Source of the DNA: Escherichia coli
Lineage (GTDB): Bacteria; Pseudomonadota; Gammaproteobacteria; Enterobacterales; Enterobacteriaceae
Direction: 5' to 3' (one strand)
Assembly (NCBI RefSeq): GCF_003790525.1
Contig: NZ_CP033635.1
DNA length: 64,000 nt
In this document: in pieces, positions 1 through 64,000 of the stretch
Position numbering within the stretch: the first letter of the stretch is position 1
Layout of the letters: every line of letters starts with the position of its first letter
Made by a program: the position numbers and the translations under genes
Notes under the pieces: model-generated
The model's database searches: none
Told to the model about the DNA's origin: nothing
Seen by the model: only the letters and a program-made list of their open reading frames with translations

Positions 1-176
1 TAACTGTCGTCATAGGGCTCAGCGGTCAGTTCGCCGGGCGTCAGGTCTTTAACTTTAGCCAGACGCGACCAGTCATTGTCTGAAAGCGGGTTCGCATAAG
101 GGTCACCGTTCCCCTTATAAACCCACAGGGTGGTCCCGGCCCCTTTCACCGGTGCCAGAGGATTTGGTGTTGGCAT
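1..176 (-). CDS. V: Phage major tail protein V, N-terminal part only (gene continues past window start)
   Basis: Reverse complement of 1..176 translates from ATG at 174..176 as [59 protein letters not shown], which matches lambda gpV N-terminus from memory; lies directly downstream of U in lambda order. Confidence 0.8.
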
Positions 177-183
177 ATCGTCC

Positions 184-579
184 TCACATTTCATAGGTAA
201 TGACATAAGTCAGATCGGCTGAACTCCACAGGCCCGCATCATCGTCGCGCCGGTAGTCATAGCCACTGGCCACCATACTGGTGATCAAATCTGACAGTGC
301 CGGGATATCGCTCATCACCGGATAAATCCGGGACTCCATCCACGAATCCAGCTCTGAATCCGGCACCTGAGCAGGCAGGAAAACTTCAATATGCAGCTCC
401 GCCTGCCAGGTATCGCTGTCCAGCTCTTCGCCCGTGTATTCAGCGCCGGTGAGATAAACGGCAACTGCCGGAAAATCCGCCTCATCAAAAACAGCGGGGC
501 GACCATCAAAAAGCGTCGCCCCGGTGTCATGTTTTTCCAGTGCATCCAGTACGGCTGTACGGAGTTCAGTATTTTTCAT
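184..579 (-). CDS. U: Phage tail terminator protein U
   Basis: 131 aa [46 protein letters not shown]..., near-identical to lambda gpU as recalled; position between Z and V. Confidence 0.9.
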
Positions 580-1151
580 CGCTTTATCACAATCCTCAGT
601 TGTTGTTTCAGCGCATAGCTCAGTTCTTTTGGCAGACGTTCGCGTCGGATACGGTTAACGTTCTCATCAAAAGCCTGTTTCAGTGGGGCCGACATCGGAA
701 TTTTCACCACCTGAATGGGAAGACGATTACGCTTTTTCCTTCCCTTATCGTCATTGCCCTTCGCATACCTGGCTTCTGGCAGACGTTGCATAACATGCCA
801 GCGCCCATTATTCAGTCGCTGGATGAATGCCCGCTGATAACGATGCTGACCGGCTTTGAGTATGCTGTTCGGGCGATGACCAAGCATCCTGATCCCCAGC
901 TTAATAGCAGGGAGATCACCTCGGTTAACGATAATTTTTGCATTCGGATTTCTGACCGTAGCCCGTTTCAGTCTGGATCGCTGTTTAACCAGTTTTCTCG
1001 GCACCCGGGTTTCACGGGCGACCTGAGACGAAGACTGATTAATCGCCGTTGTGGCCACGCGGTTAATGGCCATTGCTGACGCACCGGGCACCGCCGTTCT
1101 GCTGATACGACTGAGGTTTTCAACGGCCTGCTCAAGACCCTGTATGGCCAT
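576..1151 (-). CDS. Z: Phage tail assembly/head-tail joining protein Z
   Basis: 191 aa ORF with lambda gpZ-like N- and C-termini (MAI.GLEQAVENLSRIS ... [22 protein letters not shown]); 4-nt overlap with U. Confidence 0.85.
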   Translation of the reverse strand: MAIQGLEQAVENLSRISRTAVPGASAMAINRVATTAINQSSSQVARETRVPRKLVKQRSRLKRATVRNPNAKIIVNRGDLPAIKLGIRMLGHRPNSILKAGQHRYQRAFIQRLNNGRWHVMQRLPEARYAKGNDDKGRKKRNRLPIQVVKIPMSAPLKQAFDENVNRIRRERLPKELSYALKQQLRIVIKR

Positions 1152-1162
1152 ACATCCCCCTT

Positions 1163-1525
1163 TCAGCGACGACGGTTAACGGCAGGCGGCACGCCACGCC
1201 CAAGCCAGAGATGACAGCTTCCGCCATCATCCGGCGAAACCCGGTCTATCCAGAAGTTTTCCTCACCGATGGTCAGCGTGTCTCCACGCCGCAGTTGCCG
1301 CACATCATCAGTCCGGACAAACAGGGACGGGCTGGAGCCTTCAACGCGCACGCCCTGTCCGGCATAGCTGATATTTTCAGGGTCATCAAAAACACCACGT
1401 ATTACTGCGCCGGGCTGCTCACCGGATGTAATGGTGGCTGACGTTCCCATATGCCCGCGTATCGTTTCATCAGCCCGGGCAATGGCTGTATCAAAACCGT
1501 TATCCCTGATATTAATAACTTTCAT
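1163..1525 (-). CDS. FII: Phage head-tail connector protein FII
   Basis: ORF contains ...DTAIARADETIRGHMGTSATITSGEQPGAVIRGVFDDPENISYAGQGVRVEGSSPSLFVRTDDVRQLRRGDTLTIGEENFWIDRVSPDDGGSCHLWLGRGVPPAVNRRR, lambda FII-like; start taken at internal Met (ORF track start 1561 probably too long). Confidence 0.85.
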   Translation of the reverse strand: MKVINIRDNGFDTAIARADETIRGHMGTSATITSGEQPGAVIRGVFDDPENISYAGQGVRVEGSSPSLFVRTDDVRQLRRGDTLTIGEENFWIDRVSPDDGGSCHLWLGRGVPPAVNRRR

Positions 1526-1874
1526 CTGTAACAAGCCCCTCCAGGACAAGTTCCGCAACATTCACTGGATCAACTCTGACAGTCATACCTGTAACAACAA
1601 TCTCCATATCACTGTCATCATGCGGATGTTTTCCCGCCACATGCAGGGTTTTGAGTACACGAACAGTGCTCATTTCATCCCCGCCAGTGGAGTAGCTATA
1701 CGTCATCAAATGCCTTTCGTTCTCATCACTCTCCTGGTTTTTGTCCTCTGCTTCCTCTTCCCATTCCGCCACCCGCTGCGCTATCTCTGCGGCACTCCCG
1801 GATATATCCGGCTCACGCCCCAGAATCCGGGCCAGTTCATCAAGCCGTTTCAGATTTTGCTCTTTCGTTGCCAT
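1512..1874 (-). CDS. Putative DNA-packaging protein (FI position, not lambda FI-like in sequence)
   Basis: ORF in the position of lambda FI between E and FII; acidic protein; start placed at MATKEQNLKRLDEL... Assignment is positional only. Confidence 0.45.
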   Translation of the reverse strand: MATKEQNLKRLDELARILGREPDISGSAAEIAQRVAEWEEEAEDKNQESDENERHLMTYSYSTGGDEMSTVRVLKTLHVAGKHPHDDSDMEIVVTGMTVRVDPVNVAELVLEGLVTDESY

Positions 1875-1925
1875 ATCAGGCCTCTGTGAAAAAAGACACG
1901 GGGGCATTTCGCCCCCGCTCACGGA

Positions 1926-2954
1926 TTATTTCACCTGTACCACCACAAACTCATCCGGGTCCGGCAACACCATCAGCGGCGCGGACTGCGTCATGGTAAA
2001 TTCACGGGCGGGATCCCCCACCGTCAGCCAGTGTTTCGGATAACGGGAAGAGGCCACCACGCCTTCAGACAACGCCTGTGCATCCTGAATGGCACCGTAA
2101 CAACGGATCCCATCTGCAGCAGTATTCCCCAGGACCAGCGTGCCGTCTGGCAGATAACGTTTTTCGGTACCGTCCTCTGCCACATAAGACGTTTTCGCCA
2201 CCACAATGGCCAGATCACCGTAATACCCTTTGAAAGACACCACCGCCCCCAGGTCTTTCACTGCCGTTTCGAGTTGCGAATTTGAACCGCGACGGGTATC
2301 CAGTTTTTCGCGGAACAGCTTAAAACCATTCAGCAGACGCCAGACGCTACCGTCCATGATGGCAATATTCACAAGGCCGCTGGCCTGGTCGCAGTAGAGG
2401 TCAATATCATGCGCAGGATCGAACGTGTCACGATCGTGCTCAGACCATTTTTTACCACTGGCCTGCGTAATGTTATTCGCCGGCGATCTGCCAAAATCGA
2501 CCTCAATTTTCTCGAACTGGTCTCCTTCCATGGTGTATTTGCCATACAGCACGGCATTTACCGCCTGCATTTCTTCCACCTGGACAATCGCGTACTCTTC
2601 CTGTTTGAGGTTATCGGTAATGATACGCAGACGGCGGTAAGCCGGATCGTTCAGTTGAGCCGGATCTTCACCAGGAAGGCGCTCAACCGCCTGCCGGGAA
2701 TTAAATTCGTGTTTCGGCTTGACGTAGCCCGGACGCAACACGCGGGTTTCACCACCACGATGACGCAGCACTTTTCCTTCAACAACCGGGGAGACATAGG
2801 CCGCCACCGGCGTTTTTCCGGTAATTTTGTCCAGCATCACCTCTTCGGTATGGAAATTCACCGTACGACGGAAAAACAGCTCCAGAAACAGCGCACGAAA
2901 TTTCACTTTTTGTTCGGTATAACCGAGTAACTGGCGGGTCGTAAACAATCCCAT
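1926..2954 (-). CDS. E: Phage major capsid protein E
   Basis: 342 aa; motifs LRPGYVKPKHEFN, IVQVEEMQAVNAVLYGKYTM, LDTRRGSNSQLETAVKDLG, DPAREFTMTQSAPLM match lambda gpE from memory. Confidence 0.9.
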   Translation of the reverse strand: MGLFTTRQLLGYTEQKVKFRALFLELFFRRTVNFHTEEVMLDKITGKTPVAAYVSPVVEGKVLRHRGGETRVLRPGYVKPKHEFNSRQAVERLPGEDPAQLNDPAYRRLRIITDNLKQEEYAIVQVEEMQAVNAVLYGKYTMEGDQFEKIEVDFGRSPANNITQASGKKWSEHDRDTFDPAHDIDLYCDQASGLVNIAIMDGSVWRLLNGFKLFREKLDTRRGSNSQLETAVKDLGAVVSFKGYYGDLAIVVAKTSYVAEDGTEKRYLPDGTLVLGNTAADGIRCYGAIQDAQALSEGVVASSRYPKHWLTVGDPAREFTMTQSAPLMVLPDPDEFVVVQVK

Positions 2955-3011
2955 AAATCAGTTCCTTTCATTCTGAAATCAGTCAGGCCACCGCGGTGGC
3001 CTGATAACGTG

Positions 3012-3359
3012 TTACGGCAGCGCCGCGTGACTCAGGACACTGCCGGCAAAGGCGTTGGCCTTTTTGTGTTCATCCACACTGTCAGGCCAGCGGATTGCCT
3101 CCGTCGCAAAAGTCCCCGACTTGTAATACGTCAGCACCGTCTCTGTGCCTTCAAGCGGCAGTACCAGTATGCCAACCGCACCTCCGGCTTTCTGTCCGTC
3201 CCAGACCACCAGTTTCCCGGTGGCTTCATCCAGCATCAGGGGCGTCAGTGCCGGTGTTGCCGAGGAAATCCCGCTGCTGCCTGTGGCGGTGTGAGCCGGA
3301 TCATTACCGGCAAAAATACGTACTTCCGCACGCTGTTCAGTGATGGTTTTCGTTACCAT
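3012..3359 (-). CDS. D: Phage head decoration protein D
   Basis: 115 aa; NDPAHTAT...TPLMLD...KLVVWDG...AVGIL...YKSGTF resembles lambda gpD; located between C and E. Confidence 0.8.
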   Translation of the reverse strand: MVTKTITEQRAEVRIFAGNDPAHTATGSSGISSATPALTPLMLDEATGKLVVWDGQKAGGAVGILVLPLEGTETVLTYYKSGTFATEAIRWPDSVDEHKKANAFAGSVLSHAALP

Positions 3360-3395
3360 ATTGTCAAAACCTCATATTGATGGTCAGCACTGACT

Positions 3396-4901
3396 TCATG
3401 GCATGGCCATGAGCATTTTCACGTCCGCATCACCGTCTGCTGACGTCTGTGGCACGCCACCCTGTACCGCTGCCGGTGAATGGTTCGCCATGAAATGTTC
3501 AAACATGGCGGTTGTGGATGCAGAGACCGGTTCTGCCTTACCTGATCCCGCAGCCAGCACAGCCCGGGCGTTCTCCACGGTCATTCCCGGGCAGGCAGCC
3601 AGCTGTTCAGCCTGCGCCTCAGCCCCTTTTGCCTCATCCAGGGCCATGATCTGATCACGGAGTGATGGTCCGGCATCCGCCTGCGGTGAAGCTGCCAGGA
3701 TCGGGCGGGCTTTTTCCACCGTCATCTCCGGCATCGCCGCCAGCGTTGCCGCCAGTTGTTCACGACCTTTCGCCTCTTCACACGCCATAATGCGATCGGC
3801 TTCACTCTGCGCGGATGCCACCGGCTGCTGTGGTGCCGCCGCGGCCAGGATCTCCCGGGCCTGTTCAACGCTCATGCCCTGTTGTCCCGCCAGCATCGTG
3901 GCAAGCTGTTCACGTCCTTTCGCTTCCTTACTCGTCAGGATCCCCATCACTCGCTGGTTCTCCTGCGCGGCGGCTTCCGTTGCAGTTAATTGCGGCATAG
4001 TGCCTCCTGTATCATGTGTGTACAGCGCCGTGGTCATCACACTGATGGCATCCGACGCATTGACTAATTCATCCGCCAGCCCGGCCTCAATGCCGGACTG
4101 ACCTTCAAAAACGGCGGCCTCTGTTCCCGTGACCACATCCACAGACAGCCCGGTATACATCGCCACTTTTTCGGCAAACATCCGGTGTGCCGCATCAATG
4201 CGCTGCTGCATGTCCTGACGCACCTCTTCCGGTAAGGCTTCAAACTGATTGCCATCCACCTTGTGCGCCCCGGCATAAATCAGCGTGATATCCACACCGG
4301 CCTGCGCCAGATGACCGGCATAGCTGAGATGGCTCATCATCACGCCAATGGAGCCGATACGGGATGTCTGGGTAACCAGCCGTCGGGAGCAGGCCGACGC
4401 CAGCAGCATGGCTGCAGAACAGGCCGTGTCATTGCACAGTGCCCAGACCGGCTTCTGCTGACGGAGGCGGTAAATCATGTCAGCACAGTCAAACGCGCCT
4501 GCGGCCTGCCCGCCCGGACTGTCAATGTCCAGCAGTACGCCCCGGACAGCGGTGTCCGCCATTGCCTGCTGAAGACAGGCGACAATGCCGTCATAGCCTG
4601 TCATTCCGGAAAATGGCCGCATACCACCCAGCCGGTGCACCAGCATGCCGGTCACCGGCAGTACAGCAATACCGTTCACCACCCGGTAAACACGGGCCGG
4701 TCGTTTACCTCCGGCCATGTACTCGTCCGTTTCAGCCAGCATTCCGGGAGCATCAAGCTGTACCTGCTGTTGTGGTACCGAAAGACTTGCTGCCCCCATC
4801 TCGCGCCCGAGCGCGCAAAAGAAAACCCGCGCATAGGCGGGCTCCAGAAGCAGCGGTTCATTGAATGCTGCGGCAATAATGTGTGAAAGATTACGTCTCA
4901 C
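3396..4901 (-). CDS. C: Phage head maturation protease/scaffold (gpC-like S49/ClpP-family peptidase with Nu3-like repeat-rich C-terminus)
   Basis: 501 aa; N-terminal serine peptidase-like region (LLDIDSPGG, CNDTACSAAMLLA); C-terminal third carries three imperfect ~35-aa repeats (EAKGREQLA...M(S/T)VE.AR.ILAA); between B and D as in lambda. Confidence 0.8.
   Translation of the reverse strand: MRRNLSHIIAAAFNEPLLLEPAYARVFFCALGREMGAASLSVPQQQVQLDAPGMLAETDEYMAGGKRPARVYRVVNGIAVLPVTGMLVHRLGGMRPFSGMTGYDGIVACLQQAMADTAVRGVLLDIDSPGGQAAGAFDCADMIYRLRQQKPVWALCNDTACSAAMLLASACSRRLVTQTSRIGSIGVMMSHLSYAGHLAQAGVDITLIYAGAHKVDGNQFEALPEEVRQDMQQRIDAAHRMFAEKVAMYTGLSVDVVTGTEAAVFEGQSGIEAGLADELVNASDAISVMTTALYTHDTGGTMPQLTATEAAAQENQRVMGILTSKEAKGREQLATMLAGQQGMSVEQAREILAAAAPQQPVASAQSEADRIMACEEAKGREQLAATLAAMPEMTVEKARPILAASPQADAGPSLRDQIMALDEAKGAEAQAEQLAACPGMTVENARAVLAAGSGKAEPVSASTTAMFEHFMANHSPAAVQGGVPQTSADGDADVKMLMAMP
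3644..3989. repeat. Imperfect ~105-bp tandem repeats (about 3 copies) inside the C/Nu3-like gene
   Basis: Recurring DNA blocks such as ccgccagttgttcacgacctttcgcctcttcacacgccat / gcaagctgttcacgtcctttcgcttccttactcgtcag; they encode the repeated EAKGREQL...ILAA protein motif. Confidence 0.6.
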
Positions 4902-6483
4902 GTGGTGTTGTCTCCTCTTCCGGCCTGCGACTCGCCGCTATCTGCTGCTGATACGCCTGCGCTATCCACACCGGACGTGAGAGTCCGGCTTTTTCCCGCT
5001 CTGCAGATTCCCTGACCTGCTGGCGGAAAATGTCCTGATAATCCTCACCCATCAGCGCCAGCTCTTTCTCATACGTGCTCAGTCCGGCCTCAATGCGCAT
5101 CACCGATTCCTGGACCTCCTTGAGCCCGTCAATGGCCATTCTTCCGGCTCCAATCCACTCTGCCCGTGACCAGGATGAACGCGCCTGATAAAAATCAAAA
5201 CGCGCCCGTGGCGGACGAATAATCCCCCGCAGAAGAGCCTCTTCCAGCCAGCAGGAAAACATCTGCGTGGCCAGCCGGGCCGCAATAAATTTTCGCCGCC
5301 CCATAAAATAGCGCCACGACTCATTGGCGGAGGCGCGGGCACTTGAATAACTGACCTTCGAGTAATCACGGGACAACTGTTCGTAGGAAACGCCAAGACC
5401 GGCGGCGATATACCGCAGCAGCGCCTGTTCAAGCGCAGAAAATCCATTGTCTGAATCCTGCGCAGTCTGTAGTTTCAGATCATCACCGGGGAAAAGGTGC
5501 GGAATTTTGACACCGCCCAGTGTCACGTTATTCGTGTCATACCAGCTGGAGAACTTCTCCAGAATATTAATAAGCGGATTATCCTTCTGCCCCTGCGGCG
5601 CACCGGCGATATATTCAAAGGCCTTTTCGGTATCAAGTTCACTTTCAATCGTCGCTGCATACATCGCCTTCACTATGGCTGACTGAAGCTGTGTTGCCTG
5701 CAGGGAATCGAGCATTTTCAGCCGTTCCATGACGCTGTAAAACTGATTAGCCCCACGGGTCTGCCCGTCCTCAACCGGCTCGAAAATATGCAGCATGGCC
5801 GGACGCCCGGTGGGAAGTTCACGCGGGATCCGTTCCCATCGTCCACTACCAGAGAGCGGAAAATCATCCTCACAGATATGGTACGCAACGGCCCGTCCAT
5901 GCCGATCGACCTCCACCCCGGCCCGCAGAAAGCGGTTCCCCAAACCGTATCCTGGCGTGTCCACCCGTTTCGGACTCACGGCTTTAAAACGCGTACGAAA
6001 CAGCTGCGTAGTCTCCGCATCCCAGACCGGCTGCACAAAGATTTCGCCGTTAAACGCATGAACGCCCACGCCTTCCCGGATAAATTCCGTGAACGTGCGT
6101 TTTCCTTCCACGTCGATCTCGCCAGACATCCCTTCGGCGTATTCCGACCAGGCCGCCTCCACCTCATCGACAAAGCTTTTTGCTGCGGTCTCCCGCATCC
6201 CCAGCCAGCGCCAGTTCGGACGGTAGCTGATCAGAAACATATGCCCGACTATGTGATCCTTATGCAGGGCCACCGCATTAGCCGCTATTCCGTTATTGCG
6301 CACCAGATCATCTGCCCGGGCATTCCCCAGACGCAACGCGGGGAGCAGGGCCGCATCGACACTCTGCGCCGGTGGCAACCACTCCGCCATTTGCCCGCCA
6401 AATCCTGCGCCGCCCCCGTTGTAGCTGAGACTCTCACGAAGCGGAACGCCGTTCACATCAATCAGGACAGGCGTTCTTTTCAT
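4891..6483 (-). CDS. B: Phage portal protein B
   Basis: 530 aa; size, position (between W and C) and sequence consistent with lambda gpB portal. Confidence 0.9.
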   Translation of the reverse strand: MKRTPVLIDVNGVPLRESLSYNGGGAGFGGQMAEWLPPAQSVDAALLPALRLGNARADDLVRNNGIAANAVALHKDHIVGHMFLISYRPNWRWLGMRETAAKSFVDEVEAAWSEYAEGMSGEIDVEGKRTFTEFIREGVGVHAFNGEIFVQPVWDAETTQLFRTRFKAVSPKRVDTPGYGLGNRFLRAGVEVDRHGRAVAYHICEDDFPLSGSGRWERIPRELPTGRPAMLHIFEPVEDGQTRGANQFYSVMERLKMLDSLQATQLQSAIVKAMYAATIESELDTEKAFEYIAGAPQGQKDNPLINILEKFSSWYDTNNVTLGGVKIPHLFPGDDLKLQTAQDSDNGFSALEQALLRYIAAGLGVSYEQLSRDYSKVSYSSARASANESWRYFMGRRKFIAARLATQMFSCWLEEALLRGIIRPPRARFDFYQARSSWSRAEWIGAGRMAIDGLKEVQESVMRIEAGLSTYEKELALMGEDYQDIFRQQVRESAEREKAGLSRPVWIAQAYQQQIAASRRPEEETTPRET

Positions 6484-6686
6484 AACCTCACTCCCAGCGG
6501 ACGACGGCGACGTCGGGTTGTCCCCAGTACCGACTCCGCATCATTGATCGCCCGGTTAAGCTCATCCAGAGAAGCCGCCGTATATTCAATTCTGCGACCA
6601 TCTTTCTGGACAGACACCACCCGTTTACCGGTTAATAAATCAAGGCGCGCCTGACGCAGCGCCTGCAGTTCAGCGACTGTAACCAT
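6480..6686 (-). CDS. W: Phage head-tail joining protein W
   Basis: 68 aa MVTVAELQALRQARLDLLTGKRVVSVQKDGRRIEYTAASLDELNRAINDAESVLG..., lambda gpW-like; 4-nt overlap with B. Confidence 0.85.
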   Translation of the reverse strand: MVTVAELQALRQARLDLLTGKRVVSVQKDGRRIEYTAASLDELNRAINDAESVLGTTRRRRRPLGVRL

Positions 6687-8598
6687 TCACTCCTCCGGAC
6701 AGCTTCGCTGCCAGTTCTTTAAGGGTTGGCCGGGTCGTCTCTTCTTCCCGGGATTTTGCCAGTACAGCCAGATCAAGCTGCCAGCGTTGCACGGACACAC
6801 GTAATGCCGCGTAGGCATACACCAGGCAGTCCAGCGCTTCGTTACGCCGCTTTTTGTTATCCCACAGCAGACGCATCTTTCCTTTTTCCCACTTCTCCAC
6901 AAGCTCTTCCGCGACCAGTTGCTGCGCCTCTGTCTGCGAAAAAATCTCCGGATCATCAGGAAAACGAATGGCATACGACGTGGATTCATCCGCAGGCGTG
7001 GGAGCGGCTTTCATACGGGCATAGAGAATTTCTTTTGCGGTGTCCGTGCCCACTTCACACAGATACACGCCCCGCTGATTGCGGGTTTTTGGCATGGTGA
7101 TCACCGGCTTGCCATAGACAGATGCGCCTTTTACCGGCAACACCCGGAAAACACCGTGTTTTTTTGACCTCTGATAAACGATTTCTCCATCGATCCCCCC
7201 GATGTCCCAGCAGACACGGGAAATGGTCATTTCGGTTCCGTCTGCATGGCGGTATTTTTTGTTGATCGCCGCATCCACACGTAACAGCGTCTCTTCCTCA
7301 TCGGGACGTCCCATAATGATGATTTTATCCACCAGAAAGGCTTCCTCTCCCGGAGCCCATCCCCAGACATACATCTCAAAACGGTTTCGCTGCGAGTCAA
7401 TGCCCGCCGTCAGATAAACCACCCGGGCAGGCACCGCCGCCGTGTAACGCACAACCTTATCCATCAGTACCTGGTGATCGAGTTTTTCGCCCACGGCCTC
7501 TTCCCAGGTCTCGCCCAGCGTGGTGTTCACAAAGGTTTTCAGGCCGTTGGGATCTTTCAGTGCATCCAGCCAGTCATAGACAATCTGTACCCAGGTGGTG
7601 AACGGACTGTACGCCGTCCAGATATGGAAAGTGATGGAGCGCGGCGGCGGAATTTCATTATCCGCGGCGCTGAAAAACATCAGGCCGTCACGGGTCCACA
7701 TGCCCGTGTTTTCACAGATCCACCGCCCGTTACTCTGGTCAAGCTCAGACTGATGGATCACACAGCCATGATGCTCACAAAGGTAGAAAACGCTTTCGGG
7801 GCTGTCCTTCTCCCATTTAAGGCCAAAAGGCGTGGATTCATCGCCAAATTTCAGATACTGCTCCTCCCCACAGTGCGGGCAGGGCACATAAAAACGCATG
7901 AAATGTGCCGACTCGTTAGCGGCTTTTTCGATCTGGCAGGAGCCTTTGATTTTAGGCGTCGAGCCGCGAATGGATTTTGGCCATACAGAGCCCTCAATAC
8001 GCTTATCCCCCAGCAGGGTTGGCGAGCCCTCTTTTTCAACATCCGGTTCGAACGAGGAAAGCTCGTCATAGCAGACCACGTCCACGGATTTTTCACGGTA
8101 GTTTTTTGCTGCCGCACCACCCAGGCACCAGAAGCCCACACCCGATGAAAAGCGTTTCAGCGTGAGAGTATTGTCACGATGTTTACGCCCCAGCCATGGA
8201 GAAAGGTCTTTCAGGCATGGCACATCCCGAATCGTCGCCTCCACGTGAGACTTCATAAAATCTTCAGCGGCAGAATCCGTGGGCTGAAAAAGCAGACTGT
8301 TTCGGGATTTATGCTCAATAAAATACCCGACCACCCCCAGCAACATCTTTGTATAACCAATACGGGCAGATTTAATCAGGTTAACAGTGCGAATCAGATC
8401 GTTGCCCATACAGTTCATGATGGCGATCTGGAACGGCAGCGTTTTCCATTCTCCCTCACCATATGAAGATTCTTTAGGCAGATAATAATTTTGATCAGCC
8501 CATTCAACTGGCGTCACCGGCAATGCCCTTATCAGGGGCTGTAATGCTGTTGTGACAGCACTCATCATATTATTCAGTTGTTGCTCTGATATATTCAT
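6670..8598 (-). CDS. A: Terminase large subunit A
   Basis: Long ORF with lambda gpA blocks (WADQNYYLPKESSYGEGEWKTLPFQ, KRFSSGVGFWCLGGAAAKNYREKSVDV, FMRFYVPCPHCGEEQYLKFGD, FHIWTAYSPFTTWVQIV); start placed at MNISEQQ (ORF track start 8655 is upstream in frame). Confidence 0.9.
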   Translation of the reverse strand: MNISEQQLNNMMSAVTTALQPLIRALPVTPVEWADQNYYLPKESSYGEGEWKTLPFQIAIMNCMGNDLIRTVNLIKSARIGYTKMLLGVVGYFIEHKSRNSLLFQPTDSAAEDFMKSHVEATIRDVPCLKDLSPWLGRKHRDNTLTLKRFSSGVGFWCLGGAAAKNYREKSVDVVCYDELSSFEPDVEKEGSPTLLGDKRIEGSVWPKSIRGSTPKIKGSCQIEKAANESAHFMRFYVPCPHCGEEQYLKFGDESTPFGLKWEKDSPESVFYLCEHHGCVIHQSELDQSNGRWICENTGMWTRDGLMFFSAADNEIPPPRSITFHIWTAYSPFTTWVQIVYDWLDALKDPNGLKTFVNTTLGETWEEAVGEKLDHQVLMDKVVRYTAAVPARVVYLTAGIDSQRNRFEMYVWGWAPGEEAFLVDKIIIMGRPDEEETLLRVDAAINKKYRHADGTEMTISRVCWDIGGIDGEIVYQRSKKHGVFRVLPVKGASVYGKPVITMPKTRNQRGVYLCEVGTDTAKEILYARMKAAPTPADESTSYAIRFPDDPEIFSQTEAQQLVAEELVEKWEKGKMRLLWDNKKRRNEALDCLVYAYAALRVSVQRWQLDLAVLAKSREEETTRPTLKELAAKLSGGVNGYSR

Positions 8599-9079
8599 CG
8601 AGTAAATCCGGTAATTTATCCCCTGCCCGCGCACACTGATTTGCCCCCTTCGCAATAAGGGTTTTCAGATGGTCAAGATGGCGCGGTGTTAAATCAGGAA
8701 ACTGTCGTTGCATGGATAAAGGGATGGAATCAAGCGTACTGGATAACGCCATTGCCAGCTTGCTGAGGGCAAAAATACAGAACCCGGTGTCAATAAGTTT
8801 TCCTTTTGACACCTCATTTTTTAACTGCTGTGTAACAGCCTGTTCTGCTGTCAGTTCCCATCTGGCAATAAGCAATTTCTCCTCATAGTCGTCTTCGCTA
8901 TCGCCATCAGGCACATCGTTTTTACTTCTTCTCAGATACGATATGTAAAAATCACGCCAGGCATCCAGATCCAGTTGCCCTCGCTTATTCGATATCGGGG
9001 CACCCGGCAATTTCTGCAGTCTGCGAAGCTGGCGATCGGTCAGACTCAAATGCCTGGCAACTTCAGTCTGCGTAGCCAC
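8570..9079 (-). CDS. Nu1: Terminase small subunit (Nu1-like)
   Basis: 169 aa; N-terminal HTH-like MATQTEVARHLSLTDRQLRRLQKLPG; immediately between cos and A; C-terminal region resembles lambda Nu1. Confidence 0.8.
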   Translation of the reverse strand: MATQTEVARHLSLTDRQLRRLQKLPGAPISNKRGQLDLDAWRDFYISYLRRSKNDVPDGDSEDDYEEKLLIARWELTAEQAVTQQLKNEVSKGKLIDTGFCIFALSKLAMALSSTLDSIPLSMQRQFPDLTPRHLDHLKTLIAKGANQCARAGDKLPDLLDEYIRATTE

Positions 9080-9149
9080 TGTTCACCTCGCAAAAAATCT
9101 CCCCTCATGCGTTTTAAACATGCATCTTGCGAGCAACTTTATGCAAACG

Positions 9150-9330
9150 CACGCATATGTCCGGTTTGTTTGTACATTTTTTGCACATGTCCGGTTCGCA
9201 GAAAGCATGTTTTTATATTTTTCATATAGTTAACTTGCAGAGAAACCGGACATGGATCCCGGAAAATTTTCATAAATAGCGAAAACGCGCGAGGTCGACG
9301 CCCCGTAACGGGTCCACATGCCGGAAAGGA
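9150..9330 (-). other. cos packaging site (cosN around 9292..9304 plus cosB-like repeat sites toward Nu1)
   Basis: Reverse complement of 9255..9305 reads GGGGCGTCGACCTCGCGCGTTTTCGCTATTTATGAAAATTTTCCGG, almost identical to the lambda cos sequence as remembered (GGGCGGCGACCTCGCGGGTTTTCGCTATTTATGAAAATTTTCCGG); three copies of ATGTCCGGTT (9154..9167, 9184..9198, inverted at 9244..9255) sit between cosN and the Nu1 start like lambda R sites. Confidence 0.65.
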
Positions 9331-9502
9331 CCCGCAAAATGATAATAATTATCATCTACATGTCACAACGTGCATCTACGCCATCAAACCACGTCAAATA
9401 ATAAATTATGACGCAGGTATCGTATTAATTGATCTGCATCAACTTAACGTAAAAACAACTTCAGACAATACAAATCAGCGACACTGAATACGGGGCAACC
9501 TC

Positions 9503-9697
9503 ATGTCAACGAAGAACAGAACCCGCAGAACAACAACCCGCAACATCCGCTTTCCTAACCAAATGATTGAACAAATTAACATCGCTCTTGAGCAAAAAGG
9601 GTCCGGGAATTTCTCAGCCTGGGTCATTGAAGCCTGCCGTCGGAGACTAACGTCAGAAAAGAGAGCATATACATCAATCCAAAGAGATGATGAATAA
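9503..9697 (+). CDS. Small basic hypothetical protein, possible ribbon-helix-helix DNA-binding protein
   Basis: 64 aa ORF between cos and bor; arginine-rich N-terminus then IRFPNQMIEQINIALEQKG, reminiscent of RHH folds. No stronger evidence. Confidence 0.3.
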   Translation: MSTKNRTRRTTTRNIRFPNQMIEQINIALEQKGSGNFSAWVIEACRRRLTSEKRAYTSIQRDDE

Positions 9698-10054
9698 ACA
9701 TCCCGGTTTCTTCCACCATCGCACCGGAAAAGCGACTATGAGGGTAACCCTGCGTCTGTCAGCACAGTAAAACCCGGTGTGCATCGTTTTTGATTATTCC
9801 CGCACACTCGCGCAGAGGAGTTCCCCGTCGGGCTACGGTCATGGTTAATGCGGGAATACGGCGACGATGCAGCGCAGCTAAAAGGGTAATGGACGGATAG
9901 ACCGGTTTATTTCATTCTACAGGATTCTGAGTGTCCCCAACTCCCTCCAATCGTCTGAGCGCCACCTGTGTAGTTTTAATTTTCATCAATCCATTTAACT
10001 ATCGTTTAATTGTTGTCACATAGGATTCTGCCGTTTTTAACAATGCAGGATAAT

Positions 10055-10351
10055 AAGATGAAAAAAATGTTGTTTTCTGCCGCTCTGGCAATGCTTATTA
10101 CAGGATGTGCTCAACAGACGTTTACTGTTGGAAACAAACCTACAGCCGTAACACCAAAGGAAACCATCACCCATCATTTCTTCGTTTCGGGAATTGGGCA
10201 GAAGAAAACTGTCGATGCAGCAAAAATTTGTGGTGGTGCAGAAAATGTGGTTAAAACAGAAACCCAGCAAACATTCGTAAATGGATTGCTCGGTTTCATC
10301 ACTTTTGGCATTTATACTCCGCTGGAAGCGCGGGTGTATTGCTCAAAATAA
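10055..10351 (+). CDS. bor: Bor lipoprotein (serum-resistance / Iss family)
   Basis: MKKMLFSAALAMLITGCAQQTFTVGNKPTAVTPKETITHHFFVSGIGQKKTVDAAKICGGAENVVKTETQQTFVNGLLGFITFGIYTPLEARVYC matches lambda Bor as recalled, including lipobox LITGC; opposite strand to the lysis genes as in lambda. Confidence 0.9.
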   Translation, partial: KMKKMLFSAALAMLITGCAQQTFTVGNKPTAVTPKETITHHFFVSGIGQKKTVDAAKICGGAENVVKTETQQTFVNGLLGFITFGIYTPLEARVYCSK

Positions 10352-10382
10352 TTGCATGAGTTGCCCATTGATATGGGCAGCT

Positions 10383-10859
10383 CTATCTGCACTGCTCATT
10401 AATATACTTCTGGGTTCCTTCCAGTTGCTTCTGCATCGTCATCAACCGTTCTCTGAGGGTGAAATAATCCCGTTCAGCGGTGTCTGCCAGTCGGGGGCTG
10501 GTTGCATTATCCACGCCGGAGGCGGTGGTGGCTTCACGCACTGACTGACAGACTGCTTTGATGTGCAACCGACGACGACCTGCGGCAACATCATCACGCA
10601 GAACATCATTTTCAGCTTTCGCATCAGCTAACTCCTTCGTGTATTTTGCATCGAGCGCAGCAACATCACGCTGACGCTGCTGCATGTCAGCGATGGTGGC
10701 GATCGCCTGCTTCAGCTCACTGACTTTTTTATCGCGCTGCTCTTTGTAAGTGATGGCGTTATCGCGGTAATGATTGACCGCCCACGACAGGCAGACGATG
10801 ATGCAGATAACCAGAGCATAAATAATCGCGGCGACTCTGCTCACTGATCTATTCCCCAA
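10383..10859 (-). CDS. Rz: Spanin inner-membrane subunit Rz
   Basis: 158 aa; [36 protein letters not shown]...[64 protein letters not shown], near-identical to lambda Rz. Confidence 0.9.
10442..10624 (-). CDS. Rz1: Spanin outer-membrane lipoprotein Rz1 (embedded in Rz, +1 frame)
   Basis: 60 aa [60 protein letters not shown]; lipobox VVGC and proline-rich core as in lambda Rz1. Confidence 0.85.
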
Positions 10860-11374
10860 CAGGCTAATGCGCTTTCCTGGTCACGACGAATAACCTGTCC
10901 GTAGCAGTTATTTGAACGTGTGCGGCAATCACGCCCACCGTCCTTAATCCACCAGCGAATCGACTCACAGGCACCTTTACGATCACCGGCATTAAGCCGC
11001 TTATAAAACGTCGACGGGAAACACTTACCGGGGCCAATGTTATAGGGACAGAATGACGCTATACCCGCTTTCTGTGGTTCGGTCAGTGGTACTTTAATAT
11101 TGCGCTCCACCCATGCCAGCGCCTTATCACGCTCAATGGCATTAACCTGAGCGCATTTTTCCTTCGACAGCTTCATTCCCGGTATGACGGGCTTACCATC
11201 CACCATTGTGGCACCACGACAGATGGTCCATATACCGGAACCATCGCGGTATGCCGTTGTGTGGTTACCTTCTTTTTCATCCAGAAACTGGTCGAGAATA
11301 TCAGGCGCAGGCGCACCGACGGCAATCAGTGCCAGAACGGCAGCCGACAGGCCGTATCTGATTTTTGCGTTCAT
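10841..11374 (-). CDS. R: Endolysin R (phage lysozyme, T4-lysozyme-like glycosidase)
   Basis: 177 aa; [22 protein letters not shown]...[15 protein letters not shown]...[16 protein letters not shown]; resembles the R lysozymes of lambdoid/Stx-type phages; overlaps Rz start. Confidence 0.85.
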
Positions 11375-11497
11375 GTATATTTATCAGGATCTAAAGGTTT
11401 ATAACCCTGGATATATCAGGTATATAATCCAGTACCAGCATGTCTCATAAACATACCCGTTCAGGAAAACCAAACGACAACAGATGAGGCTTCAGAA

Positions 11498-11875
11498 ATG
11501 AACAGTAAAGAAAATTTGCGCAGTAGATTTTTGCAACTAATGACAGAAAAAGTTAAATCAGCGCTACTTCCACTTATGGTGGATAATAACGAAGCAACGA
11601 GCAGCATCCTTGCAGACCCTTACGGTAAACTCTCGCATAAAACGCTGGATATTATTATGAGTGCATTAACACCCCGTATGCTTCAACACCTGAAACAAGA
11701 TATTAACGCATGGGTGAATGAAGAATTGAGCCCCCCCTGTTCATGGGACAGACATTATGCATGGCAGCAAAAAATGAGGATTTTCAATTCATTATCACTA
11801 AAGTTCAGAGAACCGAAACAGCGTCCCTTCCCTCTGGAATCAGATAAAAAACAACCTGATCCCACAGGCCCGTAA
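11498..11875 (+). CDS. Hypothetical protein (possible moron between holin and endolysin, opposite strand)
   Basis: 125 aa ORF starting at ATG with upstream purine-rich sequence; no recognisable family. Confidence 0.3.
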   Translation: MNSKENLRSRFLQLMTEKVKSALLPLMVDNNEATSSILADPYGKLSHKTLDIIMSALTPRMLQHLKQDINAWVNEELSPPCSWDRHYAWQQKMRIFNSLSLKFREPKQRPFPLESDKKQPDPTGP

Positions 11876-12031
11876 TATTTTGAATACCGTGATTATTGAT
11901 ATCACAATGAAAGCTATTCCGCACAGTTATGCCCTGCTCCCCACGGGGCATGCCTCATGAAACGTTCCGGGCGTTTCATGTTCCCGGATTTTGTTAAAAG
12001 GTATATTATCCCCTCACTCCCGGGATATTCG

Positions 12032-12304
12032 TCATATTTCTTTTGGTGCCTTTTTCGCAATCTCAGCCACAGCATGTGCCGTAGCCGGAACATTACCGGC
12101 ATTAGTTCGTTCCAGAATTTCGAGCAATATGCGGGTTCGTTTTTCCTGCTCCCGTTTGTTAAGGCGATAAGTAAGAACGCCAAGAATGATACTGAACGCC
12201 ACGCCGATAATAAATCCCCAATCCTGCAGTGACAGGCTGGCAAAGAACGCAACAAGTCCTGCGCTGCCGTATGCAGCGTTACTGTATCGTTCGTCCATTC
12301 TCAT
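12032..12304 (-). CDS. Putative holin (two predicted TM helices)
   Basis: 90 aa; hydrophobic stretches GSAGLVAFFASLSL and GFIIGVAFSIILGVLTY followed by charged tail KREQEKRTR; sits upstream of the endolysin in the late operon. Not lambda-S-like; assignment by position and topology. Confidence 0.4.
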   Translation of the reverse strand: MRMDERYSNAAYGSAGLVAFFASLSLQDWGFIIGVAFSIILGVLTYRLNKREQEKRTRILLEILERTNAGNVPATAHAVAEIAKKAPKEI

Positions 12305-12643
12305 AGTCCCTCACCTCCGCCATCCGACATTACGGACGGCAGCAAGTCAGAATCTCGTTATAAAAAAGCCGCACGAAGAGGCTGTTTGTTCAGGTATTTT
12401 ATCCAGTGCGCCGTAAAACCCCGACCTTCAGGGTGTGGAGGATGTCAACATCAATAACTGACATTCTGCCCAAAGCTCCCGAAGATTCCCTTTGCACAAT
12501 TTCACTGACCGGATCTCAGCACAAGCCACAGGGAATGGTCAGTGTGACGCTCTCTGTGGCCCCTCCTGAAAAGCCCTGTGGTTTAATCGCGACGGACCTG
12601 GCGCGGATATGAAGCAGGCCGTGAGCACGAGCCTGGAAATTTA

Positions 12644-12719
12644 GTGCCGACTACCGGAATTGAAGTGGTGGCCTGATGGTTACAACTAAACTGTTCTGCC
12701 GACTGAGGTAAGTCGGCGC
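12644..12719 (-). ncRNA. tRNA-like element / possible degenerate third phage tRNA
   Basis: Abuts the two tRNAs; perfect 7-bp terminal complementarity (GCCGACT ... AGTCGGC) and a D-loop-like AGTCGG, but I could not fold a convincing cloverleaf or anticodon arm and there is no encoded CCA. Confidence 0.25.
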
Positions 12720-12796
12720 TGGACCGCCACCGGGGACTCGAACCCCGCACAGTCAGCTTAGAAGGCTGATGCTCTCTCCTGATGAGCTAGTAGCGG
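12720..12796 (-). tRNA. argN: tRNA-Arg (anticodon UCU)
   Basis: Minus-strand read CCGCTAC..CTCATCAGGAGAG..CAGCCTTCTAAGCTG..GGGGTTCGAGTCCCCGGTGGCGGTCCA: 7-bp acceptor (one G-U), anticodon loop with UCU, T-loop TTCGAGT, encoded CCA. Confidence 0.8.
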
Positions 12797-12797
12797 T

Positions 12798-12873
12798 TGG
12801 TGGCCCTTGCTGAATTTGAACCAGCGCCCTTGCGATTATGAGTCGCTCGCTCTCACCACTGAGCTAAAGGGCC
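12798..12873 (-). tRNA. ileZ: tRNA with CAU anticodon (Ile2-lysidine type or Met)
   Basis: Minus-strand read GGCCCTTTAGCTCAGTGGTGAGAGCGAGCGACTCATAATCGCAAGGGCGCTGGTTCAAATTCAGCAAGGGCCACCA: canonical cloverleaf, anticodon CAT, encoded CCA; resembles the ileX/ileY-type tRNA carried by lambdoid phages. Confidence 0.8.
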
Positions 12874-13327
12874 TCGAGCAGCATAATAACGTTACGGGAT
12901 TAATACCGCAAATCTCAGAGAAAGCCCGACAAACCCAACTAAGCGCACCTCTTATCTGGTCCGCCAAAGAGCTTAATGTCCGGTGCAGATTTTCGATGTA
13001 AAAAACCGCCTGGCTGCGGGTTTAAGTTGTGTGGCGTAGGAACCACTCTTACCATGATATGCATACTTTTACGATCGTAAAGTGTTTGTTCATACCCTGC
13101 ATGCTGCATGATTCACCCCACATACAATCTCTGGATTGTTGCGACGCTTGGCAAGATGTAATTAAAGATTATGCATTCTTCTATGCACGTATTTTTCTTC
13201 AAAAGCAATGTCTTTATTAAGGTTATATAAATAACTCATAACCCCAAATAATTAAATATATTTAGCACTTCTAATAAAAAAGATTGATCTTAATTTTTTG
13301 AGTGAAAGATAGCCATCTATTTATTAG

Positions 13328-14523
<1,196 letters not shown>

Positions 14524-14671
14524 TTAGCTTGCATGACTTCTTATTTTGTGATAGTGGTCACATATAAAGAATCGGACTCCTTAATTTTCCTTGTATACAT
14601 TATACACAGAAATTAAATTTTCATCCTGATAGCATTTTGTCGTCCAATTAACTCCCACCAGAGGATAAAAA

Positions 14672-15778
14672 ATGAAAAATTTAACAGTGGCACTTTCTGC
14701 TGTAGCAGCATCAGTATTTCTGGCAACGTCTTCAAATGCAGCAGAAATATACAATAAAGATGCAAACAAAGTGGATTTATACGGTAAAGCAGTTGGTTTA
14801 CATTATTTTTCTTCTGATAAGGACCAAAACGGAGATCAGACTTACGCACGCCTTGGATTCAGAGGTGAAACCCAAATAAATAATTATATTACTGGTTTTG
14901 GTCAGTGGGAATATAATTTCCAGGGGAACAACCCTGAAGGGGATGGAGCTCAAACTGGAAACAAGACTCGCCTGGCATACGCTGGTCTGAAGCTTGCAGA
15001 TGCTGGCTCTCTTGACTATGGTCGTAACTACGGCGTGGTGTACGACGCATTAAGCTACACTGACGTCTTCCCGGAGTTTGGACCTACCACAGCGCAAAAG
15101 GATAACTTCTTCGTTGGTCGTGTAGGCGGTGTTGCCACATACCGCAACACTGACTTTTTTGGACTGGTCGATGGGCTTAGCTTTGCAATTCAGTATCTGG
15201 GAAAAAATGAACGCAAGGATAAACCAGATACTTCAAACGGAGAGGGTGTAGGTGGCTCTGTCAGCTATGAATATGAAGGATTTGGTTTTGTCGCAGCATA
15301 CGGCGCTGCTGATCGTACTAAAAATCAGAAAAAGGCTGAGCTTGGTAAAGGGAAAAAAGCTGAACAGTGGGCCACCGGGGTAAAATATGACGCAAATAAT
15401 CTGTACCTGGCTGCCAGTTATGGTGAAACAAATAATACCCGTGCAATATCGTATGGTGATAATATTTCAGGAGTGGCGAATAAAACCGAAGATTTCACTG
15501 TTGTGGCACAATACCAGTTCGACTTTGGATTACGCCCGTCTCTTGCTTATACCCACTCTAAAGCAAAAAACCTTTCATCCAGTACTGATATTAGTAAAAA
15601 ACATGATGACGGATATATTGAAAAATTCGTTGAAGTAGGGGCTTCTTATTACTTCAACAAAAATATGTCTACATACATAGATTACAAAATCAATATGCTC
15701 GATAAAAATAAATTCACTGAAAGAACAGGAGTATCAACCGACGATATTGTCGCTGTTGGTCTGGTTTATCAGTTCTGA
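14672..15778 (+). CDS. Outer-membrane general porin, prophage-encoded (NmpC/Lc/OmpC family)
   Basis: 368 aa; signal peptide then AEIYNKD.NK.DLYGK...; [10 protein letters not shown]; [12 protein letters not shown]; [15 protein letters not shown]; C-terminal [12 protein letters not shown]; typical 16-strand porin signature, closest by memory to the DLP12 nmpC product. Confidence 0.9.
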
Positions 15779-15919
15779 TTTATTCTGTAAGAATATGCCG
15801 GGGGAGTGAGAACTTTTCTGGCATATAAAGTGGTGCCCTCATGCCACTGCAAAACGTTGGACAGTACTTAACTTTTCCAACGAACTTTCTGTTATTTATT
15901 AACCTTTTTGGTTTTTATA

Positions 15920-15948
15920 CTTGGGCGCTTTGCGCCCATTTTTTATTT
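15920..15948 (+). terminator. Rho-independent terminator downstream of the porin gene
   Basis: GGGCGCtttGCGCCC hairpin followed by ATTTTTTATTTTGT on the plus strand. Confidence 0.45.
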
Positions 15949-15956
15949 TGTACGCC

Positions 15957-16379
15957 TTATATCCCTGCCCTGGAGGACACAGTTTTACGACGTATCGAAT
16001 AATTTGTGCTCACATATCGATCCATCTCAAGGCGAACATCCAGCATCATCAACATACCATCAACCACTCCTTCAGCTTTTTGCAAACGCTTTCCAATATG
16101 CGTATCCGAACATCCATGTTTCCTTGCTAACTTCATGAACGTCATCCCATATACGTAGTAATCAACCAGCATGTCATGCATATCGGCGTTGTTCTTTTTC
16201 AGGCGAGCCATACAACCACATATAATCATCGCGTCATCATCGGAACACTGCGATCGCGATTTTACTTTTGACGGTATCAGCCCCTTAAATCCGGCGGCAA
16301 TGCCTGACCATTCCACGTCTTCATGATTATTTGCGACCCATGCCCCCCAACGTTCAAGAACCATCTGAATATCACGCAT
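15957..16379 (-). CDS. Late-gene antiterminator Q (DLP12 QuuD/YbcQ type)
   Basis: 140 aa [64 protein letters not shown]..., resembles the DLP12 prophage Q-like antiterminator as recalled; located upstream of the lysis cassette. Confidence 0.7.
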
Positions 16380-17236
16380 TATTCACACTCCCCAACCAGA
16401 TTGAGGATGACCTCTGCACCATTGTCTTTCATATATTCGCCCTTTCCGCTTGCCAAAAACCAACGACACACCTCCACGGCTTCAGCCCGTGTCACCGGTT
16501 TGATGGTCATCAGCAATTTTTCAAGGTAGCGCTCGCGGTCATATACCGATTCGTGATGCTCAGAGTAACCATACTCATCGCCCTGTTCTTTAGTTGCAGT
16601 GTGGCGAACACTGTAGAGCCAGTCCCAGTAAACAAACTCACGAACTACGTCTGACAATGTATGAGGCTCTGGCAGTACATCACGATAGCCATCAACATAT
16701 GCACGACGCTGATCATCAATTTCATTCATACGGATGCCGTCAATTCTGCCCGCTTTCTTCTCGGCTGCAGTCCAGCCCCAGAGATGATCGTCGATAAATT
16801 TCTGGGAAGACTTGATCACTCGCTCGGCTTCCACATCTTCGAGTGCTGCTTCATAGCTACCAAACGTAGCCCTGACTGATGCTGCTTTTTTGATATTCTC
16901 CCGGGCGATCCTGATTGCCTGTGCCGGGTTATCCATGCCGATGGTACCGAAAGCAATCTGGAAAGGATCGCCACCATTCGCCAGCAGATAACGCGAATAG
17001 CGTTCCTGGGCCTCTTTTGGGGATATTTTAATTTTCACCAGCGCGGCCTCAGCAGCATCCAGATGTGCGGGTTCGTTCAGACGGATAACCTCCAGTACCC
17101 AAAGATAAGCATCAGTCTGCTTATGCCCGGTGATTCTCCGTTGCTCTGGCAGGGGTTTGATGTTTGCGAGGGCGGAGCTGTACGCTGCCGTCGGGATGGT
17201 GAATAGTGCTTTATGTTCGTTGTTATCAGTACGCAT
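16379..17236 (-). CDS. Hypothetical phage protein (285 aa) immediately upstream of Q
   Basis: Clean ORF translationally abutting Q; no recognisable motif. Confidence 0.4.
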
Positions 17237-18204
17237 TACGCAGCCGCCTTTTTCTTATGGAAAACCAGCTCCCGAACCTGATCACCGTTCATGAGCATAT
17301 TGTTGAAATCATCGTGATCCGGCCAGTACACGCTCACGCGCTGCAGGTCATTCTTTGCCATCAGATTGGCATGAGCACATTCGCAAGCCGCAGCCAGCCC
17401 GGTGGCGCTGTTCTCGTCACGGTCGGCAAAAATAATCAGGTGCAGAACACCAGCTGGTACGCGGAACTTTTTCATAAAGCCGCTGTTAATGGTTGCCCAG
17501 GTGTTCACGTTATAAATCTGGTGCGCTGACAGCGCTGTTTCGATGCCTTCGGCGATACCCAGAGTGCTGGCGACAGGAAACATGCGGATAGCTACAGAAC
17601 GAGCGTGATCCAGATAGTTATCTTCCTGCAGGGATTTTAGGCGCTTTGCACTGCTACCGATATCTGCTTTTTTATCACCATCAAGCAGGGTCTGGTGCAG
17701 ATAGCACAGCTCCCCTTTATCGTCCGTAGCAAGTGAATAAAGAGACTGGAACACACTCCCGTTGTGTCTCTGCCTGGCATTGAACCTGATCGCCTCAGCA
17801 GGAAGACTGAATATTCCACGAGAATTAAGATACGCGGCGCCGGATGTACCACGCAGTGCCTCCAGTTTTGAAAACTTGCTCAATACCCGTTTGCGTAAGC
17901 TGGTGGCGCTGCTGGTTACCGGGATTTTAACCCGTTGGTAATTATTACCGATCAGGCGGTCTATTTCGGTACAAATCACGTTAAATGGCTTCGCCTGTGT
18001 CAGGGTGACAAGTTTCATACCATCGCCACTACCACATACACAGATCCACGTTCCTGCACCGTCGCGGTCGTCAATTCGGAACTTGCCACGTGCACCGCAT
18101 ACCGGGCATTCACCCTTAAAGTGATTTTTTCCGGTTATCGGCGGCAGACCGAAGTGCTCTAATATTTCAGGCCAGCGGCCTTTCGCTGCATCTGCTGTTT
18201 TCAT
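17236..18204 (-). CDS. Phage DNA primase (zinc-ribbon + Toprim-type)
   Basis: 322 aa; N-terminal zinc-binding pattern CPVCGARGKFRIDDRDGAGTWICVCGSGDG typical of P4-alpha/DnaG-like primase Zn domains; C-terminal acidic Toprim-like region (IIFADRDENSATG); adjacent to helicase. Confidence 0.65.
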   Translation of the reverse strand: MKTADAAKGRWPEILEHFGLPPITGKNHFKGECPVCGARGKFRIDDRDGAGTWICVCGSGDGMKLVTLTQAKPFNVICTEIDRLIGNNYQRVKIPVTSSATSLRKRVLSKFSKLEALRGTSGAAYLNSRGIFSLPAEAIRFNARQRHNGSVFQSLYSLATDDKGELCYLHQTLLDGDKKADIGSSAKRLKSLQEDNYLDHARSVAIRMFPVASTLGIAEGIETALSAHQIYNVNTWATINSGFMKKFRVPAGVLHLIIFADRDENSATGLAAACECAHANLMAKNDLQRVSVYWPDHDDFNNMLMNGDQVRELVFHKKKAAA

Positions 18205-18205
18205 C

Positions 18206-19864
18206 TTACTGACTCAGACTGTTTATATTTTTCTGGAGTTGTTGCTTTGCCTGCATAATGCGCCAAGCCTCACTTTCTTCCGGTGGAACATACCGGCCAC
18301 CAACAACCAGTGGCAGAGAAAGCACTTCGGATGAGTTTTTCGTCATCCTCCGTGTCCGTTCACGACCTTTAGCAAACCGGATCAGCTTGTGTCTGATGTA
18401 GTTACTTACCTCTGGGCTTATTTCCATCGGGAAACTGCTCAACCCATCAGGCCATTCACCGAATTTCTCCCTGAAAGTGTGAGCGCACCATCCATCACTG
18501 ACTGGACGCCCCAGTGAGGCACGCTGGCGCTGATAAAATTTGATCTGACTCCACCAGGCCTGTTTCTCTGCCTTCGTGGACTGATGCTGATTTTTACCCA
18601 GCTTATTAAGTTTGCGGCTAGTGTCAGTATCAACGTCTTCACCTCGCAGCGGCTTGTGTCCACATTTCGGGCAAACATAGACGCCAGCTGGCTTCATGTA
18701 GTGGCATTGAGGGCATTCATGTGGCAATTTTTCGGCCCGTTCCTCAACTGCGCGGCGCGTGCTTTCCTCCATGCCGTCAGACTTACCGGGAAGATCGTCG
18801 TACTCGATTGAATCCGGATAACCCAGACGGTGCACGGTGCCGCTGTGATCGAAGATAAGGCAGGACGCTTTACCCGGTGCGGTGCGAAGTCCACGCCCGA
18901 GTGCCTGCAACCAGCGAATTTCGCTTTTTGTTGGCCTGGCGTAGATGATGCAACGAACGTCACTATCGAATCCGGCTACCAGAACGCCCACACTAACGAT
19001 GATTTTCGTTGCACCGGTTTCAAAGCGGTGAATGATGGTCTGGCGCTCATCTACCGGAGTGTCGGCGGTCATTACCTCAGCGTTAACACCCGCCAGGTTA
19101 AACTGGATTGTCAGATAATTGGCGTGAGCTACGTTGACGCAGAAAGCGATGGTAGGTAAATCCCGACCATTCTCCAGCCAGTTCTGTACGATGTCGCCCA
19201 CCAGCGTAGAGCCGCACATGATTTCAGCCAGCTGCGTTTCGTTGTAATCCCGGCCGTACTCAAGCGAAGATGTGGTTTTAACACCTTTCAGATCCGGCTT
19301 AGTTGGCGCGTAAAATTCGTATTTACTCAGATCGCCACGCTGGATTAACTCGCCGATGGTGGTCGGCTTAATCAGTCGGTCATAGTATTTGCCCAGGAAC
19401 GGAGAAAACGGAGTACCCGACAGGCCAATCACCTTTACGCCTTTGCCGCGCAGACGTTCGATATCCTTCAGGATGCGTTTTTTACGCAGGTGCGCTTCGT
19501 CGATAATCAGCAGATCGATATTTTCAGGAAAAACACGACGAATAAGCGTGTCAGCGCTGGCAATCTGAATTTTCCGGTCCGGATCGTAGTTCGGGTGATC
19601 CGCCCAGATATAACCGATTTCATCTCCAGGTAAACCATACTGCACGAACCGATTAGCCGTCTGACCAATCAGGATGGTGTACGGAACACAGAACAGAACA
19701 CGCATACCACGGCTGACAAAACCAGCAACTATGAAGGCTGCCAGACCCGTTTTACCGCTACCTGTTGGCGAGTAAACCATGAAGGTGTCGTTTGCCTTCC
19801 AGTCACGGCGCAACATGTTTAGCGCTCGTTCCTGTGCAAAATTCGGCGTGATTGTCAGCTGCAT
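18206..19864 (-). CDS. Superfamily-2 DEAD/DEAH-box helicase (phage replication helicase)
   Basis: 552 aa; Walker A SPTGSGKT, DEAH box LIIDEAH, motif III SGTP, helicase C-terminal QALGRGLR; C-terminal Cys4 zinc ribbon (CPQCH...CPKCG). Confidence 0.8.
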   Translation of the reverse strand: MQLTITPNFAQERALNMLRRDWKANDTFMVYSPTGSGKTGLAAFIVAGFVSRGMRVLFCVPYTILIGQTANRFVQYGLPGDEIGYIWADHPNYDPDRKIQIASADTLIRRVFPENIDLLIIDEAHLRKKRILKDIERLRGKGVKVIGLSGTPFSPFLGKYYDRLIKPTTIGELIQRGDLSKYEFYAPTKPDLKGVKTTSSLEYGRDYNETQLAEIMCGSTLVGDIVQNWLENGRDLPTIAFCVNVAHANYLTIQFNLAGVNAEVMTADTPVDERQTIIHRFETGATKIIVSVGVLVAGFDSDVRCIIYARPTKSEIRWLQALGRGLRTAPGKASCLIFDHSGTVHRLGYPDSIEYDDLPGKSDGMEESTRRAVEERAEKLPHECPQCHYMKPAGVYVCPKCGHKPLRGEDVDTDTSRKLNKLGKNQHQSTKAEKQAWWSQIKFYQRQRASLGRPVSDGWCAHTFREKFGEWPDGLSSFPMEISPEVSNYIRHKLIRFAKGRERTRRMTKNSSEVLSLPLVVGGRYVPPEESEAWRIMQAKQQLQKNINSLSQ

Positions 19865-20475
19865 TGTGCTGCCTCCCCATGGTTCAGCGGGAGGCGCCTG
19901 AAATGGTGACCGCGATGAGACTTTGTTCTTCCAGCAATAACAGCATAAACACTACCGTGATCAAACCCGGCACTAATTAGCGCCTTTTTCCCGCAAAAGG
20001 TTTGCTCTTCCCTGGTCGCAATATTTGTGGCGACAATCAGGCCCTTAAATTGTTTGTTGTTCGCCCCCTGAGAATTATTCAGCCCGGTGTGAATAGAATG
20101 CTGAATGTTTTCGCTATGGCTAACCCACTCCAGATTGGATGCATGGTTATTCAGCTTGTTGCCGTCCTTATGGTTCACTTCAGGGTGGTTGTAAGGGTTG
20201 CTGCAAAAAGCCAGCGCTACCAGACGGTGTACGGCAAAAGTTTGGCGATTACGTTTGTAGCTCAGGTTAACGGTTTTATATCCATCCCGGCGCACTCTTC
20301 CCTTGAGGAACACGCCACGAATTTGGCGAATAAAAAATTCCGATTCAGCAATTCGATTAACCCCACGGATGCGTCCCGCCGAGCTAACGAGGTAAGCATC
20401 ACCATACGGAGCAACAGGAACCGGAAGCCATTTTTCACCATCAAAACTGTTAACCATAAAATCACCTCTGAACAT
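19855..20475 (-). CDS. HNH homing-type endonuclease (NUMOD4/HNH_3-like)
   Basis: 206 aa; GEKWLPVPVAPYGDAYLVSSAGRIR (NUMOD4-like) and HRLVALAF...PEVNHKDGNKLNNHASNLEWVSHSEN (HNH motif). Start may be the internal Met (MVNSFDGEKW). Confidence 0.7.
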   Translation of the reverse strand: MFRGDFMVNSFDGEKWLPVPVAPYGDAYLVSSAGRIRGVNRIAESEFFIRQIRGVFLKGRVRRDGYKTVNLSYKRNRQTFAVHRLVALAFCSNPYNHPEVNHKDGNKLNNHASNLEWVSHSENIQHSIHTGLNNSQGANNKQFKGLIVATNIATREEQTFCGKKALISAGFDHGSVYAVIAGRTKSHRGHHFRRLPLNHGEAAQCS

Positions 20476-31796: not shown

Positions 31797-34226
31797 TTAT
31801 GCCTGAACAGCTGGCTGATCAAACGCCGTTAACTTCGGTGCATTGCCCGTATATTTTTCGATATACACCAGCGCAGAGTTACCGGCACAGGCATTTGCCA
31901 GCTGAGAGCTGGGGATATCCGCCGTTAACACGTTCGCACTGCCGTTTTTACACAAGCCACTTTCCAGATCTGGCCATGCACCTTCATGCACGCATACCAC
32001 GCCTTTTTTGATCCCGTCAGTCACCACCGCGCCTGTCAGAATCTGACCACGTTTGTTCCAGACACGCACCAGATCGCCATTCGCAATACCAAAGCGAGCA
32101 GCATCTTCGGTGTGAATAGTGATCGGTTCACGATCGGCAACCGCATATTTTTTACGCAGTTCCGCATAGTTAAGCTGACTGTGTAAACGGTGTGCCGGAT
32201 GCGCGGTCAAAAGCTGCAACTGCTTCTCATCGGCGGTACCTTTCCACTCATCAGGCGCAAGCCAGGTTGGGTGTGCCGGGCAATCTTTATAGCCAAATTT
32301 TTCCAGCGTTTTGGAGTAAATCTCAATTTTGCCGCTTGGCGTACCCAGCGCATTTTTCACCGGATCGGCGCGGAAATCACCATAACGAACGTACTGTTCG
32401 TTCTTCTCGCTGCGGCGCATTTCGATCAGTTTATTTTGCTGCCAGAAAGCATTAAACATCGGCATAGTCACGCGTTGCGCACGCGCACCTTTCTGAGCGG
32501 CATCATAGAAAAATTTCAGCCACGCCATTTCATCTTTACCTTCGGTATAGATCTCTTTTCCGCCAGGTTTGAGTAATTCAGCAAGATCGGCAAACACATC
32601 AAAATCGTTACGCGCTTCAAATTGCGGAGCCACAGCCTGCTTCATCGGCACAATATGCTGGTTGCTGTAATCACCGGTCATCGTTAAGTCATTTCGCTCA
32701 AACGATGTGGTGATCGGTAATACGATATCTGCATGTTTAGCAGCTGCGGTCCAGTAGCATTCAGAAACGACGATCATCTCCGGTTTCTGCCATGCTTTAA
32801 TCAGACGATTAGTATCCTGGTGATGGGTAAAGTTACCGCCACCCGCCCACCAGATCATTTTGATATTCGGATACGTTTGTTCTTTACCGTTATGCTGATA
32901 TTTGCCGCCAGGATTTTCCAGCGCATCGACGATACGGGCAACAGGAATCGCCGTCATTCCGCCATCATCAGCGGCCTCGCTGGCCTGTCCGGCAATCGCC
33001 GCAGACATTTCCGGCAGCACGCCGCCAACACGCGTCGGGTTGCCACCATTGGAGTAATGATAAGAGAAACCAAAACCGCCGCCCGGTGTACCAATCTGCC
33101 CTAACATCGCCGCCAGCGTCACCAGCATCCAGTGTTTCTGTTCACCATATTGCTGGCGCTGAATTCCCCAGCCTGCCATCAGCATTGTGCGATTCGCCGC
33201 CATCAGTTCAGCGAGTTTGACTATCTGCGCTTCCGGTACGCCAGTAATTTCCGCCGCCCAGGCCGCGCTCTTCGGCGTATTATCGCTCTTACCTATCAGA
33301 TACTCTTCAAACTGCGGGTAGCCGGTGGTGTATTTTTCCAGGAAGGCCTTATCGTGCTTACCTTGTACCATCAAGGTGTGCGCAATCCCTAACATCAACG
33401 CCACGTCGGTACCCATATTTGGGGCGATCCAGGTGGCGTTATCGCCAAAGAACTCGATTGTTTCGGAACGGATAGGGTCGATGGCAATCACAGGTTTGCC
33501 CGATTTTTTCAGCTGATGGAAGTATTCCAGCCCTTGTTCATCGGTACTGCTCCAGGCAATTTTTAAGGTATTCAGCGGGTTCATCCCCCACAGCACCACA
33601 ACCTGGCTGTTTTCCAGAATCAGCGGCCAGGAGGTCTGCTGTTCATACACCTCTACAGAACCGACCACATGCGGCATGATCACCTGTGCTGCCCCGGTTG
33701 AATAATCGCCGCTATGCCCGGAATAACCGCCCGCCAGGTTCATATAACGTTGCAGTAAGGTTTGCGCTTTATGCAACACGCCAGAAGAGCGCCAGCCGTA
33801 AGATCCGGCAAAAATGGCCGATGGTCCGTTAGCTTTACGAATACGATCGTGTTGCTCATGAATCAGTTTTAATGCTTGCTCCCAGCTCACCTGTACATAG
33901 ATATCTTCGCCACGACCTTTCGCCGGTTGCAGTGGATTATCGAGATAGCTTTTTCTCACCATCGGATGCTGAATACGCGCCGTGGTGTGTACCTGATCCG
34001 CCGCCGTAGACTGTAAGGAGTTCGGTATGGTTTTCGCCAGCGCGCCTGTCGAAGAAACAATCTTGCCGTCCTTCACTTCTACGTTCATCGCTCCCCTACG
34101 GCCCGCGGTGAGAATTTTGCCGCCCTTCTCTTCTGCCCATGCAGGTAACGGTGCAGCCGATGTCACCACCAGCGCCCCTGCCGCAATACCGCTATGTTTA
34201 ATAAATTCACGTCTTGTTAATGTCAT
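31797..34226 (-). CDS. torZ: TMAO/biotin sulfoxide reductase catalytic subunit TorZ (molybdopterin)
   Basis: Start at [31 protein letters not shown] (Tat signal); about 809 aa; followed by torY on the same strand. Confidence 0.9.
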
Positions 34227-34250
34227 AACTTCCTCCCTGATCAACGAGGA

Positions 34251-35351
34251 TCACTGTTTCTCGGTAATATCTTTGGCGTTGTACTGGAAGTACCGCGTCA
34301 AAATGTCCAGTTCGTTTTCGCTCATGCTGGTTCGCGCACCCATTCCTTTGGCAATGGACGGCCATGTATTGACGGTGTAATGGTCGGCGGCAATAGGGGC
34401 ATGGCAGCCAGCGCAATAGGTATCGTCAAGTTTTTCAGCGTATTGCCATAGCGGTTTACGGTCCGCTAATGCGGGATCGGTAAGCGCACCCTGTAAAGAC
34501 GCCTGACGCCATTGATTGCCGTATTCGTCAGCCTGCCATTCCCCGTTTACCGCTAGCGCCTTGATACCTTCTTCACTTAATGTGGCTAGCGCCAGCCGTT
34601 GACCTGCCGCCCGGTAGAGCGTGTTTTCACTGCCCTGCATTTGATAACCCTGCAACCGAACAATTGGCTGTTTGCCACTGGCATCAACGACGGTGAGATC
34701 GGTACCAGGAGTCACGGTAGCCAGTTCGCCTATGCGAGAAGTTTTGAAAGGATAAATATGTGCGCCATTAGTCACTGAAGTAGCGGCCTGACTTTCCAGC
34801 TCATGCGCCGCGTTGTCATCCATTTTTATTTCTGGCGGGAAATGGGCAATGCCTTTATGGCAATCGATACAAGTTTCGCCGTCCTTTTGCGCTTTATTAT
34901 GCATTTTCTGCGCAGATTCACTTTGCGAAGCAATATCCATGGCATCAAAAGAATGGCAACTACGGCAGGTTGCAGAGTCAGTTGCTTTTAATTCTTTCCA
35001 TACTGTTTCGGCCATTTCCTGGCGATGAGCTTCGAACTTATCGTCACTGTCTATTTTGCCGCTAACAAATTCATGATAAATATCTTTAGATGCTTTTAAT
35101 TTAGCAAATAAATAATCCATCCCTGACTTTGGAATATGGCAATCGGCACATTCCGCACGTATACCTTTCTGGTTCGAAAAGTGGGCAGTTCCCTGATATT
35201 CCTCAAAAGGTTTACTCATCGAGTGGCAGGAAAGACAAAATGCGGTATCCGACGTTTTATGTAAGGCTTTTTGCGCCAGCAATAACCCGCCGCCACCAAC
35301 CACAACCGCTATCAGCAAAAACAATAACCCAATGCGTTTTTTCCCTCGCAT
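34251..35351 (-). CDS. torY: Membrane-anchored pentahaem c-type cytochrome TorY (NapC/NirT family)
   Basis: 366 aa; multiple CxxCH haem motifs (CLSCH, CADCH, CRSCH, CIDCH, CAGCH). Confidence 0.9.
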
Positions 35352-35657
35352 AGATTCCTCTAATTAAATTCCAGGACACCGACACCATTGTATAAATAAA
35401 TATACAACGAATTGACTACTTGCTTAATTCGGCACAACACTGCCTGAAATAATCGATAAAGAATATGATTTATTACAATGTAATCATTAATTGCTAAGGA
35501 ATAACCCAGTTGTTATTTAGAATATATATTTGTCAGTTTTGGCAATTTAAATCACATAATGAATGTGAATATATAAAATATTTTTAGCACAACGCTATGC
35601 GCACTGTCACCCGCTCAACAGATCACGGCAATCGTTCGTTTTTTATACTGCTCAGGG

Positions 35658-35692
35658 ATAAAAAAAGGCCCCTGTTGAAATTGCAGGGGCCT
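35658..35692 (-). terminator. Rho-independent terminator downstream of cutC
   Basis: AGGCCCCTG..CAGGGGCCT hairpin with an A-run on the plus strand (T-run on minus). Confidence 0.5.
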
Positions 35693-35738
35693 GGTACGAG
35701 CAAGCATCATATTGGGCGACATGATGCAACGGTAAAAA

Positions 35739-36494
<756 letters not shown>

Positions 36495-36498
36495 TTAG

Positions 36499-37065
36499 TT
36501 ACGCCGACTGCTCGCTGGCAACGATCTCTTCAATGGACCACGGATGAAACTTAATGGTTGTTTTACCATCGGTGACCGCCAGCGTCGGATTCGGTAATCG
36601 TTCATGCTCACCTTTTGGCGAACTGGTTTTAACTGAGATCCCCGGCAGGCTGAGTCCTTCATCAGAAAGCAATGCCAGCGCACGGGCATTCAGCGTTTCT
36701 GGATCACCCGGCAGAACGATTTCAATATGTTCCCAACCTTCGTGCGGGTAACGTTTTTCCCCAGGCCACGGTAGCTCCACAATGGAAAACTGCCAGTGAG
36801 CAACCTGTACCGGTTCATGCAATTTAAACAGACAAATCGGTCTGCCATTGATCATATTTTCTGACAAAAGCTCGCCGCACTGTTCAAACCCGCGACGCCA
36901 GCGCTCAGCGGTGGCGTTTTGATGGCAACGCAAGGAAATGTGATCGGCAGTCAGCGGAGTGATATCCAACCCCAGACGGCGGGAAAGTTCATCTAATGCG
37001 TGGGTAAATCGCGGTAAATCCGATGCAATATCCTGCAGCTCGTCGATAGATTGCCAGTTCGCCAT
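36499..37065 (-). CDS. yecM: YecM (VOC-fold protein)
   Basis: About 188 aa starting MANWQSIDEL; between cutC and argS as in K-12. Confidence 0.85.
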   Translation of the reverse strand: MANWQSIDELQDIASDLPRFTHALDELSRRLGLDITPLTADHISLRCHQNATAERWRRGFEQCGELLSENMINGRPICLFKLHEPVQVAHWQFSIVELPWPGEKRYPHEGWEHIEIVLPGDPETLNARALALLSDEGLSLPGISVKTSSPKGEHERLPNPTLAVTDGKTTIKFHPWSIEEIVASEQSA

Positions 37066-37280
37066 AATCACTCTTCGTCTTCCAGTAAAAGCGTTAATTT
37101 ACCCTGTTGCCCTGCGCCAACCAACCGCTGATTTCACGCCGCTTCTGATGCAATAGTGAAAACGACAATACGCCACGCACACGTTGCTGACGAAAACAGC
37201 CATTTGCAGTATACTCCCGCCCTAATTTCTTTAACTGGTGCGGGCAAATTTTGCTCGCTTCATCAATGTAAGGTATTCCG

Positions 37281-39014
37281 GTGAATATTCAGGCTCTTCT
37301 CTCAGAAAAAGTCCGTCAGGCCATGATTGCGGCAGGCGCGCCTGCGGATTGCGAACCGCAGGTTCGTCAGTCAGCAAAAGTTCAGTTCGGCGACTATCAG
37401 GCTAACGGCATGATGGCAGTTGCTAAAAAACTGGGTATGGCACCGCGACAATTAGCAGAGCAGGTGCTGACTCATCTGGATCTTAACGGTATCGCCAGCA
37501 AAGTTGAGATCGCGGGTCCTGGCTTTATCAACATTTTCCTTGATCCGGCATTCCTGGCTGATCATGTTCAGCAGGCGCTGGCGTCCGATCGTCTCGGTGT
37601 TGCTACGCCAGAAAAACAGACCATTGTGGTTGACTACTCTGCGCCAAACGTGGCGAAAGAGATGCATGTCGGTCACCTGCGCTCTACCATTATTGGTGAC
37701 GCAGCAGTTCGTACTCTGGAGTTCCTCGGTCACAAAGTGATTCGCGCAAACCACGTCGGCGACTGGGGCACTCAGTTCGGTATGCTGATTGCGTGGCTGG
37801 AAAAGCAGCAGCAGGAAAACGCCGGTGAAATGGAGCTGGCTGACCTTGAAGGTTTCTACCGCGATGCGAAAAAGCATTACGACGAAGATGAAGAGTTTGC
37901 CGAGCGTGCACGTAACTACGTGGTAAAACTGCAAAGCGGTGACGAATATTTCCGCGAGATGTGGCGCAAACTGGTCGACATCACCATGACGCAGAACCAG
38001 ATCACCTACGATCGTCTCAACGTGACGCTGACCCGTGATGACGTGATGGGTGAAAGCCTCTACAACCCAATGCTGCCGGGTATCGTAGCGGACCTGAAAG
38101 CCAAAGGTCTGGCAGTAGAAAGTGAAGGCGCGACCGTCGTATTCCTTGATGAGTTCAAAAACAAGGAAGGCGAACCGATGGGCGTGATCATTCAGAAGAA
38201 AGATGGTGGCTATCTCTACACCACCACTGATATCGCCTGTGCGAAATATCGTTATGAAACACTGCATGCCGATCGCGTGCTGTATTACATCGACTCCCGT
38301 CAGCATCAACACCTGATGCAGGCGTGGGCTATCGTCCGCAAAGCAGGCTATGTACCGGAATCCGTACCGCTGGAACACCACATGTTCGGCATGATGCTGG
38401 GTAAAGACGGCAAACCGTTCAAAACCCGCGCGGGTGGTACAGTGAAACTGGCAGACCTGCTGGATGAAGCCCTGGAACGCGCACGCCGTCTGGTGGCAGA
38501 GAAGAACCCGGATATGCCAGCCGATGAGCTGGAAAAACTGGCTAATGCGGTTGGTATTGGTGCGGTTAAATACGCAGATCTCTCCAAAAACCGTACCACT
38601 GACTACATCTTCGACTGGGACAACATGCTGGCGTTTGAGGGTAATACCGCGCCATACATGCAGTATGCTTACACGCGTGTATTGTCCGTGTTCCGTAAAG
38701 CAGAAATTGACGAAGAGCAACTGGCTGCAGCTCCGGTAATCATCCGTGAAGATCGTGAAGCACAACTGGCAGCTCGCCTGCTGCAGTTTGAAGAAACCCT
38801 CACTGTGGTTGCCCGTGAAGGCACGCCGCATGTGATGTGTGCTTACCTGTACGATCTGGCCGGTCTGTTCTCTGGCTTCTACGAGCACTGCCCGATCCTC
38901 AGCGCAGAAAACGAAGAAGTGCGTAACAGCCGTCTGAAACTGGCACAACTGACGGCGAAGACGCTGAAACTGGGTCTGGATACGCTGGGTATTGAGACAG
39001 TAGAGCGTATGTAA
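37281..39014 (+). CDS. argS: Arginine--tRNA ligase
   Basis: 577 aa; class I aaRS HIGH-type motif ([15 protein letters not shown]) and KMSK-like region; highly conserved. Confidence 0.95.
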
Positions 39015-39028
39015 TCGCGTTATACGGC

Positions 39029-39064
39029 AAAAGCCGATGTCATGGCAGACATCGGCTTTTTTAT
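39029..39064 (+). terminator. Rho-independent terminator after argS
   Basis: GCCGATGTC..GACATCGGC hairpin followed by TTTTTTAT. Confidence 0.6.
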
Positions 39065-39066
39065 CA

Positions 39067-39462
39067 TTAACGATAATTCACAATCACTTCATTCCGTTGT
39101 ACCTTTAGCGGCGGAATTAACCGCCCACCGCCAGGCACTTCCCAGATAAAGCGCAACGGTTCTGCCGCCGGTATACCGGAAAAGGCCACGGTGGTTCCGC
39201 TCTGCCCCTCTAATTCGACACAACGAGATTGTGAACACAAGCGAACCCGCAGCCCTACGGGAGTTGGGCCGATAAGCTGATAACGCCACGCCACCAGCGT
39301 CATCAATCCTGAAGCAGGTTGTCGAGTAGAAAGAGGCGCTGACGACATCGACTCACCACGGTGATTCAGCGTAACGCCCACACTACTCGCCTGCCACATC
39401 CCCTCTCCGGCGGCTTGCACCAGCAGCGGAAACAATAATATTGCTAATAAGGTTCTCATCAT
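39067..39462 (-). CDS. flhE: Flagellar protein FlhE
   Basis: 131 aa with signal peptide; last gene of flhBAE; 4-nt overlap with flhA. Confidence 0.85.
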   Translation of the reverse strand: MMRTLLAILLFPLLVQAAGEGMWQASSVGVTLNHRGESMSSAPLSTRQPASGLMTLVAWRYQLIGPTPVGLRVRLCSQSRCVELEGQSGTTVAFSGIPAAEPLRFIWEVPGGGRLIPPLKVQRNEVIVNYR

Positions 39463-41537
39463 TTACCGCCAATTGTCGCCGTCATGCGGATATGTCGGTT
39501 ATCAGACAGTTCCAGATTCGACAGCACCACTAACTGCGGCAGACTGCGGCGCAGGAAGCGAGACAATAAAGGTCGCAGCGCGTGGTTCACCAATAAAACT
39601 GGCGGCGCACCCAACATCTCCTGACGGGATAGCGCTTCCTGAGTTTGCGCCAGTAAACGATCCGCCAGCCCTGGCTCCAGTCCGCCCCCGCCCTGCAGCG
39701 CCTGTAGTAACAAACGTTCCAGCGGTGTATCGAGGCCAATAACATGGACTTCATCTTTGCCAGGAAACCACTGCTGGGTAATCGCCCGTCCCAACGCCAC
39801 GCGCACGACGGCGGTTAATTCATGTGGATCGCTTTGGATGGGCGCATGTTCCGCCAGCGTTTCGAGAATAGTGCGCATATCGCGAATCGGTACTTTTTCA
39901 TCGAGCAGATTTTGCAGCACTTTATGCAGTGTGGTGAGCGTGACGACGCCAGGAACGAGATCTTCCGTCAGCTTTGGCATCTCCTGGGCGACGCGATCCA
40001 GCAGCTGTTGCGCCTCCTGACGACCAAACAGCTCTGCGGCATGCTGGCTAATGAGGTGGTTAAGATGCGTTGCCACCACCGTGCTGGCCTCAACCACGGT
40101 GTATCCCTGAATCTGCGCCTGTTCTTTAAGCGCACTTTCAATCCAGATAGCATTCAGGCCAAATGCCGGATCGACGGTCGCCTCACCAGGTAACGTCCCG
40201 GCAGCGGTACCAGGGTTAATCGCCAACCAACGCCCCGGATAAGCATCACCACTGCCTATCTCCACGCCTTTCATCAAAATGCGATAGCGGGCAGGTTGCA
40301 GATCCATATTGTCGCGAATGTGCACCACCGGCGGCAGAAACCCCATCTCCTGGGCAAATTTCTTGCGAATACTGCGTATACGGCCCAGCAACTCACCATC
40401 CTGCTGGAAATCGACCATCGGGATCAGGCGATAACCCACTTCCATTCCCAGAGAATCTTCCAGTTGTACATCGTTCCACGTCGCTTCGACAACGGTATTA
40501 TTCTCTGCCATTTTTACCGGTTTTGGTTCGGCAGGCGCTTTTTGTTCACGTCCACGGATCCACCAGGCCAGCCCCAGCAATCCGGCAGTGAACAGCAAAA
40601 ATACCAGGTTTGGCATTCCAGGCACCAGGCCGAGTAAACCGAGCACGGCGGCGCTTAACAACATAACGCTTGGGTTACTGAAAAGCTGATTCACCATCTG
40701 CTCGCCAACATCCTGATCGGTGCTGACACGCGTAACGATGACCCCCGCGGCGGTAGAAATCACCAACGCCGGAATTTGTGCCACCAGACCGTCGCCAATG
40801 GTCAATAGCGTATAACTTTCCGCCGCGTGTCCCATGCTCATGCCATGTTGCAGCACGCCGACCAGCAACCCGCCGACAACGTTAATGACCATGATGAGGA
40901 TCCCGGCGATGGCATCGCCGCGAACAAACTTACTTGCCCCATCCATTGAGCCGTAAAAATCGGCTTCCTGAGTCACTTCGGAGCGGCGTTTTTTCGCCTC
41001 ATCTTCACCAATCAATCCAGCGTTAAGGTCGGCGTCAATCGCCATCTGCTTACCCGGCATGCCATCGAGAACAAAGCGCGCACCCACTTCTGCGATACGC
41101 CCGGCACCTTTGGTAATGACCATAAAGTTGATGATCACGAGAATGACAAACACCACGATACCGATAGCGAAATTGCCACCAACGAGGAAGTGACCGAACG
41201 CTTCGACCACCTTTCCAGCCGCCGCCGCGCCGGTATGCCCTTCCATCAAAATGATACGGGTTGAAGCCACGTTAAGTGCCAGACGCAACAGCGTGGTAAA
41301 CAACAGGATGGTCGGAAACGCAGCAAACTCAAGCGTGCGCTGGGTAAACATCGCCACCAGCAACACCATGATCGACAAGGCAATATTGAAGGTAAACAGC
41401 AGGTCGAGTATGAATGCGGGCAGTGGCAGTACCATCATCGACAAGATCAACAGGATCAAAATCGGTCCGGCAAGGATCTGCCATTGTGTCGATTTCAGGT
41501 TTGCGGGCAGGCGCAGCATCGCGGCCAGATTACTCAT
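39459..41537 (-). CDS. flhA: Flagellar type III export apparatus protein FlhA
   Basis: 692 aa; N-terminal polytopic membrane domain and large cytoplasmic domain; canonical. Confidence 0.95.
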   Translation of the reverse strand: MSNLAAMLRLPANLKSTQWQILAGPILILLILSMMVLPLPAFILDLLFTFNIALSIMVLLVAMFTQRTLEFAAFPTILLFTTLLRLALNVASTRIILMEGHTGAAAAGKVVEAFGHFLVGGNFAIGIVVFVILVIINFMVITKGAGRIAEVGARFVLDGMPGKQMAIDADLNAGLIGEDEAKKRRSEVTQEADFYGSMDGASKFVRGDAIAGILIMVINVVGGLLVGVLQHGMSMGHAAESYTLLTIGDGLVAQIPALVISTAAGVIVTRVSTDQDVGEQMVNQLFSNPSVMLLSAAVLGLLGLVPGMPNLVFLLFTAGLLGLAWWIRGREQKAPAEPKPVKMAENNTVVEATWNDVQLEDSLGMEVGYRLIPMVDFQQDGELLGRIRSIRKKFAQEMGFLPPVVHIRDNMDLQPARYRILMKGVEIGSGDAYPGRWLAINPGTAAGTLPGEATVDPAFGLNAIWIESALKEQAQIQGYTVVEASTVVATHLNHLISQHAAELFGRQEAQQLLDRVAQEMPKLTEDLVPGVVTLTTLHKVLQNLLDEKVPIRDMRTILETLAEHAPIQSDPHELTAVVRVALGRAITQQWFPGKDEVHVIGLDTPLERLLLQALQGGGGLEPGLADRLLAQTQEALSRQEMLGAPPVLLVNHALRPLLSRFLRRSLPQLVVLSNLELSDNRHIRMTATIGGK

Positions 41538-42678
41538 GGGACGGTTTCTCGTTAATAAAATCCAGGGCTTCCGGCACCGGAAGATGAGTAGGTTGTACAG
41601 GGCGCTGTCCTCCAGCCAGACGCCAGCGTTTCAGTTGCCAGACCCAGGCCAGCACTTCCGCTACCGCGGCGTACAGTTGACCCGGGATTTGTTGACCGAT
41701 CTCCGCATGTCGATACAGCGCTCGCGCCAGCGGCGGCGCTTCAAGCGTAGGGACGTTATTTTCAGCACCAATTTCACGAATGCGCAGCGCGACCAGTCCT
41801 GCACCTTTAGCGACCACTTTCGGTGCGCTCATTTTGTTTTCGTCATACTGCAACGCTACCGAATAGTGGGTTGGGTTATTGACAATGACATCCGCTTTCG
41901 GCACATCGGCCATCATCCGACGCCGCGCGGCAGCTCGCTGCATCTGACGTATCCGCCCTTTAACATGGGGGTCGCCTTCGCTTTGTTTGAACTCATCACG
42001 AATATCCTGCCGCGACATTCGCAGCTTTTTCAGGTGGCTGAAGATTTGGAAAAAGACGTCAAATCCCACCATCGGAATAACACCAAGCACCACCAGCAGT
42101 GCGCATAGCCCTACCAGATCCATCGCATTACCCATGGCGGTAATCGGAGACTCGGCCATTAAGCGCATCATCTGCGGCCAGTGATGCCAGAGAAAAAACC
42201 CCGTCACGCTGCCAACCAGGATGGTTTTCAAAATTGCCTTAAGCAACTCCGCGCCAGTCTGTGCCGAGAACATCCGTTTAATGCCCGGTAGCGGGTTGAG
42301 TTTGGAAAACTTCGGCTGCAAGGATTTGCCGCTAAATACCAGCCCCCCCAGCATAACCGGAGAAATAATCGCCACCAGCACCACGCCGCTAATCAGCGGT
42401 AGCAGCGCCAGCATGGCTTCTCTGATCAGCAGAATAATCTGCCCGAGGATCAAATTCGGGTCATTGATAATACTGTGATCAAAATGCAGCCCAGCGGAGA
42501 GCATGCCCGACAATCGACGGGCCAGCGACACACCGCCAAACCAGATAACACACACGCCCACTAACAAAATCAGCAGCGAGGTCAGTTCACGGGAACGCGG
42601 GATTTGCCCCTCTTCCCGCGCTTTTTCTAGTCGGTGAGGTGTGGGGGCTTCTGTTTTGTCGTCGCTCTCGTCAGACAC
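41530..42678 (-). CDS. flhB: Flagellar export apparatus switch protein FlhB
   Basis: 382 aa; autocleavage motif NPTH present (VIVNNPTHYSVAL). Confidence 0.95.
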   Translation of the reverse strand: MSDESDDKTEAPTPHRLEKAREEGQIPRSRELTSLLILLVGVCVIWFGGVSLARRLSGMLSAGLHFDHSIINDPNLILGQIILLIREAMLALLPLISGVVLVAIISPVMLGGLVFSGKSLQPKFSKLNPLPGIKRMFSAQTGAELLKAILKTILVGSVTGFFLWHHWPQMMRLMAESPITAMGNAMDLVGLCALLVVLGVIPMVGFDVFFQIFSHLKKLRMSRQDIRDEFKQSEGDPHVKGRIRQMQRAAARRRMMADVPKADVIVNNPTHYSVALQYDENKMSAPKVVAKGAGLVALRIREIGAENNVPTLEAPPLARALYRHAEIGQQIPGQLYAAVAEVLAWVWQLKRWRLAGGQRPVQPTHLPVPEALDFINEKPSHE

Positions 42679-42914
42679 GTCGCCAATCCTGGAAAGAGTA
42701 TTAAGCGTAAATGATGCCAGATCGCAAAGCGTTCAATGGTTTGAGTAAGGGGCAAAACAGGCGGGATTTAGGGCGTTTATGCAAAAAACAGGTTCAGTTG
42801 CAGAACGTTTTGCGAACCATTTTCCAGTTCTGATATTTAGCCATTTAGCCTATAGAATCGCCCACCGCCTCTCTGTTAGTTTGCTAATAATTAAATTATT
42901 ACAAAGGCGATCAA

Positions 42915-44423
42915 ATGGAATGGCAACAATTGCTTAACTGCAACCGTCGGAAAGATAATCTAAAAAAAACCAGCATAGAATTTTTACATCCCCTTGCTAG
43001 CGGAAGACAAGAGATCGAGCGGGATTACGACCGATTACTTTTTGCTGCGCCAACTCGTCGGCTTGCGGATAAAACACAAGTTTTCCCGTTAGATCAAAAT
43101 GACAGTATACGGACGAGGCTGACTCATTCTCACGAAGTAGCAAACTTTGCTCGCGGAATAGGAATGAGACTCGCTTTCGAGATGAAGGAACACATCTTTG
43201 GCGAAATACCCACGGGGATTGTCGTTGAACGCGACGTTCCTGCTCTGTTAGCAGCGATCGGACTGGCACACGATCTCGGTAATCCACCATTTGGGCATCA
43301 AGGTGAAGCAGCGATGCGCGCATGGTTTAATAAAAATCTTCCAGGCCTTCTTGATAAAGAAGTAAACAGCGAAATATATAACGACTTTCTGCAATTTGAT
43401 GGAAACTCACAAACCCTACGCCTGGTTACCAAATTACAAATTATTAACGATAACTTTGGTCTGAATCTGACCTATGCCACGCTGGCTGCACTGATCAAAT
43501 ATCCCCGAGCTTCATATTCATCGGACAAACATTGGAAAAAGCACGGTTTTTTCTATTCTGAGCATGAGGTTGTCATGGATGTCTGGCAGCAAACGGGCCT
43601 TGGCGTACCAGGTAATGATGCCGGTTGCCGCCACCCATTTACCTGGATAATGGAAGCTTGCGACGATATTGCCTACTCTGTGCTTGACGCAGAAGATACC
43701 ATCAAGAAAGGATTTGCCTCATACCAGGATTTGCGTGATTTTTTGATGTCACAATCCGAGCCGAACGATGTAATTCAACATGTTATTGAAGCTGTAGAGG
43801 CCAAAAATGACGCCTGGAAAGAGCAAAGAAATGCACTTTCACCGGCGGAAATTAATGAACTCAGTATGCAAATGTTCAGAGTTTATGCCACCAGTGCATT
43901 GATTAATGCCGTAGTAGAAGCCTTTCGCGAACAATTACCCACGCTGATGCAGCGTGACTGCCCGTTCAAAGATTTAATCTCGCAAAGCAAAGGTCACGCT
44001 CTCTGCACTGCCCTGAAAATGTTCGACCGAACACGAGGCTACCTTCATCGTTCAGTCTTGCAACTGGAACTTAGGGGATCTAATTACATTACTAACTTGA
44101 TGGATATGCTCTGGATTGGCATCCATGGACACAAAACAAAGAAACAACGAGACGGAGAACGCGAGTCCGCGTCTGCAGATAACCTTTTTGTTTCTCGTGA
44201 AGAATACCTGTCGGATACTCCCTTTGGTCGCTATGCTTACGGGACAATCTCTGAAAATTATCGCCGTGTGTTTGAAGATCCCGCCAATACACTCCCTGCT
44301 CTTTATAAAGAAGCGCAGTTGCTTACCGACGCAATCTCAGGCATGACGGATAGTTATTTAATGCGCCTTCACGATGAGCTAAAATCACTGTATGAATGTG
44401 GTCTCAAACACCCAACAGCTTGA
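42915..44423 (+). CDS. Dgt-family deoxynucleoside triphosphate triphosphohydrolase (dGTPase-like HD-domain protein), accessory paralog
   Basis: 502 aa; dGTPase family motifs in Dgt order: RRLADKTQVFPL, RTRLTHSHEV, GLAHDLGNPPFGH (HD), FTWIMEACDDIAYSVLDAEDTIKKG, ISGMTDSYLMRLHDEL. AT-rich gene on the strand opposite the flanking flagellar/che genes. Confidence 0.8.
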   Translation: MEWQQLLNCNRRKDNLKKTSIEFLHPLASGRQEIERDYDRLLFAAPTRRLADKTQVFPLDQNDSIRTRLTHSHEVANFARGIGMRLAFEMKEHIFGEIPTGIVVERDVPALLAAIGLAHDLGNPPFGHQGEAAMRAWFNKNLPGLLDKEVNSEIYNDFLQFDGNSQTLRLVTKLQIINDNFGLNLTYATLAALIKYPRASYSSDKHWKKHGFFYSEHEVVMDVWQQTGLGVPGNDAGCRHPFTWIMEACDDIAYSVLDAEDTIKKGFASYQDLRDFLMSQSEPNDVIQHVIEAVEAKNDAWKEQRNALSPAEINELSMQMFRVYATSALINAVVEAFREQLPTLMQRDCPFKDLISQSKGHALCTALKMFDRTRGYLHRSVLQLELRGSNYITNLMDMLWIGIHGHKTKKQRDGERESASADNLFVSREEYLSDTPFGRYAYGTISENYRRVFEDPANTLPALYKEAQLLTDAISGMTDSYLMRLHDELKSLYECGLKHPTA

Positions 44424-45144
44424 ACAGCGTATCGCCGATTTTTTTACGCTTAGTGATGAGCATAAGAAAGCCAGAGTATTACTTGATACTCTGGCCTGTT
44501 CCTGTCCGGCCTGGATTTTTGGCGGGATGGTGCGTGACTTAGGCTTGTTTGGCGTCGAGGGATTCTCTTCAGACCTTGATATCGTCATCGGTCGCTCCCG
44601 TGAGGAACTCTTCCGGACATTGGCTGAACTGCCCGTCAAACAACTGCGTTTTAATAAGTTCGGTGGGATCCGTTTTCGTTATCACGACTTCGAATTTGAT
44701 ATCTGGAACCTCAATGAGACATGGGCATTTCGGGAAAAACTTATATTTTGTGAGGATGAATCAAGTCTGTTAAACACTACGCTGATGAGTTGGGATGCCG
44801 TGCTCTATGATCTACGTAGTGAAAAAATTATCAGTAAAGATAATTATTTGACCGACTTAAATCGCAGACATCTTGAACTTGTTCTTCATACTAACCCCAA
44901 TCCAAGCGGTTCGGTAACGAAAATTTTACGCACTATTTTTACTAAGCAGGTAAAGAGTTTAGGTCCGGAACTCTGTCATTTCTTGCACCATGAACTGACG
45001 AAAAAACGTTATGAAGTTTGGCATCATTACGATGTACTGCACTACCAGTCATCGTCATTTTCTCGTTCACAATTTAATGCGTTGATAAATTTACTGGCGC
45101 AACAATCACGCTTCGCTGATCTAAAATTATCAAATTACAAATAA
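44392..45144 (+). CDS. Pol-beta superfamily nucleotidyltransferase (CCA-adding/poly(A)-polymerase-head-like motif), partner of the dGTPase-like gene
   Basis: 250 aa; overlaps upstream gene by 32 nt; N-terminal FGGMVRDLGLFGVEGFSSDLDIVIG matches the GG-x-[VI]RD...DxD nucleotidyltransferase signature; no HD or other known C-terminal domain. Confidence 0.6.
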   Translation: MNVVSNTQQLEQRIADFFTLSDEHKKARVLLDTLACSCPAWIFGGMVRDLGLFGVEGFSSDLDIVIGRSREELFRTLAELPVKQLRFNKFGGIRFRYHDFEFDIWNLNETWAFREKLIFCEDESSLLNTTLMSWDAVLYDLRSEKIISKDNYLTDLNRRHLELVLHTNPNPSGSVTKILRTIFTKQVKSLGPELCHFLHHELTKKRYEVWHHYDVLHYQSSSFSRSQFNALINLLAQQSRFADLKLSNYK

Positions 45145-45189
45145 CCATCCTCCACATACTTCCTGAACGATACCCGCCCCCCTGCTATC

Positions 45190-45212
45190 GGCCTGGCATC
45201 ATCGCGCAGGCC
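45190..45212. terminator. Hairpin between convergent NTase gene and cheZ (possible bidirectional terminator)
   Basis: GGCCTG-gcatcatcgcg-CAGGCC inverted repeat; no clear T-run, so weak. Confidence 0.25.
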
Positions 45213-45231
45213 GAAGTTAAGGCAATACAAA

Positions 45232-45876
45232 TCAAAATCCAAGACTATCCAACAAATCGTCCACCTGATCCTGACTGGCTACCACACCGGCTTTGCTGGT
45301 ATCGACCTGAGGTCCATTAAGCAAACTCTGGTTTTCACGTTTTGGACGCGACTCCTGTTCCGGGATGTTTTCCAACAGCACCATCAGCAACTGACGTTCG
45401 ATCTCCTGAATGACATCCATCATCCGCTTAATGACCTGCCCGGTGAGATCCTGAAAATCCTGCGCCATCATGATTTCCAGCAGTTGCGCGTTAGTAAAGC
45501 TGGTATGCGCGGGGACATCTGCCAGAAATTGCCGCGTATCTGTTACCAGTTCACGGGCGTCGGCAAGGTCAATCGGATCGGCAAACCAGTCATCCCAACG
45601 TTGGGTTAACGCTTTTGCTGATTTCTCCATTTGATCCTGATGCGGTTGTGACGCCTCAACACTGTTCAGCGCCCGCTCCGCAGCCTGGGCGGTCATCTGC
45701 ACAACATAGTACAAACGATCGCGCGCATCGGGGATGGCTTCCGCCGCTTCGGCAATGGCCTGATCCAGCCCCAGCTCCCGCAAACTGTCGCGCAGCATAC
45801 GCGTCAGGCTGCCGATGCGCGCAATGATATCGCCAGCTGAATGCTCGTCAGCAGGTTTGATTGATGGTTGCATCAT
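45232..45876 (-). CDS. cheZ: Chemotaxis phosphatase CheZ
   Basis: Start at [18 protein letters not shown]; 214 aa. Confidence 0.9.
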
Positions 45877-45886
45877 AGTCGCATCC

Positions 45887-47340
<1,454 letters not shown>

Positions 47341-47342
47341 CG

Positions 47343-48203
47343 TTAATCCTTACTTAGCGCATACACCGTCTGACCACGCAGCGTGAAGCGGCGCTCAAGG
47401 TGGCTAAAGTTTTCAGAGTGACCCGCAAACAGCAATCCGTCGGGTTTAAGGAGCGGAACAAAGCGGCGCAAAATCTCCTGCTGGGTAGTTTGATCGAAGT
47501 AGATCATGACGTTACGACAGAAGATCGCATCAAACGGCCCCGGCACGGTGTACTGTTTCGCCAGTAAATTCAGCGGGGCAAAATCAACATAGTTCGCCAG
47601 CTCCTGACGCACGCGTACCAGCCCTTCATGCGGTCCCGTCCCTCGCATGAAATACCGTTGCAGTTGCTGCGGCGTCAGGTTTTTCAACTCTTCATGGCGA
47701 TAAATACCGCTTCTGGCTTTTTCCAGCACTTCGGTGTCGATATCGCTGGCAAACACTTTCCAGCGTCCGGGCACGGTGCCCAATGTTTCAGCCAGCGTCA
47801 TCGCAATGCTGTACGGCTCTTCGCCGGTCGAAGCCGCCGCGCTCCATACGCGATACTCGCCAAAACGGCGACGTGCGTGATCCGCGAGCAGAGGGAAATG
47901 GTGTGCCTCACGGAAAAATGCCGTCAGATTCGTGGTCAGCGAATTGATAAACGCCTGCCACTCACCGCTGTGCTGATTAGATTCCAGCAAGTTCAGGTAA
48001 TGGCCGAAATCCGTCAGTCCCAGCGAACGCAAACGACGAACCAGTCGGTTGTAAACCATGTCGCGTTTATGGTCGGCCAGGACGATCCCGGCTCGTTGAT
48101 AGATCAATTGACTTATCCGCCGAAAATGCGCGTCGGAAAGCGCCAGGCGCTCGGTCATCTGTAACAATAAAGACGTTTGCCCACAGGGCAGAGATGAAGT
48201 CAT
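47343..48203 (-). CDS. cheR: Chemotaxis methyltransferase CheR
   Basis: 286 aa; SAM-dependent MTase. Confidence 0.95.
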
Positions 48204-48221
48204 AGCGCCTTCTCAATCACT

Positions 48222-49823
48222 TCAGGATACCACTGGCGCAATTTGTAACTGCGCCGACTCATGTCGTGCTACTTCATGCTCTTCAAGGGTAAATACCGCC
48301 ACGCGCGACGAAAGATGGTCGGCCTGATTCGCCAGTTGTTCCGTTGCCACCGCCGCTTCTTCTACCAGGGAGGCGTTCTGCTGTGTCACCTGATCCATCT
48401 GGCTGACAGCCTGTGCAACCTGCTCAATCCCCCGCCGTTGTTCTTCCGAGGCCGAAGCAATTTCTCCCATAATGTCGTTCACGCGGGTCACCGAACTGAC
48501 AATATCGGTCATGGTCCCGGCGGCGTTATTCACCAGTTTCGAACCCTGCTGGACACGATTGACTGACTCTTCGATCAGCCCTTTGATCTCTTTTGCTGCC
48601 TGGGCGCTACGGCTGGCAAGATTGCGCACTTCACCTGCCACGACCGCAAAACCACGCCCCTGCTCTCCGGCGCGAGCCGCTTCCACTGCCGCATTCAGGG
48701 CCAGAATATTGGTCTGGAAAGCAATGCCGTCGATAACGCTGATAATGTCGCCAATTTTTTGCGAACTGGTGGCGATCTCCTGCATGGTGTGAGTCATGGT
48801 ACTGACCTGAACACCGCCCGCCTGCGCCGTTGTCGCGGCATTTTTTGCCAGTTCCGACGCCTGTCGTGCGTTATCGGCGTTTTGCCCTACCGTGGCGGTT
48901 AATTGCTCCATACTGGCGGCCGTTTGTGCCAGCGATGCCGCCTGCTGTTCGGTGCGACTTGAGAGATCGTTATTGCCTGCGACAATCTCCGCGATACCAA
49001 TGTGCATCTCCTGGCTTCCCTTACGCACATCACTTACCGTCCCACGCAAAGCCTGCTGCATGGTCTTCAGACTGGCAAAAATGGCGGTGATCTCATTGCG
49101 ACCATATACCGCAATCGGACGCGCCAGATTACCCGCAGCAATGCTGTCAAAATGGCTACCGATGATGGCCAGTGGTTGAACAATCATCTTGCGCGTCCAC
49201 CACAGCGCACTGCTGATGTAGAGCGCTGCAACAATAATCATGCTGATAAACACCAGCGCCGAAATGTGATAGTTACGCTGGCTTTGCGCACTGGCACCTT
49301 CCAGCACATGGTTGATCTCCTGCTGCCAGACCTCAAAGTTAACGTCAAACGCATTTTGTGATTCCTGCACCGGCGCTGAGAGGAAATCCGAAAGTTGATT
49401 ACTTTCAAGCCAGGTCGCCTGATGTTCGAGATCGTTGTGCCAGCGGGCAAAACTTTTCTCCGTCTCTTTTTGCAACGCCCTGACGTGCTCGTTGCCCGCA
49501 GTCATCGCCATAAAACTTTTAAACAGCGTGGTGGATTGCGTCAGACTGGCGCGCGCCGTCGTCATCAACGTTTTAATGTCATCCGCCGGATAGCTAAGCG
49601 CCGTCAGAGTGCCCGCTTTGTTCAGCGCGGTACTGGCCTGTAACATTACCGCCCGAGTTTGCGCTAAAGCCGCACGTTGCTGATTGCTCTGCTCGACCTG
49701 ATTCAGTCGTTGCACATCGTCGCGAAATGCCCAAAAAGACATGCCGTTACTGCCAATCTGCAAGATCCCGCAGAGAATCAAAATTAAAAACAGCGTGGTC
49801 GAAATTCGAATACGATTAAACAT
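48222..49823 (-). CDS. tap: Methyl-accepting chemotaxis protein IV (dipeptide/pyrimidine), Tap
   Basis: About 533 aa; MCP signalling domain; position between cheR and tar. Confidence 0.9.
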   Translation of the reverse strand: MFNRIRISTTLFLILILCGILQIGSNGMSFWAFRDDVQRLNQVEQSNQQRAALAQTRAVMLQASTALNKAGTLTALSYPADDIKTLMTTARASLTQSTTLFKSFMAMTAGNEHVRALQKETEKSFARWHNDLEHQATWLESNQLSDFLSAPVQESQNAFDVNFEVWQQEINHVLEGASAQSQRNYHISALVFISMIIVAALYISSALWWTRKMIVQPLAIIGSHFDSIAAGNLARPIAVYGRNEITAIFASLKTMQQALRGTVSDVRKGSQEMHIGIAEIVAGNNDLSSRTEQQAASLAQTAASMEQLTATVGQNADNARQASELAKNAATTAQAGGVQVSTMTHTMQEIATSSQKIGDIISVIDGIAFQTNILALNAAVEAARAGEQGRGFAVVAGEVRNLASRSAQAAKEIKGLIEESVNRVQQGSKLVNNAAGTMTDIVSSVTRVNDIMGEIASASEEQRRGIEQVAQAVSQMDQVTQQNASLVEEAAVATEQLANQADHLSSRVAVFTLEEHEVARHESAQLQIAPVVS

Positions 49824-49868
49824 CAACGCTCCCCATCAGGCGGCAATGACCGCGTTAGTAAATACTCG

Positions 49869-51530
49869 TCAAAATGTTTCCCAGTTTGGATCTTGTTCAG
49901 TAATTCGCAGTCGTGGCTGTGCCGGTGGTTGCTCACTGGCAGGACGGGATGGTGTTTGCGGTTTATTGGTGAGTGGGCTGGCTGCCAGACGGAACGCGGA
50001 AACCGCTTGCGTTAAACGACTCGCCTGTTCTTCCAGCGCAGCTGCGGCGGCAGCTGATTCCTGCACCAGCGATGCGTTCTGTTGCGTGACGCGATCCATT
50101 TCCGAAACCGCCAATGCGACTTGATCGATGCCACGGCTCTGTTCATCCGATGCCGATGCAATCTCGCCCATAATGTCAGTCACGCGAGTGACAGCATTGA
50201 CGATATTGTTCATTGTTTCCCCGGCGCTTTCGACCAGCACCGAACCGGTATCAACGCGCGAGACGGAGTCTTCAATGAGGGCTTTGATCTCTTTTGCCGC
50301 CTGGGCGCTGCGACTGGCAAGATTACGCACTTCGCCCGCCACCACGGCAAAACCACGGCCCTGTTCACCCGCTCGCGCGGCTTCAACAGCGGCATTCAGC
50401 GCGAGTATATTAGTCTGGAAGGCAATACCGTCGATAACGCTGATAATGTCGGCAATTTTCTTCGAACTATCGGCGATCTCATGCATCGTTTTCACTACGC
50501 CATCCACCACTTTGCCGCCGTGCTGGGCGGTGTCGGAGGCACTTTGCGCCAGTTGCGAGGCCTGGCGGGCGTTATCGGCGTTTTGCTTCACTGTCGCGGT
50601 GAGCTGCTCCATGCTGGCGGCAGTTTCTTCCAGCGCGGATGCCTGCTGTTCCGTACGGGAGGAAAGATCGGTGTTGCCCGCCGCAATTTCACGGGTACCG
50701 GCATAGATGGCATCTGAACCTTCACGCACATGAGTGACGGTGTCAGTCAAAGAGCGTTGCATATGTGAAACGCTCTGCGCCAGGTCGCCCATTTCACTGC
50801 GCCCGTCAATGGTCAGGGTATTCGCCAGGTTACCACCGGCGATTTCGCGAATGTGAGCAATAATTTTTGCCAGCGGTGTAAGCAACATACGGCGAATGCC
50901 GTACCACGCCACCAGCAGAATCAATATCACCACCAGCGCGATAACCGCCAGTTGCCACTGGGCAAATCGGTAATCATCTGCGTTGTCAGTGACGATATCG
51001 CGATACAGTTTTTCACTGCTGAGGGCGTACTGAGCAAACGCTTCGCCCATTGCATTTTGCATTCCCTGGGTTGGCTGAGCGAAATAAGCTCCAGTATTGC
51101 CATAATCAAGATAATCAATCAGTTCAGTTAACGCTGTGTGATAGTTTTTATATTTTTCATCAATATTACGACTGGTAGCGACCATTTCAGGTAACGGTGC
51201 CATGCTTTTGAATTTTTTATAATGCGTCGCGGCCTGGGCCAATGTTTTCCTGGCGCTATCGAGCAATTCAACTTTGGCATTACTTTGCTGATTGGATGAA
51301 TCCATCATCATCCGCACCGCTGAACGACTCAGGTTAATGCGCGTTTGCAGCATTAAATCCCAGGTTGACGTCAGCTCGCCCTGCTGTTCCCGTAATTGAT
51401 TGGAAACCACAAAGCTCTTCTGGCTATGGTGAAGGGAAGAAAAAAACAGACTGCCGGAAATAAGCTGTAACAGTGCAAATACCCCCAGCACCATTACCAA
51501 CAGCGTGACTACGCGGATACGGTTAATCAT
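49869..51530 (-). CDS. tar: Methyl-accepting chemotaxis protein II (aspartate), Tar
   Basis: About 553 aa starting [22 protein letters not shown]; MCP signalling domain. Confidence 0.9.
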
Positions 51531-51561
51531 AAGGCACCTTCCTGAAAACAAGTTGATCTCG

Positions 51562-51588
51562 TTATCGGCAAGGAAGGGGGAAACTTTA
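51562..51588 (-). promoter_or_regulatory. Sigma-28 (FliA) class 3 promoter of the tar-tap-cheRBYZ operon
   Basis: Minus strand reads TAAAGTTT-cccccttcctt-GCCGATAA, an exact match to the sigma-28 consensus TAAAGTTT-N11-GCCGATAA, about 30 bp upstream of the tar start. Confidence 0.7.
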
Positions 51589-51613
51589 TTGCTGATGCCA
51601 CCCGCCGCGAAAT

Positions 51614-51648
51614 TGAAATAAAAAACCCGATGCGCAGATCATCGGGTT
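51614..51648 (-). terminator. Rho-independent terminator after cheW (end of motAB-cheAW operon)
   Basis: Minus strand AACCCGATGATCTGCGCATCGGGTTTTTTATTT. Confidence 0.65.
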
Positions 51649-51674
51649 CATTTCAATTGAGGAAATCGGGAGAA

Positions 51675-52178
51675 TTACGCCACTTCTGACGCCGCGCTAT
51701 CTAACAGCGCCATCTCTTCGCTGTTCAGCAGTTTTTCGATGTTCACCAGAATCAACATCCGGTCGCCCAGTGCGCCCAGTCCTGTGAGATATTCGGTTGA
51801 AAGCGTCACGGCAAATTCCGGTGCCGGACGAATTTGCTCCGCCGTCAATGAAAGCACGTCTGAGACGCCGTCAACCACGATGCCGACCACCCGCTGTCCG
51901 AGATTCAGGACGATAACTACCGTGTTGTCGTTATAGTCCACATCCACCTGGCTGAACTTAATTCGTAAGTCAACAATCGGCACAATAACGCCGCGCAGAT
52001 TCGTGACGCCTTTGATAAACGCTGGCGTGTTCGCAATCCGTGTCACCTGATCGTAGCCACGGATCTCCTGCACTTTCAGAATATCAATACCGTACTCTTC
52101 ATCACCAAGGGTAAATACCAGAAATTCCTGGCCTGACGGCTCGCTGGCCAGCTTTGTTACATTCGTCATACCGGTCAT
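51675..52178 (-). CDS. cheW: Chemotaxis coupling protein CheW
   Basis: 167 aa. Confidence 0.95.
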
Positions 52179-52198
52179 ATTGTTACCTTTTTACTCAT

Positions 52199-55090
<2,892 letters not shown>

Positions 55091-55094
<4 letters not shown>

Positions 55095-55978
55095 GCTTCC
55101 TCGGTTGTCGTCTGTTGTTGCGGATTTTTCACCGCACGCACATGCTCTTCCAGTTCAATAAACGACGGACGTTCGCTGGAATAGAGCGTTTTGCGACCAA
55201 ACTCAACGGCGATAGGCGGTGCGTAACCGTTCAGATTAGAAAGCAGAGTGACTTTGACGCACTGCATCATTTTGCTGGTTTCGGCGCTTTTCTGACGTAA
55301 AACACTCGCTAATGGGGAAATAAATCCGTAAGCCAATAAAATGCCGAGGAAAGTCCCCACCATCGCATGTGCGATAAGCGCACCCAGCTCGGCGGCAGGA
55401 CGATCGGCTGAACCTAACGCGTGAACGACCCCCATTACAGCCGCGACAATACCAAACGCCGGAAGTGAGTCCCCGACCAGCGCCAGACTGTTCGCCGGGA
55501 CTTCTGCCTCGCTTTCGTGCGTCTCAATCTCTTCATCCATCAGGGCTTCGATTTCGAAGGTGTTCATATGACCGCTGATAATCAGACGCAGATAATCGAC
55601 GATAAAATCAAGCATGACGCTATCCGCGAGGATGCGTGGGTAGCTGGCGAAGATCTCGCTCTCACGGGGATTTTCAATATCACGTTCCAGCGAAAACATC
55701 CCCATCTGCCGCGATTTCGCCATCAACCGATAAAGCAGAGCCAGCAGATCCATATACATTGCTTTGGTGTATTTGGAGCGACGAAACAGCAACGGCAGCG
55801 CCTTCAGCGTGCCTTTAATCGCTTTGCCATTATTGCCGACGATAAACGACCCAATCCCTGCACCGGCAATAATCACCAGTTCAGCGGGTTGATAGAGTGC
55901 TCCAAGGCTTCCACCGGTCATCAAATAACCGCCGAAAACTGTACCGAGAACAACCAGGTAACCTAATAAGATAAGCAC
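55091..55978 (-). CDS. motA: Flagellar stator protein MotA
   Basis: 295 aa; four TM segments; 4-nt overlap with motB. Confidence 0.95.
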
Positions 55979-56045
55979 GACATCATCCTTCCACTGTTGA
56001 CCATGACAGGATGTTCAGTCGTCAGGCGTTAACGCGCGATTGGGG

Positions 56046-56078
56046 CAAAAAAAAGCAGCGGTACGTCGTTACCGCTGC
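56046..56078 (-). terminator. Rho-independent terminator after flhC
   Basis: Minus strand CAGCGGTAacgacgTACCGCTG hairpin followed by TTTTTTTTG. Confidence 0.55.
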
Positions 56079-56104
56079 TGGAATGTTGCGCCTCACCGTA
56101 TCAG

Positions 56105-56683
56105 TTAAACAGCCTGTACTCTCTGTTCATCCAGCAGTTGTGGGATAATATCGGCAGGATTCTGGGAAAGTTTACGTCTTTTTACTGCCCGGGATGGCGG
56201 TTGACATAAGCTGCAGGCAAAGCTGCCAACAGGCTGGTGAGCGTGGGTAATAAAATTGCCGCCGCAGCAGTTGCAGCTGGAAAGTTGCAGTAATCCACTT
56301 TCAACAAACCGCACCAATGTCCAGGCACGGGTTAATGCCAGCAGTGGTCCTTCTTCTGCTTGTGGGCACTGTTCAAGGTATAAACGGTAGGCTTTGATCA
56401 CCGCATCGACGCCATTACACAAACCGGTTTTCAGTAAAAACTGCCATGCATTACAGAACATCGAAGCATGAACGTTTTGTTCCCAGGTCATAAACCAGTC
56501 GGTTGAGAATGGCAGCATGCCTTTCGGCGGTGGGCTTCCGCGCAGTTCTTTATAAAGTTTTATCAGGCGTCCGCGACTTAACTGTGTTTCGCTTTCCAGC
56601 ATCTGCAAACGAGCGCCCAGGGTGATCAATTCCATTGCCAGCTGAATATCCCGCGCTTCCTGAACAATGCTTTTTTCACTCAT
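56105..56683 (-). CDS. flhC: Flagellar master regulator subunit FlhC
   Basis: 192 aa; zinc-binding cysteines near the C-terminus. Confidence 0.95.
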
Positions 56684-56685
56684 GA

Positions 56686-57045
56686 TCAGGCCCTTTTCTT
56701 GCGCAGCGCTTCTTCAGGCTGATTAACATCATTCAGCAAGCGTGTTGAGAGCATGATGCCGGTATGAATTTGCTGGAGATCGTCAACGCGGGAATCTTGC
56801 GTCAACTGAGTAATCGTCTGGTGGCTGTCAAAACGGAAGTGACAAACCAGTTGATTGGTTTCTGCCAGCTTAACCATTTGCGGAAGAGTCAGTGCCGCTA
56901 ACGTTGTCGCCATTTCTTCATTTATGCCGAGACGAAACATAGCGGACGCTTTGTCCTGAACAATCAAACGCTGTGCAAGTAGTAAATATGACAAGTTGAT
57001 GTCATAAATGTGTTTCAGCAACTCGGAGGTATGCATTATTCCCAC
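56686..57045 (-). CDS. flhD: Flagellar master regulator subunit FlhD
   Basis: 116-119 aa depending on start ([24 protein letters not shown]...). Confidence 0.95.
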
Positions 57046-57815
57046 CCAGAATAACCAACTTTATTTTTATGCGGTTTCACCGCACCCCGTGATGTCGCCG
57101 GGAAGCCCCGGTAAAAAATAATTAGCATTAGAATAGTTGCGATAAGCTGCAATAAGCAGAACCACCTTTTTGGTTTAATATGTCCTTACAAATAGAAATG
57201 GGTCTTTACACTTATCTAAGATTTTTCCTAAATCGACGCAACTGTACTCGTCACTACACGCACATACAACGGAGGGGGGCTGCGATTTTCAATAATGTGT
57301 GATGCAGATCACACAAAACACTCAATTACTTAACATAAATGTATAAGTCATACTTTTGTTTTGGGTGTATTTCAATCTGTTAAAAAGTTTTTCGCTACGC
57401 TAGCAAGCAAAAATGAAACAGGAATAATCGAAATGGGATGTTGCGCACAGTTAAAATAACTCACCGTAAATAATCATCTGCTATAAATAATCACTTTCAT
57501 GCAATACCAGATAAGCTATTTTTAAACAGACACTTACCGCACAACAAACTAATTAAATACAAAGAAAGGCAACAATCAACTTAATGTTAATGAAATGTTT
57601 TACATATATTAACCACTTGTTTAATGCGGAGAATCAGTACACTATTTTCTTATAATTACATTTGAAATTATATGATCACCGGGAGTGATTGATTAATTGT
57701 CTTTACTAATAATCAGACTAATATTTACCTGTTTGACCGAGTTGGGATTGCGTCGTTTCTCCATTAGGAGTAAAGCTTTAATGTCACCTGAAGTTCACAG
57801 AATAAGGAACAGGTT
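57046..57815. promoter_or_regulatory. flhDC class 1 regulatory region (long AT-rich divergent intergenic region shared with uspC)
   Basis: 770-bp AT-rich non-coding region upstream of flhD; no insertion sequence present. Confidence 0.5.
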
Positions 57816-58244
57816 ATGAGCTATAGCAATATTCTTGTCGCTGTTGCGGTTACACCGGAAAGTCAGCAACTGCTGGCAAAAGCGGTATCTATCGCCAGGC
57901 CAGTAAAGGGACACATCAGTTTAATTACTCTCGCTTCCGACCCGGAAATGTACAATCAATTAGCCGCGCCGATGCTTGAAGATTTACGCAGCGTGATGCA
58001 GGAAGAAACGCAAAGCTTTCTTGATAAGTTAATTCAGGATGCGGGGTATCCCGTTGACAAGACGTTTATTGCCTACGGTGAGTTAAGCGAACATATTCTG
58101 GAAGTATGTCACAAACATCATTTCGATTTGGTGATTTGCGGTAATCACAATCACAGTTTCTTTTCGCGAGCATCCTGCTCGGCGAAAAGAGTGATTGCCT
58201 CAAGTGAGGTCGATGTGCTGTTAGTTCCACTTACGGGTGATTAA
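57816..58244 (+). CDS. uspC: Universal stress protein C
   Basis: 142 aa UspA-family protein, MSYSNILVAVAVTPESQQLLAKAVSIARP... Confidence 0.9.
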   Translation: MSYSNILVAVAVTPESQQLLAKAVSIARPVKGHISLITLASDPEMYNQLAAPMLEDLRSVMQEETQSFLDKLIQDAGYPVDKTFIAYGELSEHILEVCHKHHFDLVICGNHNHSFFSRASCSAKRVIASSEVDVLLVPLTGD

Positions 58245-58250
58245 CCGCTC

Positions 58251-61606
<3,356 letters not shown>

Positions 61607-61617
61607 ACTCTCCTTAC

Positions 61618-63132
61618 TCAGGCAACTGCCTGGCTGACTTTAGGCATCGCAAGGCTCAGTGCCTGACGCTCATCTGCCTGCTCGTGTAACAATTCACCGG
61701 CGATTTCACCTTCCCGCATCACCACAATCCGGTCGGCAACGCCGAGGACTTCAGGTAAGTCGCTGGAGGCAAACAGCACCGCCACACCCTGCGCCGCCAG
61801 CGCATAAATCACGTTGTAAATTTCATGCTTAGCACCAACATCAATGCCGCGCGTAGGTTCATCCAGCAAAATGACCTTCATCTCTTCCGATAACCAGCGG
61901 CCCAGAATGGCTTTTTGCTGATTTCCGCCTGAGAGATTCATGATCAGTTGCTCAGCGCCCGGCGTTTTGATGTTGAGCGAACGAATGTGGTGATCGGCAT
62001 TGTTTTCTTCCCAACCGTTGTTGATTACACAACCGCCGAGCACATGTTTACGTCTGGCACTGATGTTGATATTGTCGCGAACGGAGTGCACGGGAATAAT
62101 GCCTTCCGCTTTGCGATCTTCCGGGCAGAGCATCATGCCTGCGGCAATGGCGTGGCTCGGTTTACGAATATCGATCGGCTGTTGGTCGATATAAACCTGA
62201 CCGGCGGTGATTTGCGTCCCGCCAAACAAGCCTTTCATTAATTCGCTACGCCCCGCTCCTACCAGACCAAACAGACCGACAATTTCACCACTGCGAACCG
62301 CCAGACTTATTGGCGTACGCACGCCTGGTGCTTTCACAGCATCAAGACGCAGGCGCTCCTCGCCATAACTACGAGGTTGCCAGCCGTAGATATCGCCAAT
62401 GTCGCGCCCGACCATCGCCTGCACCAGCGCGTCGTGGTCAACCTGCTGCATATCGGTAAAGGTTTTGACATAACGTCCATCTTTAAAGACGGTGATGGCA
62501 TCGCTGAGGGCAAATATTTCTTCCATACGGTGAGAAACGTATAAGATCACCCGCCCCTCTTTTCGCAGTTCACGAATAACGCGGAAAAGATTGTCGATTT
62601 CGCGGGCAGAAAGGGAGCTGGTTGGCTCATCAAAGGCGATAATTTTGGCGTTACGCGCCAGCGCCTTGGCGATTTCAACCATCTGCCACTGACCAATGGA
62701 GAGATATTTCAGCGGCGTGTCCGGGTCAATATCCATACCAAGATGTTTAAGTTGTAAACCCGCCTCATAATTCAGCAATGAGCGATTCACAATGCCGCCT
62801 TTATGCGGCAGCTGGCCGAGATAGATGTTTTCCGCGACGGTCATTTCCGGCACGAGATGCAGTTCCTGGTAAATAATCGCCACACCCGCATTAAGTGCTG
62901 CGGTCGTGTCGGAAAAGGACATTTCCTGCCCATTAATCACTACAGAACCCGTGGTTGGCGCATAGTTGCCGCTGAGGATTTTTAAGAGAGTTGATTTTCC
63001 TGCGCCATTTTCACCCATCAACGCATGAACCTGACCGGCATAGCAATCAAAACTAATATCCGTCAGCGCCTTAACGCCGGGAAATGTTTTACCGATGCCG
63101 CGAAATGAGAGATACGGGGTAGACTGTTGCAT
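61618..63132 (-). CDS. araG: L-arabinose ABC transporter ATP-binding protein AraG
   Basis: Start at [29 protein letters not shown]; two ABC domains (Walker [10 protein letters not shown] and a second P-loop). Confidence 0.9.
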
Positions 63133-63201
63133 AACGTCTCCGTGAATCACTGGTCGTTCACACCCCCTCTGCATCATGCAGAGGGGAATTTTTCCGGCAA
63201 A

Positions 63202-64000: not shown

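What the first reader, a model, noticed from the sequence alone, without database searches (positions are those of the whole stretch)
17236..20475. Replication module of helicase + zinc-ribbon/Toprim primase with an HNH homing-type endonuclease immediately upstream
In place of lambda O/P the phage carries its own SF2 helicase (with a C-terminal zinc ribbon) and a primase, with an HNH/NUMOD4-type endonuclease overlapping the helicase start. HNH endonucleases here may act as homing elements or be co-opted for packaging or replication; the arrangement makes replication independent of host DnaB loading by a P-like protein.
Basis: partly seen in the sequence, partly recalled or inferred. Interest (0 to 1): 0.35.

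Follow-up and report, generated by a model that had tools for sequence, protein, structure and literature searches.

The report
Prophage helicase-primase module with mobile HNH gene
A lambda-like E. coli prophage replaces the lambda O/P replication genes with a known kind of helicase-plus-primase pair, and a rare, selfish-looking HNH nuclease gene sits directly in front of the helicase; the region is well explained and fairly ordinary.

Summary
On the minus strand, three co-directional genes give clear domain hits. There is an I-HmuI-type HNH endonuclease (19855-20457, NUMOD4+HNH_3). There is an SF2 DEAH helicase with a CxxC...CxxC zinc ribbon (18206-19864). There is a P4-alpha-type Zn-ribbon/Toprim primase (17236-18204). 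The prophage sits at yecE and has no recognisable O/P, DnaB or DnaC genes.

The helicase and primase are 67% and 58% identical to Eru1A and Eru1B of Stx phage TL-2011c. This is a sister of the published "Eru1" replication unit, so the module is already known in kind.

The HNH gene behaves like a free-standing homing endonuclease:
- It occurs in only 6 of 98 complete E. coli genomes that carry this helicase.
- It is always in the same slot.
- The cassette is 100% identical across backgrounds whose adjacent helicase differs by about 2%.
- Its phylogeny is incongruent with that of the helicase.
- Its dN/dS is about 0.09.
- Relatives in Salmonella, Yersinia and Serratia occupy the same position.

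The slot is otherwise empty or holds a small PD-(D/E)XK-fold protein. Isolated phages with an empty slot show that the nuclease is dispensable. A packaging role is not supported, and independence from host DnaB is untested. Interest is low to moderate.

The parts
19855..20457 (-). HNH endonuclease gene, 200 aa, with NUMOD4 + HNH_3 + an I-HmuI-like C-terminal DNA-binding region. The longest ORF extends to an upstream ATG at 20475.
   Evidence: Pfam and PHROG hits. I-HmuI 1U3E matches at E=1e-17 over residues 53-194 of the 206-aa ORF. H96, K97, G99, N104, N108 and W111 are invariant in 15 relatives. The Shine-Dalgarno sequence GAGGTGA precedes 20457. RefSeq WP_016234524.1 uses this start.
19855..19864 (-). 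10-nt overlap of the HNH stop codon with the helicase start (...CAATGCAGCTGA). I infer translational coupling.
   Evidence: In HNH-less relatives a 19-codon leader ORF (MKTTSQNYYLI..AQCS*) ends at the same place. The HNH C-terminus ...GEAAQCS* is homologous to the tail of that leader.
18206..19864 (-). SF2 DEAH-box helicase, 552 aa, an Eru1A homologue.
   Evidence: ResIII, DEAD and Helicase_C hits; phrog_16. 67% identity to TL-2011c Eru1A. The closest solved relative is RadD 6JDE.
18662..18715 (-). Zinc-ribbon motif CPQCHYMKPAGVYVCPKC, helicase aa 384-401.
   Evidence: Read directly from the translation. Conserved in Eru1A as CPKCHFMKPAGVHMCPKC.
17236..18204 (-). Stand-alone P4-alpha-type primase, 322 aa, with a Zn ribbon, DUF7146 and Toprim_3; an Eru1B homologue.
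   Evidence: phrog_510. 58% identity to Eru1B. 26% identity, E=4e-19, to residues 8-262 of P4 gp-alpha, aligning CPVCG, IAEGIETAL (versus IAEGYATAL) and ADRD.
16379..17236 (-). 285-aa accessory gene of unknown function (phrog_6204). Its start overlaps the primase stop and its stop overlaps the Q start. It is optional in the family.
19878..20695 (-). 818-nt variable cassette (non-coding leader + HNH gene). It replaces a 397-nt non-coding stretch in the otherwise 99-99.5% identical empty-slot twin L015.
   Evidence: BLAST boundaries; alignments.
20458..20715 (-). Non-coding region between the 97-aa ORF and the HNH gene. It contains a G-rich tract, the hairpin AGCGC-GAA-GCGCT (20575-20587) and two TAGACGTC-containing 15-mers (20478-20492 and 20648-20662).
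   Evidence: Blocks are conserved in Salmonella and Serratia HNH loci. No Rfam match.
15957..16379 (-). Antiterminator Q, at the end of the early-right operon (context).
   Evidence: Phage_antitermQ 180 bits.
20716..21294 (-). Upstream genes of the operon: a Cro/YdaS-like HTH protein (21022-21294) and a 97-aa ORF of unknown function, phrog_852 (20716-21009) (context).

Best explanation
This is the early-right operon of a lambda-like prophage integrated at yecE. Its replication module is a sister of the published 'Eru1' unit: an SF2 DEAH helicase with a zinc ribbon, plus a stand-alone P4-alpha-type Zn-ribbon/Toprim primase. These two are the only recognisable replication genes.

The core module in the family is a conserved non-coding region of about 430 nt, then the helicase, then the primase. 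The short slot directly upstream of the helicase is optional. In this window it holds an I-HmuI-family HNH endonuclease gene.

The most likely reading is that this HNH gene is a free-standing homing endonuclease. After induction it is transcribed with the replication genes. I infer that it nicks or cuts HNH-less alleles near the helicase start in co-resident or co-infecting relatives, and that it is copied in by recombinational repair. This keeps it tied to one site while it moves between helicase alleles.

The gene has taken over the 3' end of a conserved leader ORF. Helicase translation therefore stays coupled to an upstream ORF.

Shown here: the domain identities, the homology to Eru1A/Eru1B and P4 alpha, the slot polymorphism, the identity tract, the incongruent phylogeny, and purifying selection.

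Inferred: nuclease activity, the target site, the homing mechanism, the translational coupling, and the roles of the helicase and primase in replication.
For: Domains.

Eru1 homology: helicase 67% and primase 58% identical to TL-2011c Eru1A and Eru1B (PMC8044961). No O/P/DnaB/DnaC-like gene in the prophage.

Sporadic distribution at a fixed site: the helicase occurs in 98 of 5426 complete E. coli genomes. The HNH gene occurs in 6, always in this slot. The alternative 122-aa gene occurs in 38 and the empty slot in 42. Among 68 informative IMG/VR loci the counts are 49 empty, 17 with the 122-aa gene and 2 with HNH.

Empty-slot twin: L015 has flanks 99-99.5% identical to the window, with 818 nt exchanged for 397 nt.

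Recent lateral transfer: there are 0 mismatches over 781 nt (19854-20634) against L007, L008 and L048. Their adjoining helicase carries 18 mismatches in 865 nt, the nearest one 11 nt inside the gene.

Independent histories: HNH alleles A and B have dS 0.62 while their helicases have dS 0.036. Window versus Salmonella gives HNH 86% but helicase 76%.

Long-term tie to the site: relatives 54-89% identical in Salmonella, Yersinia and Serratia all lie immediately upstream of, and overlap, the homologous helicase+primase.

Likely active protein: dN/dS is 0.08-0.10, like the helicase, and catalytic-motif residues are invariant.

Dispensable: the isolated phages Fostie, YP3 and ENT39118 have an empty slot.
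Against: No nuclease activity, target site or biased inheritance has been measured.

The cassette is a replacement with shared boundaries in all three slot states. That also fits ordinary lambdoid mosaic recombination without endonuclease drive.

The first 36 nt of the helicase are identical in the HNH+ window and in HNH-less phi467. No self-immunity change is therefore visible downstream of the junction.

Strong purifying selection, and a second unrelated nuclease fold in the same slot, could instead mean a useful accessory function.

That the helicase and primase drive replication is inferred from position and homology only, as in the Eru1 paper.
Confidence: 0.65

Rival explanations
1. The HNH protein is a domesticated accessory of the replication module. 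The slot would be a 'nuclease slot', and its product would work with the SF2 helicase. It might nick the phage origin or competitor DNA to give the helicase-primase an entry point, or it might exclude related phages. The HNH and the PD-(D/E)XK protein would be non-homologous substitutes for one another.
For: Two unrelated nuclease folds alternate at exactly the same position. Each is tightly linked to the helicase start.

HNH dN/dS is about 0.09. The association is conserved across four genera.
Against: 43-72% of modules have no gene in the slot.

Three phages isolated as virions replicate with an empty slot.

The HNH phylogeny is decoupled from that of the helicase.

Confidence: 0.15
2. The HNH gene is a passive passenger, a 'moron' moved by ordinary homologous recombination at conserved module boundaries. 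Its own nuclease would play no part in its spread.
For: All three slot states share the same left boundary, about 20 nt after the 97-aa ORF, and the same right boundary, 13-20 nt before the helicase ATG. Lambdoid prophages are mosaics: the immunity and Q regions differ among the HNH+ loci.
Against: The catalytic motif is intact and under purifying selection. The family is the classic homing type. Association with this one site across genera, despite the incongruent trees, is hard to explain without site specificity. The 781-nt identity tract ends within 25 nt of the helicase start.
Confidence: 0.12
3. The HNH endonuclease is a packaging cofactor working with the terminase, as in HK97 gp74-type systems.
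For: Only the general precedent that some phage HNH proteins assist terminases (my own knowledge).
Against: The gene lies in the early operon, roughly 10 kb from the terminase genes in the near-identical TUM1886 prophage. Its architecture is NUMOD4/HNH_3/I-HmuI-like. Most relatives with the same lambda-like structural genes lack it.
Confidence: 0.02

Closest known systems
Eru1 replication unit of Stx phage TL-2011c (eru1A helicase, eru1B Toprim protein; Llarena et al. 2021, PMC8044961)
   Same: It occupies the same position downstream of cI/cro in place of O/P. The helicase is 67% identical, including the zinc ribbon, and the primase 58% identical. TL-2011c also has a small gene (gp29) overlapping the helicase start. 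That gene is 40% identical to the 122-aa protein found in this slot in HNH-less relatives.
   Different: There is no nucleotide-level match to TL-2011c, so it fails that paper's >80% BLASTn criterion. The gene after the primase is a 285-aa unknown, not eru1C/NinB. The helicase is 46 aa longer. The slot holds an HNH gene rather than the gp29 type.
I-HmuI (Bacillus phage SPO1 intron-encoded HNH nicking homing endonuclease, PDB 1U3E)
   Same: The sequence match (E=1e-17) spans the HNH core and the C-terminal DNA-binding region. The domain family is the same NUMOD4/HNH_3 type.
   Different: It is free-standing between genes rather than inside a group I intron. It sits in a temperate enterobacterial prophage. 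Its activity and target are untested. The residue aligned with the Asp before the catalytic His of I-HmuI (VDHKDG) is Asn here (VNHKDG).
Free-standing homing endonucleases of T4-like phages (MobE, SegF, SegG; 'intronless homing'; PMC2790892, PMC2988022) and nuclease genes at exchange boundaries (PMC10448857)
   Same: It is a nuclease gene inserted between conserved genes, next to an essential replication gene. Its distribution among close relatives is patchy, and an identity tract ends at the neighbouring gene.
   Different: The host is a temperate lambdoid prophage. The gene replaces alternative cassettes (empty, or PD-(D/E)XK) and has fused to a leader ORF. No experimental crosses exist.
Phage P4 gp-alpha primase domain (EGYATA-type Toprim primases)
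   Same: The Zn ribbon, the IAEG(I/Y)(E/A)TAL motif and the ADRD motif all align.
   Different: It is only 26% identical. It is a stand-alone 322-aa protein without the SF3 helicase and origin-binding domains of P4 alpha, and it is paired instead with a separate SF2 helicase.
E. coli RadD (YejH) SF2 DNA-repair helicase
   Same: RadD is the best solved-structure and NCBIfam relative. It is an SF2 core followed by a zinc-binding element (that RadD has such an element is my own knowledge).
   Different: The score is 94 bits against a 720-bit family cut-off, so it is not a RadD orthologue. The matched part is mainly the second RecA domain.
Salmonella prophage Fels-1 (STM0901.1n helicase, STM0901 primase)
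   Same: The gene order is the same: 97-aa ORF, slot, helicase, primase, 286-aa protein, Q. The helicase is 85% and the primase 95% identical.
   Different: The Fels-1 slot holds the 122-aa PD-(D/E)XK-fold gene, not the HNH gene.

Membership tests
I-HmuI-like HNH homing endonucleases | N-terminal NUMOD4 module | tested here: met
   PF07463 at 36.7 bits against a 23.4-bit cut-off.
I-HmuI-like HNH homing endonucleases | HNH (beta-beta-alpha-metal) catalytic core with the conserved His and Asn residues | tested here: met
   PF13392 at 35.1 bits against a 24.8-bit cut-off. The core aligns with 1U3E. H96, N104 and N108 are invariant in 15 relatives.
I-HmuI-like HNH homing endonucleases | C-terminal NUMOD-like helix-turn-helix DNA-binding region | tested here: met
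   The alignment to I-HmuI runs to residue 170 of 174. PF22083 hits allele B only weakly, 18.6 bits, below its 27-bit cut-off. PF22083 is precomputed for several relatives. The window copy itself has no separate Pfam hit for this region.
I-HmuI-like HNH homing endonucleases | Site-specific nicking or cleavage of DNA lacking the element | not testable with these tools
   This needs in vitro cleavage assays on empty-slot and 122-aa-gene alleles.
I-HmuI-like HNH homing endonucleases | Mobility signature: patchy presence at one site, recent transfer, and a phylogeny decoupled from the host gene | tested here: met
   Present in 6 of 98 genomes, always in the same slot. A 781-nt tract is 100% identical in backgrounds diverged by 2%. 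Identities and dS values are incongruent with the helicase.
Eru1 replication unit (Llarena et al. 2021) | SF2 DEAD/DEAH helicase homologous to Eru1A, and Toprim protein homologous to Eru1B, in place of O/P | tested here: met
   67% and 58% amino-acid identity. No O/P genes.
Eru1 replication unit (Llarena et al. 2021) | More than 80% nucleotide identity and coverage to eru1A-C of TL-2011c (the paper's operational criterion) | tested here: not met
   Megablast of the 5.5-kb region against the phage collection gave no TL-2011c hit. Amino-acid identity is only 58-67%.
Eru1 replication unit (Llarena et al. 2021) | eru1C (DUF1367/NinB) downstream of the primase | tested here: not met
   The downstream gene is a 285-aa protein of phrog_6204 with no Pfam hit. 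TL-2011c has NinB there.
P4-alpha / EGYATA-type Toprim primases | Zn ribbon plus a Toprim domain with the EGYATA-like and DxD motifs | tested here: met
   PF08273 and PF13362. The alignment with P4 alpha covers CPVCG, IAEGIETAL and ADRD.
P4-alpha / EGYATA-type Toprim primases | Fusion to an SF3 helicase and an origin-binding domain, as in P4 alpha | tested here: not met
   The protein is 322 aa and aligns only with residues 8-262 of the 777-aa alpha protein.
RadD (YejH) helicase | Score above the NCBIfam equivalog cut-off | tested here: not met
   NF053632 at 93.8 bits against a 720-bit cut-off.
Terminase-associated HNH (HK97 gp74 type) | A small HNH protein encoded next to the terminase genes and needed for cos cleavage | tested here: not met
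   The gene is in the early operon. In the near-identical prophage the terminase genes lie about 10 kb away. The domain architecture also differs. The functional requirement could not be tested.

The most novel reading that the evidence does not exclude
The position directly upstream of this SF2 helicase would be a dedicated nuclease slot rather than a parasite landing pad. An I-HmuI-type HNH nickase and an unrelated 122-aa PD-(D/E)XK protein are interchangeable there. The latter's nearest fold is Bax1, the nuclease partner of the SF2 helicase XPB. Both would act as translationally coupled partners of the helicase-primase, for example by nicking at the conserved G-rich non-coding region to start replication or by attacking rival prophages. 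That would define a nuclease-assisted initiation or competition mode for Eru1-type phages.
Probability: 0.1. Interest if true: 0.55.

Novelty: new member of a known kind. Interest (0 to 1): 0.27.

Why it matters
The helicase-primase (Eru1-type) replication unit is carried by medically important Stx phages, and its mechanism is still unknown. This window adds a diverged sister module.

Comparison shows that the minimal unit is a conserved non-coding region of about 430 nt plus the helicase and the primase.

The slot in front of the helicase exists in nature in three states: empty, a PD-(D/E)XK protein, or an HNH endonuclease. In some cases these occur in otherwise 99% identical prophages. That gives a ready-made system for testing homing and phage-phage competition in temperate enterobacterial phages.

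None of this overturns current understanding.

Tried and rejected
- Rfam scan of 15800-22300 at E<=1: no match.
- Promoter and terminator consensus scan of 19700-21450: no more sites than in shuffled sequence.
- Repeat search of 15900-21400: no iteron-like array. Only short two-copy repeats turned up, of which the TAGACGTC 15-mers are recorded.
- NCBIfam: nothing for the HNH protein, the primase, the 285-aa protein, the 97-aa protein or the 122-aa protein.
- PDB sequence search with the primase: no hit.
- My first count of '751 genomes with the module' was wrong. It counted any piece of the 5.5-kb query, such as Q and cro. The helicase alone gives 98 genomes.
- I looked for a self-immunity difference in the helicase 5' end between HNH+ and HNH-less alleles and found none that was consistent.
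- Packaging role: rejected on gene position, family and distribution.
- Essential replication role for the nuclease: rejected because isolated phages have an empty slot.


Full report
WHAT IS THERE

Between 15957 and 21294 the minus strand carries one tightly packed operon. Its genes, in transcription order, are:
- a Cro/YdaS-like HTH gene (21294-21022);
- a 97-aa ORF of unknown function, phrog_852 (21009-20716);
- 240-260 nt of non-coding DNA;
- an HNH endonuclease gene (20457-19855; an in-frame upstream ATG lies at 20475);
- an SF2 helicase (19864-18206);
- a primase (18204-17236);
- a 285-aa gene (17236-16379);
- antiterminator Q (16379-15957).

A divergent LexA/S24-type repressor lies at 21351-22118.

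All Pfam hits clear their gathering thresholds. The HNH protein hits NUMOD4 and HNH_3. The helicase hits ResIII, DEAD and Helicase_C. The primase hits Zn_Ribbon_Prim, DUF7146 and Toprim_3. PHROG hits agree, with E-values from 1e-40 to 1e-130. The helicase has the SF2 motifs and a CPQC...CPKC zinc ribbon at aa 384-401.

CONTEXT

The region is 99.9% identical to a prophage of E. coli TUM1886. That prophage is integrated next to yecE and has lambda-like lysis, terminase, portal, capsid and tail genes. It has no O, P, DnaB or DnaC-like gene. A PHROG scan of the early-left genes that differ in the window found only an anti-repressor and proteins of unknown function. The helicase and primase are thus the only recognisable replication genes.

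THE REPLICATION MODULE IS OF A PUBLISHED KIND

Llarena et al. (PMC8044961) described Stx phages that lack O/P and instead carry eru1A (SF2 DEAH helicase), eru1B (Toprim protein) and eru1C. They assigned these genes to replication on positional grounds.

The window helicase is 67% identical to Eru1A over 502 residues, including the zinc ribbon. The primase is 58% identical to Eru1B. There is no nucleotide-level match to TL-2011c, and the gene after the primase differs. This is therefore a sister type, not Eru1 in the strict sense.

Closer relatives include Stx2f phage phi467, Salmonella Fels-1, and the phages Fostie, YP3 and ENT39118.

The primase aligns with the N-terminal primase domain of P4 gp-alpha (E=4e-19). 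The alignment matches the Zn ribbon, the EGYATA-type motif (IAEGIETAL) and ADRD.

The nearest solved and curated relative of the helicase is RadD. At 94 bits against a 720-bit cut-off it is not a RadD orthologue.

Whether this helicase is the replicative helicase, and whether host DnaB is dispensable, cannot be decided here.

THE HNH GENE

The HNH protein matches the homing endonuclease I-HmuI (1U3E) at E=1e-17, across both the catalytic core and the C-terminal DNA-binding part.

Among 5426 complete E. coli genomes:
- the helicase occurs in 98;
- the HNH gene occurs in 6, always in this slot;
- a 122-aa gene (phrog_1347) occupies the slot in 38;
- a gene-less version of the slot occurs in 42.

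Among 68 informative IMG/VR loci, 49 are empty, 17 have the 122-aa gene and 2 have the HNH gene.

Locus L015 is an empty-slot twin of the window. Its flanks are 99-99.5% identical, and 818 nt (19878-20695) are exchanged for 397 nt. The HNH gene is therefore part of a replacement cassette. The boundaries lie about 20 nt after the 97-aa ORF and 13-20 nt before the helicase ATG.

SIGNATURES OF MOBILITY

Five E. coli genomes and two IMG/VR contigs carry the allele. In three of those loci the adjacent helicase is about 2% diverged (18 mismatches in 865 nt, the nearest one 11 nt inside the gene). Yet the cassette shows no mismatch over 781 nt. At 2% divergence about 16 differences would be expected.

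A second allele (86.5% nucleotide identity, strain LH50-c) sits in a background whose helicase is 99% identical. For this pair, dS is 0.62 for the HNH gene and 0.036 for the helicase.

Relatives 54-89% identical occur in Salmonella, Yersinia enterocolitica and Serratia prophages. In every place examined they lie immediately upstream of, and overlap, the homologous helicase+primase. Their pairwise identities do not track those of the helicases. For example, window versus Salmonella gives HNH 86% but helicase 76%.

The gene is under purifying selection (dN/dS 0.08-0.10, like the helicase and primase), and the catalytic-motif residues are invariant.

Patchy presence, a fixed site, recent lateral transfer, a decoupled phylogeny and a maintained enzyme together form the expected pattern for a free-standing homing endonuclease. 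Precedents are the T4 mob/seg genes and the nuclease genes at exchange boundaries in phages (PMC2790892, PMC2988022, PMC10448857).

HOW THE HNH GENE IS WIRED IN

Empty and 122-aa-gene slots contain a strongly conserved 19-codon leader ORF (MKTTSQNYYLI..AQCS*). It is preceded by GAGGGGG, and its stop lies 10 nt inside the helicase gene. In TL-2011c the gp29 ORF ends at the same place.

The HNH protein ends ...GEAAQCS*, and its stop is in the identical position. The HNH ORF has therefore fused to the last few codons of the leader. Helicase translation is presumably still coupled to an upstream ORF; this is an inference.

WHAT THE HNH GENE DISPLACED

Two unrelated nuclease folds therefore alternate in one slot. 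This could mean that the slot attracts selfish nucleases. It could instead mean that a nuclease is a useful partner of the helicase. The phages Fostie, YP3 and ENT39118, all isolated as virions, have an empty slot, and the first two also lack the 285-aa gene. Neither the nuclease nor the 285-aa protein is therefore essential. I rate the accessory-partner reading at about 0.1-0.15.

OTHER CHECKS

No Rfam family, iteron array or significant promoter/terminator signal was found. The 285-aa protein remains of unknown function despite a confident model.

VERDICT

The domain assignments are right, and the homing interpretation is well supported by comparative evidence, though unproven biochemically. 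The packaging idea is not supported, and the DnaB-independence claim is untested. The module belongs to a known kind (Eru1-like). The HNH lineage tied to this helicase is a new member of a known kind. Interest is low to moderate.

Noticed in passing
[not shown]
   Followed up: partly
L015:3092-3500 and 48 other IMG/VR loci; the corresponding window segment 19878-20695 is replaced: The gene-less version of the slot is a non-coding region conserved in both length (425-434 nt) and sequence. It has a G-rich tract (GGGGAAGAGGGAAAGGGGGGTAAGGGGGGATTGGGTGTAGGGG), several hairpins and a 19-codon leader ORF that ends inside the helicase start. It is a candidate origin or regulatory leader for the helicase-primase module.
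   Followed up: partly
window 20575-20587 (minus strand): The hairpin AGCGC-GAA-GCGCT lies in a conserved non-coding block. Cassettes with the 122-aa gene, and the Serratia HNH locus, have AGTGC-GAA-GCACT. That is a compensatory double change which keeps the stem. There is no Rfam match.
   Followed up: partly
window 20478-20492 and 20648-20662: Two copies of a 15-mer with a palindromic core (TAGACGTC) flank the conserved block. They occur in the HNH cassettes of E. coli and Salmonella, and once in Serratia. They are absent from the Yersinia HNH loci and from the aligned representatives of the empty and 122-aa-gene slots. Their meaning is unknown.
   Followed up: partly
window 18206-18400: The last ~65 codons of the helicase are a divergence hot spot, with about 50 mismatches in 200 nt against phi467 and others compared with 1-6 elsewhere. 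This variable linker precedes a conserved C-terminal tail (EAWRIMQAKQQLQKNINSLSQ). TL-2011c Eru1A lacks this end.
   Followed up: no
window 16379-17236: The 285-aa protein has distant relatives that carry an extra ~45-aa N-terminal sigma-70-region-4-like HTH, which is missing here. The gene is absent from Fostie, YP3 and TL-2011c. The fold is all-helical with no informative structural match.
   Followed up: yes
window 13396-14376: An IS5-family transposase ORF (326 aa) lies between the prophage porin gene and the lysis genes. The nearly identical TUM1886 prophage has no IS there.
   Followed up: partly
window 14672-15778: An OmpC-like porin gene (368 aa) sits on the opposite strand just downstream of Q. 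It is a typical lambdoid cargo gene.
   Followed up: no
window 42783-45219: A stretch of about 2.4 kb has no counterpart in TUM1886. It lies in the chromosomal flank at the position between cheZ and flhB. It was not examined.
   Followed up: no
L014:37771-37872 (TUM1886 record 2252370-2252471): RefSeq annotates a truncated HNH endonuclease pseudogene between the lysis and terminase genes of the near-identical prophage. The surrounding segment did not align to the window.
   Followed up: no

What the first reader, a model, noticed from the sequence alone, without database searches (positions are those of the whole stretch)
42679..45231. AT-rich two-gene islet inserted between flhB and cheZ: candidate undescribed dGTPase + nucleotidyltransferase module
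In E. coli K-12 as I recall the gene order, flhB is immediately followed by cheZ. Here about 2.5 kb separates them, carrying two overlapping genes on the strand opposite to every flanking flagellar/chemotaxis gene. Local GC is roughly 40-45 percent against about 52-55 percent in the flanks, which points to horizontal acquisition. The first gene is a Dgt-family dNTP triphosphohydrolase paralog with all HD motifs intact; the second is a Pol-beta-type nucleotidyltransferase. Dgt-like dGTPases are an established anti-phage mechanism by dNTP depletion, but I know of no described system pairing one with a translationally coupled CCA/poly(A)-polymerase-head-like nucleotidyltransferase. The overlap implies co-expression and functional linkage, for example a nucleotidyltransferase that senses infection, makes a nucleotide signal or modifies a substrate to control the hydrolase.
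Basis: partly seen in the sequence, partly recalled or inferred. Interest (0 to 1): 0.88.

Follow-up and report, generated by a model that had tools for sequence, protein, structure and literature searches.

The report
Clover anti-phage system between flhB and cheZ
The two extra genes between flhB and cheZ are a real anti-phage module, but it belongs to the Clover family described in 2025: a dGTP-destroying enzyme held in check by a small nucleotide signal made by its partner gene.

Summary
Two overlapping plus-strand genes (42915-44423 and 44392-45144) lie in low-GC DNA between flhB and cheZ. The window is E. coli SMS-3-5, and only 106 of 5,426 complete E. coli genomes carry the pair. It is not an undescribed system. 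It is a Clover defence system (Yamaguchi et al., bioRxiv 2025, PMC12265719).

- **Gene 1 is CloA.** It matches the solved Salmonella CloA structures at E = 5.6e-191. It keeps 6/6 catalytic residues, 9/10 residues of the inhibitor (p3diT) pocket and 9/9 residues of the activator (dTTP) pocket. Housekeeping Dgt keeps 6/6, 3/10 and 4/9.
- **Gene 2 is CloB.** It aligns end to end with the validated E. coli H5 CloB (35% identity, E = 1e-54). The mutated catalytic aspartates are conserved, and the predicted fold resembles the head of a CCA-adding enzyme.
- **Inferred mechanism.** CloB makes p3diT, which keeps CloA off. Phage-driven dTTP accumulation switches CloA on, and dGTP depletion stops replication.
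- **What is new.** This is a divergent, untested sub-clade. It occupies the cheZ-adjacent site, usually between flhB and cheZ, in at least seven enterobacterial genera, with no mobility genes.

Verdict: a new member of a known kind, of modest interest.

The parts
42775..45219 (.). Islet-specific DNA (2,445 bp), absent from about 98% of complete E. coli genomes. It replaces a 93-bp REP-like filler found in K-12.
   Evidence: Junctions were mapped against K-12 DH10B. The distribution is 106 of 5,426 genomes. There are no terminal direct or inverted repeats at the ends, no integrase or transposase, and no Rfam family.
42775..42914 (+). cloA upstream region, which together with 42679-42774 forms the 236-nt divergent flhB-cloA intergenic region. 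It holds a weak sigma-70-like match (CTGATA-17-TAGAAT, 42830-42858), a block conserved across genera (TTTGCGAA..TTCCAGTT, about 42803-42830) and an AAAGG ribosome-binding site 8 nt before the ATG.
   Evidence: The promoter scan found 3 matches against 4.3 expected from shuffles, so it is not evidence by itself. The cross-genus alignment shows the conserved block (A4). The sequence was read directly. Function is inferred, not shown.
42915..44423 (+). cloA, encoding a 502-aa HD-domain dGTPase effector (RefSeq WP_012311981.1, labelled 'dgt'). Catalytic residues are H71, H119, D120, H128, E131 and D250. The p3diT pocket is R31, R36, D39, R40, F43, N77, N184, Q319 and R322. The dTTP pocket is R49, D63, Q175, K264, S446, N448, A473, T478 and Y481. 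There is an extra predicted helix at 409-421, within a loop that varies across the family.
   Evidence: PDB CloA entries 9p8s-9p8v match at E = 5.6e-191. Identity is 65.7% to Salmonella CloA and 60-63% to E. coli H5 CloA. The AF2 model has pLDDT 90.0 and superposes on 9p8t at TM 0.94. TIGR01353 scores above its cut-off, and the PADLOC dGTPase model matches at 5.8e-71.
44392..44423 (+). 32-nt overlap between the cloA stop and the cloB start, which suggests translational coupling.
   Evidence: Seen. Overlaps of 32-50 nt are conserved in homologous loci, including the validated E. coli H5 operon.
44392..45144 (+). cloB, encoding a 250-aa Pol-beta-superfamily nucleotidyltransferase (RefSeq WP_001103661.1, 'hypothetical protein'). 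The motif residues are G44, G45, R48, D49, S60, D61, D63, D103 and W105.
   Evidence: It aligns over its full length with validated E. coli H5 CloB at 35% identity, E = 1e-54, and D61/D63 align with H5 D71/D73. The motif columns are invariant in 50 homologues. The AF2 model has pLDDT 92.2. The best PDB fold matches are class II CCA-adding enzymes, at E of about 1e-8. It has no significant hit in Pfam, NCBIfam, PADLOC or PDB sequence searches.
45184..45217 (.). Stable stem-loop between the convergent cloB and cheZ genes. It may be a bidirectional terminator, but it has no T-run.
   Evidence: RNA fold energy is -24.3 kcal/mol, z = -3.27 against shuffles. The terminator scan did not call it. Function is inferred.

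Best explanation
The islet is a Clover anti-phage defence system, with cloA (42915-44423) and cloB (44392-45144). The mechanism below is taken from the experimentally characterised Salmonella and E. coli H5 systems and is inferred here by homology. CloB is a small Pol-beta nucleotidyltransferase that constitutively joins two dTTP-derived units into p3diT (5'-triphosphothymidyl-3'5'-thymidine). p3diT binds at the CloA dimer interface and holds the CloA dGTPase off, which protects the uninfected cell. When a phage that remodels the dNTP pool (T5-like Demerecviridae) drives dTTP up, dTTP binds an adjacent, mutually exclusive pocket. This completes the active site, and CloA hydrolyses dGTP, starving phage DNA replication. 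Shown here: homology of both proteins to validated CloA and CloB, conservation of the catalytic and both allosteric residue sets, the predicted folds, the operon architecture and purifying selection. Inferred: the chemistry, the signals and the phage range for this particular allele.
For: CloA matches the solved CloA structures 9p8s-9p8v at E = 5.6e-191, and Foldseek names those entries as CloA apo, with CloB, with p3diT and with dTTP. The AF2 model superposes on them at TM 0.94, and the next-best hits are 20 orders of magnitude weaker. Residue mapping gives 6/6 catalytic, 9/10 p3diT-pocket and 9/9 dTTP-pocket residues, whereas E. coli Dgt keeps 6/6, 3/10 and 4/9. The one mismatch (T25 to L) is at a position that varies across the family. 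CloB aligns end to end with validated H5 CloB (E = 1e-54), and D61/D63 correspond to the D71/D73 residues mutated in the paper (PMC12265719). The catalytic triad D61/D63/D103 is invariant in 50 homologues. The CloB model has a CCA-adding-enzyme-like fold. The gene pair is conserved: 49 of 50 species-level CloB loci have a CloA-type match directly upstream on the same strand, 43 of them near full length. Within E. coli, dN/dS is 0.19 for cloA and 0.02 for cloB. Natural knock-outs fit the paper's toxicity asymmetry: cloA is broken with cloB intact in E. coli CLSC36 and in E. hormaechei, and the reverse was not seen in the loci inspected.
Against: No experiment exists for this allele. CloB is only 35% identical to the validated E. 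coli H5 CloB, and it has no solved structure, so product specificity cannot be read from its sequence. This CloA differs from the validated ones by a 5-aa and a 20-aa insertion (the latter a predicted extra helix at 409-421). It also differs at two named contacts: H263 to Q at an octamer interface, and Q427 to D in the loop switch. Both positions vary across the family. No convincing promoter was found. PADLOC-DB v2 has no model that recognises CloB. I could not check whether this protein is in the paper's list of about 650 CloB homologues, because the supplement is not held.
Confidence: 0.9

Rival explanations
1. It is a Clover-type module with altered signalling. In this cheZ-linked sub-clade, CloB would make a different oligonucleotide, or CloA would respond to a different cue or assemble differently (not as an octamer). 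The architecture would be Clover but the chemistry would differ.
For: CloB is only 35% identical to validated H5 CloB, while CloA is 60-63% identical. CloA has an extra predicted helix at 409-421 just before the dTTP-pocket residues S446 and N448. The octamer contact H263 is Q, and the switch residue Q427 is D.
Against: Every base-reading residue named for p3diT (D37, N75, Q311) and for dTTP (D61, T449, R47, Y452) is conserved. The deviating positions vary across the whole family. The paper reports that a distantly related Xanthomonas CloB also makes p3diT (PMC12265719).
Confidence: 0.07
2. It is mainly a selfish addiction (toxin-antitoxin-like) pair, or a decaying remnant. It would persist because losing cloB while cloA is intact is lethal, and it would give little or no defence in this host.
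For: The paper shows CloA is toxic without active CloB. Several natural alleles have cloA inactivated with cloB intact: CLSC36 by a split ORF, E. hormaechei L009 by an IS3 insertion and E. coli E17 by IS1 truncation. Buttiauxella izardii retains only fragments.
Against: Both ORFs are intact in the window, in FDAARGOS_944 and in 1532MA, and RefSeq lists a dgt gene plus a hypothetical protein under nearly all of the roughly 55 full-length rows shown, which are at least 98.3% identical. dN/dS is 0.19 and 0.02. The allosteric pockets, which matter only for regulated defence, are fully conserved. Homologous operons give more than 10,000-fold protection against T5.
Confidence: 0.03
3. It is a housekeeping or metabolic paralogue pair, with a second Dgt for dNTP-pool control and a CCA-adding or poly(A)-polymerase-type enzyme acting on tRNA or RNA 3' ends.
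For: RefSeq labels gene 1 'dgt'. The best PDB fold matches for gene 2 are CCA-adding enzymes.
Against: Gene 1 scores below the curated cut-offs of every Dgt equivalog model (for example NF003429: 270.9 against 405). It carries the Clover-specific allosteric pockets that Dgt lacks. Gene 2 is 250 aa, against 340-520 aa for the CCA-adding enzymes it matches, so it lacks most of the body and tail domains that hold tRNA (14-18% identity, TM 0.5-0.6). Its Pfam PolyA_pol match is not significant (E = 0.099). The pair is present in only 2% of E. coli genomes.
Confidence: 0.01

Closest known systems
Clover defence system (CloA/CloB) of Salmonella enterica SA20044414 and E. coli H5 (Yamaguchi et al. 2025, PMC12265719; PDB 9P8S-9P8V)
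   Same: It has the same two-gene architecture, with overlapping cloA and cloB. CloA is 60-66% identical over its full length, and the catalytic, p3diT-pocket and dTTP-pocket residues are conserved. CloB is homologous end to end, with the same catalytic aspartates.
   Different: CloB is only 35% identical to E. coli H5 CloB. CloA has an extra 5 aa and an extra 20 aa (a predicted helix at 409-421), plus H263 to Q and Q427 to D. The chromosomal context also differs: the E. coli H5 operon sits in a tRNA-Sec integrase island, whereas this one lies between flhB and cheZ with no mobility genes. This allele has not been tested experimentally.
Stand-alone anti-phage dGTPases (Tal et al. 2022; Shewanella putrefaciens SpdGTPase, PDB 9P8W; NCBIfam NF041026; PADLOC 'dGTPase')
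   Same: It has the same HD-domain dGTPase fold, and it defends by depleting dGTP. The PADLOC dGTPase model matches at 5.8e-71.
   Different: It scores 182.9 against a cut-off of 400 for NF041026, and 9p8w matches only at E = 2.5e-24 over the N-terminal third. According to the paper, SpdGTPase is constitutively active, forms a hexamer, has no partner gene and favours T7 over T5.
Housekeeping E. coli Dgt (b0160; PDB 4X9E, 6OIY)
   Same: The catalytic HD and HE residues are identical (6/6), and the overall fold is shared (TM about 0.77).
   Different: Identity is 31%. Only 3/10 p3diT-pocket and 4/9 dTTP-pocket residues are shared. It scores below the Dgt equivalog cut-off. Dgt is a core gene located elsewhere in the genome.
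Class II CCA-adding enzymes and poly(A) polymerase (PDB 3H39, 1VFG, 4WBY)
   Same: They are the best structural matches for CloB, which shares the GGxxRD...DxD head-domain motif.
   Different: Identity is 14-18%. CloB is about 250 aa, against 340-520 aa for these enzymes, so it lacks most of the tRNA-binding body and tail domains. The Pfam hit is not significant. In Clover, the product is a dinucleotide signal rather than an extended RNA 3' end.
Defence systems run by an inhibitory nucleotide signal: Hailong (HalB oligodeoxyadenylate) and Panoptes/MISS (2'3'-c-di-AMP)
   Same: They share the logic of a transferase that continuously makes a nucleotide which keeps a toxic effector off (as stated in PMC12265719).
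   Different: The effectors and signals are unrelated, and the CloB query found no PADLOC family. This comparison comes from the paper's discussion and was not tested here.

Membership tests
Clover (CloA/CloB) | A two-gene operon in which an HD-domain dNTPase is followed directly by a Pol-beta nucleotidyltransferase on the same strand | tested here: met
   The genes are 42915-44423 and 44392-45144, both on the plus strand, with a 32-nt overlap. The same arrangement is seen in validated E. coli H5 and in 49 of 50 species-level CloB loci.
Clover (CloA/CloB) | CloA is homologous over its full length to an experimentally characterised CloA | tested here: met
   PDB 9p8s-9p8v match at E = 5.6e-191 over residues 1-495. 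Identity is 65.7% to Salmonella CloA and 60-63% to E. coli H5 CloA. The AF2 model superposes on 9p8t at TM 0.94, rmsd 2.5 A.
Clover (CloA/CloB) | CloA has the HD metal site (H69, H117, D118, D242) and the HE dyad (H126, E129) | tested here: met
   The corresponding residues H71, H119, D120, D250, H128 and E131 are all present, and they are invariant in 50 homologues.
Clover (CloA/CloB) | CloA has the p3diT (inhibitor) pocket: T25, R29, R34, D37, R38, F41, N75, N181, Q311, R314 | tested here: met
   Nine of ten residues are identical. T25 to L27 is the exception, at a position that varies across the family. E. coli Dgt, the control, keeps 3/10.
Clover (CloA/CloB) | CloA has the dTTP (activator) pocket: R47, D61, Q172, K256, S418, N420, A444, T449, Y452 | tested here: met
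   Nine of nine residues are identical. E. coli Dgt, the control, keeps 4/9.
Clover (CloA/CloB) | CloB is homologous to a characterised CloB and has an intact [D/E]h[D/E]...h[D/E]h active site | tested here: met
   It is 35% identical to E. coli H5 CloB over 249 residues, E = 1e-54. D61-L-D63 aligns with H5 D71-I-D73, the residues mutated in the paper, and the third acidic residue is D103. These columns are invariant in 50 sequences. The predicted fold is a Pol-beta, CCA-enzyme-like head.
Clover (CloA/CloB) | CloA forms an octameric 'four-leaf clover' assembly | not testable with these tools
   Only a monomer model was made. The interface residue H263 is Q271 here, and there is an extra helix at 409-421. 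Both sites vary across the family.
Clover (CloA/CloB) | Biochemistry: a dGTPase activated by dTTP and inhibited by p3diT, with CloB synthesising p3diT | not testable with these tools
   This is inferred from pocket conservation only and needs enzyme assays and LC-MS.
Clover (CloA/CloB) | Phenotype: protection against T5-like phages, and toxicity when CloB is inactivated | not testable with these tools
   The only evidence is indirect. Natural alleles with cloA broken and cloB intact exist, and the reverse was not seen in the loci inspected.
Stand-alone anti-phage dGTPase (NCBIfam NF041026 / NF003701) | The whole-protein score reaches the curated cut-off | tested here: not met
   NF041026 scores 182.9 against 400, and NF003701 scores 153.5 against 383. 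Both match only the N-terminal region.
Housekeeping Dgt (NCBIfam NF003429 and NF002205 equivalogs) | The whole-protein score reaches the curated cut-off | tested here: not met
   NF003429 scores 270.9 against 405, and NF002205 scores 358.3 against 439. The broad subfamily TIGR01353 is met (284.9 against 152.35).
Class II CCA-adding enzyme / poly(A) polymerase (Pfam PF01743 plus body and tail domains) | A significant match to the head-domain profile and the presence of tRNA-binding body and tail domains | tested here: not met
   PF01743 matches at E = 0.099. The protein is 250 aa, against 340-520 aa for the structural matches, with 14-18% identity.

The most novel reading that the evidence does not exclude
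The cheZ-adjacent site, usually the flhB|cheZ junction, is an old, cross-genus 'home' for one fast-evolving Clover lineage. The lineage would be maintained or exchanged by homologous recombination through the conserved flagellar and chemotaxis flanks rather than by a mobile element. It is transcribed divergently from the FlhDC-dependent flhBAE control region, so its expression might be tied to the flagellar regulon, for instance raising defence when the cell is motile and exposed to flagellum-dependent or other phages. The evidence neither excludes nor supports the regulatory link. The conserved placement itself is well supported.
Probability: 0.1. Interest if true: 0.55.

Novelty: new member of a known kind. 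Interest (0 to 1): 0.3.

Why it matters
Three things remain useful.

1. **Annotation fix.** RefSeq labels CloA 'dgt' and CloB 'hypothetical protein'. PADLOC-DB v2 would report only a stand-alone dGTPase and miss the regulator.
2. **A natural test set.** This Clover sub-clade is divergent and untested, with CloB 35% identical to the validated E. coli H5 protein and an extra helix in CloA. It could show how far p3diT/dTTP signalling extends.
3. **A fixed chromosomal address.** Unlike the integrase-borne E. coli H5 copy, this lineage sits at the same site between core flagellar operons in Escherichia, Enterobacter, Cronobacter, Pseudescherichia, Buttiauxella, Atlantibacter and Pluralibacter, with no mobility genes. 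That is a small but clear example of a defence locus that is not on a mobile element, and it bears on how such systems persist and are lost.

Tried and rejected
- **CloB family searches found nothing significant.** There was no hit in PADLOC or NCBIfam, Pfam PolyA_pol matched only at E = 0.099, and the PDB sequence search was empty. Identification came from the literature, direct comparison with E. coli H5 and the predicted fold.
- **The paper's list of about 650 CloB homologues is not held**, so I could not check whether WP_001103661.1 is already catalogued.
- **Nicastro et al. 2023 (NAR gkad879) is not held**. It is cited only through the Clover preprint.
- **Literature searches were empty.** I found nothing on an flhB-cheZ defence hotspot or on the protein accessions.
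- **The E. coli 'dGTPase' defence island in PMC11728103 is a different locus** (yjcB-ssb), so it is irrelevant here.
- **I found no mobility signatures.** There are no target-site duplications or terminal inverted repeats at 42775/45219, and no integrase or transposase in the islet.
- **K-12's 93-bp empty-site filler shows no Clover remnant.** The best match is 16 nt, E = 0.01.
- **No Rfam family matched.** The only hit was a sub-threshold snoRNA match that is likely chance.
- **Promoter and terminator scans did not exceed shuffled expectation**.
- **No CloB homologue occurs in the phage collection**, and only distant ones occur on plasmids: Phaeobacter at 34% and Bacillus megaplasmids at about 24%.
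- **Simple recent horizontal transfer was considered and set aside as the whole story.** The synonymous divergence (dS) of the islet equals that of its flanks within E. coli, and CloB divergence tracks host divergence across genera (Spearman 0.91).
- **Pure vertical descent is not established either.** Only 2% of E. coli genomes carry the islet, and the Clover genes evolve far faster than their flanks.
Full report
**1. Observation**

The ORF listing shows two plus-strand ORFs. One is 502 aa at 42915-44423 and the other is 250 aa at 44392-45144, and they overlap by 32 nt. They lie between flhB (41530-42678, minus strand) and cheZ (45232-45876, minus strand). GC falls to 0.40-0.47 inside the interval, against 0.51-0.58 outside it. 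The window is identical to E. coli SMS-3-5, NC_010498.1.

Of 5,426 complete E. coli genomes, 5,386 match the flanks but only 106 carry the insert. One more carries a truncated copy. Alignment with K-12 places the junctions at 42774/42775 and 45219/45220. So 2,445 bp of islet-specific DNA replace a 93-bp REP-like filler. The rest of the window is ordinary core genome, from araFGH to pphA.

**2. What the genes are**

Gene 1 matches the PADLOC dGTPase model (5.8e-71) and the broad TIGR01353 subfamily. It falls below the curated cut-offs of every Dgt equivalog and of the stand-alone anti-phage dGTPase models. Its best solved relatives, at E = 5.6e-191, are four octameric entries, 9p8s to 9p8v. [quoted passage not shown]

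A literature search for a dGTPase paired with a nucleotidyltransferase found the Clover preprint (PMC12265719, read). The paper's data statement writes 8P9S and so on, evidently a transposition of 9P8S.

In Clover, according to that paper:
- CloA is a dGTPase that is inactive on its own.
- CloA is switched on by dTTP, which rises when T5-like phages remodel the dNTP pool.
- CloB is a Pol-beta nucleotidyltransferase that makes p3diT, which binds CloA and keeps it off.
- Mutating CloB (D71A/D73A) is toxic to the cell.

One of the two strains tested, E. coli H5, is in the genome collection. Its operon (L004:5920-8119) is exactly the 2,200 bp given in the paper, and it lies in a tRNA-Sec integrase island.

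**3. Membership tests**

*CloA.* The window protein is 60-63% identical to H5 CloA and 65.7% identical to Salmonella CloA over its full length. I mapped every residue named in the paper.

| Residue set | Window CloA | E. coli Dgt (control) |
|---|---|---|
| Catalytic and metal | 6/6 | 6/6 |
| p3diT pocket | 9/10 (T25 to L) | 3/10 |
| dTTP pocket | 9/9 | 4/9 |

The control shows the pockets are specific to Clover. Across 50 CloA homologues the pocket residues are largely invariant. The positions where the window differs (T25, Q427, H263) vary across the family. The apparent 20-aa insertion lies in a loop that ranges from 5 to 32 residues across the family, and in this protein it is predicted as an extra helix at 409-421. 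The AF2 model (pLDDT 90.0) superposes on 9p8t at TM 0.94. The next-best structures, the L. blandensis dGTPase and E. coli Dgt, are 20 orders of magnitude weaker in E-value.

*CloB.* It has no significant hit in PADLOC, NCBIfam, Pfam (PolyA_pol, E = 0.099) or the PDB sequence search. It does align end to end with H5 CloB at 35% identity, E = 1e-54, and its D61-L-D63 aligns with H5 D71-I-D73. In 50 homologues, G44, G45, R48, D49, S60, D61, D63, D103 and W105 are invariant. The AF2 model (pLDDT 92.2) finds class II CCA-adding enzymes as its best structural matches (E of about 1e-8, TM 0.5-0.6, 14-18% identity). CloB is only 250 aa, against 340-520 aa for those enzymes, so it lacks most of their tRNA-binding body and tail.

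*The pair.* It is conserved. Of 50 species-level CloB loci from a scan of 100,044 representative genomes, 49 have a CloA-type match directly upstream on the same strand. Of these, 43 are near full length, and the remaining 6 are cut by contig ends or are decayed. Every sequence-level defining feature of Clover is therefore met. Oligomeric state, biochemistry and phenotype cannot be tested with these tools.

**4. Mechanism**

By homology, CloB continuously makes p3diT from dTTP. p3diT occupies the dimer-interface pocket (R31, R36, D39, R40, F43, N77, N184, Q319, R322) and keeps CloA inactive. Infection by a phage that raises dTTP fills the adjacent pocket (R49, D63, Q175, K264, S446, N448, A473, T478, Y481). 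That completes the active site (H71, H119, D120, H128, E131, D250), dGTP is destroyed and phage replication stalls.

The conserved 32-50 nt overlap of cloA and cloB fits coupled expression. That would matter for this pair, because CloA without CloB is toxic.

Within E. coli both genes are under purifying selection, based on a comparison with strain FDAARGOS_944:
- cloA has dN/dS 0.19 (13 synonymous and 9 non-synonymous changes).
- cloB has dN/dS 0.02 (12 synonymous and 1 non-synonymous change).

Natural knock-outs follow the expected asymmetry. cloA is split with cloB intact in E. coli CLSC36. An IS3 element interrupts cloA, with cloB intact, in one E. hormaechei genome. I did not see the reverse in the loci inspected. 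These steps are inferred for this allele and have not been shown experimentally.

**5.

The pairing has been described, so 'undescribed' no longer holds.

The 'recent horizontal islet' reading needs qualifying on several counts.
- The same sub-clade lies between flhB and cheZ in Enterobacter hormaechei and E. quasihormaechei, Cronobacter dublinensis, Pseudescherichia (several species), 'Escherichia sp. ESNIH1' and Buttiauxella. B. izardii retains only fragments there.
- It also lies next to cheZ, without flhB, in Atlantibacter, Pluralibacter and two unidentified enterobacteria.
- The module has low GC (0.44-0.47) in most of these hosts, whose flanks are 0.53-0.61. Cronobacter is the exception at 0.54.
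- Within E. coli, the synonymous divergence of cloA (0.040) and cloB (0.082) equals that of cheZ (0.036), flhB (0.097) and cheY (0.023).
- Across genera, CloB identity tracks the identity of the flanking core proteins (Spearman 0.91; 0.57 for CloA). Clover nevertheless evolves far faster. For example, the two Atlantibacter species are 99.6% identical in the core flanks but 75% identical in CloA.
- There are no mobility genes, no terminal repeats, no phage-borne copies and no enterobacterial plasmid copies.

I read this as a long-resident, locus-specific Clover lineage that is repeatedly lost or replaced, probably by homologous recombination through the conserved flanks. I cannot decide whether E. 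coli regained it or kept it in a minority lineage. The 2% frequency and the remnant-free empty site favour regain. The co-divergence with the flanks favours long residence.

**6. Comparison with known systems, and novelty**

The closest known system is Clover itself, and this locus meets every sequence-level criterion for membership. It differs from the validated examples in four ways: CloB has diverged to 35% identity, CloA has an extra helix, two named contacts differ, and the chromosomal context is different.

It is not a stand-alone anti-phage dGTPase, because it scores below the curated cut-offs, has a partner gene and carries the allosteric pockets. It is not housekeeping Dgt. CloB is not a CCA-adding enzyme. 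I therefore rate it a new member of a known kind. It may already be in the paper's unpublished-here list of about 650 homologues, which I could not check.

Interest is modest. A specialist would not be surprised by another Clover operon. The fixed placement between core flagellar operons across genera, the absence of any mobile element and the divergent promoter region shared with flhBAE (236 nt in both E. coli and E. hormaechei, with a conserved block) are the only features that go beyond the published description.

Noticed in passing
L010, L011, L012, L014, L022-L025, L031, L064 (flhB|Clover|cheZ); L001-L003, L026, L027, L029 (Clover|cheZ without flhB): The same Clover sub-clade occupies the cheZ-adjacent site in at least seven enterobacterial genera, with no mobility genes. 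CloB identity tracks the identity of the flanking core proteins (Spearman 0.91), but the Clover genes evolve much faster than the flanks.
   Followed up: partly
L018 (E. coli E17, NZ_CM143886.1), corresponding to the window from about 43535 rightwards: An IS1 element truncates cloA after about 206 codons. Everything from there through cloB, cheZYBR, tap, tar, cheWA, motBA, flhDC and uspC into otsA is deleted, which predicts a non-motile strain.
   Followed up: partly
L071 (E. coli CLSC36), L009 (E. hormaechei CP056155.1): These are natural alleles with cloA inactivated (a split ORF in one, an IS3 insertion in the other) while cloB stays intact. This fits the published finding that CloA without CloB is toxic but the reverse is tolerated. 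Two more E. coli rows (H120, H121) show the same annotation pattern but were not inspected.
   Followed up: partly
L064 (Buttiauxella izardii) and L031 (B. massiliensis): B. izardii has only short remnants of cloA (62 aa) and cloB (76 aa) between flhB and cheZ, and B. massiliensis has partial matches. This looks like decay in place at the same locus.
   Followed up: no
window 42679-42914; alignment A4: The divergent flhB-cloA intergenic region is 236 nt in both E. coli and E. hormaechei, and 234 nt in Pseudescherichia. It contains a conserved block (TTTGCG[A/T]A..TTCCAGTT, about 42803-42830). The islet junction at 42774/42775 lies only 96 nt upstream of the flhB start codon, close to where the FlhDC-dependent flhBAE promoter elements are expected (from memory, not verified).
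   Followed up: partly
window 45184-45217: There is a stable stem-loop (-24.3 kcal/mol, z = -3.27) between the convergent cloB and cheZ genes. It lacks a T-run, and the terminator scan did not call it.
   Followed up: partly
L004:1353-5535 (E. coli H5, next to its Clover operon): The validated H5 Clover operon sits in a tRNA-Sec integrase island. Beside it is a cluster annotated as a PfkB kinase, 7-cyano-7-deazaguanine synthase, 8-oxoguanine DNA glycosylase and a DNA adenine methylase, which may be another defence or DNA-modification module.
   Followed up: no
window 42915-45144 (RefSeq ECSMS35_RS06590 and ECSMS35_RS29455): RefSeq labels CloA 'dgt', although the true housekeeping dgt is elsewhere in the genome. 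It labels CloB 'hypothetical protein', under a late-added locus tag. PADLOC-DB v2 recognises only the dGTPase half.
   Followed up: yes
L016 (E. coli FDAARGOS_944) and L072 (E. coli 1532MA): In FDAARGOS_944, flhB is annotated as a pseudogene (internal stop) next to an intact Clover pair. In 1532MA, an IS1 element is inserted between cloB and cheZ and both Clover genes are intact.
   Followed up: no
L005:875-967 (K-12 empty site): The 93 bp that occupy the site in Clover-free E. coli contain a REP-like palindromic element (…GTCGGATGCGGCGTCATCGCCTTATCAGAC…). I identified it as REP-like by eye and from memory of the REP consensus, without testing it.
   Followed up: no

What the first reader, a model, noticed from the sequence alone, without database searches (positions are those of the whole stretch)
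42915..44423. Second, horizontally acquired Dgt-like dNTPase with intact catalytic motifs
The 502-aa protein carries the dGTPase family blocks in the same order as E. coli Dgt: KTQVFPL, RTRLTHSHEV, HDLGNPPFGH, FTWIMEACDDIAYSVLDAEDT, ISGMTDSY. It is therefore probably an active triphosphohydrolase rather than a decayed fragment. The canonical dgt lies elsewhere on the chromosome, so this is an extra accessory copy, the configuration reported for anti-phage dGTPases.
Basis: partly seen in the sequence, partly recalled or inferred. Interest (0 to 1): 0.7.

Follow-up and report, generated by a model that had tools for sequence, protein, structure and literature searches.

The report
Clover anti-phage system (CloA dGTPase + CloB)

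Summary
It is a second dGTPase-family gene. Housekeeping dgt is only 29-30% identical and sits at mtnN-degP in 5,424 of 5,426 complete E. coli genomes.

It is not a stand-alone dGTPase. It overlaps by 32 nt a 250-aa nucleotidyltransferase gene (44392-45144). The pair is a homologue of the Clover defence system (Yamaguchi et al., bioRxiv 2025, PMC12265719).
- CloA is 65% identical to Salmonella CloA (PDB 9P8S-9P8V, E=6e-191; model TM 0.90).
- CloB is 35% identical to Salmonella CloB (E=3e-55).
- Conserved in CloA: all six catalytic residues, all nine dTTP-activator contacts, and nine of ten contacts for the inhibitor p3diT.
- CloB keeps its catalytic D61/D63/D103.

By homology, CloA is a dGTPase switched on by phage-raised dTTP and held off by CloB-made p3diT.

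The 2.4-kb island (44% GC) lies between flhB and cheZ in 106 of 5,426 E. coli genomes. It has no mobility genes. The same site holds it in at least six other enterobacterial genera, so it looks like an old resident that is often lost.

This is a known kind of system. This sub-lineage is untested and public annotation does not label it as Clover.

The parts
42775..45219 (.). Accessory island of about 2.45 kb. It replaces about 93 bp of the flhB-cheZ intergenic region found in 'empty' E. coli genomes.
   Evidence: Alignment with the empty site of strain LAU-OXA: identity is lost after window 42774 and resumes at 45220. The full island is present in 106 of 5,426 complete genomes. cloAB is 44.0% GC against 53.6% for the flanking genes. 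No flanking direct or inverted repeats and no mobility genes.
42830..42858 (+). Promoter-like site (CTGATA-17-TAGAAT) inside a block upstream of cloA that is conserved across genera. AAGG lies 8-9 nt before the ATG.
   Evidence: Consensus scan; this is not above the chance expectation on its own. The surrounding block is conserved in E. coli, L008 and L010 (alignment A4). This part is inferred, not shown.
42915..44423 (+). cloA: 502-aa HD-domain dGTP triphosphohydrolase, the Clover effector.
   Evidence: ORF. PDB 9P8S-9P8V (Salmonella CloA) at E=5.6e-191. 65% identity to Salmonella CloA and 64% to E. coli H5 CloA. AF2 model has TM 0.90 to 9P8U, Foldseek E=5.6e-40, against about 1e-18 for Dgt. 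RefSeq annotates it as 'dGTP triphosphohydrolase'.
43269..43307 (+). Codons for the HD motif (H119, D120) and the HE catalytic dyad (H128, E131). The other metal ligands, H71 and D250, lie outside this span.
   Evidence: Residue mapping onto Salmonella CloA H117/D118/H126/E129/H69/D242. All are invariant in 39 family members.
44139..44198 (+). 20-aa charged insertion (CloA residues 409-428) in the C-terminal helical bundle, just before the dTTP-contact residues S446 and N448. It is length- and sequence-variable within the flhB-cheZ sub-lineage.
   Evidence: Alignment with Salmonella and H5 CloA. The loop is 12 aa in the Salmonella, H5 and Pseudomonas types and 20-32 aa in most sequences that group with the window protein. 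It is predicted as a helix at pLDDT about 72-78. Function unknown.
44392..44423 (+). 32-nt overlap of the cloA 3' end with the cloB 5' end. No clear Shine-Dalgarno sequence, so translational coupling is likely.
   Evidence: The overlap is also 32-47 nt in L008, L010, L012, Salmonella and H5.
44392..45144 (+). cloB: 250-aa minimal class-II (CCA-adding/poly(A)-polymerase-like) nucleotidyltransferase. It is the predicted synthase of the inhibitory signal p3diT.
   Evidence: 35% identity over full length to Salmonella CloB, E=3e-55. The Salmonella protein's D71/D73 numbering matches the paper. Family invariants are G44 G45 R48 D49 S60 D61 D63 D103 W105. AF2 pLDDT is 91.9; the best PDB folds are CCA-adding and A-adding enzymes, E down to 7e-9. 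Pfam PolyA_pol is only sub-threshold. RefSeq annotates it as 'hypothetical protein'.
44572..44580 (+). Codons GAC CTT GAT = D61-L62-D63, the catalytic DxD of CloB. The third acidic residue, D103, lies downstream.
   Evidence: Sequence read. Aligns with Salmonella CloB D71/D73, whose mutation abolishes p3diT synthesis.
41530..42678 (-). flhB, the core flanking gene on the left (context only).
45232..45876 (-). cheZ, the core flanking gene on the right (context only).

Best explanation
Window 42915-45144 encodes a Clover anti-phage defence system, with cloA and cloB on one operon.

CloA is an HD-domain dGTP triphosphohydrolase that is catalytically silent on its own. In an uninfected cell, CloB joins two dTTP into pppdTpdT (p3diT). 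CloB is a minimal template-independent nucleotidyltransferase with a CCA-adding-enzyme-like fold. p3diT binds a pocket at the CloA dimer interface and raises the dTTP level needed for activation.

When a phage that inflates the dNTP pool (T5-like phages, through Dmp and NrdAB) raises dTTP, dTTP occupies the adjacent allosteric pocket. This orders the alpha3-alpha4 loop and completes the active site. CloA then hydrolyses dGTP to deoxyguanosine plus triphosphate, which starves phage DNA replication.

Shown here: the anatomy, the homology, residue-level conservation of all three ligand sites, conserved gene pairing, purifying selection and accessory distribution.
Shown by others, on the Salmonella and E. 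coli H5 homologues: the biochemistry and the phage defence.
Inferred: that this diverged pair behaves the same way.
For: (a) CloA is closest to experimentally solved CloA. PDB 9P8S-9P8V score E=5.6e-191 over residues 1-495. Identity is 65%. The AF2 model has TM 0.90 and Foldseek E=5.6e-40, twenty orders of magnitude better than E. coli Dgt.

(b) Residue mapping.
- Catalytic residues: H71, H119, D120, D250, H128, E131.
- dTTP site, 9 of 9 conserved: R49, D63, Q175, K264, S446, N448, A473, T478, Y481.
- p3diT site, 9 of 10 conserved: R31, R36, D39, R40, F43, N77, N184, Q319, R322; T25 is L27 here.
- Housekeeping Dgt lacks most of the allosteric-site residues.
- These residues are invariant or nearly so in 39 family members.

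(c) The downstream gene is a CloB homologue: E=3e-55 and 35% identity over full length, with catalytic D61/D63 corresponding to D71/D73. Its fold is class-II NTase.

(d) Pairing is conserved. A CloA homologue lies directly upstream of the CloB homologue in about 36 of 38 loci from alpha-, beta- and gammaproteobacteria. The overlap is 32-47 nt.

(e) Both genes are under purifying selection. Within E. coli, cloB shows 11-12 synonymous against 1 non-synonymous differences. Between congeners dN/dS is 0.05-0.12.

(f) The pair is accessory: 106 of 5,426 genomes.

(g) The mechanism for the homologues is described in PMC12265719.
Against: - No experiment exists on this allele.
- CloB is only 35% identical to the characterised enzymes. 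It lacks about 9 N-terminal and about 17 C-terminal residues.
- CloA differs at T25 (L27 here), Q427 (D455) and the octamer-interface residue H263 (Q271). It also carries 5-aa and 20-aa insertions. Oligomeric state, thresholds and phage range may therefore differ.
- The locus is not in a recognisable defence island. It sits between flagellar and chemotaxis core genes.
- I could not check the paper's Supplementary Table 1 to see whether this protein is listed.
Confidence: 0.88

Rival explanations
1. This is a stand-alone defence dGTPase of the Tal et al. 2022 / Sp-dGTPase type. It would be one self-sufficient enzyme that depletes dGTP on infection, and the downstream ORF would be unrelated.
For: The PADLOC dGTPase model matches at E=5.8e-71. 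The catalytic residues are shared with Sp-dGTPase and Dgt.
Against: It scores 183 bits against a 400-bit cut-off for NCBIfam antiphage_dGTPase. The Sp-dGTPase structure 9P8W matches only residues 31-202 at E=2.5e-24, against E=5.6e-191 for CloA. The downstream gene overlaps by 32 nt, is a CloB homologue and is co-inherited in about 36 of 38 loci. The two allosteric pockets specific to CloA are intact.
Confidence: 0.04
2. This is a relocated or duplicated housekeeping dNTPase that tunes dNTP pools and mutation rate, with no role in immunity.
For: It has the same fold and active site as Dgt. It sits among core flagellar and chemotaxis genes, at a site conserved across genera and without mobility genes.
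Against: It is only 29-30% identical to Dgt, which remains at mtnN-degP in 5,424 of 5,426 genomes. The pair is present in only about 2% of E. coli and has decayed in Buttiauxella izardii. GC is 44%. Its close homologues give more than 10,000-fold protection against T5-like phages.
Confidence: 0.03
3. This is Clover-like in architecture but uses a different signal or trigger. In this reading the diverged CloB (35% identity) makes another short oligonucleotide or acts on another primer. The CloA insertion or altered interface would change the activating cue, for example direct sensing of, or evasion of, a phage protein.
For: CloB is highly diverged and shorter than the characterised enzymes. CloA carries a hypervariable charged 20-aa insertion next to the dTTP-site residues. 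The interface residue H263 is Q here, and T25 is L. Synonymous divergence of cloAB exceeds that of the flanks.
Against: The thymine-reading residues of the p3diT pocket (D39, N77, Q319) and of the dTTP pocket (D63, T478, Y481, R49) are identical and family-invariant. The paper reports that a distant Xanthomonas CloB also makes p3diT. The substituted positions are variable across the whole family; D455 is in fact the majority state.
Confidence: 0.05

Closest known systems
Clover defence system, CloA/CloB, of Salmonella enterica SA20044414 and E. coli H5 (Yamaguchi et al., bioRxiv 2025, PMC12265719; PDB 9P8S-9P8V)
   Same: - Two overlapping genes in the same order.
- CloA 64-65% and CloB 35-36% identical.
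- All catalytic residues, all nine dTTP-site residues and nine of ten p3diT-site residues conserved.
- CloB catalytic DxD...D present.
- Predicted CloA fold has TM 0.90 to 9P8U.
   Different: - It belongs to a different sub-lineage. CloA is 31 aa longer, with 5-aa and 20-aa insertions. CloB is 26-27 aa shorter. T25 is L, Q427 is D and H263 is Q.
- The genomic setting differs. The tested systems lie in a tRNA-Sec integrase island next to QueC/PfkB/glycosylase/Dam genes. This one lies between flhB and cheZ with no mobility genes, at a site shared by several genera.
- It is untested experimentally.
Single-gene defence dGTPases (Sp-dGTPase of Shewanella putrefaciens CN-32; Tal et al. 2022; PDB 9P8W; NCBIfam NF041026; PADLOC 'dGTPase')
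   Same: It has the same HD fold and the same dGTP triphosphohydrolase chemistry. Defence works by dGTP depletion. The PADLOC model matches.
   Different: Sp-dGTPase is active alone, forms hexamers, has no partner gene and is strongest against T7. The window protein is below the NF041026 cut-off (183 against 400 bits) and carries the CloA-specific allosteric pockets.
Housekeeping E. coli Dgt (PDB 4X9E, 6OIY)
   Same: It has the same family blocks and metal and dyad residues. TM is about 0.74.
   Different: Identity is 29-30%. Dgt lacks most p3diT-site residues and several dTTP-site residues, for example R29, R34, D37, F41, Q311, D61, Q172 and K256 in Salmonella numbering. It is a core gene at mtnN-degP.
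Class II tRNA nucleotidyltransferases (CCA-adding and A-adding enzymes, poly(A) polymerase I; Pfam PF01743), as relatives of CloB
   Same: CloB has the GGxxRD...DxD head motif. The best structural matches are PDB 3H3A, 4WBY, 1VFG and 3AQL at E=1e-7 to 7e-9. The chemistry is template-independent addition to a 3'-OH.
   Different: CloB is only 250 aa, against about 400 aa in the class II enzymes, so much of their length has no counterpart in CloB (TM normalised to the target only about 0.3-0.4). Sequence similarity is sub-threshold (Pfam E about 0.1). The inferred primer is a nucleotide (dTTP), not tRNA.
Defence systems held off by an inhibitory nucleotide signal (Hailong oligodeoxyadenylate; MISS/Panoptes 2'3'-c-di-AMP)
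   Same: The logic is the same: a nucleotidyltransferase makes a signal that keeps the effector off until infection. The paper itself cites these as parallels.
   Different: The proteins, signals and effectors are unrelated. I took this comparison from the paper and did not test it here.

Membership tests
Clover (CloA/CloB) | Two-gene operon: a dNTPase (CloA) immediately followed by an NTase (CloB). | tested here: met
   cloA is at 42915-44423 and cloB at 44392-45144, on the same strand with a 32-nt overlap. The same arrangement occurs in Salmonella, E. coli H5 and about 36 of 38 other loci.
Clover (CloA/CloB) | CloA has an HD motif, additional metal ligands and an HE catalytic dyad. | tested here: met
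   H71, H119, D120, D250, H128 and E131 align with Salmonella H69, H117, D118, D242, H126 and E129. All are invariant in 39 homologues.
Clover (CloA/CloB) | CloA has an allosteric dTTP-activator pocket (R47, D61, Q172, K256, S418, N420, A444, T449, Y452). | tested here: met
   9 of 9 are identical in the window protein. Binding itself was not tested.
Clover (CloA/CloB) | CloA has an inhibitory p3diT pocket (T25, R29, R34, D37, R38, F41, N75, N181, Q311, R314). | tested here: met
   9 of 10 are identical. T25 is L27 here, at a position that varies across the family (T16/L12/I4/K4 and others).
Clover (CloA/CloB) | CloB is a Pol-beta-superfamily NTase with a [D/E]h[D/E]...h[D/E]h active site. | tested here: met
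   D61-L-D63 and F-D103-I are invariant in 33 homologues. The AF2 model matches class-II NTases. It is homologous to Salmonella CloB at E=3e-55.
Clover (CloA/CloB) | CloA forms a clover-like octamer. | not testable with these tools
   Only a monomer was modelled. The interface residue R46 is kept (R48). H263 is Q271, and there is a 20-aa insertion in the C-terminal bundle. The assembly state is therefore open.
Clover (CloA/CloB) | dTTP-dependent dGTPase activity, p3diT synthesis by CloB and inhibition of CloA by p3diT. | not testable with these tools
   This needs biochemistry. It has been shown only for the Salmonella and E. coli H5 homologues, and for Xanthomonas CloB.
Clover (CloA/CloB) | Protection against phage (T5-like), and toxicity when CloB is inactivated. 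| not testable with these tools
   Needs plaque and toxicity assays. Indirect support comes from accessory distribution and purifying selection.
Single-gene anti-phage dGTPase (NCBIfam NF041026 / Sp-dGTPase clade) | Scores above the curated family cut-off, or shares at least 45% identity with Sp-dGTPase (the Tal et al. criterion). | tested here: not met
   NF041026 scores 183 bits against a cut-off of 400, and NF003701 scores 154 against 383. 9P8W matches only residues 31-202 at E=2.5e-24. The criterion is quoted.
Single-gene anti-phage dGTPase (NCBIfam NF041026 / Sp-dGTPase clade) | Acts alone, with no dedicated partner gene. | tested here: not met
   A conserved, overlapping cloB partner is present.
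Housekeeping Dgt (NCBIfam NF003429, PRK04926) | Scores above the equivalog cut-off and sits at the orthologous mtnN-degP position. | tested here: not met
   It scores 271 bits against a cut-off of 405. Identity to Dgt is 29%. The true dgt is at mtnN-degP and is a core gene.
dGTP triphosphohydrolase subfamily (TIGR01353) | Scores above the subfamily cut-off over the full length. | tested here: met
   285 bits against a cut-off of 152, covering residues 31-490.

The most novel reading that the evidence does not exclude
The flhB-cheZ sub-lineage of Clover may be a functionally distinct variant. It is chromosomally anchored and inherited across enterobacterial genera. Its hypervariable, charged 20-32-aa insertion sits beside the dTTP pocket, and the tetramer-interface residue H263 is Q. 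Together these could change the assembly state, the activation threshold or the phage range. The insertion could also be an arms-race surface for phage-encoded inhibitors, in the way that T7 Gp1.2 inhibits Dgt. In that case its trigger or specificity would differ from the published Salmonella and H5 systems.
Probability: 0.12. Interest if true: 0.55.

Novelty: new member of a known kind. Interest (0 to 1): 0.3.

Why it matters
For annotation: RefSeq labels these two genes 'dgt: dGTP triphosphohydrolase' and 'hypothetical protein'. PADLOC-DB 2023 would call a lone 'dGTPase'. The correct reading is a two-component, signal-regulated defence system present in about 2% of complete E. coli genomes.

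For biology, this lineage adds three things to the published Clover systems.
- It is a natural allele 35% diverged in CloA and 65% diverged in CloB, yet it keeps every ligand-reading residue. That makes it a ready-made test of how general dTTP/p3diT control is.
- It occupies an unusual setting for a defence system: a fixed intergenic site between flagellar and chemotaxis core genes, shared by several genera, without mobility genes. This bears on how defence genes persist and are lost.
- It has a hypervariable insertion that could be tested for effects on assembly or evasion of phage inhibitors.

None of this would surprise a specialist who knows the 2025 work.

Tried and rejected
- Assuming the window is E. 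coli SMS-3-5. I first took the whole window to be collinear with SMS-3-5. GC and ORF content at 13-29 kb did not fit. That part is a lambdoid prophage integrated next to yecE that SMS-3-5 lacks. Only the region around the island is shared, so the source strain is unidentified.
- Mobile-element signatures. I found no flanking direct or inverted repeats, integrase or transposase.
- Non-coding RNA in the island. Rfam gave only one sub-threshold chance hit.
- Terminator and promoter scans. Counts were not above shuffled expectation.
- Direct sequence identification of CloB. There were no hits in PADLOC or NCBIfam. Pfam PolyA_pol was only sub-threshold. The PDB gave no sequence hit for the single protein and E about 0.07 with a profile. 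Identification came from gene neighbourhood, the Salmonella homologue and the fold search.
- The paper's Supplementary Table 1 (list of CloB homologues) is not held. Nicastro et al. 2023 is not held. I therefore could not check whether this exact protein is already listed.
- Tree congruence of CloA with the flanks. Within-clade pairs group together, but between genera CloA saturates at 67-70% identity. Vertical descent against exchange at the site cannot be decided from these data (Pearson r=0.80 but Spearman 0.09).
- An apparent 193-nt difference in the left flank of two strains was an artefact of a 1-nt indel.
- Hochhauser et al. 2023 (E. coli defence hotspots) does not mention flhB, cheZ or dGTPase.
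Full report
**1. The observation**

The ORF is real. An ATG-to-stop reading frame of 502 codons lies at window 42915-44423 on the + strand. It passes the curated cut-off of the dGTP triphosphohydrolase subfamily TIGR01353 (285 bits against 152). It matches the PADLOC 'dGTPase' model at E=5.8e-71. Pfam sees only a weak HD hit.

It is a second copy. The housekeeping dgt of E. coli SMS-3-5 sits at its normal place between mtnN and degP. SMS-3-5 is a strain whose sequence is 100% identical to window 42600-45300. Housekeeping Dgt is only 29-30% identical to the window protein. Housekeeping dgt is present in 5,424 of 5,426 complete E. coli genomes. The window itself holds no other dgt.

**2.

A 250-codon ORF at 44392-45144 starts 32 nt before the dGTPase stop codon, on the same strand. 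RefSeq calls it a hypothetical protein. It has no PADLOC or NCBIfam hit and only a sub-threshold Pfam PolyA_pol hit. It does carry a GGxxRD...DLD signature.

**3. Identification**

The dGTPase's best match among solved structures is a set of four entries, 9P8S-9P8V, at E=5.6e-191 over residues 1-495. [quoted passage not shown]

They belong to Yamaguchi et al., bioRxiv 2025 (PMC12265719), which defines the Clover defence system. The paper reports the following for the Salmonella enterica SA20044414 and E. coli H5 systems:
- CloA is a dGTPase that is inactive alone.
- CloA is switched on allosterically by dTTP, which rises when T5-like phages remodel the dNTP pool.
- CloA is held off by p3diT (pppdTpdT), which is made by the partner nucleotidyltransferase CloB.
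- Inactivating CloB makes the operon toxic.

I recovered the Salmonella operon (L004) and the E. coli H5 operon (L005). The H5 operon is exactly the 2,200 bp stated in the paper. The Salmonella CloB has D71 and D73 exactly as numbered in the paper.

The window proteins compare as follows:
- CloA is 65% identical to Salmonella CloA and 64% to H5 CloA.
- CloB is 35% identical to Salmonella CloB and 36% to H5 CloB, over the full length (E=3e-55).

**4. Residue-level membership test**

I mapped the residues named in the paper onto the window CloA.
- Metal ligands and dyad: H71, H119, D120, D250, H128 and E131 are all present.
- dTTP pocket: R49, D63, Q175, K264, S446, N448, A473, T478 and Y481, so 9 of 9 are identical.
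- p3diT pocket: R31, R36, D39, R40, F43, N77, N184, Q319 and R322, so 9 of 10 are identical. T25 is L27 here.

Housekeeping Dgt lacks most of the two allosteric sets. In an alignment of 39 family members, from Enterobacteriaceae to Pseudomonas, Shewanella and Vibrio, these residues are invariant or nearly so. The substituted positions (27, 271, 455) vary across the whole family.

An AF2 model of the window CloA (pLDDT 82.9) superposes on 9P8U with TM 0.90 and Foldseek E=5.6e-40. The best scores for Dgt and other dGTPases are about 1e-18 to 1e-19. Its low-confidence segments (46-68, 177-179) coincide with the alpha3-alpha4 and alpha8-alpha9 loops. The paper describes both loops as moving on ligand binding.

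For CloB, 33 homologues share invariant G44 G45 R48 D49 S60 D61 D63 D103 W105. An AF2 model (pLDDT 91.9) matches class-II CCA-adding and A-adding enzymes and poly(A) polymerase, with E down to 7e-9. That fold fits an enzyme adding one dTMP to the 3'-OH of a nucleotide primer. The nucleotide-primer step is my inference.

The protein fails the curated cut-offs for the single-gene anti-phage dGTPase family (183 against 400 bits) and for housekeeping Dgt (271 against 405 bits).

**5. Is the pair a unit, and is it functional?**

A scan of one genome per species with the CloB profile returned 38 loci from alpha-, beta- and gammaproteobacteria. In about 36 of them a CloA homologue lies directly upstream; the other two loci are cut short. 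The gene overlap is kept at 32-47 nt.

Selection is purifying:
- Among E. coli alleles, cloB shows 11-12 synonymous against 1 non-synonymous differences.
- Among E. coli alleles, cloA has dN/dS of 0.19-0.56, based on few changes.
- Between congeners, dN/dS is 0.05-0.12.

**6. Genomic setting and origin**

Comparison with an empty site places the island at about 42775-45219. It replaces about 93 bp of the flhB-cheZ spacer. The two genes are 44% GC against 54% for the flanking genes. I found no integrase, transposase or flanking repeats and no Rfam RNA.

The full island is present in 106 of 5,426 complete E. coli genomes, at 98.3-100% identity. Eight further genomes carry the H5-type system instead.

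The same flhB-cheZ or cheZ-adjacent site carries diverged cloAB in many other bacteria:
- Enterobacter cancerogenus and E. quasihormaechei
- Cronobacter dublinensis
- Pseudescherichia vulneris
- 'Escherichia sp. ESNIH1'
- an Enterobacteriaceae MAG
- Atlantibacter (cheZ side)
- Pluralibacter (cheZ side)
- Buttiauxella massiliensis
- Buttiauxella izardii, where only remnants survive

In these, CloA is 64-80% and CloB 42-73% identical to the window proteins. In the three that I measured (L008, L010, L012), GC is again below the flanks.

Within-clade pairs of CloA group as the flanks do. Between genera the signal is saturated. Synonymous divergence of cloAB is 1.3-3 times that of the flanks.

I read this as an old resident of this site that is frequently lost, or exchanged by recombination in the flanking core genes. 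It does not look like a recent mobile-element insertion. The data do not separate these options.

By contrast, the experimentally tested Salmonella and H5 systems sit in a tRNA-Sec integrase island.

**7. How it most likely works**

By homology, CloB converts dTTP into p3diT in uninfected cells. p3diT occupies the dimer-interface pocket of CloA and raises the dTTP level needed for activation. A phage-induced dTTP surge displaces this restraint. dTTP binding orders the alpha3-alpha4 loop, and CloA hydrolyses dGTP to deoxyguanosine plus triphosphate. Phage DNA synthesis then stalls.

What is shown here is the anatomy, the conservation and the selection. The biochemistry and the defence are shown only for the homologues. 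Transfer of that mechanism to this allele is an inference that I rate at about 0.8-0.9.

**8. Differences from the characterised systems**

- CloA carries a 5-aa insertion (residues 229-233).
- CloA carries a 20-aa K/E-rich insertion (residues 409-428) just before the dTTP-contact residues S446 and N448. This loop is 12 aa in the Salmonella, H5 and Pseudomonas types. It is 20-32 aa and hypervariable in most sequences that group with the window protein.
- The pi-stacking interface residue H263 is Q271.
- CloB lacks about 9 N-terminal and about 17 C-terminal residues.

Oligomeric state, activation threshold and phage range are therefore open questions.

**9. Verdict**

It misses the essential point that this is the regulated effector of a two-gene Clover system. 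'Horizontally acquired' also needs qualification.

The kind of system is already published. This is an uncharacterised, diverged member that public annotation does not recognise as Clover. I could not check whether it is already listed in the paper's supplementary table. Interest is low to moderate.

Noticed in passing
window 1-28810 (integrase ORF 27497-28810; yecE 28837-29562): The first ~29 kb of the window is a lambdoid prophage integrated next to yecE. It carries terminase, lysis genes, a porin, antiterminator Q, a toprim/helicase replication module, an XRE repressor, a ParE-like toxin, excisionase and integrase. E. coli SMS-3-5 lacks it, so the window comes from another strain that shares the identical Clover island. 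The prophage ends about 14 kb from cloA and is not part of the island.
   Followed up: partly
L004 1-3671 and L005 1353-5535: In both Salmonella and E. coli H5, the experimentally tested Clover operon sits in a tRNA-Sec integrase island. Directly beside it is a conserved five-gene cluster: PfkB/nucleoside deoxyribosyltransferase-like, QueC-like, a hypothetical protein, an Ogg-type glycosylase and a Dam-like methylase. This looks like a separate nucleotide or DNA-modification defence module.
   Followed up: no
L049 3740-4228 (Buttiauxella izardii); also L027 (B. massiliensis): Between flhB and cheZ only remnants of cloA (62 aa) and cloB (76 aa) survive in B. izardii. The matches in B. massiliensis are shortened. 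This catches decay and loss of the island at the same site in progress. A truncated 160-aa CloB (91% identity) is also on record from Shigella flexneri (P0010).
   Followed up: partly
window 42800-42900; alignment A4: A block upstream of cloA (GTTTTGCGAAC..TTTCCA..TAGAAT..TGTTAG) is conserved between E. coli and two other genera, although the rest of the spacer has diverged. It could be a promoter or operator. The promoter-like site lies at 42830-42858.
   Followed up: partly
L054 1-165 (E. coli FDAARGOS_944): In this Clover-carrying strain the adjacent flhB is annotated as a pseudogene with an internal stop.
   Followed up: no
PMC12265719 data-availability statement against PDB: The preprint lists the CloA coordinates as 8P9S-8P9V. 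The entries that actually match, and are titled CloA, are 9P8S-9P8V. The paper's dGTP contact 'Q377' maps to a glutamate (E377) in the Salmonella sequence I recovered; this residue is conserved as E385 in the window protein.
   Followed up: yes
window 42915-45144 compared with L010/L020 and L018/L019: Between congeneric hosts, the synonymous divergence of cloA and cloB is 1.3-3 times that of the flanking flhB and cheZ (dS 0.42-2.5 against 0.26-0.84). Possible causes are older alleles, exchange between lineages or weak codon-usage constraint.
   Followed up: partly
window CloA residues 46-68 and 177-179 (nt 43050-43118 and 43443-43451): The only internal low-confidence stretches of the AF2 monomer model coincide with the alpha3-alpha4 and alpha8-alpha9 loops. 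The Clover paper identifies these as the elements that re-order on dTTP or p3diT binding.
   Followed up: partly

What the first reader, a model, noticed from the sequence alone, without database searches (positions are those of the whole stretch)
44392..45144. Translationally coupled Pol-beta nucleotidyltransferase with CCA-enzyme-head-like GGxVRD...DLD motif and an unrecognised C-terminal two-thirds
Residues about 40-70 (FGGMVRDLGLFGVEGFSSDLDIVIG) match the nucleotidyltransferase active-site signature of CCA-adding enzymes, poly(A) polymerases and minimal/CD-NTases. Bacterial CCA enzymes fuse this head to an HD phosphohydrolase domain; here the HD partner is a separate, unrelated Dgt-type protein, an unusual split NTase + HD arrangement. 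The remaining ~180 aa have no motif I recognise and could be a sensor or substrate-binding domain.
Basis: inference. Interest (0 to 1): 0.75.

Follow-up and report, generated by a model that had tools for sequence, protein, structure and literature searches.

The report
CloB regulator of Clover phage defence
The 250-residue gene is real and is a nucleotidyltransferase, but it is a diverged copy of CloB, the enzyme of the recently described two-gene Clover anti-phage system, which makes a small thymidine dinucleotide that keeps its partner dGTPase switched off until a phage infects.

Summary
The ORF at 44392-45144 is confirmed. It is intact, under purifying selection, and overlaps the upstream Dgt-like gene by 32 nt. 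It carries an invariant Pol-beta motif (G44 G45 R48 D49 ... D61xD63 ... D103).

The pair is a Clover defence system (Yamaguchi et al., bioRxiv 2025). The upstream protein matches the Salmonella CloA cryo-EM chains (E 5.6e-191, 67% identity). It keeps the HD and HE residues, all 9 dTTP-activator contacts and 9 of 10 p3diT contacts. The ORF aligns over its full length to the experimentally validated E. coli H5 CloB (35% identity, E 1e-54), with its D61/D63 at the H5 D71/D73 positions.

Most likely function: CloB makes pppdTpdT (p3diT), which holds the dGTPase CloA off until phage-driven dTTP rises.

This copy belongs to a diverged, low-GC lineage. It is a 2.4-kb cassette between flhB and cheZ, found in 106 of 5426 complete E. 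coli genomes and at the same site in Enterobacter and Cronobacter. RefSeq calls the ORF "hypothetical", and Pfam, NCBIfam and PADLOC have no significant model for it.

Verdict: a new member of a known kind, of modest interest.

The parts
42779..45219 (.). 2441-bp low-GC accessory cassette (cloA-cloB) between flhB and cheZ. It replaces an 89-bp REP-like spacer present in E. coli K-12.
   Evidence: Homology to K-12 stops at 42778 and resumes at 45220. GC is 0.40-0.47 inside and 0.51-0.58 outside. No flanking repeats were found. It is present in 106 of 5426 complete E. coli genomes.
42830..42858 (+). Candidate sigma-70-type promoter for cloAB (CTGATA-17-TAGAAT), 57 nt upstream of the cloA ATG.
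   Evidence: This is a consensus scan hit, and the number of hits in the region is not above chance. It lies in a block partly conserved upstream of cloA in other genera. Weak evidence.
42915..44423 (+). cloA: dTTP-activated, p3diT-inhibited dGTP triphosphohydrolase (HD domain plus C-terminal helical bundle), 502 aa.
   Evidence: PDB 9p8s-9p8v (Salmonella CloA octamers) E 5.6e-191. 67% identity over aligned residues, with the HD, HE, dTTP-site and 9 of 10 p3diT-site residues conserved. 60% identical to E. coli H5 CloA. TIGR01353 scores 285 bits (cut-off 152) and PADLOC dGTPase gives 5.8e-71.
44392..44423 (+). 32-nt overlap of the cloA 3' end and the cloB 5' end in different reading frames.
   Evidence: Sequence. 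Overlaps of 32-50 nt are kept in the related loci with an intact cloA.
44392..45144 (+). cloB: Pol-beta-superfamily nucleotidyltransferase, 250 aa, predicted p3diT (pppdTpdT) synthase. This is the finding.
44518..44592 (+). NTase motif A region, residues 43-67: FGGMVRD...SSDLDIVIG, with G44 G45 R48 D49 and catalytic D61 and D63.
   Evidence: Invariant or nearly invariant columns. D61/D63 align with D71/D73 of H5 CloB, the residues mutated in the published DDAA mutant.
44698..44700 (+). Codon of D103, the third catalytic carboxylate (hDh on the strand E100-106).
   Evidence: Invariant in 57 sequences. It lies on strand 100-106 of the model.

Best explanation
The ORF encodes CloB, the regulatory nucleotidyltransferase of a Clover anti-phage system. 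The overlapping upstream gene encodes CloA.

Mechanism, taken from the published Salmonella and E. coli H5 systems and inferred here by homology:
1. CloB uses its D61/D63/D103 active site to join two dTTP into 5'-triphosphothymidyl-3'5'-thymidine (p3diT).
2. p3diT binds a pocket at the CloA dimer interface and holds the oligomeric dGTPase inactive in uninfected cells.
3. When a phage such as a T5-like phage raises cellular dTTP, dTTP occupies the adjacent, mutually exclusive activator site.
4. CloA then hydrolyses dGTP and phage DNA replication is starved.

CloB therefore acts like an antitoxin that sets the activation threshold.

Shown here: the gene is real and conserved; the fold is NTase head plus neck; it is homologous to validated CloB; CloA is homologous to the solved CloA and keeps both allosteric pockets.

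Inferred: the product, the defence phenotype and translational coupling.
For: The Clover mechanism comes from PMC12265719.

CloA:
- It matches PDB 9p8s-9p8v at E 5.6e-191.
- The residue map gives H71/H119/D120/D250 (metal site), H128/E131 (dyad), R31/R36/D39/R40/F43/N77/N184/Q319/R322 (p3diT site) and R49/D63/Q175/K264/S446/N448/A473/T478/Y481 (dTTP site). All are conserved. The only change is T25 to L27.
- The same residues are conserved in 7 CloAs of the flhB-cheZ lineage (this one included) and in the H5 and Atlantibacter CloAs.

CloB:
- 35% identity, E 1e-54, over residues 2-249 against H5 CloB 11-259.
- Catalytic triad invariant in 57 homologues.

Gene pairing:
- The pair is conserved in Enterobacter, Cronobacter, Atlantibacter and metagenomic loci.
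- Two distant homologues also directly follow CloA-like C-termini.
- The Atlantibacter and H5 copies sit in defence or integrative islands: type I R-M with DarTG, and a selC integrase island.

Natural variants are consistent with CloA being the toxic partner. An IS3-family element splits cloA in one Enterobacter genome and leaves cloB intact.

Purifying selection is shown.
Against: - No experiment exists on this lineage.
- This CloB is only 35-36% identical to the tested H5-type enzyme, so product identity is extrapolated. It is supported by the conserved base-reading residues of the CloA pocket, and by the paper's report that a distant Xanthomonas CloB also makes p3diT.
- CloA here has a 20-residue insertion within residues 406-435, in the C-terminal helical bundle. 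It also differs at H263 to Q271 and Q427 to D455, residues the paper implicates in tetramer packing and in the suppressed-state loop. Oligomer state and threshold could therefore differ.
- There is no obvious Shine-Dalgarno sequence before the cloB ATG.
- No curated HMM (Pfam, NCBIfam, PADLOC, PHROGs) recognises CloB.
Confidence: 0.88

Rival explanations
1. It is a Clover-like pair, but this diverged CloB makes a different nucleotide signal (other base, length or linkage). Alternatively the signal activates the dGTPase, as in CBASS, rather than inhibiting it.
For: CloB is only 35% identical to validated CloB, while CloA is 60% identical. T25 is replaced by L or I throughout the flhB-cheZ lineage, and CloA carries a lineage-specific insertion.
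Confidence: 0.07
2. It is an RNA 3'-end nucleotidyltransferase, either CCA/poly(A)-like or a MenT/AbiEii-like toxin. It would act on tRNA independently of the neighbouring dGTPase.
For: The best structural matches are class II CCA-adding, A-adding and poly(A) enzymes. There is a weak Pfam PolyA_pol head hit (E 0.099).
Confidence: 0.03
3. It is a spurious or decaying ORF that is not translated.
For: RefSeq labels it hypothetical. There is no clear Shine-Dalgarno sequence. Fragments of it occur in Shigella flexneri assemblies.
Against: It is full length in all 106 E. coli carriers. The ratio of 12 synonymous to 1 non-synonymous change, and pN well below pS, indicate selection on the protein. The catalytic residues are invariant. 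The predicted fold is confident.
Confidence: 0.02

Closest known systems
CloB of the Clover anti-phage system (E. coli H5 WP_000982063.1 and Salmonella enterica SA20044414; Yamaguchi et al., bioRxiv 2025, PMC12265719)
   Same: It follows and overlaps a CloA-type dGTPase gene. It is collinear with H5 CloB over its full length (E 1e-54). It has the same DxD...D active site (D61/D63 = D71/D73) and the same size class (250 against 276 aa). Its partner CloA keeps both the dTTP and the p3diT pockets.
   Different: Only 35% identical (its CloA is 60% identical). It lacks the 10-residue N-terminal extension and has a different C-terminal tail. It sits in a fixed chromosomal site (flhB-cheZ) rather than in a selC or R-M defence island. 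It is untested experimentally.
Class II CCA-adding enzymes, A-adding enzymes and bacterial poly(A) polymerase (Pfam PF01743 PolyA_pol head; e.g. PDB 3h37, 4wby, 1miv, 9kma)
   Different: It has no body or tail domains and no fused HD domain. The Pfam hit is below significance. The motif B (RRD) and motif D (EDxxR) positions are not conserved. It has an extra N-terminal two-helix segment (residues 7-37). In the validated homologue the product is a free dinucleotide, not an extended tRNA.
Single-gene anti-phage dGTPase (Tal et al. 2022; Shewanella SpdGTPase, PDB 9p8w)
   Same: The effector chemistry is the same: dGTP depletion by an HD triphosphohydrolase. The PADLOC dGTPase model hits CloA (5.8e-71).
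   Different: According to the paper, SpdGTPase is a constitutively active hexamer with no partner gene. CloA needs dTTP and is restrained by CloB. The NCBIfam antiphage_dGTPase score is 183 bits, below the cut-off of 400. The PDB match to 9p8w is only E 2.5e-24, against 5.6e-191 for CloA.
Other defence systems with inhibitory nucleotide signals (Hailong HalB oligodeoxyadenylate; Panoptes/MISS 2'3'-c-di-AMP), as cited in PMC12265719
   Same: The logic is shared: a constitutively active NTase makes a signal that keeps the effector off, and infection relieves the inhibition.
   Different: The NTase lineage differs (CCA-like here), as do the signal and the effector. The trigger here is a metabolite (dTTP) competing at an adjacent site.

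Membership tests
Clover defence system (CloA-CloB) | Two-gene operon: an HD dNTPase gene followed by an NTase gene | tested here: met
   cloA is at 42915-44423 and cloB at 44392-45144, on the same strand with a 32-nt overlap. The same arrangement is seen in all related loci.
Clover defence system (CloA-CloB) | CloA homologous to the structurally characterised Salmonella CloA, with the HD motif and HE dyad | tested here: met
   PDB 9p8s E 5.6e-191. 67% identity. H71, H119, D120, D250, H128 and E131 are conserved.
Clover defence system (CloA-CloB) | CloA dTTP activator pocket (R47, D61, Q172, K256, S418, N420, A444, T449, Y452 in Salmonella numbering) | tested here: met
   9 of 9 residues are identical.
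Clover defence system (CloA-CloB) | CloA p3diT inhibitor pocket (T25, R29, R34, D37, R38, F41, N75, N181, Q311, R314) | tested here: met
   9 of 10 residues are identical. T25 is L27 here and L or I throughout the flhB-cheZ lineage.
Clover defence system (CloA-CloB) | CloB homologous to an experimentally validated CloB, with the [D/E]h[D/E]...h[D/E]h active site | tested here: met
   BLASTP against E. coli H5 CloB gives 35% identity, E 1e-54, over residues 2-249 against 11-259. D61, D63 and D103 are invariant.
Clover defence system (CloA-CloB) | CloB synthesises p3diT, and p3diT inhibits CloA | not testable with these tools
   This needs biochemistry. It is inferred from pocket conservation only.
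Clover defence system (CloA-CloB) | Protection against T5-like phages, and toxicity when CloB is inactivated | not testable with these tools
   There is only indirect support: an IS disrupts cloA, not cloB, in an Enterobacter genome.
Clover defence system (CloA-CloB) | Octameric clover-shaped CloA assembly | not tested
   The interface residue H263 is Q271 here, and a 20-residue insertion lies in the C-terminal bundle. The oligomer state may differ.
Class II CCA-adding enzyme / poly(A) polymerase family (PF01743) | Motif A (GGxVRD ... DxD) and the head-domain fold | tested here: met
Class II CCA-adding enzyme / poly(A) polymerase family (PF01743) | Significant match to the Pfam PolyA_pol profile | tested here: not met
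   i-Evalue 0.099. None of 34 family members reaches E 0.001 or better. The PDB profile search gives E 0.045.
Class II CCA-adding enzyme / poly(A) polymerase family (PF01743) | Motif B (RRD, ribose 2'-OH) and motif D (EDxxR, base templating) | tested here: inconclusive
   hhalign against E. coli Cca places T129-T130-L131 opposite RRD and G173-S-V-T-K177 opposite EDPLR. The alignment is weak (probability 2%, E 0.022). The motif definitions come from my own knowledge of the family.
Class II CCA-adding enzyme / poly(A) polymerase family (PF01743) | Body and tail domains that bind tRNA | tested here: not met
   The protein is 250 aa, and about 200 residues align to head plus neck of enzymes of 340-520 aa.
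CD-NTase (CBASS) family | cGAS/DncV-like fold and a match to defence-system HMMs | tested here: not met
Stand-alone anti-phage dGTPase (NCBIfam NF041026) | Score above the curated cut-off | tested here: not met
   182.9 bits against a cut-off of 400.

The most novel reading that the evidence does not exclude
The flhB-cheZ copy represents a long-resident chromosomal Clover lineage shared by E. coli, Enterobacter, Cronobacter and relatives. Its fast-evolving CloB (35% identical to validated CloB) and its insertion-bearing CloA may have shifted function. Possible shifts are a different signal or activation threshold, a role in dNTP homeostasis, or expression tied to the divergent flagellar flhBAE promoter region so that it guards motile cells.
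Probability: 0.1. Interest if true: 0.5.

Novelty: new member of a known kind. Interest (0 to 1): 0.3.

Why it matters
The practical value lies in annotation. RefSeq labels this gene "hypothetical protein". Pfam, NCBIfam, PHROGs and PADLOC v2 have no significant model for it. Automated tools therefore call the locus a lone dGTPase or housekeeping "dgt" and miss the regulator that makes the dGTPase safe to carry.

Recognising it as CloB assigns a mechanism to a cassette present in about 2% of complete E. coli genomes and common in Enterobacter and Cronobacter. It also shows that E. coli carries two Clover lineages, at flhB-cheZ and in the selC island.

It does not open a new biological question, because the mechanism was worked out in 2025.

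Tried and rejected
- Pfam, NCBIfam, PADLOC and PHROGs scans of the ORF gave nothing significant.
- A sequence-profile search of the PDB with the family alignment gave only marginal CCA and poly(A) head hits (E 0.045).
- The supplementary table of CloB sequences of the Clover paper is not held. The Nicastro et al. 2023 paper is not held either. Membership was therefore tested by fetching the E. coli H5 locus directly.
- The word-indexed homologue search returned only enterobacterial relatives (52 clusters). The exhaustive search showed a much larger family (1029 representatives at E 0.001 or better).
- No direct or inverted repeats flank the cassette, and no Rfam family lies in or next to it.
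- The promoter and terminator scan was not above chance.
- hhalign to E. coli Cca was too weak to settle the motif B and D correspondence.
- Rejected: CD-NTase/CBASS, MenT/AbiEii-like toxin, and bona fide CCA-adding enzyme (see rival explanations and membership tests).

Full report
**Observation.**
The window is E. coli chromosome, 100% identical over the queried 2.6 kb to strain SMS-3-5 and to many other strains. The gene order is flhA, flhB (-), a 502-aa Dgt-like gene (42915-44423, +), the 250-aa ORF (44392-45144, +), then cheZ, cheY, cheB, cheR, tap and tar (-).

The ORF begins at the first start codon after an in-frame stop and overlaps the end of the Dgt-like gene by 32 nt. RefSeq annotates the same CDS as "hypothetical protein".

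**Is it a real gene?**
All 106 of 5426 complete E. coli genomes that carry it have it full length at 98% identity or more. Against a 98.2%-identical allele there are 12 synonymous and 1 non-synonymous codon changes. Between genera, synonymous sites are saturated (pS 0.76-0.85) while pN is 0.16-0.44.

An alignment of 34 enterobacterial homologues has 27 invariant columns, including G44, G45, R48, D49, S60, D61, D63 and D103. In 57 sequences that include distant representatives (24-50% identity), G44, G45, R48, D61, D63, G92, D103, W105, W111 and P169 stay invariant. The exhaustive search finds 1029 cluster representatives at E 0.001 or better, so the family is large.

**Fold.**
AlphaFold2 with the family alignment gives mean pLDDT 92 and pTM 0.88. 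The model has three parts:
- an N-terminal two-helix segment (residues 7-37);
- an alpha/beta NTase core (strands 40-43, 62-66, 83-87, 93-97 and 100-106, which carry GG, DxD and D103);
- a helical C-terminal part (171-237).

The "unrecognised two-thirds" is the rest of the head plus a neck-like helical domain. The tRNA-binding body and tail are absent.

Sequence profiles barely see this relationship. Pfam PolyA_pol gives E 0.099, and none of 34 members reaches E 0.001. NCBIfam, PADLOC and PHROGs give nothing.

A weak hhalign alignment to E. coli Cca places TTL opposite the RRD motif and GSVTK opposite EDPLR. This would fit a changed, deoxy-thymidine substrate. I treat it as a lead only.

**What the pair is.**
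A literature search found the Clover system (Yamaguchi et al., bioRxiv 2025, PMC12265719). Its main points are:
- CloA is an HD dGTPase that is inactive alone, is activated specifically by dTTP (which rises during T5-like infection), and forms an octamer.
- CloB is a Pol-beta NTase that makes p3diT (pppdTpdT).
- p3diT binds the CloA dimer interface next to the dTTP site and suppresses activation.
- Inactivating CloB makes the operon toxic.

**Membership tests.**
- The Dgt-like protein here matches the Salmonella CloA cryo-EM chains 9p8s-9p8v at E 5.6e-191. The stand-alone Shewanella dGTPase 9p8w gives only 2.5e-24.
- Mapping the paper's residues onto this protein shows that the metal site, the HE dyad, all nine dTTP contacts and nine of ten p3diT contacts are identical. 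The only change is T25 to L27. The same holds in the other CloAs compared.
- I located the experimentally tested E. coli H5 operon in its genome. Our ORF aligns with H5 CloB end to end at 35% identity and E 1e-54, with D61/D63 opposite D71/D73. The two CloAs are 60% identical.

**Context.**
The 2441-bp cassette (42779-45219) replaces an 89-bp REP-like spacer of K-12. It has lower GC than its flanks (0.44 against 0.54) and no flanking repeats.

The same cassette sits at the same flhB-cheZ site in Enterobacter, Cronobacter and several metagenomic enterobacteria. CloB is far more diverged there (about 50-73% identity) than CheZ or FlhB (77-92%).

The H5-type lineage is found in 8 of 5426 E. coli genomes. 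It lies in a selC integrase island in H5 and next to a type I R-M/DarTG cluster in Atlantibacter.

Two distant CloB homologues on short metagenomic contigs also directly follow CloA-like C-termini.

**Mechanism and confidence.**
I conclude with about 0.88 confidence that the ORF is a functional CloB that makes the inhibitory signal for the adjacent CloA. The identity of the product (p3diT) is an extrapolation. It rests on the fully conserved thymine- and phosphate-reading residues of the CloA pocket, and on the paper's finding that a distant Xanthomonas CloB makes the same molecule.

Lineage-specific differences could alter oligomer state or threshold. These are a 20-residue insertion within CloA residues 406-435, H263 to Q, and Q427 to D.

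Translational coupling is inferred from the conserved overlap only. There is no evident Shine-Dalgarno sequence before the cloB ATG.

**Novelty.**
The kind of system and its mechanism are published, and this copy is an untested, diverged member. The useful outcome is an annotation for a gene that current HMM libraries and RefSeq leave as hypothetical, plus the observation of two Clover lineages in E. coli. Interest is modest (0.3).

Noticed in passing
L001:5365-8753 (Enterobacter hormaechei CP056155.1): An IS3-family transposase gene (6624-7744) splits cloA into 396-aa and 87-aa pieces while cloB stays intact. This natural knock-out hits the toxic partner, as expected if losing CloB alone is lethal.
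   Followed up: partly
cluster of P0001; P0010, P0202-P0215 (Shigella flexneri assemblies): Many Shigella flexneri records hold only fragments of this CloB (53-160 aa). This suggests decay of the cassette in that non-motile lineage, or it may reflect assembly breaks.
   Followed up: no
L019:5434-9616 and L004:2080-6259: Upstream of the H5-type Clover operon, E. coli H5 and Atlantibacter share a conserved cluster. It comprises a PfkB kinase fused to a nucleoside deoxyribosyltransferase, a QueC-like 7-cyano-7-deazaguanine synthase, two hypothetical proteins, an Ogg-type glycosylase and a Dam-like methylase. It may be a DNA-modification or defence module travelling with Clover.
   Followed up: no
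window 44130-44219 (CloA residues 406-435): The flhB-cheZ lineage CloAs, except the Enterobacter copy, carry a variable insertion of 9-20 residues (20 here) in the C-terminal helical bundle. It is absent from the solved Salmonella CloA and from H5 CloA. This lies close in sequence to the dTTP-site residues S446 and N448.
   Followed up: partly
window 42779-42914: The region upstream of cloA has blocks conserved across genera (TTTTGCG, TTTCCAGTT, TAGAAT, TTTGTTAGC). The cassette boundary at 42778 lies only 100 bp upstream of the divergent flhB start. The cassette therefore abuts the flhBAE promoter region, and a regulatory link to the flagellar regulon is untested.
   Followed up: partly
PMC12265719, main text versus Fig. 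3 legend: The paper names the CloB catalytic mutant D71A/D73A in the text and D61A/D63A in one legend. D71/D73 fits the 276-aa H5-type protein. D61/D63 happens to be the numbering of the 250-aa protein found here.
   Followed up: yes
window 39015-39458 versus K-12 L017:1797-2972: yecV and yecT, which lie between argS and flhE in K-12, are absent here. In SMS-3-5 argS and flhE are only about 50 bp apart.
   Followed up: no
window 35660-35967 (-), 51578-51655 (+), 12723-12873 (-): Ordinary Rfam hits elsewhere in the window: the MicL sRNA inside cutC, the C0465 RNA upstream of tar, and two tRNA genes.
   Followed up: no
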